Positions 1-64,000 of a DNA stretch of 64,000 bases are shown here, piece after piece; position 1 is the first letter of the stretch, and each line of letters starts with the position of its first letter. The position numbers were made by a program, and so were the translations under genes. The stretch lies in contig CAVQMO010000004.1 in the NCBI GenBank assembly GCA_963713605.1, positions 1 to 64,000 of the forward strand, written 5' to 3'. The notes beneath the pieces were generated by a model. It saw only the letters and a list, made by a program, of their open reading frames with translations, ran no database searches and was not told the origin of the DNA. The stretch is from an uncultured Nitrososphaerales archaeon (GTDB lineage Archaea > Thermoproteota > Nitrososphaeria > Nitrososphaerales > Nitrososphaeraceae).

Positions 1-165
1 GATATCGCTCATTTTATAAAACGAGTAGTGATTGAAAAGGAGGATCCGACTATTGTTGCAAAGGACGTATCCAATTTTAGAAAAGAGTTTCAGAAAGTGC
101 ACTATACATTCGACAATACAACAGGTGCATATGAATATATTAGTCTAGTTAATAGATCTAAATAA
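1..165 (+). CDS. glyA: 3' end of serine hydroxymethyltransferase (partial, runs off window)
   Basis: Frame 1 reads DIAHFIKRVVIEKEDPTIVAKDVSNFRKEFQKVHYTFD...SK*, resembling the archaeal GlyA C-terminus. Confidence 0.7.
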   Translation, partial: DIAHFIKRVVIEKEDPTIVAKDVSNFRKEFQKVHYTFDNTTGAYEYISLVNRSK

Positions 166-209
166 TAACAAAATATTTTCAAATAATCAATCGTCATTAA
201 TTATTTTTA

Positions 210-3776
<3,567 letters not shown>

Positions 3777-3789
3777 TATTGTGTAATTA

Positions 3790-4530
3790 TCATCTCCTTA
3801 TTGAGCGTATAATGGAAGATAGTTTATTCTCCCAATCATTATCTTTCTCTATCATTGTTCCAACAACTATTATATCTGCACCCGCCTTAGCGATTTCCTT
3901 AGCTTTCTCAGGAGTACGAACGCCACCACCGACGATTAAAACACCAGTAAACTGCTTTCGCACTGCTGCAATCATATCTGGAGGAATACTGTTAGCCGCG
4001 CCCGATCCGGCTTCTAGGTATAGAAACCTCATCCCTAAGTACTGCGCTGCCAATGCATACATTACTGCAATTCCTCTCTTATCAAAAGGGATAGACCTAG
4101 CTTGACCAACAAACCATGCAGTTGTATGTTCACCGATGACAAGATATCCTGTAGGTAATGACTCGATGTTATATTTTTTAACTGACAAAGCCCCCAAAGC
4201 CTGCGCCCCAGTAATAAAGTAAGGATTCTCTGAGTTAAGTAGAGAGCTGAAAAGAATTGCATCAGCTTTAGGTACAACTCCAGTTACATTACCCGGAAAT
4301 AGTATTACAGGTATATTGATTTTAGACTTGATAGTAAAGACCGTTTCTGCTAGTTCAATCTGATCTGTCGCTGATGAACCACCGATAAGTATTGCAGATG
4401 CACCTAGACTCTGAGCCTTATTTCCTATGAGTGCTGCATTGGTAGAGTTTTCTGAATCAATGAGTGGAAAGCACAGTGTGCCATACTTCTTTAATTCGTC
4501 TAATATGTAATTCTCGACCCTGTGTTCCAC
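3790..4530 (-). CDS. Geranylgeranylglyceryl phosphate synthase (GGGPS, PcrB family)
   Basis: LIDSE, IGGS, ILFPG, YLEAGSGA and VGGGVR motifs. Confidence 0.93.
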   Translation of the reverse strand: MEHRVENYILDELKKYGTLCFPLIDSENSTNAALIGNKAQSLGASAILIGGSSATDQIELAETVFTIKSKINIPVILFPGNVTGVVPKADAILFSSLLNSENPYFITGAQALGALSVKKYNIESLPTGYLVIGEHTTAWFVGQARSIPFDKRGIAVMYALAAQYLGMRFLYLEAGSGAANSIPPDMIAAVRKQFTGVLIVGGGVRTPEKAKEIAKAGADIIVVGTMIEKDNDWENKLSSIIRSIRR

Positions 4531-4625
4531 ATTCTAACCATTCCTATGCACTATATATCATTGCTTTGATGTCACGGTCAAATCCATAAAGAATATTATT
4601 TAGTTATACCAATTTGTATAGTACA

Positions 4626-5001
4626 TTGGCTACTAATGAAATACAATATAATGATATAATCAAACATATTATTACAAATTCTCTATTTACTGAACGCCAA
4701 ATTTATATACTTTATAATAAATCCTCTAGAAGGAGCCCTCCTGACAGGATAAGTAAAGGTGCATATTATAGACAGACTCAAGCAATCTGAACAAAAAGTC
4801 GCCGGAGTTATTTATAGTCTAATTATTCTAAGATACCTAAACATGATTGATAAAGGGACATTCCATACAATAGAAGTAATATTAGATAACACATCACATC
4901 TTATGGAAAGCATAAAACGTGATATGATATCCCAGAATGATAGTCGTAATGTGATATCACTTGTTGATGAAATAATACAGAAATTAATTCATCAAAAATA
5001 A
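4626..5001 (+). CDS. Conserved-looking hypothetical protein with a frameshift near 4775
   Basis: TTG at 4626 gives LATNEIQYNDIIKHIITNSLFTERQIYIL...SKGAYYRQ, which continues in the listed ORF as LKQSEQKVAGVIYSL. Confidence 0.6.
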
Positions 5002-5033
5002 GAGTTATATCAATGATATATCACATCTAGATT

Positions 5034-5670
5034 GTGATGTTTGACGGCTATGACATGCATACCCTGCTGTTGGTAGTAATTTCCTTTTTTTCTGGAGTTG
5101 CAATAATCCTATCTTACAAAGCTATAAAGTTCTTTAAGCGTGATAACAGTTCCCTAAAAAATGCAATTGTTGATAACAGAATAAGACAATATGCCGACAA
5201 GCTGCCACGTATATGATAAAACGATTGCAGATCTCAAAGCTAAGGTTGACATGTTAGAAATGTCAGAAAGATCACGCTTAATATCACGTGATATTGATAG
5301 TAAAAAGGAAGATTCAGGACGTGATATTGATATGATATCACAAAATGGTGTGATTATAGAAGAATCAAGGAAGAAACCTACACTTACACAAACACATACT
5401 TACTTGGTTACTTTAGAGCAAATATTGTTATTGTTAAGAGAGAAACCAATGACGACGAGGCAAATTCAAGAAAGGGTTAGAAAAACTCGCGAACATACAT
5501 CCCGAATAATGAATGGATTATATCACTCAGGTTTTGTAATGAGGGATACAAGCTCCAAACCATTTAAGTATAGTATTACTGACATAGGATTACGGCATTT
5601 ACGTGATTTGCATAATGATAGTGATTTGAATGTCACATCTAGGACTGAACAGAATCTAGAATCGGTATAG
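5034..5670 (+). CDS. Membrane-anchored winged-helix DNA-binding protein (ORFs 5034-5216 and 5191-5670 probably one gene)
   Basis: N-terminal hydrophobic helix (LLLVVISFFSGVAIILSY), short coiled coil, C-terminal wHTH (ILLLLREKPMTTRQIQERVRKTREHTSRIMNGLYHSGFV...PFKYSITDIG). Confidence 0.65.
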
Positions 5671-5836
5671 ATCTTGTTCTGCGTATTTTGATTTATTATT
5701 TCAGTTGATGTTAACATTACCTTAGATCATCATTAACACGTTTTGCTAGTTGTAAACTGTGTAGGAAAATTATGAGAGGCTGAGATTAAGTCGTTTCTCA
5801 CTGTTTGTTAATAACAAATCACAAAATGTAGTTCAG

Positions 5837-5932
5837 ATTAACTCTCCAGTGGAAATAAAGGGGTCTATTTTAGGACATTAACAATGTTAAAAATGTTATT
5901 AACTCTCCAGTGGAAATAAAGGGGTCTATTTT
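5837..5932 (+). repeat. Two identical 35-bp origin recognition boxes (5837-5871, 5898-5932)
   Basis: ATTAACTCTCCAGTGGAAATAAAGGGGTCTATTTT twice. It contains the archaeal ORB core TCCAGTGGAAA..AAGGGG. Confidence 0.93.
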
Positions 5933-5999
5933 GGCGATATTTCATGCTAATGAAGCATGATTATGAACGAGTGTTAACATCCAATTGAATAATGTATTA

Positions 6000-6182
6000 A
6001 CCCTCACCCCTTGATTTCTTATGCAGTTCATATCTCATTATCTATTATTTTTATTGGTATATAGTTAAGCTAAAAATTAACAATAATTGATTCTCTTGTT
6101 TAAAACCGTTTGTTAAGTTGTTGTTAACACCTATTAGTTTAGTATCCTTCTTATGTTGGAAAGGAAAAACAGGGGTGAGGGT
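6000..6182. repeat. Inverted 12-bp pair ACCCTCACCCCT (6000-6011) / AGGGGTGAGGGT (6171-6182), degenerate ORB-like sites flanking an AT-rich stretch
   Basis: Exact reverse complements. Each is preceded on its own strand by GAAA(N)xAGGGG as in ORBs. Confidence 0.7.
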
Positions 6183-6215
6183 ATATTTACATGGTAGTGG
6201 GAATGATAAGTAAAT

Positions 6216-7442
6216 TTGAATGATGATAGTCTTGATAGTATATTTGATAAAGCTGCTTCAGGGACGTCGCTAGTTGTCAAAGATAGAAGAACGTTAACTA
6301 TAGACTATGTACCTGACCGACTTCCATTTAGAGATGAAGAAAGTAGGACTATCGCACATACTTTATCTATCGTTTTAAAGGGATCCAGACCATCTAATTT
6401 ATTACTTTTTGGGAAACCGGGAACAGGAAAAACTGCCGTGGTTAAGAATGTCTTACATCGACTTTCTGTTAAGGGCGAGGAATTAGGAATGGAATTAACA
6501 GTGCCATTTGTAAACGCAAAGAGTGCTAATACGGCATACAAGGTCTTACATGAAATTGCTGAAAAAATGGGCATTAATAAAGGAGAGAAAAAATTACAGG
6601 TCCATTTTACAGGCTTATCAATGGGTGAGGCGACCGATAGAATATTAGAATTTATTCAAAGGAGGAAAAAACTTTATGTGATTCTTGTTATAGATGAAAT
6701 TGATTCACTGGTGGAAAAGAATGGGGATGATATACTCTATAATTTCACTAGGGCTAACGAGAGAATATCAACTGAATCATTTATTAGCCTAATAGGAATA
6801 TCTAATAGTCTAACATTTAAGGATAAACTTGATCCTAGAGTTAGGAGTAGTCTCAGTGAAGAAGAGTTGGTGTTCAATCCGTATACTGTAGAACAACTGC
6901 GAAGAATTCTTGCAGAAAGGACAATGTTAGCATTTAATGAAGACGCAGTTTCAAGTGCGGCTATTAATCTTTGTGCAGCTATGGCTGGTAGAGAGCATGG
7001 AGATGCTAGAAAGGCGATCGACCTTTTAAGAGTAGCAGCTGAAATTGCAGAAATAGAAAGAGCAAATAAAGTTGAAGAAAAGCATATTAGGTTAGCACAA
7101 GAAAAAATTGAAAAGGATACAAATTATGAAGTTTTGAGAAATTCAACAACACATACTAAAATCATAATGTTAGCAGTATTGAAATCAAGAAACGGTAACA
7201 CTGGGGAAGTATATGAAATATACTCAGATATATGTAGACGTATTGAGCAAGAACCATTAACCCAACGTCGAATAACCCAAATAATGAGTGAGTTAGATCA
7301 ATTAGGACTAATAACTAGTGATGTAATAAGTCAAGGAAGATATGGTAGATCACAAAAAATTAGAATCACCGTGCCGCATTCAACTGTAAAGGAAGCCTTG
7401 AAAGAGGATTCTATTCTCACAGGGTTACTTTCTATTGATTAA
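6216..7442 (+). CDS. cdc6: Orc1/Cdc6 replication initiator
   Basis: Walker A GKPGTGKT, Walker B VIDEID, GDARKAIDLL, C-terminal wHTH ending in GRYGRS. Confidence 0.97.
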   Translation: MNDDSLDSIFDKAASGTSLVVKDRRTLTIDYVPDRLPFRDEESRTIAHTLSIVLKGSRPSNLLLFGKPGTGKTAVVKNVLHRLSVKGEELGMELTVPFVNAKSANTAYKVLHEIAEKMGINKGEKKLQVHFTGLSMGEATDRILEFIQRRKKLYVILVIDEIDSLVEKNGDDILYNFTRANERISTESFISLIGISNSLTFKDKLDPRVRSSLSEEELVFNPYTVEQLRRILAERTMLAFNEDAVSSAAINLCAAMAGREHGDARKAIDLLRVAAEIAEIERANKVEEKHIRLAQEKIEKDTNYEVLRNSTTHTKIIMLAVLKSRNGNTGEVYEIYSDICRRIEQEPLTQRRITQIMSELDQLGLITSDVISQGRYGRSQKIRITVPHSTVKEALKEDSILTGLLSID

Positions 7443-9028
7443 AGTCCATTATAAATGGTTGAAGTGTAGACAGATCAACTATAACTGCAACTCCAGGATT
7501 AGGTACGATGCCCATCGTTCTTTGAAAGTTTGTCTGTCCCTGCCAAGTTCCAGAATTTACTATTAATGTTCCACGGTAATTTTGAGCATCCAAAACATGT
7601 ATATGTCCTGAATGAAATATGTCTGGAACTTCAGTAATTACCATATGGTCTTCTTGTTCGGGCGCTATAGGAGTACGTTCTCCGTAAATAGGAGAAAGAT
7701 GCCTTGCCCTCAATAATACTTTCATTGCTTCCGCAGGCTTAGCATAACTTAGATCAGGGATCGTACCTATGATGTCATCTAGACTCTGTCCGTGGTACAT
7801 TAGTATCTTTACACCATTCAATTCGATCAAACTGGGATTTCCAAGCATCTTGAAATTTTGAAGTGTGTAAAGTTTTTCAGAGTTTTGCCTGGGAATGGAA
7901 GGTTGTGGCAGTGCTCTTCGACCCGGATCATGATTTCCAGGAATAACAAAAACATTAATGTGCTTAGGTATACGTGAGAGTAGGTCCATTACATGTGACA
8001 TCTGACTATTAATATTTAATTCAAGTAATTCTTTGTCTTGATTAGGGAATATTCCTACGCCATCGATTAAATCACCACCAATACATAGAAATTTGATCTT
8101 CCTTACAATTTCATCGTCAGCTGCTGACATCCAATTCAAAAATTTCATAAATGTGGTTTCCATGAAATATTTACTTCCTACATGTAAGTCTGAGATTAAT
8201 ACCACGTAGGATTCAGATTTGGCTCTGTTTGGTAAATGATCTGGAATGTCAGGCGATATTATATTTTTTATAACGAAACTTTGGCTTTTTCCACCGTTCT
8301 CTAATTCTAACATAACCATTTGATCTGTGGTAATCAACGATCCCTGTTTTTTTATATCCTCAGTCGTACCACTCGCATGTAAGTCTCCACTAAAATCATC
8401 TATCACTATTTCTAATCCATGACGCTTGAACTGTCTCGACATAACCAAGCCAGCTATAACCATTGTTGGGGATAATCCCGAAATTTGCTCATATCGCATG
8501 TATGGTTTCTGATTCTGATTTGCAGTATCTGTATTCTTTTTCTTCAGAGTTTTTACTCTCGTGATTCGTCTACTATCAGGACGTAAGGACAAGATGTGCA
8601 TAGATTTTTCATATCTGCTTCTAAATAACGATGTATACCCTTCAACTCCTTCTCCACTATTAATTATGGGAGTTGGATCTAAGAGTTACTTTGTATGATA
8701 CTGGTTCTGATGTGTCACTATTGTGTAGATGTAATAAATCTAATGATGATGATGATGATGATGATGAAGACTTACCACAAGAACTGTTTTGATTATGAGC
8801 TTCTCCATTTTTAGAATGTTTATCAACGACTATTTTTATATCTTCTACCAGAATTATAGAATTATCTTTGCTAGTTACCTTGGCTTTAATAATGTCTTGA
8901 ATGATCCTTAAAATATCTATATCAAGCCCTTTGAGCATTTCAAAAGCGTCAGGATGTATCTGGTATCCTTTACTAATTGCAAAACATAGGGCATTGGATA
9001 TTTCTGTTCCGAAATCCAAATTGTCCAC
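7432..9028 (-). CDS. polB: DNA polymerase D small subunit (DP1), frameshift near 8660
   Basis: Calcineurin-like motifs SDLHVGS, GGDLIDG, PGNHD, YHG and HSGHIH. The N-terminal part (GYQIHPDAF) lies in ORF 8660-9130. The start at GTG 9028 is estimated. Confidence 0.92.
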
Positions 9029-9124
9029 CTTCACTATGAAAGCGTCATATTTAATTACATTTCTGTAACAAACGAATGAATAATAACTACAAATAATTAT
9101 AGGAGCAAATACCCATACACTGAA

Positions 9125-9667
9125 TTGCATCTCGCCATCAAGAGACGTTTACTGTATCTTGCATTTGGCATAATCACTTTTCTTATCTCGTATTATTGGG
9201 GTTCATCAATATATATGAGCAGCTCAGAAGTAAATGAGCTAAAAAACCGGTTCATGGATCAAATTGAAGATATTGATCAGGCAGGGATATTCATTAATAA
9301 TGCAAAGATTGCATTAGGCATGTTTGTTCCATTACTAGGTGTAGGTCTAGGTATTTTTTCTGGTTTTTCAACAGGTATGGTATTTAATGCAATAGCAGCA
9401 ACATCTGCTAACCTTAATGATATCTCACCTTTACTGATTCTTATTACTCCGTTCGGATTAATGGAAATTGTTGCCTATGGTCTTGCAATATCCAGAAGCG
9501 GTATGCTCTTCTATTACTTATTGAAGAGAAAGTATTGGAGGGAATATCTTCTGTCTACTTTAGTAGAGATAGGAATTGTAGTAATCTTACTCTTAAGCGG
9601 GGCAATAATAGAATGGGAAATGATCAGTAGATTGAATGGATTATCCGATACTAAAATTAGCATTTAA
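9125..9667 (+). CDS. SpoIIM/DUF95-family membrane protein
   Basis: IFINN motif, PFGLMEIVAY and GAIIE, with several transmembrane segments. Confidence 0.8.
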   Translation: MHLAIKRRLLYLAFGIITFLISYYWGSSIYMSSSEVNELKNRFMDQIEDIDQAGIFINNAKIALGMFVPLLGVGLGIFSGFSTGMVFNAIAATSANLNDISPLLILITPFGLMEIVAYGLAISRSGMLFYYLLKRKYWREYLLSTLVEIGIVVILLLSGAIIEWEMISRLNGLSDTKISI

Positions 9668-9674
9668 CTGTTTG

Positions 9675-9863
9675 TCACCTATCTGTTAAACAAAAATTAT
9701 AGGTAAATTTAAAATTAAAATTAAAATTAAAATTAAATCTGACTTTCTTCACAGGCAGGGCAAATTCGCAACTTTTTGGACATTTTCGCTCACACTCTAC
9801 ACAATATTTTATTACTTCATGTGTTTCGGAATTGATGCCAACAGATTTATTTTCCACTGACAT
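9675..9863 (-). CDS. Possible small Cys-rich protein
   Basis: CVECERKCPKSC cluster. The 3' end runs into a (TTAAAA)n repeat. Confidence 0.35.
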   Translation of the reverse strand: MSVENKSVGINSETHEVIKYCVECERKCPKSCEFALPVKKVRFNFNFNFNFKFTYNFCLTDR

Positions 9864-9953
9864 GAATGTGATAAACTTCGAGTCTAAATTATATTTAAAT
9901 CCATCTTGTAATAATTTTTATTCCGGGGAAAATAATTCTACTAACAGAATAGT

Positions 9954-10700
9954 ATGCTTAATTTAAAGATTCACAAGATTCCCACTTTTGTCTCACAACC
10001 AACTATGATTGCCGCTTTACCTGATATGGGTAATGTTGCAGGCATGGGAATGACTCTTTTGACTACGAGACTCTCAGCTGACCTCTTCGCCGAAATTTAT
10101 GCATTTTGGCCACCTTTTATAACATATAATCAAGGTATCATCAGGTATGTTCAGTCAAGTTATAAATTTTATTGGGTTTCTAAATACGATCTTGTAATAT
10201 TTACAGGAGATTTTAATCCTTCTGATCCACGAAGACTGTACGAAATATGCTATGAAGTTCTGAAAATGGCTGACAGAGTTGATGCAAAAATGCTGTACTC
10301 GATAGGCGCAGCCTTGAGACAAAATACTTCCACCTCTACTTCAGGTGGAGTGTATGGCGCGGTAAATAATGAACAGATTGTTGATAAGATAAGTAAATTC
10401 AATATGAACGTCTTAGAGGGAGAAGGACAGATTATAGGATTTAATGGCCTAATATTAGGACTTGCAAAGGAAAGAGGATTGAATGCGATGTGCATTCTGG
10501 GCGAAATTGATAATCCTAATGTTATCCAACCTATGACTGCTAAGGCTATTCTACATACATTAACAAAGATTCTAGGAATCCCTTCTTTGGATATGAAAGA
10601 ATTAGAAGAGGAAGAAAAGCGCAAAAAGTTTATGGAACAGCAAATGAATTATCTAGAAAATGTGATGGAACATGGGGGCAAACCCCCTGGGATAGCGTAG
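9954..10700 (+). CDS. PAC2-family proteasome assembly chaperone
   Basis: ALPDMGNVA, FTGDFNP and GFNGLILG pattern with typical length. Confidence 0.85.
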   Translation: MLNLKIHKIPTFVSQPTMIAALPDMGNVAGMGMTLLTTRLSADLFAEIYAFWPPFITYNQGIIRYVQSSYKFYWVSKYDLVIFTGDFNPSDPRRLYEICYEVLKMADRVDAKMLYSIGAALRQNTSTSTSGGVYGAVNNEQIVDKISKFNMNVLEGEGQIIGFNGLILGLAKERGLNAMCILGEIDNPNVIQPMTAKAILHTLTKILGIPSLDMKELEEEEKRKKFMEQQMNYLENVMEHGGKPPGIA

Positions 10701-10822
10701 ACTGGTATAGAAGTTGCGTAAGCCAGCAAAAGTTTTTGAATCTGATTACGATGAAATCTTTTGCCAAATAATTCAACAATTTTGACAACATTGCCATTAT
10801 ATGAGCTTAATAAAGCGTTTGC

Positions 10823-11650
10823 ATGAGTGAAGTAAAGTTAGAGTTTATTGGTAAACAGGTTAAGGATATGTACGGAACCCACATGGGAAAAGTTATTGGT
10901 ATGGTAACAGATATTGATGGGTCTATAGAATCCGTTAGTGTAGATTGCGGTTATGCAGGATTAAAGCAATTAGTGTACGAGCAATTATTAGTACAGGGTG
11001 ATTATGTAATCTTTATTCCAAAATGGAGATTGGATGTACAGAAGTTACTTAGACAGAAAAACCTTGCATTACAAAGGATCAAAGCATTACAGGAGATGGT
11101 TACAGCTAATGATTTGATGAAGGAGGACGTTGAATTGGTCTATATAAAGTACCAGAAGAGATTGCAAGACCTTGAGGATAAAGGAAAAATAGTTTTGGAA
11201 CAACTGCAAGAAAGACTAAACCAGATAGATACGGAAAGCCAGAATATAAAATCGGTACTGTTTGACGCCAAGTTACAGTATAGAAGCAATGAGATCACCG
11301 AAGAAACATATCAACAAATTAGTCTGTCTACAAATGACCTAATAGAACATATTAACTTAGAAAAAGGAGAGATCAATAACGTCATATCTAGGTTAAGTCA
11401 ACAGGCATTTGAGAGGATAGATTTGAATTCAGTACAAAATTCTTCCATATCGGATCAACCAAAATCTAACTCGAGCCTTGAATCAAATTCGCAATCCCCT
11501 GAAAGTGACATTCCTGTTACAGGGCCTCAAGCTGTTAGTGTAGCAGCAGACAATGATTATAATAATAATGATCATCCTAAGACTATTCGCAAGGAAACTG
11601 ATGATGAGGCTGAAACTAATTGGCTTAACCAGGTTCTACAACATGATTAA
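10823..11650 (+). CDS. cdvA: Cell division protein CdvA
   Basis: N-terminal PRC barrel (FIGKQVKDMYGTHMGKVIG), PKWRLD, long coiled coil and low-complexity tail. Confidence 0.85.
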   Translation: MSEVKLEFIGKQVKDMYGTHMGKVIGMVTDIDGSIESVSVDCGYAGLKQLVYEQLLVQGDYVIFIPKWRLDVQKLLRQKNLALQRIKALQEMVTANDLMKEDVELVYIKYQKRLQDLEDKGKIVLEQLQERLNQIDTESQNIKSVLFDAKLQYRSNEITEETYQQISLSTNDLIEHINLEKGEINNVISRLSQQAFERIDLNSVQNSSISDQPKSNSSLESNSQSPESDIPVTGPQAVSVAADNDYNNNDHPKTIRKETDDEAETNWLNQVLQHD

Positions 11651-11724
11651 ATTAAGTTTTATTAACAAACCAACAAATATAAAATAATTTGAATATAAAA
11701 AAAGGACTTGTAAAAAAATTTATT

Positions 11725-11991
11725 TTAGGCTCCGCCTTGTTTTGCAGATGTTTGTAAAAGCTCGCCTATTTCATTATGCATTCTTAGAAAATTCAGACCC
11801 TTCTCAGTTGTCTTGTATGTTTGAGAACCCTCCAGATACTCTAATAAATTGTTCTCGATGAGTACCGAAAGATATTCTCTTAACTGTGCGTAGCTAAGGA
11901 AAGCCTTATACATTATTTTTGTCTTGGTTGCTCCTCCATTTGCAGCCTCTAGGATCATTGCCACTATTTCTGTTCTGCTTCTGTATTTCAC
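11725..11991 (-). CDS. Small winged-helix regulator (HTH_45/DUF4364-like)
   Basis: YRSRTEIVAMILE...TKTKIMYKAFLSYAQLREYL...YKTTEKG. Confidence 0.85.
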   Translation of the reverse strand: MKYRSRTEIVAMILEAANGGATKTKIMYKAFLSYAQLREYLSVLIENNLLEYLEGSQTYKTTEKGLNFLRMHNEIGELLQTSAKQGGA

Positions 11992-12160
11992 AATTTAGAT
12001 ACACTGAATTTCTTTATTTTAATATATTGACACATTCTACAGTAAGAAAGTTCTATATCGATATTATACCTTATAGTATGATTTTTGGCATTTGACATAT
12101 TCAAATATACTAACTTCTCCATAAGGTTTTAAAATTATTCGGATCTTCTAAAATAATATA

Positions 12161-14127
12161 ATGTCTGACCTCAAATCTAATGAGGTGTCAAAGATGTACG
12201 AAGATGTCAAGCGGGATAAAATATCTCTTCAAGGTAAGAGATACGATATATTAAGAAAGAATGCGGTGGAAGATCCAGAACAGTTCTGGGAACAGCAAGC
12301 AAAAAATTTGGTATGGTTCAAGTCCTGGGATAGAACATTAACTTGGGATCCCCCTTTTGCAAAATGGTTTGCCGGAGGTTCACTGAATGCTTCCGTAAAT
12401 TGTATTGATAGACATGTGGACTCACAATTCAAGAATAAGGCAGCAATTATTTGGCAAGGAGAAAATGAGGAAACGAGGACGATTACTTACTACCAATTGT
12501 TCAAACATGTCAATATATTTGCTAATGCCCTAAAAAGTCTTGGAGTAAAAAAAGGTGATCGTGTTATTATTTACCTCCCAATGGTTCCGGAAGTTACAAT
12601 TGCAATGCTGGCATGTGCAAGAATTGGCGCTACACATATCGTTGTTTTTTCTGGTTTCAGTGCCAAGGCTTTAGCTGATAGGGCTAACGATTCCGAATCT
12701 AAAATTATAATAACTGCTGATGGAGGCTATCGTAGAGGTAAGATCATAGAATTAAAAAAGATCGTCGATGAAGCTGCCTTGTCAATCCCTTTGCTAGAAA
12801 AGGTCATTGTGTTAAAAAGAGCCTCTAATGATATTAAAATGACTAATATGGATGTATGGTGGCATGAGATTGTTCAGAATGAGCAACAACAATATTGTAA
12901 ACCCGAGATTCTATCTAGTATTCATCCATTGTTTATTTTATACACGTCAGGAACTACTGGAAAACCAAAAGGTGTCTTGCACAGTACCTGGTGGCTACCT
13001 TACACATTTATATGCTACCGCGAAATTGGTCTTTGATTTTAGATCAACAGACATATTCTTTTGTACTGCTGACGTTGGATGGATTACAGGGCACAGCTAT
13101 GTCGTGTATGGTCCTCTTATGCATGGTATAACCGAAATAATGTATGAAGGAACACCCGATTATCCTACAACTGATAGATATTGGGCAATAGTTGAAAAGC
13201 ATGGAGCAACAATATTGTATACTACTCCTACTGCTTTACGTATGTACATAAAGTTTGGAGATAATATACCCAAGTCATTTGATTTGTCATCTCTTCGTTT
13301 ATTGGGAACTGTAGGCGAACCTATTAATCCTGATGTGTGGCAATGGTATTTTAAGACTATAGGAAAAGAAAATTGTCCTATCGTCGATACATGGTGGCAG
13401 ACTGAGACAGGTGGCATTATGCTAAGTACATGTACCTGGAATAGATGATACTATTCCAATGAAACCTGGTTCTGCATCGTTCCCCGTACCTGGAATAGAT
13501 ATGGCTATTGTAGATGAAAATGGAGAAGCTGTTGATGCTAACCAGAAAGGATATTTGATGATCAAGAAACCATGGCCTGGAATGCTGATGACTCTTTGGA
13601 GGAACGATAAAACCTATCAGGATTTGTACTGGAATAAGTTTAAGGGCATGTACTATACAGGCGATTATGCATTAATGGATGAAGATGGTTATTTTTGGCT
13701 TTTAGGCAGGTCGGATGATGTGCTTAAAGTTGCAGGTCACAGACTGAGTACAATGGAGCTAGAAAGTACGTTTGTTTCACATAAAGCTGTTGCTGAAGCT
13801 GCCGTAACAGGAAGGTTGGACCAAAAGAAAGGCGAATCCATAATTGCATTTTTAGTATTGCGTAGTGGACATCTACCTACAGAAGAACTACGCAAAGTAC
13901 TTACTGATCATGTAAGAAAAACCATAGGGCCTATTGCGGTGCCAGAAGGGATCTATTTTGTAAGTAAACTTCCTAAAACAAGAAGCGGAAAAATAATGCG
14001 AAGACTACTTAAATCGATAGCAAATAGAGAAGATTCGATAGGTGATCTAACAACACTAGAGGATAATACATCGGTTGAAGAAGTCAAGCGTGTATTCAAT
14101 GAGTTAAAAAAGGAAATAGTAGAGTAG
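12161..14127 (+). CDS. acsA: AMP-forming acyl-CoA synthetase (acetate-CoA ligase family), two frameshifts
   Basis: [35 protein letters not shown] and [12 protein letters not shown] motifs in three consecutive ORFs. Confidence 0.9.
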
Positions 14128-14423
14128 CTTATAGCTTATAGCTTATTCAGGCAAAATAGGATAATAATTAGATTAATGATTAATCTTCATTCAAGAATAA
14201 AAATGAAGAGGCACGACAACTAGAATAGGCACTTTATTGATATTACCAAAATGTATGCTGACGTGATCTCTAAATAAATCATTATAATCTCATGCCTATG
14301 TAATAGAAAGAGTTATAATACAAACCACCACCTGAAATGGCCTCTCTTAACGTAGAGAAGTAATATGATATTCTACATCCAGACCTATAAAATAGTTATA
14401 AATTATAGTGTTCAATTTCATTT

Positions 14424-14915
14424 ATGTCTTCTAAAGATCTGAAGAAATTGATGGCTACAATGGCGATGTCGAAAGAAGAAATAGAAACATTTCTTTCTAT
14501 TCCTAGAATGGCAAGGATGGCAACAATTAGTAACGGAAAGCCGCACATAGTTCCTGTATGGTATTACTACGATGGAACAAATATCATCGTAACGGTTCCT
14601 AAGGAAACAAAAAAGGCCAAGAACGTGAAAAATAATCCCAACGTGTCTATTGCAATTGATATAGTTGAAGGCAAGCCTGAAGATATCTCATACCTTAATG
14701 ATGCAAAAGCTGTAATAATAGAAGGAGAGGCAGAGATGAAAGATGATACAAACGGTTCATTTGCACGAAAGATGTATGAAAGATATGCTGGTAAGGAAGC
14801 GCTCAACAATCCAATGGTTCAATATAGCATAGATATGCCTAGATACATATTGGTTATAAAACCAGTCAAGGTTATGTCCTGGGATCTTTCCAAGATCCCT
14901 AAAAAGAGTGTTTAA
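14424..14915 (+). CDS. Pyridoxamine 5'-phosphate oxidase-like (F420/FMN-binding split barrel) protein
   Basis: ARMATISNGKPHIVPVWY...KAKNVKNNPNVSIAID...SWD. Confidence 0.85.
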   Translation: MSSKDLKKLMATMAMSKEEIETFLSIPRMARMATISNGKPHIVPVWYYYDGTNIIVTVPKETKKAKNVKNNPNVSIAIDIVEGKPEDISYLNDAKAVIIEGEAEMKDDTNGSFARKMYERYAGKEALNNPMVQYSIDMPRYILVIKPVKVMSWDLSKIPKKSV

Positions 14916-15087
14916 ACACTCAGAACTAATGATGTCACCAGTAGGCACACCAAAAATCATACTTCTCAGAGTTATGATATAGATAATGTATCGTTATTTA
15001 AATCGATTTAAAGTTAAACACAAATTTAAAGGATGAAAAAATGGGTAATAGGTCTGAACCAAATCTAGATAATCTCTTTGTGTGAAC

Positions 15088-15612
15088 TTACAGTTCAAGC
15101 TTTATAGTAATAGTATTCTCAGTAATATCACAATAAGTCTTTGTTTCAAATACTATCTCCAATACATACCTACAGATTTCTCTGATTAAATAGGAATACT
15201 CGAATCCCATATCATGCTCGATAATAATTTTGCTACTATCTTCATTGATTTCGCATCTATAAGGCATTTGCGATATTCTTAACCAAGTTTCTGTGATGTC
15301 TGAAAGGGAAGCGATTGTAAATCCACCCCGAAGAAATAAGCTAATGTCTACGAGATCGTTCTTTGCTGTTTCCAGAGCTGAATCATTTAACTCCTCTTCT
15401 GTGAGTTCATTAAGTAATTTAATTAGAAATGATTTCGGCAGGTAGTAAAGCTTGGCATGTGCAGCCATACTATGCCAATTTACATGTGCCTTGACTATTT
15501 GGTTAACCAGTGTATTTGGAGTAATATTTTTATCTTCAGACACTTTACGCAATCGGTTTAACTTTTCACTAGATAATCGGAAGGTAGCACAACTAGTTGA
15601 TGTTTTTGACAA
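15088..15612 (-). CDS. Hypothetical regulator with N-terminal ribbon-helix-helix-like segment
   Basis: ATFRLSSEKLNRLRKVSEDKNITPNTLVNQIV is RHH-like, with IIEHDMG in the C-terminal domain. Confidence 0.6.
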   Translation of the reverse strand: MSKTSTSCATFRLSSEKLNRLRKVSEDKNITPNTLVNQIVKAHVNWHSMAAHAKLYYLPKSFLIKLLNELTEEELNDSALETAKNDLVDISLFLRGGFTIASLSDITETWLRISQMPYRCEINEDSSKIIIEHDMGFEYSYLIREICRYVLEIVFETKTYCDITENTITIKLEL

Positions 15613-15842
15613 TGCAACTGACTTCTAAGCACTTTGTTTACGTCACAATTAAGTGTACAAATTATATAAGTTGACATTCAGATAGAAAAGATCGAAGAAA
15701 TCACTATTGAGGATAATCTATAACGGCATTCTCCAAATCTTGCAAAATACATTTGTCTTCAAAATGCAAGTCTTGTTATAAAAAGTAAGAGCTCATGTTA
15801 AAGCCCAGACAAGTAAGATGAAAAGGAGTATTGAAACTTTTC

Positions 15843-16529
15843 CTATACTACACGAAGGTCTATCTGTTCGAAACTTGATTGATAGCTATCCTTTGTCACT
15901 TCAAGTTCTGTATCGTAAATACCTAAATCAGATTTAGGTCCTACTTCTACAGTAAATGTTGCACGTCCATTGTTATCTGTATGCATAACTTGGGTTGCTT
16001 TCTCTTGGACTATTTCTTCATTTGAAGCTATACCTGTCGCTGCTACTGCAGTACCAGCTGAACTAGTTTCAAATGAAATTGAAGATGGAGGATTGATGTC
16101 CAGTGTAACAAATGCATCAGGCATTGGATTGCCAGAATCCTTATCTTTGACAGTTACTGTAAGATACGATTTTTCTCCTATTTTTACAGGATTCTTCGTA
16201 AATGAATACTCAACCAAGAGTGGGTTTAGCGATGATTCATCTTCACACCCTCTCACTATTCCTTCAAATAAGGATGAAAACTTTCCTCCTGCAATATCAT
16301 CTGTAATGCTGCAGAAGCTATCACCTTCGGTGGCAATCCCTTCTTCGCCATCAAAAGCGGCTGCTCTTCCATCTCCAGAGGTGTCGATGTCTACCGCAGC
16401 ATTAACATTCAATGGCAAGACCAAAAATGACAATAATAATAGCAATGAGAAACCTATTAATGTACAACCATTTGGCAAATGGTTCAGGGATAATGATTTC
16501 ATTTTATTTATTTTCATATTATTATTCAT
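15843..16529 (-). CDS. Secreted/membrane-anchored protein with Ig-like beta-sandwich domain (copy 1)
   Basis: Hydrophobic N-terminal segment, then LTVTVKDKDSGNPMPDAFVTL...TDNNGRATFTV, a Big_1/carboxypeptidase-regulatory-like pattern. Confidence 0.75.
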   Translation of the reverse strand: MNNNMKINKMKSLSLNHLPNGCTLIGFSLLLLLSFLVLPLNVNAAVDIDTSGDGRAAAFDGEEGIATEGDSFCSITDDIAGGKFSSLFEGIVRGCEDESSLNPLLVEYSFTKNPVKIGEKSYLTVTVKDKDSGNPMPDAFVTLDINPPSSISFETSSAGTAVAATGIASNEEIVQEKATQVMHTDNNGRATFTVEVGPKSDLGIYDTELEVTKDSYQSSFEQIDLRVV

Positions 16530-16605
16530 CTCAAATCATATTTTAACTTACTATCATTAGCTAATTGGAAGTTAGCCAAAAAGAAAAGATAGAGCAGTTT
16601 GCTCC

Positions 16606-16892
16606 TTAATCGTCATCATCGTCGTCACAGTCATCATCATCGTCACAGTCATAATGATGATGACGATCATCATCGTCATTATCATCTGATGATGCTGCTG
16701 CTGCCGCTGATCCACCACTTGCTGCCGCTGCTGCCGAACTATCCCCTGCCCTGCCGCTGCCGCTGCCGCTGATCCACCACTAGCTGCCGCCGATGCGGCA
16801 GAAGATGCGAAAGCCTGTCCTGAGGATACATTAACTCCTATCATTGCTGTAATTATAACTACAGCTAAAATTATCGATATACTTCTATTCAT
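16606..16892 (-). CDS. Secreted Ala/Ser/Gly-repeat protein with Asp/His/Cys tail (copy 1, one-base frameshift near 16750)
   Basis: Corrected reading: signal peptide...QAFA-SSAASAAASGGSAAAAAA..GDSSAAAAASGGSAAAAASSDDNDDDDRHHHYDCDDDDDCDDDDDD*. It matches copy 2. Confidence 0.75.
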
Positions 16893-17161
16893 TTAAGGTA
16901 TAGAAGTAATTCAAGATATATCAAATAGACGAAAATACGTGTGGTAATTATCTTCTACAATATTCGTATAGATTTACATTTACTAATGTTAGCTAAACCT
17001 TGAATCGATTATGTCATCAAATTACGCCGGCACCATCTTCTTATATCGTTAGTGATGTTTGAATTTGGCTTCCTGCTAACGATACAGGCCTCTATGCAAA
17101 GGAGAACGTATCGACGAGTTCCGAGCCTACAACATAAACTAGTATTCCAGTCTACTCATAT

Positions 17162-17908
17162 CTAGATAAACTCTTTTTCGTGCGCTTCTTTAATAGCGTA
17201 TTTCTTGTATGCATGAATTAGCCAGTCTATATCTGAGTCTGCTTCTTCATGTTTTGTCATCTTGCCAACCTTTAAGACGTCTCGTATATCCTTGCTATCC
17301 AACTCGTTCCATACCTTATCTGCAACCTTTGAAGCTGTTCTAACTTCAATTTTATACCTTTCTTTTAATAACTTTATAGAGATCTCGACAAACTCTTCAT
17401 ACTTGTATTCTGGAAGATAAAATATCAAGAATCTCGATTTTAGTGGCTTTGAAAGATAGTCTAAACTATTCGAGGTTGCAAATATCCATAGGCTCATCTC
17501 TAGTTGTCTGGTTTTCCTGACCTTTGTAGAACTAAGAATGCCAGTTTCCATTACGTTTAGTAAGGCAACCTGATCACTTTTCTTCATCTTATCTATTTCA
17601 TCTATTAACAAATATTTTGTTGATTGATGTTCAAACAGGTAATCAACCATACCTACTCCGCTAGTCCCTATTCCATCTGTAAAGTAACTATTGTCTAATC
17701 CTTTCATCATTTGTAGGAGAAATATCGTCTTACTTGATGCAGGCGGACCAGTTAAGAGAATATGCGAAGGTTCCTTACTAATTATTGATCTCATGAATAG
17801 CTTTTTAAGATCAGAGTATCCCACTATATCAGAGAAGAATTTCTCTTCTGGGGGTCGAATATCTGCTTCATGCTCGAAGCCTAGCCTTTTGAATAGCGTC
17901 TTGAACAA
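17162..17908 (-). CDS. Stand-alone AAA+ ATPase (MCM/RuvB-like)
   Basis: HILLTGPPASSKT, LLIDEIDKM, LLNVMETG, FATSN, SRF arginine finger. Confidence 0.85.
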   Translation of the reverse strand: MFKTLFKRLGFEHEADIRPPEEKFFSDIVGYSDLKKLFMRSIISKEPSHILLTGPPASSKTIFLLQMMKGLDNSYFTDGIGTSGVGMVDYLFEHQSTKYLLIDEIDKMKKSDQVALLNVMETGILSSTKVRKTRQLEMSLWIFATSNSLDYLSKPLKSRFLIFYLPEYKYEEFVEISIKLLKERYKIEVRTASKVADKVWNELDSKDIRDVLKVGKMTKHEEADSDIDWLIHAYKKYAIKEAHEKEFI

Positions 17909-18437
17909 TCTCTATGTTTATGTATAGAAATGGCTTGTAATAAATTAGATCCCGATTATAAATTATCTATTATAATTCTATAGTTCTATGGATATACGTA
18001 TTGAGTTAGTAATGACTTATTAGAAAAGAATAACTATAAAGGTATATATTTGATTTATAGTACGTATTGTACACCAAAATATTGCCTACGATTTATTCAT
18101 TAACAAGAGATGATAATACTCAAAAGTAAAATAATAGGGGACAAATACAGAAGGTACTATCTCGCAAAACAAAAGGTAGGAACAAAAAGACCCGTTCAAC
18201 CTCAGCTACAGAGAGAAATTGGAGAAACTAATCTCCCGAATAGTAATTTATAGTACTTATTAACCCCAAAGTCAATCAGAACTTTCGCAATTTGCTGAAA
18301 TCCTAAGATATCTGTCTATGGTATCTATTGTAATATTATCACTTCTTGCTTTACATTTCAATTATCGATCGATCGCGTATACTCAACTCTTGTTGAAGTA
18401 AAAAATAATTATACAATCAACTGTAATCAAAGAAATT

Positions 18438-19232
18438 ATGCAAGATTGTAATAACGGCTATGCTTTGCTCAATGGACTTAGAATGTATTATGAAATGCAT
18501 GGTAAAGGAGCACCGATAGTTTTAATTCATGGTGGAGGCTCTACAATCCAAACCTCATTTGGGCGAGTGATTCATTCCTTTGCAAAAGAGAGACAAGTTA
18601 TTGCAGTTGAATTGCAGGGACACGGACACACCCATGACATAAACAGACCAGAAACTTTTGAATAAGATGCTGATGATGTTGCAACACTTTTGAAATATTT
18701 GAAGATTGAAAATGCCGATTTTTTTGGTTTTAGTAATGGTGGAAATACAGTAATACAAATTGCAATTCGATATCCAAATCTACTGCGAAAAATAGTTTTG
18801 GGTTCAACATTTTTTAAAAGAGATGGATTGTATGCGCAGTTTTGGGAATCATTGAATCATTCAACATTGGAGGACATGCCACAGCTATTGAAGGATTCTT
18901 ACAAGAAAGTAGCGCCTGATCCCAGTAACTTGTCTAAAATGTTTGAGAAAGATAAGAAAAGAATGATTGAGTTTAAGGATTGGAAAGCAGAAGATATTCA
19001 TTCTATTAATGCACCTGCATTTATAATAATAGGCGATCAAGATGTTATTCGTCCCGAACATGCAGTTGAAATGTTTAGACTGTTACCGCATGCACGACTC
19101 TCAGTAATCCCTGGAATGCACGGCGCATATATTGGCGAGGTAACCACAGGAATGGAACACAGTAGAATCCTTGACTTAACTGTTTCAATGATTAAAGAAT
19201 TTCTAAACGAACCTATGCTGAAAGAGAATTGA
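18438..19232 (+). pseudogene. Alpha/beta hydrolase interrupted by an in-frame TAA at 18663-18665
   Basis: VLIHGG and ELQGHG before the stop, GFSNGG and GDQD after it, all in one frame. Confidence 0.8.
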
Positions 19233-19465
19233 GACTTAATATGATTAAGCAATATTAACCGATATACAAATCTGAAGAGAGTATTTAGTGTGTGGGATTA
19301 CATAAGTGATAGTATTTGCATCAGTGAATAATCATGTCATAAGCCAACAAGAACGAGAAATTGAAAATCTAAACATAGAAAAAGCAAGGCTAGAGGATAT
19401 CACTAATTTTATTTTTAAGTCTAACAAAGTCATGAAGGAGGCAAGCTTAAAGATATCATAAAATA

Positions 19466-19882
19466 TTGTCTAGAGCATACACAATTAGAGAGATGTCCTC
19501 GATATCTAAATCTATTACGTTACGCGTGCCCTCTGACATAATTTATCGTGCTCTTAAGGATACTCGCTTAGAAGAGCTCTTCCCCGAATTCTTTGTTGGG
19601 GTCACAAGAAAAATCCAAGTAGACAATGCAAATAGCGGCCTAAAAATTTGGACAGCCACTCAAGAAAGCCAAATTGAAATCAATGAAACATTCAATCTAA
19701 GAATCTCCGGTGAAACCAACACAGATGTGGAATATATTACGGAGACAAACGTACAGGCTGATAATTTAGTTGTTCAATCAATAATACAGACACACATAGC
19801 CAGTATTGTATATTCACTGTTAATGCTTGAAACTGGATATCTTAATGGATTGATGAAACAGAATCAGGGCATTCAAGCTTGA
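19466..19882 (+). CDS. Hypothetical protein, possibly SRPBCC/Bet v1-like
   Basis: ISKSITLRVPSDIIYRALKD N-terminus, beta-rich middle and C-terminal helix. Confidence 0.55.
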   Translation: MSRAYTIREMSSISKSITLRVPSDIIYRALKDTRLEELFPEFFVGVTRKIQVDNANSGLKIWTATQESQIEINETFNLRISGETNTDVEYITETNVQADNLVVQSIIQTHIASIVYSLLMLETGYLNGLMKQNQGIQA

Positions 19883-20017
19883 TTAAGAGCATTTGGGACG
19901 GCTCCTTCAACCTAACCTTCCTGGAACCGGTTCGGTTAGGAAGACGGCCCCAAGATTAAGAATGGTTTATGCTCAGATGCCTGAACCAAAATACGTGATA
20001 CAATTGCTCATATACCC

Positions 20018-20248
20018 TTAGATAAATCCTTTTACAAGCAGTCCTACTCCGCCAAAGAAAATCACTATAGAAATGATTAGTGGTACAAGCTGATCTGGAT
20101 CTGTTCCACTTATTCCGAATTCCCCCGCTTGAGTATATATCGGAGCAAAATAGGCACCGAATATTAATGATATTATAATTAATACAATACCCGCTATGAC
20201 TAAGCCCTTATTTTTCATTAAGCAGCAGTATTTTAGTTGCAGCAACAT
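20018..20248 (-). CDS. Small two-TM membrane protein
   Basis: Two hydrophobic helices. The start is probably MKNKG. Confidence 0.6.
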   Translation of the reverse strand: MLLQLKYCCLMKNKGLVIAGIVLIIISLIFGAYFAPIYTQAGEFGISGTDPDQLVPLIISIVIFFGGVGLLVKGFI

Positions 20249-20532
20249 TAATTATTAATTATTAATTTAGCTCTCTCACGTGCAATTGAACTTCTGGGTT
20301 TCACGAGCATTCTAAATATATATTCTGGATCTTCGGAAAGTTCTGGCTCTACAAATTTTGTGTAATGCAGCCAGCCTTTTATCAAGTTCTATCATTTCAA
20401 TAGTGGAACCCGTGTTAAGAACCGGTAACGGCACGAATACCCTCCTGTATATTCAGCGTAGTATCAAAGAATAGAATATTTGAGTTTAATCATCACTATA
20501 TTATCTATCGTTGGTGGAATAACATTAACGGA

Positions 20533-21030
20533 TTAGGTTCTACCTATCATAATTGTCCAAGTCGAAAAATACCTAGGTTTAATCTCCAAAATAACATAGT
20601 CGCCTTTCTTCGTCTCTCTTAAATAATTCTCATCCGCTTGCATATATCCTGCTGCTATATTCTCAAAAATCGGTGCAGTGTATTCAACGTCTTCATGAAT
20701 AGATACATCTCCTTTTCCACGAACACCCTTATACTGATCAGGTCTTGAATCATAAATACAAAATGAGATGATCTTGTTTTTCTCTAGATTGTGTATCATT
20801 TTAGATAGTTTTTTGTTTGTTCCAACATACAACCTGTCATTTAAACTGTTAAAGTAGTACCATGTAGGACGGACATCATCTGGCTCTCCTTTCTCATTGA
20901 TTGTACCCAGACGAACTAAAAGCTCAGGTGTTCTTAAGAATTCTGTCAATTCCTTTGCATTGAGTGGTAGTGTATTTAATTTGGCATGAGCGTTAAAGAT
21001 TTTAACGCCAGACTTTGTAGAATCACTCAT
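20533..21030 (-). CDS. PNPOx-like split-barrel protein
   Basis: RLGTINEKGEP..PTWYY, YKGVRGKG, ILEIKPRYFSTW. Confidence 0.8.
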   Translation of the reverse strand: MSDSTKSGVKIFNAHAKLNTLPLNAKELTEFLRTPELLVRLGTINEKGEPDDVRPTWYYFNSLNDRLYVGTNKKLSKMIHNLEKNKIISFCIYDSRPDQYKGVRGKGDVSIHEDVEYTAPIFENIAAGYMQADENYLRETKKGDYVILEIKPRYFSTWTIMIGRT

Positions 21031-21367
21031 AATTGTTGCTACTATAGAGCCTCCTGCTTGTAGAAAGTTGATTGAAATTTTTCGATGTCAGAAATCCTTA
21101 TTACCATTAGCAATAATAAATTGAGTATGGTTAATAAATATGCAAGGGAAGAAAAAGTATAGTTGCAGCCGTAATTTATGCCCTTCATATATAGCAGTAC
21201 GGTGGTCGATCTAACTTTTTACACAATATTGCATTAATGGTGTTTCAATGTAAAGATCAAGATCTGGTGGCCGACTGAGTTCTAGATACCCCTTCTAGGC
21301 CATCAACCTTAAATTATTAGATTTTACGAACAAGTTAATATGATACGTTTATGATATTAAAAGAAGC

Positions 21368-21541
21368 ATGGGTAAATGGAAGTGCCTGTGGTGTTCTAAA
21401 GTGTTGGAAGGAGAATCTTTCATGGACTTAATTGAGGCCTCTATGAAGGAGAAAGGTGGCCAACACGTACACGGCTGGGAAAATATAACTTTAGTCGAGG
21501 AAGAGGCTGCTGTACCAAAAAGTAGATTATTATCAATTTAG
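21368..21541 (+). CDS. 57-aa putative zinc-binding microprotein (not in the ORF track)
   Basis: MGKWKCLWCSKVLEGESFMDLIEASMKEKGGQHVHGWENITLVEEEAAVPKSRLLSI*, with CxxC and HxH. Confidence 0.6.
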   Translation: MGKWKCLWCSKVLEGESFMDLIEASMKEKGGQHVHGWENITLVEEEAAVPKSRLLSI

Positions 21542-21678
21542 CCTTCCTTTATTTTATTACTATTATGGAACTATCATAGAATTGTAACATTATATAGTAA
21601 ATGCTTTTAGACATGCTCTTCTGTGCGCTTTGTTAGTTATGACTAAGAGTAAACCTTCTTTTACCCCATCTAAAGATA

Positions 21679-22071
21679 GTGCATTGTTACCATATGAATG
21701 AAGAAAATATAAGAGCGATCTACATACGTGCATTAGAGAATTTAGCTGAACGAATAGACTCTATTAAAAGCAATTCAAACAACAACGACATCATTAGGTT
21801 AAACCATTTCATAAGACGAGATCTAATAAAGTATGAGGCTGAAATTAGTCGTATGATACAAGAATGGAGAGAAGAAAACTATCCACCAATAAGTAACAGA
21901 GATCTGCTATATACCGCCCTAGAATTATACAAAAAGGACTTACAGGAGACAGGAGAGACTGTTAAAAAGGGACTAGGGCTAGATGGAATAGAGTTTCCAC
22001 TTGTTGAAAACGAAATAAAGTTTATAGAAATGGGAATGGAGAAGGTGTCCTCATCTACAGTAACGCTGTAA
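21679..22071 (+). CDS. Hypothetical helical protein
   Basis: 130-aa ORF with protein-like composition and no family recognised. Confidence 0.55.
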   Translation: MHCYHMNEENIRAIYIRALENLAERIDSIKSNSNNNDIIRLNHFIRRDLIKYEAEISRMIQEWREENYPPISNRDLLYTALELYKKDLQETGETVKKGLGLDGIEFPLVENEIKFIEMGMEKVSSSTVTL

Positions 22072-22776
22072 TTTGTACTATCTTTTTTATGCGGCTGCTA
22101 TAGTATGCGAAGTTGCATCTGTCATGCCTAATTATTTGGTGGGCATATGCATGCAAGGAGAAGTGTAACGATTCGAGCCCACAACGATATATCTATCTAT
22201 CTATACAGTACATTACCCCTAAACAACTTCCGTTCTTAGTGCATCTATGATTAAGCCTTTGAAAATTATGCAGAGATTGTTCCTTTGCCTTCTACACTTA
22301 ATTTATGTAAATTGTTCAGGTAAAGTCAGCAGCATCAGAAGGTTGTCTTTCGACTAGTTCTTCAGTAATTACTATTTGATCATATATGTATGGATGGGTA
22401 ACTAGCCACATATTACTGAAAGCTACTGAAAATATCCTTTAGGAGTATAGACAAGTTGAATATGAGGTTATACGGTTTGTTATAATCTATTGAATAAGGT
22501 AGACTATAAGCTAATTATGCTTGACATGGATAACATCATTATTCACAGCTTTTGATTAATGAATTTGCACGCACTAAACCAATGGAAAAATATTTCACTT
22601 CTGACTTAAAATAAAGCTAGTGATATCCTCTAGCCTTGCTTTTTCTATGACTCCGATTTTGGCTATAGCAACTAAGCGGATTAAAGCGTTTAAATATTAT
22701 ATTGGTGATGATGTCATTAATCATTTTCTAATATGGGATAAAAGTTTGCAAAAATGTATAAAGAGTTACGGACACC

Positions 22777-25005
22777 TTGTCTGGTATGCCTAGCGAGAAT
22801 GCCCAAAATGCCGATTTAAAAATACTTGAAGCTTATAGTAGAGATGTTGGTAGAGGGATTGCCCGCATCGACTACGATTCTATGGATATACTGAATGCTT
22901 CTACTGGGGATGTTATAGAGATAAGAGGCGGTGTTAAAAGCAAGAGTACTAGAAGGACAGTAGCCAAGTGTTTACCTTTGTATCCTTCAGATGAGGGTAA
23001 AGGTATAATCAGAATTGATGGTCTTGTACGAAATAATGCAGGTCTGGCCATAGGTGATACTGTAGTTGTAAAAAAGATCAAAGCGATATCTGCAGAAAAA
23101 GTCATTGTAGCTCCATTGGAGGCAGTACCACCTATTGATGAAAGATATCTTGCAGATGCACTTGAAAGTGTTTGTATTACAAAGGGAGATAACGTGATGG
23201 TCCCTTATTTTGGCGGAAGACTCACATTTCAAGTTATTGGTCTTACACCTGCTTCAACTGATGCAGTAATCATCAGCCAGAAAACAACATTCACTATTGC
23301 AACATCCGAACAAGCTCTAAGGCATGGAGATGCAAGCGCTGTTGCATACGAAGACATTGGCGGGTTAAAGGATGAGATCCAAAGAGTCAGGGAGATGATA
23401 GAACTTCCTTTAAGGCATCCAGAGATATTTGAAAAACTTGGCATAGAAGCTCCAAAAGGTGTACTTTTGCATGGACCTCCTGGTACTGGCAAGACATTAT
23501 TGGCGAAGGCAGTAGCCAATGAAAGCAATTCACATTTTATCAGCATATCTGGACCTGAAATAATGAGTAAATTCTATGGAGAATCCGAAGCACGTCTAAG
23601 GGAAATATTTAAAGAAGCAAGGGAAAAGGCCCCTTCAATAATATTCATAGACGAAATAGACTCTATCGCACCAAAGAGAGAAGAAGTGATGGGAGAGGTA
23701 GAGAGAAGAGTTGTTTCACAATTGCTTTCAGTTATGGATGGCTTGGAGGCAAGAGGAAAAGTGATAGTTATTGCAGCAAGCAATAGACCAAATGCGATAG
23801 ATCCTGCATTGCGCCGACCAGGCAGATTTGATAGGGAGATTGAAATTAAAGTTCCAGATAAGCGTGGCAGACTAGAAGTGCTACAGGTACATACAAGGAA
23901 TATGCCCCTGAACACCGACGTAGATCAAGATAGAATCGCTGCTGTAACTCATGGATTTGTAGGAGCTGATTTAGAGTATTTGTGTAAAGAAGCAGCTATG
24001 AAATGTCTGCGTAGAATGTTACCTGAGCTTAATTTGGAAGAAGAAAAGCTTCTACCAGAAACATTAGAAAAGCTCATAATAACTATGAATGATTTCCAGT
24101 ATGCAATACGAGAAGTAACCCCATCTGCTATGAGAGAAGTCTATGTGGAGCCACCAGAAGTGAAATGGGATGATATAGGTGGATTAGACTCAGTTAAGCG
24201 AGAATTACAGGAAGCTGTTGAATGGCCTATGCGCTTTCCAGATATGTACAAACAGTTAAAGCATACAGCTCCTAAAGGAATATTGTTGCATGGGCCTTCA
24301 GGTACAGGTAAGACTATGCTTGCAAAGGCAGTAGCAACAGAATCAGAGGCGAATTTTATTAGTGTTAAGGGTCCAGAGCTCATGTCAAAATGGGTAGGAG
24401 AATCTGAAAGAGGCATACGTGAAATATTTAGAAAGGCAAGGCAAGCTTCACCATGTGTTATTTTCTTTGATGAAGTTGATTCCATTGCTCCTATCAGAGG
24501 AGGAGCGGGGATAGAAGGTATTGGCGGTCACTCCAGTTCAGAGCGAATGATGTCGCAACTGCTCACAGAGATAGATGGTATAGAAGAAATTCATGATATT
24601 GTTGTAATTGCCGCAACTAATAGAGTAGACATGATCGATACTGCTTTACTAAGACCTGGTCGCTTTGACAAGATCATATACATACCAAATCCTGACAAGA
24701 CTACAAGAGAAAAAATCCTACAGATTCACGTTAAAGGAAAACCAATTAGCGACGATATTGATCTAAAGAGATTAGTAGACATGACAGAAGGTTTTAGCGG
24801 AGCGGATGTATCTTCGGTTGCAAATACTGCCGTATCCTTAGTGTTACACGATTATATTCAGAAATATCCATCCCCTGAGGAAGCATTAAAACACACGTCA
24901 GAAGCGCGTGTATCTATCCGACATTTTGAAGATGCTATTAAAAACGTAAGAAGACAAAGAGAAATGAAACCGGAAGAGAAAATGAATTTATCACATTTTA
25001 GATAG
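22777..25005 (+). CDS. cdc48: CDC48/VCP/p97 AAA+ ATPase
   Basis: N-domain ([11 protein letters not shown]) and two AAA modules ([29 protein letters not shown]) with RPGRFD. Confidence 0.97.
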
Positions 25006-25057
25006 GATATCCATCTGTATCACCACAATAAGATGCCTCTTCTCATTCACTTGTTGT

Positions 25058-25082
25058 TATGTGTGGGACTTCTGGCACACAC
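25058..25082 (+). repeat. Dispersed copy of the 3' hairpin of the 56.9-57.5 kb repeat element
   Basis: TGTGTGGGACTTCTGGCACACAC is identical to 57226-57248. An upstream ATAAGATGCC resembles ATAAGGTGCC of that unit. Confidence 0.85.
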
Positions 25083-25140
25083 TAAATACTCTTCAGATTT
25101 GCTGTAAAGGCATGCCTGCGAAATGCTTCAAGACCTTGTT

Positions 25141-25380
25141 TCAAGCCACACATATTCCCGGTACCGCTACTTTCTTGAACAAGTGAGGAGATACAGTGTT
25201 GGCGGGAAAATCTGATAATGTGGACAAAGATGAATTTGAATGACCGTAAAAAGCTTGCTTGTAGTGATCTGAAGACTCCCAGACAGCGTAGTTAATGAAC
25301 GTACAGCTTCCTGCAATGCCTCTATACAATTGCGCTGAGATGAATCCCGGTTGTTGTTTCATGATGCCGGCGTCTCCGCA
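25141..25380 (-). pseudogene. N-terminally truncated antibiotic-biosynthesis-monooxygenase (ABM) family gene
   Basis: MKQQPGFISAQLYRGIAGSCTFINYAVWES...PHLFKKVAVPGIC, with the expected N-terminus missing. Confidence 0.7.
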
Positions 25381-25464
25381 AAATCCATATTTGTTATTAG
25401 TGATAGGATATGTGATATGGGAGGAGTATTCAAAGTCATAGGCGGGTTGAAAGTAATTAGATCA

Positions 25465-26110
25465 TTATGGCGAATAGCTAAATCGACAGTAAAAGCCATT
25501 CTTCCCAGAATTATTCCATTGAAGTCCATGATCATTATAATTATATTTGCTTGAACGTGCAACTACTAAATCTGATCCAGGAACAGCAGAAAATGCTGGA
25601 TTGACTATACACGATTCTTTATTGGGATCTATTCCCTTAACTCCTTCTATTTCAAGCTCGACTGAATTCTTTATATTAAGCCATCGACGCTTTCCATCAA
25701 TGCCAAATTCGATTGGAACAGACTTTACTCCTAACATTTCGCCAATGAAATTAGCCGCTGCCAGCAAAAAATCCACCTGCTTGTCCAGAATAGATCTTTG
25801 TAAGTGCGTTTGCCTGTTCTGATGATGCGTTATCGTCAATGTACAGTGCCGCCTTCCATTTTGGTCCTGTTACCATATTACCGGGCGTATCAAACATTGC
25901 TACTGCACTAAGGTTATCTAGAGTTATATTCTCATAATTTCCTTTTTGAATGTGCCATGCACAGGTCACATGACAATCACCCTCATCAGGGTCGCCTAAG
26001 AATATACATGGGCATACTATGTCGCAATTACATCCTTCAAAATAGTCCCCCTCAAGCTTCCAGGAAGCTTTAGCAGTAGTATTTGACATATACGTTAGGT
26101 GTGATCGCAT
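25465..26110 (-). CDS. DUF1326-family Cys-rich protein, frameshift near 25760
   Basis: WKLEGDYFEGCNCDIVCPC, YIDDNASSEQANAL..IYSGQAGG, and SGKNGF in the next frame. Confidence 0.8.
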
Positions 26111-26634
26111 TGATATAACACTTTACATGACTTCAATATTCATACTTTGAAATTGCATTATACTCTTTTTATACGGGAAAATTCATCAAATCTCGAAGTA
26201 GCTTTTGAAATGAGATTCTGCAGTATACGGTGAATATGTCCTCTAAGTTTGTGTATTTCAGATAGGTTACAGAGAAAAGTCCATTTTCATTTTTTTCTGT
26301 TAGGAGACTAAACCATCATATTCACATCCTAATTCATTTGAATAGCATTAGGCCTAGTATTTTCCTTTATCTAAGAGTAGGGGTCTCAATTTATTGTTCT
26401 CTTTCCAACTATTCTAGTATCAGCAAATTGATTAGAAATTGTGTCTACTGAAGATCCTTTGATTTGAATTTGAATTTACAAAATGTATCATAGTAGATAT
26501 TTGTTATCAAACTATTAGAACTGATATGAGCTCATTTTGATATCAAATAGATTTTGGTTATAAGAAAGAGGGGGATTAGTTAGTTCGTTAGATTGTCAAA
26601 GTTTCCTTGTTGTGCTTCTGGTGTTTCTTCTAGT

Positions 26635-26862
26635 CCTCTAACCAGTGGATCTAAACCTGAATCAAACAATAGCCTATGTTCAGTTCCATTTACTTGTAGT
26701 TTTATAGCTGCCACAAAAGCCATGCTCTGCTATAAGTGGATGTACAAACCAATTTTCATTTAGAGAAGGACGGAATGCAACTTTGGTATTCGGTAATAGT
26801 ATGTCCACACTATTATCAACCAAGCATGTAATTTCTGCGCTTTCAATATCTTTCAGGGGCAT
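26635..26862 (-). pseudogene. N-terminal fragment of a metallo-beta-lactamase-fold hydrolase
   Basis: EITCLVDN...LIAEHGF, then LLFDSG after a frameshift. The remainder is absent. Confidence 0.7.
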
Positions 26863-26880
26863 ACCTTTAATGTTAACATC

Positions 26881-28056
26881 TTAGGGTCTAGCTTCAAAGA
26901 CCAAATTGAATGGTGTTTGAGTAGCCCGACGAAACTTTGAAAACCCTGCCGATTTTACTGTTTCTGCTATTTTTTCTTCACCCGCCTGCGCTCCCAATGC
27001 GGGTCCATTTTCATTCAAAGATGCAGGAACACATACGACAGAAGATACGGAGTAAAATACCCTTCCTAGCGGATTTAAATTGTCCTCCAATTTATCATTT
27101 GCAAATGGTTCTACTAACATACAGGTGCCGTCTTTTTTCTTCAATGTTTGCAATACATGTCTCGCCACCTCAGCTGGATTGCCCATGTCGTGAAAGCAAT
27201 CAAAGAACGCAACCAAGTCGTAATCATCCCCTGTGTAATCTGTCGACTTTGCAACTTCAAACGTTATGTTTTGCAACCCTTCTTTTTCTGCTCGCTTCCT
27301 AGCCCATTCAATTGAGGGTTTGTGAGAATCAAACCCTATGAATTTTGCATTAGGATATGCTTTAGCCATCAGAATTGTTGATACACCATGACCACATCCA
27401 ACGTCTGCTACTTTCGCTCCCTCCTTCTTGAGCCTGTATTCTACATCTTCCAACGCCGGGATCCAGTTGGTTATAAGGTTAGCAGCATAATTCGGTTTGA
27501 AGAATCTCTCTGTTCCTTCAAATAAGTAATGGTGATGGTCTCCCCATCCAAGACCTTTTCCAGTCCTGAACGCCTCAATAATTTTTTCCGAGTCTTTGAA
27601 AAGACTTACTATGGATTGGTAGAAACCTGCTATGTAAGCTGGGCTATTTTCATCGGTGAGCGCATAAGCATGCTCTTCAGGAAGAGTGTATGTGTCATTA
27701 TTACGATTGTATCTGACAAAACCTCCGGCAGCTTGACCAGCAAGCCATTCCTTTATTATTCGTGGATGTGTCCCAGTCTTTTTTGCTAGTTCTTCTGGTG
27801 TCAAATCTCCCGCTCCTGCCATCGCTTTAAACAATCCGAGCCTTTCGCCTACAAATGTGATTAATGCGCCTTCTGCTGCTCCCCATTCATTCACAACTTT
27901 TCCAATAAATTCCTGCAACTTCGTCTCATCAACTAGTACCGTTGGATTTCGAACCTCCTTTGAATTCATTACCGGGATGTCACTGTATACTCGATTCCCT
28001 TCATGCTCTTGCTTTTCTCTTTCAATTATTTCTGACGATATTTTTTCTTGTATCAT
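26881..28056 (-). CDS. Class I SAM-dependent methyltransferase with N-terminal wHTH (Rv2258c-like)
   Basis: VADVGCGHG, FFDCFHDMGNP, LGAQAGE, TPFNLVFEARP. Confidence 0.9.
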   Translation of the reverse strand: MIQEKISSEIIEREKQEHEGNRVYSDIPVMNSKEVRNPTVLVDETKLQEFIGKVVNEWGAAEGALITFVGERLGLFKAMAGAGDLTPEELAKKTGTHPRIIKEWLAGQAAGGFVRYNRNNDTYTLPEEHAYALTDENSPAYIAGFYQSIVSLFKDSEKIIEAFRTGKGLGWGDHHHYLFEGTERFFKPNYAANLITNWIPALEDVEYRLKKEGAKVADVGCGHGVSTILMAKAYPNAKFIGFDSHKPSIEWARKRAEKEGLQNITFEVAKSTDYTGDDYDLVAFFDCFHDMGNPAEVARHVLQTLKKKDGTCMLVEPFANDKLEDNLNPLGRVFYSVSSVVCVPASLNENGPALGAQAGEEKIAETVKSAGFSKFRRATQTPFNLVFEARP

Positions 28057-28206
28057 TGCATACAGTGTATGTACACGAGTGATAAATTAAGAACGGGAAT
28101 GCGATACCCGCATTCGACACAAATTTACTAGCAGAATAGTATCCAAACTTTTGCTAGGTTGGTTCATTTATAGCTAGCCTTATTTGAGACTTCCCAGCAG
28201 GAATGT

Positions 28207-29163
28207 TTGAGTGGAGTAAATTACTTGGATGCCAAAGATGTAAGGATCTTCTGTGAAATAGCATTCAAGGGTCTGGACTACGATTCATTCACAGATAGGC
28301 GAGTTAGTCCATTAGCCATTGGTAGGAAGCTCGGATTTGATGAGAAGACGGTTCGAGTAAGAGTAAAAAAGATGGAGGACGACGGATTTATCAAGTACTA
28401 CCAGGCAATACCCAGTTTGACTCTTTTTCAATTCAAAAATATGAAGACCTATAGGTTCGAAGCCTTAAACATTTCCACAAAGCATCGAGTCATAGAGTAC
28501 GTTCAGAAACTTCCATTTATCGTGGAGGCAATTGACTATTTAGGACAGGACGTCTCCGTTAGTATCGCAGGCCATTCTTCTAGGCAAATCGATCAGGTGG
28601 CCTCTGGACTAGCAGATAGATTCGAATTGTATAAGTGGATACTAGGAAGTCGTACAATAAAAGAGACCTTGTCGGCCGCAGATAGATTAGATTGGCAAAT
28701 TATTCAAGAACTTAGATACGATGCTCTATCAGGCATTAAAGTGCTTTCTGAGTCATTGTCAATTACTCCCCGAATGGTCGAATATAGGATTAAAAAACTT
28801 CTTGGTTCAGACATGTTGCTAGTTCGAGCAATAATAAATACTCAGATGCAACAAGGCCTGATATTTTATGAATTGGAAATGTCAGTTGATGAAACAAAGC
28901 GCTACTGTGTTATCAAGCGACTAAGTGAAATCTACGCAAAAAGGATTTGGTCAGTACGTACATTAGCGGCAGGAGTCTTGCTAGCGAATTTTTTTGCATT
29001 CACTCTTGCAGAGCCCGAAGAAGCTTACGTAAATACGCTTAAACTTGACGGCGTAAGATCATGTTCGCTTTTCATATTCAAGGAAATCGTTGAACCAAAT
29101 AGACCAAATTGGCTGGACGACTTGATAGAACAAAAAATAGCATTATTATCAAAATCTATGTGA
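28207..29163 (+). CDS. Double Lrp/AsnC-type HTH regulator, divergent from the methyltransferase
   Basis: Two HTH repeats (LDAKDVRIF...DEKTVRVRVKKM; DRLDWQII...TPRMVEYRIKKL). Confidence 0.8.
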   Translation: MSGVNYLDAKDVRIFCEIAFKGLDYDSFTDRRVSPLAIGRKLGFDEKTVRVRVKKMEDDGFIKYYQAIPSLTLFQFKNMKTYRFEALNISTKHRVIEYVQKLPFIVEAIDYLGQDVSVSIAGHSSRQIDQVASGLADRFELYKWILGSRTIKETLSAADRLDWQIIQELRYDALSGIKVLSESLSITPRMVEYRIKKLLGSDMLLVRAIINTQMQQGLIFYELEMSVDETKRYCVIKRLSEIYAKRIWSVRTLAAGVLLANFFAFTLAEPEEAYVNTLKLDGVRSCSLFIFKEIVEPNRPNWLDDLIEQKIALLSKSM

Positions 29164-29231
29164 GACGATATCAATCAACGGATACTGCGTGACATCATGA
29201 CAATGAAAAATCTTCCATCCTCTGTTAGACT

Positions 29232-29387
29232 TTAGACAGTCTTGATCATCTTTACGACTTCGTCTTCTGTTTCGGTCAGCCCCGGATGGCAGTCCTTTGC
29301 ATGTATCATTGCATGCTTCTTTATGTCCTCAACTCCCTGGGGAGATATGAGTGTCCAACCACATGGGCAGCTGAGCATTTTTGCCAT
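29232..29387 (-). CDS. DUF1059-family small metal-binding protein
   Basis: MAKMLSCPCGW...HAMIHAKDCH...VKMIKTV. Confidence 0.75.
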   Translation of the reverse strand: MAKMLSCPCGWTLISPQGVEDIKKHAMIHAKDCHPGLTETEDEVVKMIKTV

Positions 29388-29942
29388 GAATTGTGTTTGT
29401 AAGCAACTTCGTATATACTTTTCACTCAATACTGTCACCTATGATTATATTGCCTTGCATGATGCGGATTTATGCTTCAATCATTATACCGACAACAATT
29501 AGAGTCCTTGACGGATTGGGCATTACATTCTAAGATAAAAGTAGTAGTAGATAGAAGTAGTAGTCAGAAATCGATCAACGATAGTATTGTATGGTATCGA
29601 GGATTTCAAGATAGAATATGGGGATTATGGTCCATGAAATTTATTGATTCCTTTTCGAATTAATTTTTATGTGTCTATTAAAACCAATTATCGTTCTTTT
29701 TTCTTTATATCTTCAATGATCAATTTTTATGTGAGCTTTACAATCGATTTATAGAAATTTATTGTCTTGGATGGTAATAAAATAAGCTTATGATATATGC
29801 ATAGTATTAATATAATAATGCTTAAAGGCCAGGAATTTTCTCTTACCTTATAACGATGTCTATAGATGAAAGGTTGTTATAAAGAGTAAGAACTCATTAA
29901 GTCCAGACAAGTAAAATCAAAAGGAGAGTATTGAAGCTTTTC

Positions 29943-30630
29943 CTATACTACACGAAAGTCTATCTGTTCGAAACTTGATTGATAGCTATCCTTTGTCACT
30001 TCAAGTTCTGTATCGTAAATACCTAAATCAGATTTAGGTCCTACTTCTACAGTAAATGTTGCACGTCCATTGTTATCTGTATGCATAACTTGGGTTGCTT
30101 TCTCTCGGACTATTTCTTCATTTGAAGCTATACCTGCAGCTGCTACTGCGGCACCAGATGAACTAGTTTCGAATGAGGTTGATGATGGAGGATTGATGTC
30201 CAGTGTAACAAATGCATCAGGCATTGGATTGCCAGAATCCTTATCTTTGACAGTTACTGTAAGATATGATTTTTCTCCTACCTTTGCTGGATTCTTTGTA
30301 AATGTGTATTCTACCAATAATTGGTTTGATACTTGAGAATTATCACACTCTCCTACTATCCCTTCAAATAATGATGAAAACTTTCCTCCTGCAATGTCAT
30401 CTGTAATGCTGCAGAAGCTATCACCTTCGGTGGCAATTCCTTCTTCGCCATCAAAAGCGGCCTGCTCTTCCATCTCCAGAGGTGTCGATGTCTACCGCAG
30501 CATTAACATTCAATGGCAAGACCAAAAATGACAATAATAATAACAATGAGAAACTGATTAAGGTACAACCAGCTGGCAAATGGTTCAGGGATAATGATTT
30601 CATTTTATTTATTTTCATATTATTATTCAT
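29943..30630 (-). CDS. Secreted Ig-like protein (copy 2, frameshift near 30460)
   Basis: Near-identical to 15843-16529, with the same MNNNMK start at 30630. Confidence 0.75.
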
Positions 30631-30704
30631 CTCAAATCATATTTTAACTTACTATCATTAGCTAATTGGAAGAGCCAAAAAGAAAAGATAGAGCAGTTTG
30701 CTCC

Positions 30705-31049
30705 TTAGTCGTCGTCATCGTCGTCACAGTCATCATCCTCTTCGTCGTAGTCACAGTAACGATGATGATCGTCGTCATCATCATCAGATGATGCTGCCGC
30801 TGCCGCTGATCCACCACTAGCTGCCGCTGCTGCCGAACTATCCCCTGCCGCCGCTGCCGCTGCCGCTGATCCACCACTAGCTGCCGCTGCTGCCGAACTA
30901 TCCCCTGCCGCCGCTGCCGCTGCCGCTGATCCACCACTAGCTGCCGCCGATGCGGCAGAAGATGCGAAAGCCTGTCCTGAGGATATACTCACTCCTATCA
31001 TTGCTGTAATTATGGCTACTGCTAAAATTACGGGTACAGTTTTATACAT
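30705..31049 (-). CDS. Secreted Ala/Ser/Gly-repeat protein with Asp/His/Cys tail (copy 2, intact)
   Basis: Signal peptide ending in AFA, in-frame 60-bp tandem repeat (about 30795-30948), tail DDDDDDHHRYCDYDEEDDDCDDDDDD. Confidence 0.8.
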   Translation of the reverse strand: MYKTVPVILAVAIITAMIGVSISSGQAFASSAASAAASGGSAAAAAAAGDSSAAAAASGGSAAAAAAAGDSSAAAAASGGSAAAAASSDDDDDDHHRYCDYDEEDDDCDDDDDD

Positions 31050-31253
31050 TTAAGATATAGAAGTGATTCGGCATATATCAAATAGACGAATACCATATCA
31101 GTAATTATCTTCTATAATGTTCATATAGATTTATCTTGACTAATCTTAGCTAAAACTTTGAACAGAATATTAGATGAGTTTCCGCTTAGTTATAAGTTGA
31201 TAGGTACATCACTAGTGATAAATGGACTATATTCTAGCTGTAATAACCCACAT

Positions 31254-31298
31254 GAACTAAGTATAAACGAACTAAGTATAAACGAACTAAGTATAAAC
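31254..31298. repeat. 3 x 15-bp tandem repeat GAACTAAGTATAAAC
   Basis: Perfect copies at 31254, 31269 and 31284. Confidence 0.95.
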
Positions 31299-31448
31299 TA
31301 ATATTCAAGTCCAGTCCAAGAAAACTAGTACAAATTTTAAAAATAAGCGGTGTTAATTCAAAAATATACTTTTTTTGGCAGTCTTTATTGGAAAATGATA
31401 ACTATAAAAGTATACATTTGAATTGTTAGTACATATTATACATTAACA

Positions 31449-31600
31449 ATGAGAGTGTATCAAACAAGTGATTTGCACAGGCAAATTGAAAAGCTACCTA
31501 TGGTTGAAAGGTTCTTGTCATCTCTAAAAAGGAACAGTCTTAGTACATCAAATAGATACAAATACCTATTGCTTACTTTCATGAGTTTTTATTAATTACA
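31449..31600 (+). pseudogene. Probable N-terminal remnant of a tyrosine integrase
   Basis: MRVYQTSDLHRQIEKLPMVERFLSSLKRNSLSTSNRYKY..IAYFHEF resembles an integrase SAM-like core-binding domain. No catalytic domain follows. Confidence 0.5.
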
Positions 31601-31969
31601 ATCAGACAGCGGACAGATTTAGGTTCTTCTAGTATGAGTTGTCATTAGCATTCTTGCAAATTTTTTCTGTTTTCCTTCCAAGTCTTTACAATTTGATATG
31701 GATTGCAATAAGTATTAATTTTTAGTAGAGATAAATTTGTACATAATCAATATTTCAGTTATTAAATCTCTCTGTACGTACTCTTTGCCCCTATTATTAG
31801 TTCTAATATTGATTTTCCTGTTGTGTATCATAATCTGTGGATAATAGTTCCTCTTAAAACAGTTATGATGTCGGGGAAGTTGCAAAAGTATAGGCATCTG
31901 AGCATTCAACTGGACTATCCTATTTTAATCTTGGACTCATTAGAAATACAAAAGTGTAGGCAGGGCTCA

Positions 31970-32423
31970 CCTTGTCTTTTTCCCCCATATCTTTCTCTTT
32001 GACTTTCATTCTCCCAAGTACATCATTTGCTTGTTTGATCTGCTTGATTTCTGATGCTGTACTTTATTACCTTTCCTGCACATGTGTCGCACATGTGTCA
32101 CAGTATTTTTCTATGAGGATAGCTCCATCACCTACAGCGAATAATGCTTCCTGTGTGGCCTTGTTACCGCAGGCTACACAGAATTTTGTCTTATCACTAT
32201 GATCAACAAATGCCCTTAACATTGAAAATATTCTTTCCATTCTATTCTTTCACCCTTACGAAGGTTTCGTTGATTGTATTTCTTGGCAATACTGCAATCA
32301 TCGCATCTGCAGCAACTATGAATTTCGGATTGTTTCTCATCGTTATATGTAGTTATCATACATATAAGAACTTGTACTCCATAATAACTAAACTGAGCCT
32401 ATTACTGACTAGAGTATGCTATA
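31970..32423. repeat. 454-bp apparently exact direct duplication (second copy 45488-45941)
   Basis: Sequences read identically with a constant offset of 13518 bp and sharp ends. Confidence 0.95.
32067..32240 (-). CDS. 57-aa C4 zinc-finger microprotein (copy 1)
   Basis: MERIFSMLRAFVDHSDKTKFCVACGNKATQEALFAVGDGAILIEKYCDTCATHVQER*, with two CxxC motifs. Confidence 0.7.
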   Translation of the reverse strand: MERIFSMLRAFVDHSDKTKFCVACGNKATQEALFAVGDGAILIEKYCDTCATHVQER

Positions 32424-32786
32424 AATTTTGTCTTGATGCATTTAATGCAGGGGAGATCTTGAAATCATTGGTATTTATTTGCATCCACTATTCTTTTCAT
32501 TTCATCCTCAAGCCGCATTCTGTTAATACTATTCAAGATATGGATTCAATTAGAAAAGATGGAATCAGTATTCTAAAGCCCCGCCTCGGAGAAGTTGGAA
32601 ACTTCTAGAAAAGTTGGAAACTTTGGTACGAATGGCTTATTCACTTTTTCAGGGTTATGCTCAGGCAGATTTAGTCCTACTAGGTAGGAATCTCAATTTT
32701 CAGACGAAGGAGATAGTGATAAATCATGCTTTACTTTCAACATTAGCGTCGTAGAGTCGATTGAAATTTTGAGAAATGGCAATAAT

Positions 32787-33543
32787 TCATCCTTCTTTTC
32801 CAATTCGACAATGTCCTTTCGCTTTTTGACTATATTTTATTTGATTAATCCATCGATGTTTAGAAGGAAAAGCATCAAGGAATCTTATGGGGTAGTTCAA
32901 ACTCCCAATACTATAAACTTCTATATTTGAGGATAAGAAACCATCATGTTTTATAAAACAGAGAGAAATTTTTGCTTGTGATTTATTACACATCATAACT
33001 TTAGCAGCCAATATTTTCGGTAACGCCCTATAAAGGGCAATAGAGAATCTTTTTAAATCGTATTTATCTCTTCGTTTTAGGTCCAATACTCTGTCCTCGT
33101 TGCATGAATGATTGTGGATTTCCTTTACAGTTCCGTCTTCGTACAGAAAGATGGGGATGGTATCTACCGTTAAGCACTTGTCACATCCCTCTTAATGAAA
33201 TTAGCTGAAAAGATTTGAGTTTAATGTTGGTTTCACCTTCAGTTAAATTTTCGTCGCCCTTACTTGAAGTAGAACTAGAAATTGCAATGGAACCATCAGG
33301 AATAGCTAGGGACGACTGATGAAAGGGCAAAGTTGAAAAGTTGGCCGATTTTTGCACGAATTGACCCAAAGTACTGGGATAGTAAAACTGTTGTGAATAA
33401 GCTTCTGGTGGTATAAGCTGATTAGTGAGTTCCTTGATTTTCACTTGCTTACTCAGGAGATTAATAAAGTTATCCATATAATCACCTTCCCGATCGTCCC
33501 TATTCGTTTGTCCCCATACACTTTCTCCATCGTTAAATATCAT
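32787..33543 (-). pseudogene. Fragmented hypothetical gene
   Basis: Two same-strand ORFs with protein-like composition and no family recognised. Confidence 0.35.
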
Positions 33544-33845
33544 ATTACTTGGATATTAATAACAAAATTCTCTTATAATACTTTTCTCTATATGATTTAC
33601 TAAGTGAAATGTTATCGACATTTATATAAGAACTATATTCAATACACTAGTTTGCTGGTCTACGTCTGGTTTTTAAGTTTTCTCTGATAATTGCACCGAC
33701 GAGGAAGTATTATATCATATGCTTGAATTTAATCTAAATCGCTAGTGATATTCATAGTGTATGCCCAGCTTGTCATTTGTTATGGCTTGTAAACAAAAGT
33801 TCGGGCAGATAATTTTGGATTTTCTTATTAATAGTTATGTAGCTA

Positions 33846-34091
33846 TGGGTGGAAAAACAGGGTAACGACCACTTAATAGGTAGACTCAATTCCAAAGACA
33901 TCCCTTAGTAAACCTATTGTGGAAAAACAACTAAAAGACGAAGAAGCAGTGAAAAGAAAATTGACGTTGATTACATGACAGATAGCATCATAGTGGAATT
34001 TGATTCGTCACTCATAACAAAAGAGGAGATAAAAAATAGATTAGAAAAGTCTGGTTACAAGTTTGTTAGGACAACAACTACTACTGTATAG
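33846..34091 (+). pseudogene. Degraded heavy-metal-associated (HMA/CopZ-like) domain gene
   Basis: VEKQLKDEEAVK..IDVDYMTDSIIVEFDSSLITKEEIKNRLEKSGYKF across frameshifts. No intact CxxC is visible. Confidence 0.55.
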
Positions 34092-35210
34092 CTGTTAAAG
34101 GCAGTAGACAGAAATGCAGCAGCCGTTTAAGATCTTCTGTTTGAGATTTTTATCCTTGAATTCCTCAACCAAGACAGTGTCAGTTTTCACTTTGGTCATC
34201 CGAACAAGATTCTTGTGAGATTGTTGGCTATTGAGCCATTTTACGACATATTTCAGCACATCTTCGACATGCTTGTGCACACAATTTACAGTGTTTCATC
34301 TGCTAATGCTTCTCACATTCTTCAACACTCTTCGCTATTGTATCCTGATGGACAACGGTGCAAACTTGATCCAATTCATCACCGGCTGATACCACTGCCG
34401 AATCCAAATAGGAGTCCTCCGAACTTGGGGGACCCACGACTCATTCAGCTTCTTGAAGTCCGAGACCTGTATTCATCAGGGTGTATATTGCACCCTCTGT
34501 CAAGTTCTTGATCTGTCCCCAATTGACGTTCATATAATTTCCAGCCTGTGCATATAGCAGGAGCAGGAATATGCCGCCACTTAGAAACATCAGAAGACGA
34601 TAATAGTGGATAATCTTGTCCGTAGCAATTTAATCTATTCTATGGAATGATTTTGTTTTTGGGACCTACTGTCCTGCCAATATCTCTTCAGAACCAACAC
34701 AATTATCACTGCTGAAATTCCACTTGAATAAGGGAAAGGGACAATAAATTGAGCTGCTACCATTATCCCAAATGTCATCAACACTGCTATAACTAGCTTG
34801 GTTCGTGACATAGAACTACTGACATTTGCTCTTAAGTCGTCGATTTAAGTATTGTGTTATTACCTACTAAATAAGATAGGATAAGCTTTTATCAAAATGT
34901 CTACACTTATCTATTCTATAGTTAATTCGGAAGATAAATGCAGGATAAACGTATCTTACCATTATGTTTACTACTTAATATCATGACCTAGATGACGGCT
35001 GTAAGTGCTTCCAATTAACATATAAATCCCAGAGAAAGAAACAGTCGGTTCTGGAATCGACGTGGAGTAATACAGGTAGTAGATCCGGTCATGACGGCTA
35101 CAATATCTTATCGTTGATATTATACTAGATCTAGGAATTTCTATTATTATTAATATTAATGGAAGTATGACGACTCTAAAGAGTTAATAGAACTGACTAA
35201 AGATGTATTT

Positions 35211-35501
35211 ATGGAGAACTATGGAATGAAAACACGAAGTAAAATCGGTATTTTTGTAGTTATAATGGTAGCTGTGGGTATGATAGCATTATTCGCGTAC
35301 ACTTGGCAGATTGAATCTGCTAGAGCTAGAGCTATTCAGCAGGATATGTTTGATTGTATAGTTACCTATGGCAGTGGTACTCCATGTGTTAAAATATGCG
35401 AGGGTACGTTAGATGACAGTAGATACCCAGCAATCAGGGAGTTAGATATGGAAGACTGTAAACCTTTCGTAGATGAAGTAATTGAAAGAATTAATCTGTG
35501 A
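35211..35501 (+). CDS. Small membrane-anchored Cys-containing hypothetical protein
   Basis: N-terminal TM helix and four Cys. Confidence 0.55.
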   Translation: MENYGMKTRSKIGIFVVIMVAVGMIALFAYTWQIESARARAIQQDMFDCIVTYGSGTPCVKICEGTLDDSRYPAIRELDMEDCKPFVDEVIERINL

Positions 35502-35722
35502 TATCAATGTAGATTACAAAGCATTAATGGAGGAGGCGATGGCACAGCTGGACATAGCGATTGACCCTATCTAACGGCCAAATGAGAAATGGTAGGAATT
35601 AAGAAGCCCATTCTAATTTTTAATTCTTTATATCGATGAGATTAAGACAAATAGCTCGAGAAAATTAAGTCAGTACACCCACCGTTGAGACCCGTTTTGT
35701 TGATGAGAAGACTAAGCTGGGG

Positions 35723-36064
35723 ATGAATATGCATTATATAGGATTTTTATTGAGCGACATTGCAAAAGTTATTCCTATAGAGGGTGAAGGTAATGTACTT
35801 AGATTGGAGGATTTGATAGTTACTAATGGATCAGATCTATATGTATATCTCCCAACAGATAAGAGTGCATCGGATTTCGTAGATTTGGGTAGGTTAAAGG
35901 CCAATATTGGGAATCAAAACTATCCGATACCTCTGGGAACAGATATGTCAGTCATATTTAAAACATTCTCATTATGGGCGCAATTAAAAAGTCATGATAT
36001 TCTCGTCCATAACAGACATGCTGATTGGCATGATCTTAGGTATGATCGTCAGCCTCTCTATTAA
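35723..36064 (+). pseudogene. DM13-domain fragment
   Basis: LRLEDLIVTNGSDLYVYL...FVDLGRLKANIGNQNYPIP, with both ends missing. Confidence 0.7.
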
Positions 36065-36182
36065 TAAAATTGATTAGATCCTTATAATTGAAACGTAAAG
36101 GTGAAAGGTATTTTCCAAAAGTAAATGTAGGTTGGATGGCTTCGGATGAAGGCGCATCTGCAATAGTTAATAGTACAGCTCA

Positions 36183-36893
36183 CTACCTTAATACAAGGCT
36201 GCTAATTATATTAATGGACGTAGCTGGACTGTAATAGGCTGAGGGCTGTGCAGAATACGTTACCACATACCATTTATTATCTTTGAAAGTCCAGGCCTGT
36301 GTCTGTTTAATATCGGATAGGTCATCAGTTATTAAATATGTAATCTGATACCCTGGCAGTCCTGATATTACTGTAGGAACAGATTGTAACAAAGTAACGT
36401 TACCAAAAGTTTGCCTTAGATGAGCAATAGTAGAATTCAAGGTTTCATTTATCAGAAATTTAGTAGATTTAGAAGCGTCAGCTGCACTAGCAACCGGCTT
36501 AGTTGGCTGAATAGCAAACGAACCAACGTTAGTATCCAAATACTTTTTCATAATATTCTCCAAATATTCACTCTGATTTAATACGACAACATTCGCGTTC
36601 TCAGAATAGCTATGCATACCTTTGATCCCAGTAAGATAAAAATCTGCTATTATATTGTTGCCTGAAATATTTCCCAAATTTTCAAGCACGTTCCAATTCG
36701 AAGGGTACTTGACTCGTATGCCTGCAGTCATATTTTCGTACGTCATATAATTTACTTCAGATGAATTCCCGCCAAAGTCGAAATAAACCTGTCCGGCTAC
36801 TGAGAACTGATGAGCTAGATATGGATATGAATTCATAAAGAGCATAAGTAAAATCAAGCCACATACTGCAACCCGTGGGATAAAATATTTCAT
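36183..36893 (-). CDS. Secreted PsbP-like domain protein
   Basis: Signal peptide, YENMTAGIRVKYPSNW, ISGLPGYQITY, WYVVTYSA...IISSL. Confidence 0.75.
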   Translation of the reverse strand: MKYFIPRVAVCGLILLMLFMNSYPYLAHQFSVAGQVYFDFGGNSSEVNYMTYENMTAGIRVKYPSNWNVLENLGNISGNNIIADFYLTGIKGMHSYSENANVVVLNQSEYLENIMKKYLDTNVGSFAIQPTKPVASAADASKSTKFLINETLNSTIAHLRQTFGNVTLLQSVPTVISGLPGYQITYLITDDLSDIKQTQAWTFKDNKWYVVTYSAQPSAYYSPATSINIISSLVLR

Positions 36894-37184
36894 TTTTTGC
36901 TGCCAGTATACCTCCTTCTAAGTAACTGGATATAATAGTTTAATTTTATTTCAATATTTCTATCTTATCCCCTGGCCTCTATGTTTTGAATTTGAATGTG
37001 AATGTGACCCACCAAGATAATTATTGTAAATTTTTACATAAAATGCTCTCCAGTAAGATGTCATCTATCATCTTCTAATGCAAATTGGGTATCCTCATTC
37101 AGTATTATAAGGCCCCTTTAAAAATTGAAATTGTTACAGCGCGTTGATATAAGAAAAAGATGGAAGGTAATGTTAACTCGTTTA

Positions 37185-37505
37185 TCAGTTCGCTGTATTT
37201 TCCTTACTTTCTGAGGATAGTAACTGCTTTGCCTGATCAAGGTTACTATTTATTTTATCTATATGTTGCTGTATTTGTTCTATCGGTACTTTATCTTGTA
37301 TTATTTGTCTTAACTCCTCCCTAAGTAGTACTTCTGTATTCTTCATCATTAAGGCTTGATCTCTCTCCACTATTGGATCTTCAATAAACTCGAAGTTATC
37401 TAGATATGCTTGTATAGCTAATATTTCAGTTCCACTATAGTCCTGATTTTTGTATGCATCTAATGTTTGATTTAGTAAATTGCGGATCTCAGATATTATA
37501 GCCAC
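37185..37505 (-). pseudogene. C-terminal fragment of a helical domain like those in FTR1-associated soluble regions
   Basis: AYLDNFEFIE...TEVLLREELRQ. The upstream part is disrupted. Confidence 0.5.
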
Positions 37506-37861
37506 AGGATCTACGCCACTACCAGCAGTAGGTGAGAGATTTACCTATTAGGAGAACTAATATATATTCTTGCTTCTGATTCTTACATAGGAGAATTTAG
37601 AGGTTAGATATACTTGCAATTCTAAATGGTACTATCGCCGAGTGCGATCCTCTATAGAATCTTTCAAATATTTTGTCTCCTATTCAATTATACCTTCAAA
37701 CAGGACTGCATTCGAAGGATAGGGCTAATAGCCTACCCATATTTATCCATTTTTGTAGTTCCTTACTTGAAAATAATGCTCAGGCGATACTAATGAATGG
37801 GGTGTGTCAGCACTTTCATAAAAGAAGTGAGTTTATATTGTAATTTCTTGATGGTTTTATC

Positions 37862-38008
37862 ATAAAGTATAGTACAATAAAGGAGGTATTCAAGCAAGAG
37901 TTTACAACCGTTATCAAACTTGTAGGCAACGGAGCATTAATTTACGTGGACAGGTCATTGATAGGCAAGAAAGTGCATGTGTTCCTAGAGGTAATCGAGG
38001 ATGAATAA
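37862..38008 (+). CDS. DUF2080-like small protein (start uncertain, not in the ORF track)
   Basis: KQEFTTVIKLVGNGALIYVDRSLIGKKVHVFLEVIEDE* fits the GNxAxIxVxxxxIGKKV pattern. There is no canonical in-frame start codon. Confidence 0.55.
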   Translation: MKYSTIKEVFKQEFTTVIKLVGNGALIYVDRSLIGKKVHVFLEVIEDE

Positions 38009-38378
38009 TAAGATGGATTTGAAAAATATGAATGAATTGCTATTTGCCGTTATAGCCATCTTGGCTATTTTGATAACAGCATGCTTTATCAATAATCATT
38101 TCGTCATAGGAACGCCAACAGAAGAAAACAAGACAGTAAACCCCGACAACCTAACAACACTAGATAGAATGCGATTCACAGCAATTCAAATGACAATACT
38201 ATCATTGGAGTCAGAACAACCAACGAATATGTCAAACGACGAAATAGCGGCAAAGATATATGAATATCAACAATCCAACAAAACAATCGATAGATTGACT
38301 ACTTTCGAAATTGAGTCATTGTATAGAAACATAACTAACGGTAGTCAAGTAGGACCTGATGATATGAATGGCAGTTAA
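38001..38378 (+). CDS. Membrane-anchored/secreted hypothetical protein
   Basis: N-terminal hydrophobic helix and several N-x-S/T sequons. Confidence 0.6.
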   Translation: MNNKMDLKNMNELLFAVIAILAILITACFINNHFVIGTPTEENKTVNPDNLTTLDRMRFTAIQMTILSLESEQPTNMSNDEIAAKIYEYQQSNKTIDRLTTFEIESLYRNITNGSQVGPDDMNGS

Positions 38379-38763
38379 AACAAAGTGCGTTCGAGATCCC
38401 GTTGATATAGTACATGATGGACTTAGAGTAATGATTGCAAGATATTGGCCGAAAGGGGTTAATCGGTCAAGTATCGATATGCGATGTATTGCATTAGCAC
38501 CAAGTGAAAGATTAGTCAACCAATGGTTACATCTCAAAAGAGTATGCAAGAAAAACAATGATATGGATTTACTGAATATGGGATGGAATGATTTCAAGAA
38601 TAAACTAATGAATGAATTTAATAGTAATCAACCTCAATTTTCACATCTTATTGAGATGCTTAGACGAATTAATACTCATTCAAATGTAACATTATTATGC
38701 AATGAGAAGAATGACGATCCTTATTGTCATAGGTATATGGTTAAGGAATTAATCGAATTCTAG
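38368..38763 (+). CDS. DUF488 (YeaO-like) family protein
   Basis: DGLRVMIARYWPKGV, LAPS, VTLLC...CHR. Confidence 0.85.
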   Translation: MAVKTKCVRDPVDIVHDGLRVMIARYWPKGVNRSSIDMRCIALAPSERLVNQWLHLKRVCKKNNDMDLLNMGWNDFKNKLMNEFNSNQPQFSHLIEMLRRINTHSNVTLLCNEKNDDPYCHRYMVKELIEF

Positions 38764-39258
38764 ATATGCATACAATGTGTTACACAGCAGCCACAGAGTA
38801 TACATTCTCTGGACAGCTCTTCTGAGGCGTCTTGGTTTGGATAGACTGAAATAATAAAAGAAAAGTGTTTCTTATCCCATCTTTCTTAAGATCTGATAGT
38901 GCATGACATTGTTATGCGTTGATGGAAGCAGTTGGATCTTATATGTATCAGTAAGATATATTGACGGATACTAGTTTTGAGTAACTAGTAGTAGTTTTGT
39001 TTATGAGCCTAAGAGCAGCATACATTAACATCTAGTATGCCGCCTTCAATCGAATCGAGCTCATATCCATCATTGCTCCTCTATCAGAAGTCCGTCTCCC
39101 CGTTAATCAGCGCCAGTCATCTATAATAAATACATCAGGTCGATTATAGCCCATATCAGGTGGATTCAGGTCCACATCTGACTGGTTTTACTACCAAGGA
39201 GACTGTTTTTAACTGGTCTAACTTAATGAATGTATAGTTTAACCTTTTTATAAGGTGA

Positions 39259-39795
39259 TCATTTTCTGCTTCTTTTGACTGTGGTTCTTTTAAGTGACTT
39301 GTTTTTCCTGGATCTTGGTTTAATGTTGGAAGCCTGTCTTCTAAATTTTGTTTTCGTTCTTGTTCCTGATGCAGAAGGTGTTCTAATTCTCTGGATATCT
39401 TTTTGAATTCGTGTCACTTGCTTCTGTAGCTGACTGAGTTGAGATTGAATCTGTTTTATTGATTGTAAAGGTGATTGGCTTGTTCCTGCACCTTTTGTCG
39501 ACTTGGCCTGCTTTTGCTTCTGTATGGATTGAATCATCATTGTTATCTTACTAATCTGATTTCCATGCTTCTCTACTTGCTTTGATATATTTGACAAATA
39601 AGATGTTACTCGCCTCTTAGACTTCTTTTTACTAATTCCGGATTCCTCTTGTACCTGCTCTATTTGTTTGTTCTGTTCTTGCACTTCGTGTTCTGCTGGA
39701 AACGTTTCGACTAGTGAAGCCTGTTCATCTGTCACATCAATTGAAGTAGGTCCTACTTCACTTTCCTCTAACGGTTTATTCATCTCTTCAGTCAT
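39259..39795 (-). CDS. Hypothetical protein with acidic N-terminus, coiled coils and highly basic tail
   Basis: Likely start MTEEMNKP. Its 5' end is also repeated as a remnant at about 51412-51476. Confidence 0.65.
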   Translation of the reverse strand: MTEEMNKPLEESEVGPTSIDVTDEQASLVETFPAEHEVQEQNKQIEQVQEESGISKKKSKRRVTSYLSNISKQVEKHGNQISKITMMIQSIQKQKQAKSTKGAGTSQSPLQSIKQIQSQLSQLQKQVTRIQKDIQRIRTPSASGTRTKTKFRRQASNIKPRSRKNKSLKRTTVKRSRK

Positions 39796-40032
39796 AATAG
39801 AATCCTTCTTCTCTTTCCTCCTGCATGTGCTGTTCTTCGTCTTCATCCTATTTATCTTAGATATATCATCGTACTCCAATCCAACCAACCCAAATCCCCA
39901 TGTAGGATTTACATCGTACTCCAAATGGTATGGTATACATAACAATTTTTGATGTTGAGAAGTGAAATTGAACCGTCATTGAATCCTTTAACGAGGATTC
40001 ATCTAAGGATTGAAATACTGTAACACATATTC

Positions 40033-40505
40033 ATGCTATTAACGAATACTTATATAATGAACTCAGCACCTCCTACGCCAGAAGACGTTGAGGAAAAGAC
40101 AGAAGTTATCTATGGTGCTGAAAATATAATCAATCACGCCTTGAATTTAATATCTGTTCTCAAAAAATCTGTAGATAATTGTACTGATTCTAATGGTCCA
40201 TCGATGTTTATAATTCCTAATCACTCCATAGCAAATGCGTATAGAGAACTAAAAGAAAGAGGGAATAAGATTCATGGCTGAAATTACAAAGGATAACATA
40301 GTGTATTGAAAGGAACTTATGAAGATATGTGAGCTACGTCATTTAGACGAAACCAAAGGGAACTTTGGAATAGCTGATGGGATCTACTATACTGCTGGTG
40401 CAAAAACAGTCGAAACTTCGCCTCCCCCACTACTTATTGAAAGTACGGTAAAGGCTTTTGTGGAATAACAGCAGTACTTTTTTGATATGCTATGGAAAAA
40501 GGCTA
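40033..40505 (+). pseudogene. N-terminal sensor fragment of a histidine-kinase-type gene
   Basis: EKTEVIYGAENI...EITKDNI...ELRHLDETKGNFGIAD...QYFFDMLWKKA, broken by stops and a frameshift. No kinase domain is present. Confidence 0.65.
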
Positions 40506-40761
40506 CGATCTTTACGGATAAAGTCATTGACATCCAAGAACTAAAAGTACAGGGTTACAAGCATAGGATGTGATTATACCCCTTTATTCTAACGGATTCA
40601 GTGACTACTATAACTGCTATAAGGTTAATGGCCCTCACGACATTGGTTTTCATGGTAATTAATGCCAATCATTACCACAATCAAGATGTTAAAATAAAAG
40701 AAAAGTTGCGAGAGAATTAAGTTATTTATTTGCTAATTCTGTCCATCAGATGAACTTGTAT

Positions 40762-41129
40762 TTATTCTGCTGCACCGCCTTCTTCTTCATCACCTTCACT
40801 TCCGGTATTATCTGCATTGCTAGTGCCTTCATCACCAGAAGGGCTATCGGTTGAAGCAGTAGTACCCTCACTACCACTAGCCGTTCCAGTATTGTAAATC
40901 GGAGCGAAGCAATCTCTTATTTGTTGTTCGGAAACAGATCCATCAACCTCAGCATTGGAAAGACAAGATTGGAAGTCCTGATAATCCTGACTAGCTGAAC
41001 TGGTATCTTCACCTGTTCCGTCAGTCTGCGCTATTAATGGCGTAACATAATTCACACTTGCTGGTACAATCAGGTACTAAAACTATTGTTACTATTACAG
41101 CTATAACTTGAGTTTTTTTCTTATCCATT
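40762..41129 (-). CDS. Small secreted acidic protein (frameshift after the signal peptide)
   Basis: MDKKKTQVIAVIVTIVLV leader, two Cys and a Ser/Thr/Glu-rich tail. Confidence 0.55.
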
Positions 41130-41329
41130 GCCAGATAATTATCCGCAATGTATAAAATTATTGGCGTTGGAATGTTTAGAAAGATATATCAGAAATAGTT
41201 GACAAAAATTACACAGTTTCAGCCATCTTGAACTCTATTGAATCTGTGTTCCCCCATTATTGCTAGTATCAGTGAAAACAGTTATCGTCATTATTATCAT
41301 TCCCATTCAGCTGTATTTTTTTCTGCTAT

Positions 41330-41759
41330 TACTTTTGTAGGTTTTATGCGTACTAGAATTGCACCTTCAGGTACTATTTCTTTTACCATATTCTTCTGCA
41401 TTATCAATTCCTATATACCGCTTTGCTATTTTGGTAGCCCACTTGAAAAGTTCATTCTGTTTGAGATGATATATTTTTGCATTACCGAATAGTTACAAAG
41501 AAAACTGAGGTGTCTGAACGTCAACACAAATGCTTACTCTATTATCACGTTGGATGTTTCTTGCCTTAAGTGAGCTGTCATAAGTGGTAAAAACGACATC
41601 TCCAACTGCTCGTTTTCTTGTTCGGTCTTTTTGGTCGTCCAAAACAAACCATATCGGAATCACGTGTGGACTTTCATCTTTCTTAATTGTAGCAAGTTTT
41701 GCTGTAAAAGTGCCTTGCATAAGAAACTGTTTAATTTCTTTTCTGGACATTTCTGTCAT
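41330..41759 (-). CDS. PPOX-class F420-dependent oxidoreductase (frameshift near 41495)
   Basis: TFTAKLATIKKDESPHVIPIWF...KARNIQRDNRVSICVD, continuing downstream as YGKRNSxxGAILVRIKPTK. Confidence 0.75.
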
Positions 41760-42091
41760 TATTTTTATAACCCTCTAGCTTTTTAAAAAGTAATTCACCT
41801 CCTCTGAGCTCTCAAGTCAAATCATTGCAGAACATTCTTCGTCAGATCATAATAATCTCTATGTGATTCTATTGAAAAACCTGGAAAACAGATCTTGTAC
41901 TATTTGCTTAGGATTAAGTAGTAACAATCAGTGCATATTTTTAGTATATTAATATTCAAAAATATAAAATTCATAATCAGAAATGCTATTAGTTGCTCAC
42001 TGATATGGCTTAACAGTCAGATCTAGGGATGTATTACTAACTCTAATTCATTCTCAGTTGAAAATATAGAAGATAATATTTTTTTCTTTTA

Positions 42092-42487
42092 TTATTTGAG
42101 AATTTCCTTAATCTTCTGATTTTCTATCAAATTATCTATAAACCTACTATATTCTTCTATTAGTGGTTCCTTTCGAGGGTGATGTATTAATATTGCATCT
42201 AATGCTTTTAATTTCCAGTAATAGAGTGAGCCCATTGCAATTGTAGATTCGGCCTCATAAACTACTTTACCTAATGAAGTTAAAACATACTTCCGTTTTT
42301 CTCTTTTGATCAATCCAACCTTCATCATACGGGATATTCTTCTGTAGTATTGCCTTGCTGTGAATTTAAATTGTTTTTTAAATAGATCGTTATTACTATT
42401 ATCTGTGGTAGCAATTGCTTTAAAGATGACTAACGATATCTCATCAGAAATTGCATATATAATATCAGCTTCAGCCACACCTATCAC
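42092..42487 (-). CDS. Winged-helix regulator
   Basis: AISDEISLVIF...RQYYRRISRMMKVGLI...YVLTSLG. Confidence 0.75.
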   Translation of the reverse strand: MIGVAEADIIYAISDEISLVIFKAIATTDNSNNDLFKKQFKFTARQYYRRISRMMKVGLIKREKRKYVLTSLGKVVYEAESTIAMGSLYYWKLKALDAILIHHPRKEPLIEEYSRFIDNLIENQKIKEILK

Positions 42488-42883
42488 AATTATTTTTCAA
42501 TGCTTGATAAAAAGAGAAACAATATATATCGCTACTCTTCCTGGTCAAGGAAACAAATACAATAGAGTTACCGTGAATAGCCACAAATTGAATCCATGCC
42601 ATTACTATTCCGATTTAAAATTAAATCATAAGACTTTTTACCATTATTAAAGTCGTATGAATCGTTCAGACGAAAGAACGTTCTACTTAAAATCTACTGC
42701 AATCAAAATTAGTTGTAAAATTATAATGTTATCTTGATGCTTAGAAAAGATGAATATCTAATCCATCTGTAGGATGATACTCATATATTATTTTATAGAA
42801 TTTTTCATTTGACGACCACAAATATTATTGCTATTTACAGCCCTTAAAAATTCTGTAACCGATAAGGTATACACTATTTATAA

Positions 42884-44014
42884 ATGAAAGGGTATTGTAC
42901 CCAAATAATGCAACACACCCAACACTTTCGTCAAAAAGTTACCACAAATGGTGAAAAAATAATCAAAGCTACGAATGACGGAAGTGAAAAACCGGTAATT
43001 AACAACAGAACATCGACAATAGGATCTAAAAGGATCTTCAATAAACTGCAAGTAAATTACATCAATAATTACAATGCCGTCTTGCAACTTTTGAGAGCTT
43101 TTGTATATTATGTGAAAGCACGATCAAATGTATACATATTTGCCTTTGCTACGCTTATATCACTAATACTGGGATTTCATGGAAATGCAGTAGATTACGG
43201 TATTGCTATTTGTGTAGTGTGTGCTAGTTATTTTATGGCACTTGCAACTTATATTTATAATGACATAGTAGATTTTGAAGTAGATAAAATAAATAAGACA
43301 AATAGACCCTCGATGACTGGAAAAGCTACAAAAAGACAACTTATTATTATAGTATCTGTTTTAAACGGGATTGCATTATTGCTCACATCCCTTGCAAGTT
43401 TAAATGCCTTGTATGTTTCAGTATTGTTTATTTCATTAGGCATTGCGTACTCGCATCCAAGTTTAGGTCTTAAAGAGAAATTTCCTTTGAAAACAGTGGT
43501 AACTGCTGCTGGCGCAGGATTATTATCTCTTTTAGGAGGAACTGCTGCTCTTACTGCAACGAATAGCAATTATGTCGAAAATAATTCTTTCTCCTCTTCA
43601 TCTATGCTACCAATAGTATATGCTGCATTATTCTTTTTTGCTTTCTTTTTTATTTTAGGACCTCTTGGAGATATTGGAGATTTGAAGGGGGATAAAATAG
43701 TTGGTAGACGTACATTTCCAATAGTTCTTGGAATAAGGTCAACTATAACAATAATGCTCTCCGTACCTCTAATAATAATGCTCATGTCAATATCAGTAGC
43801 TTACTATGTTTACGATAACGATATGAAAAATGGAGCCATATTCATGCATCTATCAGGAATATCCCTTATTGTGAGCACTTGTATGGCTACATTGGCGTTT
43901 ATTCTAAGAATAAGCAAAAAAGTGAACGATACATTGACAATCAAGGCCACGAGGCCAAAAATGAGGTTTCTCCATATTTTGCTACAAATTTCATTACTTG
44001 TAACATTCTTATGA
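42884..44014 (+). CDS. UbiA-family prenyltransferase (DGGGP-synthase-like paralog)
   Basis: YNDIVDFEVDKINKTNRP and DIGDLKGD motifs, with multiple TM helices. Confidence 0.9.
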   Translation: MKGYCTQIMQHTQHFRQKVTTNGEKIIKATNDGSEKPVINNRTSTIGSKRIFNKLQVNYINNYNAVLQLLRAFVYYVKARSNVYIFAFATLISLILGFHGNAVDYGIAICVVCASYFMALATYIYNDIVDFEVDKINKTNRPSMTGKATKRQLIIIVSVLNGIALLLTSLASLNALYVSVLFISLGIAYSHPSLGLKEKFPLKTVVTAAGAGLLSLLGGTAALTATNSNYVENNSFSSSSMLPIVYAALFFFAFFFILGPLGDIGDLKGDKIVGRRTFPIVLGIRSTITIMLSVPLIIMLMSISVAYYVYDNDMKNGAIFMHLSGISLIVSTCMATLAFILRISKKVNDTLTIKATRPKMRFLHILLQISLLVTFL

Positions 44015-44086
44015 ATATTTGTTAGCCACAAGGAAAGAAAAATAAACCTTGATTTCTCAGATTATATGCACAAAATTCACTGGATA

Positions 44087-45088
44087 TTACTGTACTGCTT
44101 TTTGTACGCTGCTGCCATAACTGGTGTGATTCGGTACTTCTTCTGTATTATGAGTGTATGAAGAAGAAGTAAAAGAAGTGTTAGTCCATATTTCATAGTA
44201 GAGCTCCTGCATTATTTTTAAAGTCTTTTCATCCCCTTTGATGAAGATCACACCATAGAAATCCTTTGGATCATTCCAGTTGACTATTTCTATAGCTACT
44301 TCATTGTCGTCTAATATAATCATGCTAAATGGAATACTAGCTATCCTTCTACTTACTTTGCCTGGATACCACGGATTGGACACAACATTCATCCGCTCAC
44401 TAGTGTTTTTGTCATTATCTCTTAACTTTAAAGTCTTACCTTCTGCTTCAAAATATTGCTTAACCAGATTTGAGTCAGTTAGTACTTTAACATCGATTCC
44501 TGAAGAGTTTGCTTTGCGGAGTATACTGTTGATTATTATTTCATTAAGGTACCTACTTGCAAGCAGGATTTCATTCTTGCAGAATTCGATCCTTTCGACC
44601 ATTGCTGATACCATGTCCTGATATGTCCATACAAATTCGATTTTTATTGATGATGCGTTTGAATCTGTTGGGATACTGATTTTATTACCTGTAACCCTCC
44701 TAACAAAATTAGCAATCTCATCTTTAGAGAATTGTTTAGTATGCTTCAAAGTATCAACCATTTTCATCTGTTTTATATTTTTTAACTCTTCTATTAAGCT
44801 GAGAATATGATTTTGATAAATTATATTTCCGAGTGTTGTGTGTTTATAAACGCCGTCAGATTTTTCAACTAAACCTGCATTTATTAGCTGTTTTAATCTA
44901 GTATAGTATACTTTCTTTGATATCCCAAGCTTTTGTATGGTAGATGATTTGGCCTCAAGACCTTCATTATTATTACTATCACCATCTGCAAGCATAAAAA
45001 TACTCAAATTATCTTTCCTTGACAAGATAGAAAGTAACTTTGCCGAGTTTTTGACTGAATGAGGATCAATAAGAGCATTTCTAACCAT
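44087..45088 (-). CDS. wHTH regulator with C-terminal TrmB/PLD-like domain
   Basis: KVYYTRLKQLINAGLV..YKHTTLG, then EILLASRY...FSMIILDDNEV...YYEIW. Confidence 0.75.
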   Translation of the reverse strand: MVRNALIDPHSVKNSAKLLSILSRKDNLSIFMLADGDSNNNEGLEAKSSTIQKLGISKKVYYTRLKQLINAGLVEKSDGVYKHTTLGNIIYQNHILSLIEELKNIKQMKMVDTLKHTKQFSKDEIANFVRRVTGNKISIPTDSNASSIKIEFVWTYQDMVSAMVERIEFCKNEILLASRYLNEIIINSILRKANSSGIDVKVLTDSNLVKQYFEAEGKTLKLRDNDKNTSERMNVVSNPWYPGKVSRRIASIPFSMIILDDNEVAIEIVNWNDPKDFYGVIFIKGDEKTLKIMQELYYEIWTNTSFTSSSYTHNTEEVPNHTSYGSSVQKAVQ

Positions 45089-45584
45089 TAGACACAGAAT
45101 ATTAGAATCTTTTTATATATATATTTTTTATGATTTTATGATACATTCGCTATATTCCCTTAGAATGAAAAAGATTTAGCAACTGAATCAAATTTGTTGT
45201 TAGACTCTTCTCATACTACTTCTCTTCATGCTGTAACTCATCCTATAGATTTATCTTAACTAATATTTGCTATAACTTTGAATAGAATATCAGAAGGTTA
45301 TTTCAATTATTTATGATAATAATCTTAATGTAACATCACTAGTGATATGAACTATATTCTAACTACGGTAAATCATGTAAACTAGGTATGATGAACTAGT
45401 ATTCAAGTCCAAGTACAAATTTTCAAAATAGAAGGGGTGTTAGTGTTAATTCAAAGATATATCTTTTTTTGCTAGTTTTCATGTACTCCTTGTCTTTTTC
45501 CCCCATATCTTTCTCTTTGACTTTCATTCTCCCAAGTACATCATTTGCTTGTTTGATCTGCTTGATTTCTGATGCTGTACTTTA

Positions 45585-45758
45585 TTACCTTTCCTGCACA
45601 TGTGTCGCACATGTGTCACAGTATTTTTCTATGAGGATAGCTCCATCACCTACAGCGAATAATGCTTCCTGTGTGGCCTTGTTACCGCAGGCTACACAGA
45701 ATTTTGTCTTATCACTATGATCAACAAATGCCCTTAACATTGAAAATATTCTTTCCAT
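45585..45758 (-). CDS. 57-aa C4 zinc-finger microprotein (copy 2)
   Basis: Identical to 32067-32240. Confidence 0.7.
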   Translation of the reverse strand: MERIFSMLRAFVDHSDKTKFCVACGNKATQEALFAVGDGAILIEKYCDTCATHVQER

Positions 45759-46000
45759 TCTATTCTTTCACCCTTACGAAGGTTTCGTTGATTGTATTTC
45801 TTGGCAATACTGCAATCATCGCATCTGCAGCAACTATGAATTTCGGATTGTTTCTCATCGTTATATGTAGTTATCATACATATAAGAACTTGTACTCCAT
45901 AATAACTAAACTGAGCCTATTACTGACTAGAGTATGCTATATCGAGGGGGAGGTAAATATTGAAAGAAAAAGGATGCGAGAGAATTAGGTTATCTGCTTA

Positions 46001-46225
46001 CTAATTCTGTCCGTCAGATGCTTCTTCATTGTTGCTATCCCCATTGTCTAAGTCTTCACTATCTTCCGCTGGCGGCGATTGTGGTTCCTCCTCCGCTGGC
46101 GCTACAGGCTCACAGTTAGGAAGTGTTCCTGTAGTTCCTTCTGGGCATTCTTCAGATAGAGGTGAAGCCAAGCCTTGTGGTCTCACAATTAGGGGGAATT
46201 CCTGTAAATCCTTCTTTACACCCCA
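46001..46225 (-). pseudogene. C-terminal remnant of a secreted protein with CxEGxTGxxPNCE repeats
   Basis: CKEGFTGIP.NCE and CPEGTTGTLPNCE followed by an acidic tail. It abuts the rad50-like stop codon. Confidence 0.55.
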
Positions 46226-48796
46226 TTATAGTTTGACAGGTGTATAAACAACCTGTCTATTACCATTTTCATCACTCTTTAGAGTAATCGAATGATAATC
46301 ACCAAATTCCGTTTCCGTATGAGTTACAAGGAAGATCTGTTTGAAGCTTATAGCCTGAGTAAGCATACTAACTAGGATCTTTCTTCTGGTTGAATCCAAA
46401 CTTGCCATTGGTTCATCCATTATTATAGAATTAATTATTGGTGGCTTCCTCTCTGAGTTCTTGAAGGGCTTTATCCTTGCCATCAACTTGGACATTGCAA
46501 TTCTTAATGCCAGTCCTAGAGCAGTTTCATCGCCTCCGCTTAACTGATCTTTATTCTTTATTACATTGTCCTTACTATCCATAAGTGTTATTTCCAATCC
46601 ATGAGATTCCATACCTCCTCTCACTCTTCTTATGGTGGAAGAAATTTTATCTATAGCATAGCGACCTTCTGTGAGCTGTGCCATGTAATCGTTTGTAGCA
46701 TGTCTTAATACTCCTACCATTTTTCCTTCCACTACATAGTTTGAAATGAATCCGTCGATCTCACCTCGTAAATATTTTACGTGTCGTAATTCATTCTCTT
46801 TATCAGATAAAATTCTTACTTTTTGCGAGAGCTTCTTTATATTAGATTCCCTATTTTTTATGTCATCTTTTAATGCCGAGGCTTGCTTAGTAAGTATGTC
46901 TAAGAATCTTCTCTTGGCACCAAGACTATTTTCCATAGTTTTCCTTTTAATAATAATTTCATCAATAGTGTTGCAATGTAGATTTTTTAATAAATCATCT
47001 AGACTTGTAACCAAAAGTTCTTGCAGATATTCTTGCAGCTTACTCTTCAATTGGTCAATATCATTAACTATATTTTTCTTTAGATTTTCTAATTTTGATA
47101 GCTCATTTCCATACTTCTTGTACTGTATATTTTCTTCATCTATCTGTTCTTTGATTCGGTGTATCTCCTTTCTATAATACTCTATTTCCAATCTTAGACT
47201 TGTTCTTTCTGAAATGACGTCGCGGACTGTCGAAAAACCCAGAAATGACAGGAGATCCTCGATTGATTTTGTATGATGTAAATCAAGTATGGAGCGAGCA
47301 TTTTTTCTGTGATTTATAAGACTATCACAAAGTGGAAGCATATTTTGTAATACGACTTTAGTTTTGTTTTTGGTGTCTAGCTTCTTGTGTACTTCATCAT
47401 GTTCATCCTTTGCTTGTTTAACCTGAAAATTGACATTATCATAATCAGAGTCTATTTCTCTTATTTCGTTACCTAATTCTGTTACCATCTTTCCTTTGTC
47501 ATCGACTGATTTGTTACAGACAGGACATTTCATCCTCTCTACGATATACTTTATGCTATTCTTTTTTATGCCAGAAATGACTTCGTTAGATATTAGAATC
47601 TGATTCAAATACTCAATATTATTATGTAAAGTATTCTCATATTTTTCTAAACTTTTTACTACATTAGATATTTCTTGTAACTGATTATTCATCTGTTCTG
47701 GCTGAGAAACTGGATCAAAATTTAAGGTAATTGAAGAACGCTCTACAACTTGCTTAATTTGATTTTCATATGTTTTTATCCCCATAAATAATCTATCCAA
47801 TTGCAGTAGATTTTCATCGTTTGGAAGACTCTCTAAGGCCTGTTGTACAACAGCTTTCTGATCGTCTAGATCCTTCATGGATATTTTTAAGGTGTCTATT
47901 CTCTCATCCTGACTTGTTACGTAATAGGTCTTTTCCACTAAGGAACTATTAACTAATGCAAGCTCATTATTTTTGTTTGTTATATCCATATCGTTGTTCT
48001 TAATCCTCCTCAGTGTGTCCTCAGATGGCAAATTCGAAAGACTTTCGAGAGTTTTATTCAAGTCAGATTCAGATTCAATGCATTCTTTTTCTTTGACTCC
48101 TAATTCATTTTCTCTCTTGATAAGTTCCGCCTTTTCAATAGCAAGAACTCCAACCTCTTCTTTTAGTAAATTGATAGAGTCTTGAAGATCTGTGCTAAGT
48201 TTCGAGAGATCGTTTTTGACCCTATCGAATTCATCAAGTCCAAAAAGTGTAGTGATTAACCTCCTTAATTCTACTGGATCTGCTAATGCTAGTCTGTCTA
48301 CATCCTTTTGTCTAACATATACCGTCTTTTCAATTATAGAAGCACTAACTCCTAACATCCGTTCAACTTCTTCGTTAACCGATCTGGGCCTATTAACTAT
48401 CACAGTAAATTTATCATCCTCATCAATATCATGTTCGTTCACTTTTTTAGATAAGACAGCGTCTTCATTAAAATCAATTTCACCTTTTTGAGTTCTTGAT
48501 CTCTTGATTGTAAGTTTTCTTACTATCCGATATATGGTTCCTCCAAGATCAAAAGTGACATCGATCTTGCAACTTGATTCACCAGCTTTAACAAGTGTTT
48601 TTCGTTGCTGATCTTCTATCAATTCGTCACCCAGAAGGCCCCATAATATTGCTTGAATGAAGCTAGTCTTACCCATAGAGTTGTTACCAGTTATAACGAA
48701 TAGGCCTTCAGGAAACTCTGGATCCTGAGGATCATCAGGAAGCAGCACATTTGTATATGGTTTAAAGTTCTCGATTTCGATTCTCAATATCTTCAA
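46226..48796 (-). CDS. Rad50/SbcC-like SMC-family ATPase
   Basis: IENFKPY, Walker A GNNSMGKT, Q-loop YVRQKD, central zinc hook CPVC, signature LSGGD, Walker B IMDEP, H-loop LVTH. Confidence 0.93.
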   Translation of the reverse strand: MKILRIEIENFKPYTNVLLPDDPQDPEFPEGLFVITGNNSMGKTSFIQAILWGLLGDELIEDQQRKTLVKAGESSCKIDVTFDLGGTIYRIVRKLTIKRSRTQKGEIDFNEDAVLSKKVNEHDIDEDDKFTVIVNRPRSVNEEVERMLGVSASIIEKTVYVRQKDVDRLALADPVELRRLITTLFGLDEFDRVKNDLSKLSTDLQDSINLLKEEVGVLAIEKAELIKRENELGVKEKECIESESDLNKTLESLSNLPSEDTLRRIKNNDMDITNKNNELALVNSSLVEKTYYVTSQDERIDTLKISMKDLDDQKAVVQQALESLPNDENLLQLDRLFMGIKTYENQIKQVVERSSITLNFDPVSQPEQMNNQLQEISNVVKSLEKYENTLHNNIEYLNQILISNEVISGIKKNSIKYIVERMKCPVCNKSVDDKGKMVTELGNEIREIDSDYDNVNFQVKQAKDEHDEVHKKLDTKNKTKVVLQNMLPLCDSLINHRKNARSILDLHHTKSIEDLLSFLGFSTVRDVISERTSLRLEIEYYRKEIHRIKEQIDEENIQYKKYGNELSKLENLKKNIVNDIDQLKSKLQEYLQELLVTSLDDLLKNLHCNTIDEIIIKRKTMENSLGAKRRFLDILTKQASALKDDIKNRESNIKKLSQKVRILSDKENELRHVKYLRGEIDGFISNYVVEGKMVGVLRHATNDYMAQLTEGRYAIDKISSTIRRVRGGMESHGLEITLMDSKDNVIKNKDQLSGGDETALGLALRIAMSKLMARIKPFKNSERKPPIINSIIMDEPMASLDSTRRKILVSMLTQAISFKQIFLVTHTETEFGDYHSITLKSDENGNRQVVYTPVKL

Positions 48797-48799
48797 AAA

Positions 48800-50116
48800 T
48801 CAATTATTGCCTCTTTCTATCGCTGAGGTGTCATTAGTTTTCTCTGAACTACGATTAAGTACTTTTGCAAATATCTTCGCTAATAAATTCGGATCCAAAT
48901 TTTGCTTTTCCAAATCTTTGTTTCTCATAATAGTTACATACTCTTTGAATTCCTTTTGAGGATCCTCTATCAGGAATTCTATATTATCAGCCAATGATTG
49001 GTCGTCGATGTTTTCTTGTTTGATATATTCAGGATAGTTTGGCCGATCTAGGATGAACTCAACAATATTGTAATCATTTGAATCTAAGGCTAGCTTTCTC
49101 AGGGCTGATTCCACCTCACCAATATTGAATGACGATCCATATGTTTTCTTACCCTTCAGAATGATTTTTACCCTTGCAGCAGTTGAATATTCATATCGTG
49201 TATTAAGCCCATGGGCATCAAAAGTATTTCTAACCCTCTTTATTATCTGGAAATTTGTATCCTCTGGGTAAATTTCAACTATATCAAAAATGATCCTTCT
49301 ATTTGATTGAATTTTCTTGGTAGTAATCCTTGGAGATGAATTTCCTTGTTCTAATTCGACCATAAGATATCCTTTTTCAGTATTAATCTCACTGAAATTC
49401 CATAATTCGGTTGACCCCGAATACCAGGCATGATCCGCCACCTTACGCATTTTGTGATCATCTCCCAGTGCAATGTACTGATAACTGCCTTTTAGAAAAT
49501 CTTCATGTAGTGTAGAATTCTCGATCATACCATGCGCCATGGCTATATTTATCAAATCAGAAGAAATAGAGTTATTCTGAACTTGAATCCAGTTTTTATA
49601 TATGGATTGCATACCCAGTGTGGACAGCGCCCGAGACTCAATTGAGGGATGCGTAATCACCCTCAGATTCAGATTATTAATGTCAATGAATAGAGGCTGT
49701 TGTGTTCTTAATGAGTCTCTTGCATCATAATGTGTGAATAAGTGGATATTATCGAAGGCAACTGGAAATACAGATAGAGTTGAACTACGATATTCCATGT
49801 ATCGTCCATGATTACCATCTATTATAATCAGAGGAATATTTGCATCATATAATTGCTTGAATGTCATTGCAGCAATTTTTCGTGCATACTCAGGAGGAGG
49901 ACTAGGATCGTAGCCAGCAGGGGTGTCAAAGAAGTCTCCGCAGTGTAGTATGACATCTGGCCTATTTCTAGCCTTATCTACTATTTCATTGACAAACTTG
50001 ATCCAAGCAGAGTGGAAGTCGTCTTCCAGTGGTCTTACTTCTTGGTTTACGATCCCAGAACGTGTTTGTCGAGGCCGACGACCAAGATGGGTATCAGAAA
50101 TATGTGCAATTTTCAT
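48800..50116 (-). CDS. Mre11/SbcD-like metallophosphoesterase nuclease
   Basis: HISDTHLG, CGDFFD, DGNHG, AHG, YIALGDDH and WYSGS. It ends 3 nt before the rad50-like start. Confidence 0.92.
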   Translation of the reverse strand: MKIAHISDTHLGRRPRQTRSGIVNQEVRPLEDDFHSAWIKFVNEIVDKARNRPDVILHCGDFFDTPAGYDPSPPPEYARKIAAMTFKQLYDANIPLIIIDGNHGRYMEYRSSTLSVFPVAFDNIHLFTHYDARDSLRTQQPLFIDINNLNLRVITHPSIESRALSTLGMQSIYKNWIQVQNNSISSDLINIAMAHGMIENSTLHEDFLKGSYQYIALGDDHKMRKVADHAWYSGSTELWNFSEINTEKGYLMVELEQGNSSPRITTKKIQSNRRIIFDIVEIYPEDTNFQIIKRVRNTFDAHGLNTRYEYSTAARVKIILKGKKTYGSSFNIGEVESALRKLALDSNDYNIVEFILDRPNYPEYIKQENIDDQSLADNIEFLIEDPQKEFKEYVTIMRNKDLEKQNLDPNLLAKIFAKVLNRSSEKTNDTSAIERGNN

Positions 50117-50322
50117 GGCCGTAACCTTCGATGTATATCAATGTTCTTGATGTGAGGTATTTGAACTTGTATCTTCATTAGTAGAGCTGATATACCAAGA
50201 AGTATCCTATACTTACTTTAACTCTTGCCTTTGACAACGGCTAAATTATAACAGCCAGCTCCGTCCATATTGCTGCTAATCTTAGAATCTGAAGAGCATC
50301 AACTATAATCATTTAATGTTAC

Positions 50323-50622
50323 TCAAGAAGGCGCATGTCGTCTATCTTTGATTTCTTGAGGAGTGATTATTGAAATACTGCCATTAGCGGCAGTTGTATC
50401 TGTTGAATTTGTTGTTGGAGCAGAAATATTGGAGCTCAAGATTGAGTTACTACCTTCACTACTTATGGTACTGTTTGGAGTTGATACAGCTAATGCAGTA
50501 TTTAAGTCAAGTAATGGATCATTTGTTTCTAATTGTAAAAATTCTCCAGCAGAAAATAAAAGTGATACAAGAAAAATTCCTGTAAGCAAGATAAACGCAA
50601 TATACTTGTTGGATAACAGCAT
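50323..50622 (-). CDS. Ser/Thr-rich secreted hypothetical protein (probably truncated)
   Basis: Signal/TM segment followed by a low-complexity S/T/N region. Confidence 0.45.
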   Translation of the reverse strand: MLLSNKYIAFILLTGIFLVSLLFSAGEFLQLETNDPLLDLNTALAVSTPNSTISSEGSNSILSSNISAPTTNSTDTTAANGSISIITPQEIKDRRHAPS

Positions 50623-50711
50623 ATTGTATATTATAAGGGAAAAATATTTATGCTTTTATGAATAATCGTTAAAGTCTTATATTCTAATATACTTCGACAA
50701 TATGAATGTGT

Positions 50712-50792
50712 TATTTATTTACTGTTGATGGAGTATTTATTGTACTGTTGATGGAGTATTTATTTGTACTGTTGATGGAGTATTTATTGACT
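50712..50792. repeat. ~4 x 21-24 bp tandem repeat with core ACTGTTGATGGAG
   Basis: Four adjacent copies separated by TATTTATT(T/G) variants. Confidence 0.9.
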
Positions 50793-51050
50793 GTTGATGG
50801 AGGCTATTATTCGTATTATTCCTCTACATGATAATAACATCAACTGAGATACATACACATTTTATGTAGCCAGAAATCTAGGAAGATGCATTATGAAATG
50901 AGTTATAGTTTTTGCCAAAATAGTATAGCCTACTACAATAGAAAGATTGATGATTTCTTAAATATCATGAATACATTCTAAATCCCTTAGAATATGAGAG
51001 TTTAATACATTGTTAGATAACTATATCAATTTTATATTGGATGGTCTTGT

Positions 51051-51353
51051 ATGACAAAAGTCATACAAAAAATTGTGAAGACGCCAATGGTGATGATGGT
51101 GGTCTTAATGGCAACAGCGGCAGTAGTTACAGCATCGATTCCGTATACTACAACTGAAAATACGTATGCAAAAAGTCCAGCTGCAAATACCGACAACGTG
51201 AAAGTTAAGCAATGCGTACAAGAAGAGATAGACGGATCTCCCCCAGGAAGCCTTTGCGGTCCGAGTGAACGGAGTATTGACGAAGATGATGTAGATGAGA
51301 TCTTTGATGATAGATTAGATGGAATATCAGTACCCTTACCACCGCCATCGTAA
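51051..51353 (+). CDS. Small secreted hypothetical protein
   Basis: Signal peptide, two Cys and an acidic/Pro-rich end. Confidence 0.6.
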   Translation: MTKVIQKIVKTPMVMMVVLMATAAVVTASIPYTTTENTYAKSPAANTDNVKVKQCVQEEIDGSPPGSLCGPSERSIDEDDVDEIFDDRLDGISVPLPPPS

Positions 51354-51947
51354 CCATCCAATATTTTTTTTGTTATTTTTGTTTCTCATTCATATCGCCA
51401 TGAGTCGTGTTTATCTGTCACATCAATTGAGGTAGGACCCACTTCACTTTCCTCCATCGGTTTATTCATCTCTTCATGTTCTTTATAGTTCCAATAATAG
51501 ATGTAATAGAAAATTGGATCATCTTCAATAACATTATTAATAATGATCCTATTTCTATGGAATCTGATGTAGCTATGATAGATAGAATGATAGGCGGAAA
51601 AGTATGAAGGTACTAGCTATATTTCAAAGCCAACAACTATGAAAGAATTAAATGAACATGTAGATCATTTGTTGCAGGAAAAATGTAACAGTTATAGAAT
51701 AGCTCTTGACCTGCCTGGTAGTAACTTGGCTGAAGTAAATAAGTAAATAGGCATGATTCCCCTTGCTATAACTCATCTGGTTTGAAGGAACGTTTAATTT
51801 CTCATACATGTCTAAATATATTCTAAATATCTCTCATAATGCTAAGAATAAGTATTACTCGGTGATGATAAGGGCTAATCTAATAGGTTTTCTATTGACA
51901 AAAATAAAAGGGGATGAAGTCAGTTTCAGTATTTCCGTGAATGCTAC

Positions 51948-52220
51948 TTACGGCACCAGTATATTGCCGATCTCTGGGAATGTTTGATCTGCTGCTAAGG
52001 CTACTCCGTTCTCGTCACCTTGAACCTGTGATCCAATGTTCTGACATCCGACGTTCAGCGGTAGTTCACCATTTCCACAAGCATTTGCTTGTGCGATCAC
52101 TTGGTTCTTCTCATATCTCTTCTTGCCATCTGCAAATGCACTGTCTGCTGTTGCAAGTGCTGTTGCTCCGACCAGCATGGCTGTCATTGCTGCTACGATT
52201 ACCAAATATTTGGTGTTCAT
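51948..52220 (-). CDS. Small secreted Gln/Asn/Gly-rich protein with two Cys
   Basis: Signal peptide ending in SAFA, then NQVIAQANACGNGELPLNVGCQNIGSQVQGDENGVAL. Confidence 0.75.
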   Translation of the reverse strand: MNTKYLVIVAAMTAMLVGATALATADSAFADGKKRYEKNQVIAQANACGNGELPLNVGCQNIGSQVQGDENGVALAADQTFPEIGNILVP

Positions 52221-52313
52221 AATTGGTATCAGAGTAGAAGTTTTGTATTTACATTAGGCAAGTTCAAACGCTCTCATAAATCTGATATTTTTTCTATTAG
52301 AACGAACGAGAAG

Positions 52314-52511
52314 CTAACGCATAGCCAAACTTTCTTCTTCAGACCATGCTCGTCTAAGAGGTATAATTTTTTTATTATCTTCATTCCACCATCTAATCAT
52401 GCCATTACATTTGCGGCATCGCAATTCTATTCTCGAACCGATTATCACAAATTTGGCTGTATTGGAATTAGTCATTAGCCGATCACAAATGCATTCTTTA
52501 GTCTGTGGCAT
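52314..52511 (-). CDS. Small zinc-ribbon-like protein
   Basis: CIC and CRKC motifs. Confidence 0.45.
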   Translation of the reverse strand: MPQTKECICDRLMTNSNTAKFVIIGSRIELRCRKCNGMIRWWNEDNKKIIPLRRAWSEEESLAMR

Positions 52512-52771
52512 GTACTAACTGCATAATACCGAAGAAATAGTTAATACTAAATCCGATCCTCATGACTATTAGAAGAGTATTGATATTAGTACTTGTCAGA
52601 TTTGATAAGATAGCGATCTAATCTCTGCAGAACTTGATTTACAGTAATCCAAATGGTCCACACAACAATAATAGATATTAAGAAGGTAGAAACTCTCCAC
52701 AACGAACATGATCAAAGTCACACATGAGCTGAATTGTGTCAGTTAGATTCCTATTGTTAGAATCTATTACT

Positions 52772-53110
52772 TTATGATATTAGCGGTTTTGTTCTATCAT
52801 ATCTTTCGTAATGGCCAAGACTATTCAAATCCAATTCTTTCAAATCTTTCTGGTTTTTCATCTGGTATCCTAATGCAATTATGTCTATCGGCTTAACATG
52901 TACTGGTAGTCCAATAATTTTTGTAACTTTATTATCTTCAAATGCTCTAACAAAACTAGCTCCAATACCTTCATTAATTGCACTCAATAATATAATCATG
53001 AAAGCAAATGCACCATCGATAACGCTGTAGGATTCTGTGCCTCTTTTTCTGTACCTATTAACAGATCTTGATGTGTTTGAACATATAACTATTAGAACAG
53101 GCATCCTCAA
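52772..53110 (-). pseudogene. Nitroreductase C-terminal fragment
   Basis: YSVIDGAFAFMIILLSAINEGIGASFVRAF...IALGY. Confidence 0.7.
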
Positions 53111-53421
53111 CTTGACGTTGTCCTAGAAAATAGTAGTGAAAGTTCGAGGACTTGCCAGTGCTAGGATTCTTCTCAAGACTCATATGATTCTCTCCTTTCT
53201 AGGCCTTCCTTCCAAGTTTGCTTGTTATTAAACCAAACCTCCATATCTATTTAACACAAGCCATTAGTAGTAATTTCGGTATGATTATGCCCTTTAATTC
53301 GTGACGGATCACTAATCTGACTTGACAAGTAGCCTACTGTAAACTTTGATTTGATTCCGTATGTTGATGTGTTTTGACATGAGCATGGATGTATGAGCTG
53401 AAAAGAAAAAAAGAGTTTACG

Positions 53422-53694
53422 CTATTTGACTTCAGCCTCTGCTGCTATTTTACTCAATGCGTCTTCTGTCGTCTTCTGGAAGCTGTCTATTGCGAAACCC
53501 TTTCCAAGAAGAGGAATACCAGACAAGTCAATTTCCCAGACCGCATCAACCTTCGTGGTTGCATTATTTTCAGCAGATGGACTCAATGTAAGCAATCTAC
53601 TACCTGTGACAGGTCCTTCTGTGATATTTGTTTGTACTACAAATTGTTCTGGATCTACATTTACAAATTGGTGTTGACCAACAGTTTGCTTCAT
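53422..53694 (-). pseudogene. SRPBCC-like C-terminal fragment fused behind an alpha/beta-hydrolase-like fragment (53700-54094)
   Basis: ITEGPVTGSRLLTL...VDAVWEIDLSGIP...TEDALSKIA. Confidence 0.55.
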
Positions 53695-54610
53695 GGTTCC
53701 AATACCATATTGTCTGCTCTAAATATAGCGATTGGCCCTGAATTAATAACTGTATTGTCTTTAGGCTTTCCGCAATGTGCACTATAGAATTCTGCATCAG
53801 GAGTACGTGCATACCAACCTCCACTATCCACAAAATCGGTAACCTTGTCCAATTTCCATCATTGTTGATATCAAGGTATGATTCCAACATCCTTGTAGCA
53901 GTTATGTTACCAATTTCTATATTATACATATCATCTCTTCTCAGTATAACTTCCGATCCACCAGATCGATTTCTTCCAACCGACAGTGCCATCAGGATGA
54001 AGGCCACCAAAATATGCTGTACCTTCGCTGGGTACCTCATCATTACGTTTTCCTTCACGTGAGTACCACTCCCCTCTAAGGAAGTTAATAGCATTCTAGT
54101 CCATGGGTAACGATTTCTTATGCGTAGACTGTGTTAATATCACTGGCGATTAATAACGACTTTGGAAGTATAGAAAAACCTAATTCTTCGAGTATACTTA
54201 TTAGCAAGCAGTGATATTCTAACCACTTTCACGCTCGGGTCATTGTTACTTAGACTAGTAACAGTAATAGATAGGTGTCATCGATAGAACTTGACGAGTT
54301 TTACTACAGGAATATGCTCTTCACAGTACTCGTAGCCAAGGTTATATTTGTAATTACATATAGGACATATCTTTATGTTCTTATCTTTATCCATAAGGGT
54401 CAGTTACGTCTTTATTCATAAAAGGTATTCCGGAACATGGTTATCTCAGATAAAGATAGGACGACCATGAATTGTAGCCGCGGCCGTAAATGTAAATAGT
54501 TTGTTCTGGCTCTAGTAATCCTTTACTTGATCCATATTTTTAGCTGGACTTTAATCTAACACGAAGCAACGTCAGAATCCTGATATCTAAGGAGATACAA
54601 TCGCTAATTT

Positions 54611-55067
54611 ATGAGCCTAGATAATTAGCAGGTATGTTGTCCCAGAAAAGTGGAGTTCAGCAGTCGATGGGCAGCACACAATAATGAGTGTTATAATTAG
54701 TTTCGTTGTTCAAAAGATGATGGGGCAAGGCATAAGCAATATGCTGTCAGGTGGAGGTGGCGAAGGCAACTTGGGGAGTATGCAATCAATGCTATTAGGT
54801 CTAGGAAGCTTGAATGGGGATCACGAATTAGTCAAACAGGTGCAGCAAAAGGCAGAAGTGCAAGATCCAGAACAAGCCAAGCAGTATACCCAACAAGGGG
54901 TAGACTTACTAAATGAACAATCCAGAAGTAATCCACAAGGAATACAATCTCTACTAGCTGGTTTTATGGGTGGTGGAAGTGGTTGTCAACAAGGTAAAGG
55001 CGGAGGTGGAGGCTTAGGTGGCATGATTGGAGACGTACTCGGGGATAGGATCTTTAGTTTTGAATAA
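54611..55067 (+). CDS. Gly/Gln-rich hypothetical protein (frameshifts near the 5' end)
   Basis: Low-complexity GGGLGGMIGDVLG tail, with an ATG at 54611 upstream of the listed ORF. Confidence 0.55.
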
Positions 55068-55294
55068 TGATAATACAAACTGATAGCAAAATCCGGGGTA
55101 GACGGCCATATATCTACGCACTATTCCAATGCTCGTCTACCTAATTCTTCTCATCTGGAACGAGTTTGGTCCGTCTGGCTTTTTAGTAAATGACCAAACG
55201 GATGAAAGTCCTATCTGATACTTCCATTAGATAACCAAGTTCCGGAACATCTTTTTATCTTAATGTTTTCTTAGACTATAAGTTCCTATGCGAA

Positions 55295-55334
55295 GGGCGG
55301 CCAGAATCTGAGTTGTTCAATGACCTGGCCGCCC
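55295..55334. repeat. GC-rich hairpin GGGCGGCCAG-N20-CTGGCCGCCC with a degenerate copy at about 55434-55479
   Basis: Perfect 10-bp stem. The second copy shares ATGCG(G)AAGG...TGGCCGYCTACCT. Confidence 0.75.
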
Positions 55335-55551
55335 TACCTTTCTAGTCACCATATTATAAAATGTAGTACATTAGACTACAGGCAGCTGGAGTCTTTAAAT
55401 CATTTAAAGAACTAAACTGTCTGTCATGCGGAAGGTGGCGATCAAATTGGGCTTCACAACAACAATTGGCCGTCTACCTGATCTAATAACTATCAAAATT
55501 ATTTTTCTCTAGGTCCAAGAGATTCTTCTTCCAAAATTTGGGATTTGAGTC

Positions 55552-55719
55552 TTACTTCTGTTTCAAACGTTCTCTTATAGAAAACGCCTCAGCGAAGAAG
55601 TTAGTTGAGAGTGGAGGAGATGCTACATTCATATCTTCGTGAGCTACACCGATCTTCTGCACACCGTGCTTTACTCTTGTTGCCTTATTAACACCTGCTC
55701 CAAATACGTATACTTTCAT
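55552..55719 (-). pseudogene. N-terminal remnant of a SIR2-like domain gene
   Basis: MKVYVFGAGVNK...SPPLSTNFF...KQK*. A beta strand followed by GAG and PPLxxxFF is typical of SIR2-like N-termini. Confidence 0.5.
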
Positions 55720-55829
55720 ATTATTGAGGAGAATAAGTTTCGCGTGTAAAATTACCTATAGTATCTTCACAGATGCCCTAATTCAAATGATGTTAAAAGT
55801 AATACTCTAATACATGGATACAAAGGCCG

Positions 55830-56456
55830 TCATCTCTTTTTTGAGTTTTTTAATACTACGAATAATGCAGCAGGTAACGGATCTAAGGTGCCTTGATACA
55901 CCGTGTCCTTAATTTTTATGACTTTAAACGACTCTTTCTCGAATATTTCGCTTATCTTCTTCTTAGAAAACCTGTATGGTCCCCCTTCTCTTTTTTCATT
56001 AATACTAAAACATTTTAGGAACAGTATGTCATCCTCTTTGAGGATCCTTTTTATTTGCTTGACATATGTTAGCCTGTCTGAAGGATGTAGAACATGAAAA
56101 CATCCACGATCAAATATGTAATCGTATTCATCCTCCTTGAAATTAGAATGCAGAATATTATCGACCACAAAGCTGACATTCGGTTCGCTACCGTAAACCT
56201 CTTTTGCTCTATGAATTGCAGCTTGAGAAATATCTGAACCTGTCACCAAGTGTCCTTTCCTAGCAATCTGTACAGCTTGAGTAGCCGGACCTGTGCCAAG
56301 ATCAAGAAATCTCCCTTTGTGGAGAGCTTTTTGTTTCGATATCTCCTCTTCCAAATCAGAATCTAGTTTCTCATTGTACCATGGCATAGTTTCCACTTGC
56401 TGATTCTTATACATACTATCCCACTCCGGAAAACCTCTGGAATTGCTATCTATCAC
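55830..56456 (-). CDS. Class I SAM-dependent methyltransferase (TPMT/TehB-like)
   Basis: MPWY, FLDLGTGP, IFDRGCFH, LKCFS. Confidence 0.88.
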   Translation of the reverse strand: MIDSNSRGFPEWDSMYKNQQVETMPWYNEKLDSDLEEEISKQKALHKGRFLDLGTGPATQAVQIARKGHLVTGSDISQAAIHRAKEVYGSEPNVSFVVDNILHSNFKEDEYDYIFDRGCFHVLHPSDRLTYVKQIKRILKEDDILFLKCFSINEKREGGPYRFSKKKISEIFEKESFKVIKIKDTVYQGTLDPLPAALFVVLKNSKKR

Positions 56457-56909
56457 TCGATGTGATTCTATTCATTAGTCTAATTTGTACCTATAGTAGT
56501 TAGAATTTCTGATTCCAGCCTACTGCCATTCAAAAGGTTTGTTTCATAAGAGAAAACTCGTATGCAAATTGGTATGATTATTGTCTTGATAGTAGTAAAA
56601 TAAGCCTATCATGCCAAGTCATAATATTTGTTCGTGTGGTCCGTGAGAACTGAGTTTTTTCTGCTACTCTCGTCATTGTCTCTCAATCTCAATCTAAGGT
56701 TTGAGAAATAAAGAAACTCCTATAACAAACTGTGGCTATAGTAGTCATGCTGCCATACCCGTATAGCAGCCAATCATCCTCGCAAGTTGACTAGTAGCCC
56801 AGTACTCCTACTGTCATAAACCCACTTGCATTGTAGGCATGCATAGTGACGGTAGATGGGACCTTTCAGCTTACGAGGAAGGTAGGAAAACAAAACAGAC
56901 AAAAAACGG

Positions 56910-57506
56910 AGACACGTCCAGGGACAAGTTCTTCCGGGGGAAATTAATCCCATCGGTTGATTGTACAGAATAAGGTGCGTGGGATCCCTGGCACGCGCAC
57001 AATTTCGTTATCAACACTATTTCTTAAGGTGTGAGTACGGTAAAAAAAGGAATCTAGAAGTGAATAATTCGACCTCTCCTATTCTTTCATTCTCTATATT
57101 TGAAAATCGTAGCTACGGATATAAACCATGGAGACATATGTACTACTACAAGTAAGCATCTTCCAGGAGAATCGTAGAATCGTGCCATCTACCATAAGGT
57201 GCCGAAATGGTTTCATCTTACACTGTGTGTGGGACTTCTGGCACACACACCTTTTTGTGATTATCTAACAGATAATGGGAACGATATTCTAAAGATGAAT
57301 AATTTAAAGTTGAATGAACCGACTCAGCAATGGATTGACATTCTCGTTCTCAATAATAGTAAAAAGTAGCTACGAATATAAATCCTGCAGCAAAACATAG
57401 GAATGCAAAGGGCATCTGCCAGGAGAATATTGCATCAGCAACCGGTTATCTGATGTCTTTTTGGCTGTACATTTTGCATGTGTGTGGGACTCCTGGCGCA
57501 CACATG
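56910..57506 (+). ncRNA. Tandem array of three putative pseudoknotted ncRNA units (period ~250 bp)
   Basis: Conserved 3' hairpins at 56975-57000, 57224-57249 and 57477-57506. Their loops are complementary to upstream CCAGGGA/CCAGGAG. Compensatory and G.U pairs occur, and TATA-like ATATAAA precedes two units. Confidence 0.6.
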
Positions 57507-58147
57507 AATATATAATTTTCAATGGGACAAGAAAAACGTTAAGAATTGTTTAGCATACAAAACACTTACAGATAAGCATTCTCAATAATAGGAAAACGAA
57601 ATTTTATTTTCTCATGATGAGGCAAGTCTATCTCTTTCTTACCGAACTCATACTCATCAAGCTATCAGCATGCGAGACAACGAGAGGGCTAGGTTTGGAC
57701 TTCTATCCTTTTATGATTGAAATATGGCCTAGATTCAAGCCTTTGCTTACTAGGTTATTACTAGTGATAATAGTAATCAAAGCTTGAACCTTGTAATCAC
57801 TAATACTGCGATACAATTTATTTGTGTTCACATGACTATTATGTCGTCGAGTGTATTGGTGATGACTGTATATGCTATCGGCTTCTTACTTGCATTCTAT
57901 GCCCTTTTTGAAGTCAAAGTCATATATTAGTTGCAATTAATACTTGAGCCAGGGGATAACGTTATCATAGATTGGTGAAAGACTATTCCACTCTCGTCGA
58001 ACCAGTTTATCATATACGAAACGCTAATTGTTACTCCTCTATAATACGGAGCAATATAGCGAAAATGTAATGGTCGCATAATATCATCACACCTTTAAGA
58101 AATGAAAGGTGTAAATCCCCGAAAATACTAAAAATTTTATAGGAATT

Positions 58148-59420
58148 ATGAGTTTCAGAGCAAAAGAAGAAAGCCATTTTAGTCATAAGAAATCAAGACA
58201 AACAGAAAATGTGCTTGTGTTGCAAGGAGGGGGTTCTCTAGGAGCATTTGCGTGTGGTGTATTCAAAGCTTTGGTAAAAAAGAAAATAAGAATAGATATA
58301 GTCGCTGGCACATCCATGGGAGCCATTAATGGAGCTATAATTGTAGGAAGTAAAAGTGACCGTCCTGAGAATGACCTTGAAGAGTTTTGGTTAGAGATTG
58401 CAGAGAGCAATTATAAGATGATTCCCGATATCTATCTGATCGATTACGATATCCATAATCAGAGATATATACCAAAGCAAATATCTTCTGCTTCAGCCAA
58501 TGCTGCAATATTCGGAGTTCCAAAGGTGTTTATTCCAAGATGGTTGAAGCTACAACCTACTAAGCAGGAAGTATTGCCAGATGGCGTAGACTACGGACAA
58601 CGACCACCGCCGTATTTTGCTGACCCACGGGAGTGGACTTATCTATACGACCATTCGCCACTTGTAAAGACACTTGACAAATACATAGATTACAGCAAGA
58701 TTAATCTGGCCGCAACTAAAGAAGAGCTACCAGAAGTCCTTCGACTTATAATAACCTCAGTAGATGTCATGACTTCTAGACCACTTATATTCGATAATAC
58801 CAAAATGGAAATCAAAGCAAAACACATTCTAGCAAGCTCTGGCTATCCCATATATGGATTTCCTTGGATTGAGGTTGAAAAGGGAGTTTATGGATGGGAT
58901 GGTAGTCTGCTTAGCAATACCCCGGTAAGAGAAGTGACTTTCTGCATCCCCACGAAATGACAAAAATATCTTTATTGTAGAAAATTATACTCGAAATATT
59001 CACAGACTTCCTTCTAATATGGCAGAAGTTGAAAGTAGAGCTAAAGACATACTCTTTTCTGATAAGAATATGGACAATATCAAAATGTCTAGACTTATTA
59101 CCAGACAAATTCAACTGATAGAACGACTTTATGAAGTCTTTGATAAGCTAGTGGACCATTCAAGGCTCGATGCTAAAGAGGTAGAAAGGATAAAGGAAGA
59201 GTACAATACACTAATAGAAAACTATGGCGCAGTCATAAGATCAGTCACAAGAATAGTTAGAACCGACCTTGAATCTCCTTCCATATTACAGAATGCAGAT
59301 TTTTCTCTCAAGACAATTAAAGAGCTGAATAGGTACAAGGTGAGAGAAAAACACTCGAAGAAGTGGCATATTGTGATAATATACAGTATCAGTTTTAACA
59401 AAACAAAATGCTTCTCATAG
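58148..59420 (+). CDS. Patatin-like phospholipase with DUF3734-like C-terminus (frameshifts near 58940 and 59330)
   Basis: LQGGGSLG, GTSMG and WDGSLLSNTP, with ADFS near the C-terminus. Confidence 0.88.
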
Positions 59421-60058
59421 AAGTTTGGAATCCCCTATATAATTGCTGATGGTGGAGAGACATTTGGTAACTAAAGCAGAATAGTAACTTTATAAAAAGT
59501 AGGTAGGGCAGCCGTTGAGAGGATATAACACTTACAGCGGCTTATTACCACTACCCACTTATAAGAGTCTTATTATGGACACCTTGCATTAGTAATATCC
59601 AGGTTAAATAATTTTTTATAGGACAGGCAAGCAGACAACCTACCTGCCGTGTTGTTCTACTTGTATGAGGGTAGTCCAGTTATGGACATTCATAATAAAT
59701 ACCCGTTTTATTAATTTATTGAAACGATCTTCACTGATCTTCATTACTTCTTTGCAGGACTCGCAAAACATATGCTCGTAGGAAGATTCTATTATATGGC
59801 TATTTAATCTCTATGACAACGGAAGACCAGATGACTCCAGTAGTCAGTGTAACTGAAGGTCATCGTTTTCATAGGTTTTAAAGGATTGAGAATTAATAAA
59901 TATATATTTTGATATTCTTACTTATATTTATAATAAATTTATGAGATATACATTGCTATTATACTCGGTCATGCATTCAAGGTCAAAACAAACAAAATAT
60001 TATCCATAACTATGTTTTTATGTCCTTTAATAGTTTCTATTGAAGGTAAAGGATTCGA

Positions 60059-60601
60059 ATGGATTTCCCTCAAAATCTCGATGGTAATAAAGCAAGTAAT
60101 AAGTATAGTAAACCCCACTCCTTAGACCTGATTGATCTACGAATAATATCTATGCTTTGCAATGACTCAAATACGCCATTTGTTGAAATTGCTAGAAATA
60201 TCGGCATTTCAGATGCAACTGTGCATATGCGAGTAAAAAGGTTGATGGTTGAAGGGATAATACGAAAATTTACTATTGCTCTCAACTATGATGTGATAGG
60301 GTACGATCATCTCGCCTTCTTGGGAATACATACAAAGCCAGGATTTACAGATATAGTTATATCAAAACTTTCATTGTTAGATCCTGTTCTAGAGATACAT
60401 GAGATGTATGGAAGATTTGACCTAATGTTGAAGATACGTGCTAAGAACCTGGAAGACATGAGAAATATTATTGAATATAAAATAAGAAACTTGCCCCACA
60501 TCGTAAAAGTAGAACTCTTAACCGTACTAAAGTCGGTTAAGGAAGAGCAAATCATTCCTCTAGATGCAGAGATTGATGCATTACAAAAAAATATTCTTTG
60601 A
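60059..60601 (+). CDS. Lrp/AsnC transcriptional regulator
   Basis: LDLIDLRII...ISDATVHMRVKRL..EGII, HEMYGRFDL. Confidence 0.92.
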   Translation: MDFPQNLDGNKASNKYSKPHSLDLIDLRIISMLCNDSNTPFVEIARNIGISDATVHMRVKRLMVEGIIRKFTIALNYDVIGYDHLAFLGIHTKPGFTDIVISKLSLLDPVLEIHEMYGRFDLMLKIRAKNLEDMRNIIEYKIRNLPHIVKVELLTVLKSVKEEQIIPLDAEIDALQKNIL

Positions 60602-61239
60602 TATTCTGAATATATCGAATAATAAGATATCCAATCCTGAATGACAGCTTCTGCAAAATAATATGAACTGTCAAAATTGAAGAATATCTCCATAACTTCT
60701 TTACATCTATAACACATCTGTCTCTATGTCTGTCTGTTGGAAAGCGGTGGCGATAAATCCTCTCTTTGATGTTAGTTCAAATTTCTCTGCTTTCAAGTAG
60801 ATTGTTATCTCTCATGTTTTGAAGCACAATCTGACACGGATATGTTTTCTCAAATCTTCATGATTTAACTTTTTTAATTAGAAGTTAATTAAGGAAGAAA
60901 AACAACTAGAGTTATTCGTGAGATGACTTATCTTCATGTTGCTTGTTATAGACGTGAAAAAAGCATTAACAATAATAAATATTTAAACTGGTTTATAATC
61001 ACAATATTAACTTGAATGCAACGTCAGATCTCACGAAAGACCGAACAAGAAACACTTTTCTTTTATTATTTCAGTCTAATATATAAAGAAAAAGGGCAGG
61101 TTACAAGCCTCAAATAACGTTTAGCAGAACAGCTAATCAAGATCCAATTGGTACGTACATTGTTTCAAAGCATAACATGTTACCCGCTATACTTTCTTTC
61201 CCTTACTAACTTATTAGGTGGAAAATTCATTGTGTAATT

Positions 61240-61629
61240 ATGCCTACTATAGTGCATTTTGAAATTCCTTCAGACGATGTTGAAAGATCAAAAAAATTCT
61301 ACAATGGCTTGTTTGGTTGGAATATCGAAAAAGTGTCACCAGAAAAGTTGCCAGAAGGAGTCGAATATTGGGCGATAACCACTACAGATCACAATGGAAA
61401 TAATGCTGTCGCAGGTGGGATGATGAAGAGAATGATGCCAGAACAACAGGGAATAACAAATTATATTGATGTCAAATCAGTTGAGGAGTATTCTTCCAAG
61501 GTAGAGAAACTAGGGGGCAAAGTTAGAATGCCAAAAATGGCAGTGCCTGGTATGGGCTATTTGGCAGTATGTTCAGATACAGAAAATAATACATTTGGTT
61601 TATGGGAGAATGATACTACAGCCAAATGA
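61240..61629 (+). CDS. VOC/glyoxalase family protein
   Basis: VHFEIPSDDVERSKKFYNGLFGW...GGKV...DTENNTFGLWE. Confidence 0.92.
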   Translation: MPTIVHFEIPSDDVERSKKFYNGLFGWNIEKVSPEKLPEGVEYWAITTTDHNGNNAVAGGMMKRMMPEQQGITNYIDVKSVEEYSSKVEKLGGKVRMPKMAVPGMGYLAVCSDTENNTFGLWENDTTAK

Positions 61630-62127
61630 GTACTCATAAGTTTTCCCGTTCCCCACCACTAGGATAGCTATCCTACTCTTCATATATCAATGGTTTTATT
61701 GGAACCATCATCTTTTGTATCCTTAATCTGGTAAATATATCAGCTGAGTACTCCATTTTCATTTTCATTTTCAATAGCTATCCCTAATTCTTGTGATAAT
61801 GCAGCTTTTCCCTCTCCTGCACTAATTATATTATTTGTGTATTTTGGTAGTCTATAAATTTCAAGTTCCTTGATAATGGTACAAAATCCTTACTATCACT
61901 AAAATCTTTCACAATGGATTCTGGATACTTTGGAGCTTCTGGTTGTTAGCGAGTATTCTTCTCTTTTTTGTATCTTTAGATCATAATTGTAATAACGTAA
62001 CGTAGATTGCATCCTTTTCTATTTCTAACTCTTTTTGTGCTTCTCCTGATTCCTTTGGTAATCTCTATAGCCCTATGATAGTCCATCTACTACCATTCCC
62101 ATACCTTTGAAGAGCCAGAAAAAATTC

Positions 62128-62970
62128 CTAGCTATATGGAAGTCCTGAAGAGAATTCTTGTAGATTTGTTGCTAAGGTGGGCAAATCCATACCAGCTGTT
62201 GTCCATACGATCAATGTTTGTTCATCACCTGTTCCACTTTGGCCTCCTCTAAGATCTTTGAAGTTATGCGTGCTGTCTATGGTGAAACCTCTGCTCTCAA
62301 GATCAGTAGTGTACGTCTGAATATCTTGTGTAGGAACCATTAGTATTCCGACAGTATCGCCTGAACTTTGAGTATTATCTGACAATGATGATGATGGTGA
62401 TGATGATGATTGAATCTGATCTACTACTTGAATATCCCCGTTCATTACAAATCCTTCTTCATAATCTTCAGTGTCCGTATAATGATAGTTACCTGTACCA
62501 TTAAGAGCTAAACTCCTTACTTCAAATTGTGGAAATACACCAGTTTCATGCACAGTTCCACCGGTTGAATTATTGGTAACTACAAGATTATGGTCATGGC
62601 CTACATCGCTATTGAACCAAACAATATTTGTTCCTTTATTTACAATTGCATTTTGAGGGATAAATGGTTGATCTAGGAATCTATCTTCATCTGCTTGAGG
62701 GCCATGATGTCCTTCATTTGGTATTAGAACGACAAGATTCTTAACATTATTCCCAAGTATCATTTGTTGAGTATTAAATATAGAGGATGCATTATTATTT
62801 GGAACTTGGTTTGTATTGGTAATAGTATTAGATTGAATTGTAGCAAATGACTGATCGATTATTTCGAGCGGCATCAGAAAAATTGAAAGCGTAGTTAACA
62901 TAACCATAACTAAGGCTAAATTTATACACGCTATTTTAGATATCATTATATTTTCACTTTTTAGAGGCAT
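62128..62970 (-). CDS. Secreted cupredoxin-fold protein
   Basis: Signal/TM segment, FIPQNAIVNKGTNIVWFNSDVGHDHN, GNYHY...MNGDIQV. Confidence 0.7.
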   Translation of the reverse strand: MPLKSENIMISKIACINLALVMVMLTTLSIFLMPLEIIDQSFATIQSNTITNTNQVPNNNASSIFNTQQMILGNNVKNLVVLIPNEGHHGPQADEDRFLDQPFIPQNAIVNKGTNIVWFNSDVGHDHNLVVTNNSTGGTVHETGVFPQFEVRSLALNGTGNYHYTDTEDYEEGFVMNGDIQVVDQIQSSSSPSSSLSDNTQSSGDTVGILMVPTQDIQTYTTDLESRGFTIDSTHNFKDLRGGQSGTGDEQTLIVWTTAGMDLPTLATNLQEFSSGLPYS

Positions 62971-62992
62971 AATCCTTTATATAAGCTGTGTA

Positions 62993-63262
62993 GTGTCGTC
63001 AATTAGTGTTAGTTCATTCCTTCCATTAGAATGGGACGTGAGGCTTGTGAAAGCTGGGGCCTATACTGTCGCTGTTCTCTTTAATAGCAATGGCGATTTA
63101 GTTACATCTCCTGTCGTGAGTTCCAAAATATCTTTGACCGTGAGTCCAAAACTCAATCTCAATCCAGGAAATGTTTATCTAATTACTTTTGGAGTTCCTG
63201 CAGTATTAGTGGCCGTACTAGGGTCTATTAATCACCTGCGTTCCAAGAAGATCGGTTTTTAG
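62993..63262 (+). pseudogene. C-terminal fragment of a membrane-anchored beta-sandwich protein
   Basis: LEWDVRLVKAGAYTVAV followed by a C-terminal TM. There is no room for an N-terminus. Confidence 0.45.
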
Positions 63263-63321
63263 TTTTAGAATGTGGAAATACACTATTTTATTTCGTCCCA
63301 TAGTAGCTATTTGATGCTTAC

Positions 63322-63924
63322 CTAGACGGATTTTTTTCTTATCCTGTAATATTTAAGAACGACCACCCCAACTGCGGCCAGTATTAACATGATGCCTACA
63401 ATATCAAAAATATTAGAATAATCATCATAGAATCTAATCCATGCTTTTCCTGTAAAAAATCCGATCAACGTCAATAATAGACTCCATATACACGAACCAA
63501 CAAAAGTGCAAAAGGTAAACTTAATGATATTCATTCTTGCAATGCCTGCGGGTATGGAGATTAGTTCGCGAATTCCAGGCGCCATTCTTCCTAATAATAC
63601 TGCCAATTCGCCATGATTATCAAACCATGACTTTGTTCTTACTATATCCGATTCAGAGAGTAAATGATACCGTTTACCAATTTTAAGTATAGTAGGCTCA
63701 CCGATCGTTAAAGCAACATAATAGATAATTAGGGCTCCAACGGTTGAACCTAGCGCTCCAACAATGGCCATCCCAACTGTCGCAAGTATCCCAAGATTAT
63801 TTGTATAGGCTGCTAATCCTGCAAGTGGAAAGATTAATTCGCTGGGAATCGGAGGAATAAGGTTTTCTAGGAGAGCTGGCAGCAAATATGGCAGGATAGC
63901 CAAAATTAGCAATCCAATTAGCAA
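63322..63924 (-). CDS. DedA-family membrane protein
   Basis: LENLIPPIPSELI, GRMAPGIRELISIPAG. Confidence 0.92.
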   Translation of the reverse strand: MLIGLLILAILPYLLPALLENLIPPIPSELIFPLAGLAAYTNNLGILATVGMAIVGALGSTVGALIIYYVALTIGEPTILKIGKRYHLLSESDIVRTKSWFDNHGELAVLLGRMAPGIRELISIPAGIARMNIIKFTFCTFVGSCIWSLLLTLIGFFTGKAWIRFYDDYSNIFDIVGIMLILAAVGVVVLKYYRIRKKSV

Positions 63925-64000
63925 TGGTTTCTATTATGTTGCCGAATAGACCGTTTCCGTCAGATTTTGATGCTATAATGAGAAAGGTTACTGGTAGCGA

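Follow-up and report, generated by a model that had tools for sequence, protein, structure and literature searches.

A probable lineage-restricted family of individually promoted, pseudoknotted non-coding RNAs in ammonia-oxidising archaea

Introduction

CsrB/RsmZ, CrcZ and 6S are bacterial multicopy small RNAs that titrate proteins. A different kind of compact RNA is the ZTP (pfl) aptamer, which, according to 10.1101/521930, consists of a P1 helix, a junction that forms a pseudoknot, a P2 helix, a linker of variable length and a small P3 hairpin. The locus described here lies in a window of 64,000 nucleotides, the whole stretch of DNA that was analysed, from the genome of an uncultured Nitrososphaerales archaeon (G000). 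A first-pass annotation of the window had proposed a tandem array of three ~100-nt RNAs with a fixed fold, variable interiors and promoters of their own. Comparison with homologs supports the core of this proposal, namely individually promoted, pseudoknotted non-coding RNAs of the + strand that belong to no catalogued family, and very likely these are true genes of one non-coding RNA family, regardless of the role that it plays. This lineage-restricted family is real and apparently undescribed; its structure is supported, its expression weakly so. No description of the RNA was found in the literature, in which large motif catalogues (PMC5737381, PMC8040213) could hold an unnamed version, and no small structured RNAs of these archaea beyond the content of Rfam were found described.

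The array and its setting

The array is flanked on one side by a − strand methyltransferase gene, and a patatin-domain gene follows 646 nt downstream; its features are collected in Table 1. A string check located all of the reported hairpin strings at 56975, 57224 and 57477, and the pseudoknot strands at 56918, 57163 and 57419, the P1 strands at 57156/57196 and 57411/57452, and the leaders at 57109 and 57366, with a fourth leader fragment at 57578, were likewise confirmed. The units are spaced 250 and 255 nt apart. Three units are thus present as described, but the tandem array is just one arrangement among many dispersed copies, and the three RNAs are not all of ~100 nt: unit 1 is the 3′ end of a long form of ~250 nt, and only units 2 and 3, the short form, have the proposed length.

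The ORFs that overlap the units encode 50–64 aa in the ORF list of the window. The view that the region holds no credible coding sequence is borne out by the homologs, in which the ORFs overlapping the long form are unconserved in frame or sequence, and the short-form copies differ in length by numbers that are not multiples of 3, which argues against a conserved reading frame. A known family was also absent from the proposed Rfam search, which returned nothing at E ≤ 5 for 55000–60000 and nothing at E ≤ 2 for 10 homolog loci. Taken one by one, the units give no significant folding signal (z −0.07 to −1.75, with a program that cannot form pseudoknots), so the case for a structured RNA rests on the homologs.

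The 270-aa patatin-domain ORF downstream (58148–58960) is closely followed by a 133-aa ORF (59019–59420), and because a homolog in L063 spans 563 aa, the two may be a single gene in two pieces. On the other flank, a 27-nt inverted repeat (54420–54446 and 55229–55255, 89% complementary) encloses 782 nt with a 127-aa glycine-rich ORF; this may be a small unit that moves or can invert.

Table 1. Positions of the RNA forms, their helices and their promoter elements in the window
Feature	Position	Strand	Evidence or remark
Inverted repeat upstream of long form, putative operator-like (imperfect)	56687..56706	+	Homolog comparison
Long-form TATA-like element, weak	56720..56726	+	Spacing to RNA differs among subtypes
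Long-form RNA, ~250 nt (unit 1 is its 3′ domain)	56749..56999	+	Homologs and RNA-library contigs
Long-form 5′ hairpin, C-rich loop	56749..56770	+	Paired in 91.5% of cells (10 sequences); two-sided changes absent
Long irregular hairpin	56777..56879	+	Predicted fold
Central helix of irregular hairpin	56808-56817 with 56846-56855	+	Two-sided change in 2/10 pairs, 82.7% paired
A/C-rich linker, candidate protein-binding tract	56886..56907	+	Unpaired in predicted fold
Long-form pseudoknot 5′ strand	56918..56924	+	Pairs with 56985-56991
Long-form 3′ hairpin P3, 10-nt loop	56975..56998	+	
Promoter of short-form copy 2 (upstream repeat, palindromic core, TATA box)	57088..57125	+	Profile score
Short-form RNA copy 2	57148..57249	+	R1 92.7 bits (copy itself in model)
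Copy 2 P1	57156-57162/57196-57202	+	
Copy 2 pseudoknot	57163-57169/57235-57241	+	
Copy 2 P2	57174-57192	+	
Copy 2 P3	57224-57249	+	
Promoter of short-form copy 3	57344..57382	+	Repeat comparison and promoter profile
Short-form RNA copy 3	57404..57506	+	R1 82.6 bits (copy itself in model)
Copy 3 P1	57411-57416/57452-57457	+	
Copy 3 pseudoknot	57419-57425/57490-57496	+	
Copy 3 P3	57477-57506	+	
Fourth promoter fragment	57578..57596	+	No TATA box; no RNA body after it
3′-only remnant (P1 3′ strand, linker, P3)	25019..25082	+	R1 31.1 bits

Structure of the two RNA forms

The two forms share their 3′ module: a terminal hairpin whose loop forms a pseudoknot with a 7-nt strand lying upstream. The chance of finding a 7-nt loop complement within a 25-nt window is 0.3–0.9% per unit, the units being homologous and not independent. 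For unit 1 an alternative pseudoknot partner exists at 56934; of the two, the 56918-type strand alone is retained in the homolog L219, which speaks for the original choice of 56918. The short form is arranged as P1, the adjoining 7-nt pseudoknot strand, the trinucleotide AAU, a variable P2, the 3′ strand of P1, a linker and P3, whose loop has 10 nt, the last 7 of which pair back to the pseudoknot strand.

In an alignment of 18 short-form sequences, 90.2% of the cells are paired. The further helix that had been noticed in units 2 and 3, here P1, is supported by two-sided changes in 7 of its 12 pairs. Over the whole short-form structure, 17 two-sided cells compare with 6.5 in shuffled alignments, and none of 500 shuffles reaches 17, a control that related sequences can exceed. 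Within the same 18 sequences, two-sided changes occur in none of the seven pseudoknot pairs and none of the eight P3 pairs. Between the two forms, pseudoknot pairs 6 and 7 exchange A-U/G-C for G-C/A-U, and P3 pair 4 changes from U-A to C-G and is flipped in one long form; these between-form changes are the best evidence for the pseudoknot, though they comprise only a few events. The statement that both sides of the pseudoknot change together therefore holds for unit 1 against units 2 and 3, but units 2 and 3 differ from each other on one side only, G.U becoming G-C. An A.C mismatch is found at pseudoknot pair 6 in 4 of 12 short-form types. The suggestion that G.U pairs point to a + strand RNA is upheld by 39 short-form copies, in which G.U pairs outnumber A.C mismatches by 64 to 19 on the + strand. 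In the scoring of P1 among these copies, three rows with a misplaced P1 3′ strand were excluded; the same rows were retained in the interior-similarity correlations below.

The unpaired residues of the short form are conserved in part: the short AAU tract after the pseudoknot strand and the loop A are kept, and the loop GG is replaced by AA or AG, or is shortened, in some copies. P2 reaches 60–90 nt in some copies and folds in many of them despite differing sequences (median z −1.42, with 19 of 39 below −1.5). At the end of the same winged-helix gene, the P3 loop lies in opposite orientations in L113 (1580–1640) and L232, as if it had been inverted within its own stem.

Unit 1 has neither the short-form promoter nor P1. 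Long-form homologs are found in G332, G348, G344, G260 and G319, and in G357 independently of the model; in G332, G348, G344 and G319, as at the window locus, the long form precedes short copies. Structural support for the long-form 5′ domain can be considered moderate, as judged from the alignment: 6 of its 37 pairs show two-sided changes and 80.3% of cells are paired, on a structure taken from the window copy, which is a favourable bias. The linker is A-rich in the homologs. The G260-type long copies lack P3, fold differently and do not form the central helix. The G260 assembly, which is marked unpublished, supplies three of the 18 short-form alignment rows (L017, L059 and L065), including some of the two-sided changes in P1, one of the 10 long-form rows (L236), one carrier in the genus counts, several rows of the promoter-spacing, interior-similarity, P2-folding and downstream-ORF analyses, and the second genome for a copy beside an iron-dependent repressor gene.

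Promoters

The TATA-like motif recognised before units 2 and 3 proves to belong to a TATA promoter that is specific to the family and lies at a nearly constant distance from the RNA. The short-form promoter profile scores 27–42 bits at the four complete copies of G000 and at most 16.6 bits elsewhere in that genome. The distance from the TATA box to P1 is 27–32 nt in 41 of 43 true copies, with a spacer of variable sequence, in a search over 24–40 nt from which 11 of 54 rows were removed by eye as spurious. The usual geometry of archaeal promoters would put the start of the short form on the first strand of an extended P1. A fourth leader, reported near 57579, exists as a fragment, but neither a TATA box nor an RNA body follows it. 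In L175 (1030–1160), a short-form promoter leads straight into P3, the RNA body being deleted.

The inverted repeat ahead of the long form also precedes 11 long-form homologs, in somewhat varied form, and its combination with a TATA-like element has no second site in G000. Neither promoter motif was found ahead of other genes, as would be seen in a regulon.

Distribution, duplication and decay

The covariance model and the search of Nitrososphaerales genomes suggested in the first-pass annotation recovered a multicopy family. The model, R1, was built from 18 short copies; under strict filters it matched 8 of 150 genomes of the taxonomic family, all within the genus of the window, and none of the 136 genomes of other genera. 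Under laxer filters, 9 of the 14 genomes of the genus are positive, with 1–13 matches apiece, seven of these nine carriers contributing sequences to R1; the RNA was not found in the other five, two of which are 97% complete. A pattern scan across GTDB, with one genome per species, gave 41 loci, of which nine, in records titled Nitrososphaeraceae or Nitrososphaerales, score 68–92 bits; the other 32, at 18.7 bits or less, were rejected. Metagenome contigs hold at least 30 loci at 29 bits or more among the 118 matches listed, and most of the other metagenome loci inspected among these matches are GC-rich coding matches. Three patterns run against viral contigs gave 0, 1 and 0 loci, the single one being rejected at 9.9 bits inside a long open frame, and phage and plasmid records gave no match. 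Among 238 genomes, a relaxed pattern matched 13 of other genera, all with stems of 3–5 bp and at most 11.4 bits, and these were rejected, as were the single match from another family, which sits inside a 626-aa ORF, and, by eye, five of six weak long-form matches (the sixth is L262). Among the genomes searched, the family thus seems confined to some members of a single genus of ammonia-oxidising archaea.

Besides the window copies, G000 carries two complete short copies (C1:556094 and C3:212523), a 5′-only remnant near C1:203386, and the 3′-only remnant of Table 1, which begins ~17 nt past a stop codon; the 740-aa ORF that ends there resembles, from its appearance, a CDC48-type ATPase. The C1 copies at 556094 and 203386 each lie ~5 kb from a tRNA gene (tRNA-Lys 551042 and tRNA-Ser 208097), a proximity that may be due to chance, most tRNAs being on C1. 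A short-form subtype with a 9-nt loop (L056:2990–3707, L220 and L059) is convergent with an iron-dependent repressor gene in G319 and G260; this gene belongs to a cluster with a ZIP transporter and a multicopper oxidase, and no copy follows its ortholog in G000 (C15).

The copied unit consists of promoter and body, and similarity drops soon after P3 (3′ flank rho 0.07). Since the two are copied together, duplication occurred at the DNA level, and the copying of an untranscribed promoter excludes retrotransposition. Among the matches listed for 40 loci against G000, there is no clean empty site with fixed ends and no target duplication. Truncated copies, whether 3′-only, 5′-only or internally deleted, are common, and 3′-only copies follow gene ends. 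As much as 33% of the window is homologous to other places in G000; in so repetitive a genome, and with truncated copies so common, copy number alone shows neither selection nor mobility, and being multicopy would not make this family special.

Elsewhere in the window, small secreted-looking ORFs at 51750–52500 have up to 29 matches in the genome. Two copies with a long P2 (L067 and L069) have DNA methylase genes in their vicinity, together with unannotated ORFs, pieces of which are repeated across G000 (C10, C12 and C3); these surroundings are possibly relics of an integrative element.

Expression

Contigs from RNA libraries were compared over 56300–57900 in four libraries of four studies, drawn from 24 runs that had been retrieved with this stretch. 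Six contigs (56785–56992, 56761–56866, 56763–56866, 56837–57041, 56768–56990 and 56758–56937) align with no loose ends, all inside 56758–57041 and in all four libraries, which come from soil and rhizosphere, and two of them stop at 56990–56992. Their limits fit the predicted long form, the contigs showing presence only and not strand, ends or level. Close relatives share DNA as far as ~57370 at 89–91% identity. These contigs give a weak hint of a discrete long-form transcript, weak because they carry no strand, ends or level, because the runs were found with the stretch itself and because the comparison covered RNA runs only. No contig covers units 2 and 3 in the four libraries, which is uninformative, as ~100-nt RNAs are easily lost and contigs record presence only.

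Possible functions

The most likely way of working is neither by pairing with targets nor by switching a neighbour. Our tentative main reading, at a probability of roughly 0.4, is that each locus is a free-standing gene whose product, a stable structured RNA, acts by its shape, titrating or scaffolding a putative bound protein. Their own promoter and their lack of both an ORF and a linked target all fit a protein-titrating small RNA. Transcription would start at the first P1 strand in the short form, or at the 5′ hairpin in the long form, and end just past P3. The pseudoknot and P3 would stack as one helix of 14–15 bp, locking the 3′ end against exonuclease and tying it to the 5′ domain, and in the short form the 5′ end would be base-paired as well. 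A protein may recognise the pseudoknot and P3 through their nearly invariant sequence, and may find a second site in the long form's A-rich linker; an Lsm-type protein can be named as partner only as a guess. Copies would arise through duplication of promoter and body as DNA and would often decay. The protein-decoy role rests on exclusion, no partner, target or phenotype having been found, and the patchy presence of the family within the genus counts against it, as do the absence of two-sided changes from pseudoknot and P3 within the short form, the A.C mismatches at pair 6 and the many truncated copies.

A possible but unlikely alternative is that the long form is the one functional RNA, and that the short forms are mostly neutral products of the general duplication and deletion in this lineage. 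It draws on the repetitiveness of G000, the frequency of truncated and internally deleted copies and the same patchy presence in the genus. Against it stand the two-sided changes that keep P1, the P2 stem maintained with differing sequences and the preserved promoter spacing, which together indicate selection on the short forms, at least formerly. It is more doubtful still that the family represents a new archaeal RNA class whose 3′ pseudoknot serves as a portable module for exchangeable 5′ cargo domains, seen as the long form, the short form and the variants with extended P2, and which works either as a ribonucleoprotein scaffold or as a free aptamer; if so, a riboswitch-like fold would exist that has no gene to switch and is expressed from its own regulated promoters.

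A free, trans-acting aptamer similar to ZTP, with a binding site for a metabolite or metal where pseudoknot, P1 and P3 meet, is improbable. The likeness to ZTP that had been noticed is borne out by the architecture of the short form, whose elements follow the order given for the aptamer (10.1101/521930), and the conserved AAU tract and loop A would suit such an aptamer, but no ZTP or other Rfam model matches, the loop GG varies, the long form has no P1, and neither an expression platform nor a consistent downstream gene is found. A cis-acting riboswitch, which had also been considered, is contradicted by the downstream regions of 24 loci, where a same-strand ORF lies within 400 nt at just 3; at 10 the ORF is convergent, at 10 there is none within 400 nt, and one ends with its contig. 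The search for a co-occurring protein at homologous loci likewise gave none, as 91 scanned neighbouring proteins revealed no consistent neighbour or theme.

Base-pairing guide or antisense RNAs, with targets set by the variable interiors or 3′ flanks, are less probable again. A fixed scaffold with a variable interior and 3′ flank, several paralogs per genome and the C-rich loops of the long form would suit such RNAs, but the supposedly guide-like interiors turn out to be homologous, often fold as P2 and diverge together with the untranscribed promoter spacer: their similarity exceeds that of shuffles and tracks the spacer with rho 0.36–0.55, over pairs that are not independent. The longest contiguous antisense matches, 9–11 nt to the stable RNAs (rRNA and tRNA) and 11–12 nt to 2778 start regions, are no better than those of shuffles, and the five 3′ flanks in G000 have no common adjacent motif. 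TnpB (PF07282), IS110 (PF01548) and Ro60 (TROVE, PF05731) domains are absent from G000, which is 87% complete, and the short-form promoter spacing would leave no room for a 5′ guide of the IscB omega RNA type.

A self-cleaving or other small ribozyme is very improbable: the RNA is compact, multicopy and pseudoknotted, with few conserved unpaired residues, and the order of its strands recalls that of a pistol ribozyme after circular permutation, but no Rfam ribozyme matches, the conserved junction residues differ between the forms, and single RNA-library contigs run unbroken over 56785–56990 in two runs. Least probable of all is a non-autonomous mobile element with the hairpin as its DNA or RNA recognition end, for which the dispersal of copies in unrelated contexts, the loss of similarity after P3, the 3′-only copies after gene ends and eight tyrosine-recombinase matches in G000 could be cited; against it, each copy comprises the promoter as well as the body, the matches listed show neither a clean empty site nor a target duplication, and the enzymes of retro-, IS200/605- and IS110-type elements were not found in carriers, reverse transcriptase (RVT_1, PF00078) occurring in 0 of 14 and Y1 transposase (PF01797) in 1 of 14 genomes of the genus, a non-carrier, these assemblies being incomplete.

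Whichever reading holds, the family is a concrete RNA that can be probed; it comes in two forms, has promoters of its own and, in RNA libraries from soil and rhizosphere, shows a hint of expression. Should it prove to bind a protein or a metabolite, an RNA-based layer of control would come to light in a lineage of ammonia oxidisers, together with an example of the birth, multiplication and decay of an RNA family inside part of one genus; the narrow range limits its general importance.

Comparison with known RNA systems

Identity with RNase P RNA or SRP RNA was rejected, as both are present elsewhere, on C1; a Y RNA was rejected because the Ro60 partner is absent from G000, and a retron, DRT or SINE-type RNA because no reverse transcriptase was found in the 14 genomes of the genus. 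Among described systems, the ZTP (pfl) aptamer shares its element order with the short form only (10.1101/521930). The ZTP riboswitch binds ZMP/ZTP and sits, with an expression platform, in the leaders of purine or one-carbon genes. In contrast, the family is archaeal, has its own promoter, and has neither a regulated downstream gene nor an Rfam match, its pseudoknot starts directly after P1, and the long form has no P1 at all; membership in the ZTP class was rejected on the missing Rfam match and regulated gene, although the short form fits its architecture.

In the pistol and other small ribozymes, as in this family, a hairpin loop pairs with a distant strand beside a helix–junction–helix. 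The family differs from them in its own promoter and in junction residues that vary between the forms, and a known self-cleaving ribozyme was rejected because no Rfam model matched. TnpB/IscB omega RNAs and IS110 bridge RNAs likewise combine a conserved scaffold with variable segments in multiple copies. An omega RNA or IS200-IS605 end was rejected, given no TnpB in G000, no Y1 in carriers and neither a target nor an adjacent motif, and a bridge or seek RNA was rejected given the absence of the IS110 recombinase from G000. Archaeal H/ACA guide RNAs are also small archaeal RNAs with an ACA near the 3′ end, whereas here the ACA lies inside P3 and there is no excess of antisense matches to rRNA or tRNA; an H/ACA guide, which has a nested hairpin with a pocket, a K-turn and a free ACA tail, or a C/D guide was rejected because its lower stem would be crossed by the covarying P1 and the consensus, inspected by eye, has no such boxes.

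The protein-titrating RNAs CsrB/RsmZ, CrcZ and 6S differ from the family in that they match it neither in sequence nor by any model, and the family has no repeated binding motif and ends in a terminal pseudoknot. In common with them, it is stand-alone, separately promoted and structured, has several paralogs and, in its long form, carries an A-rich unpaired tract.
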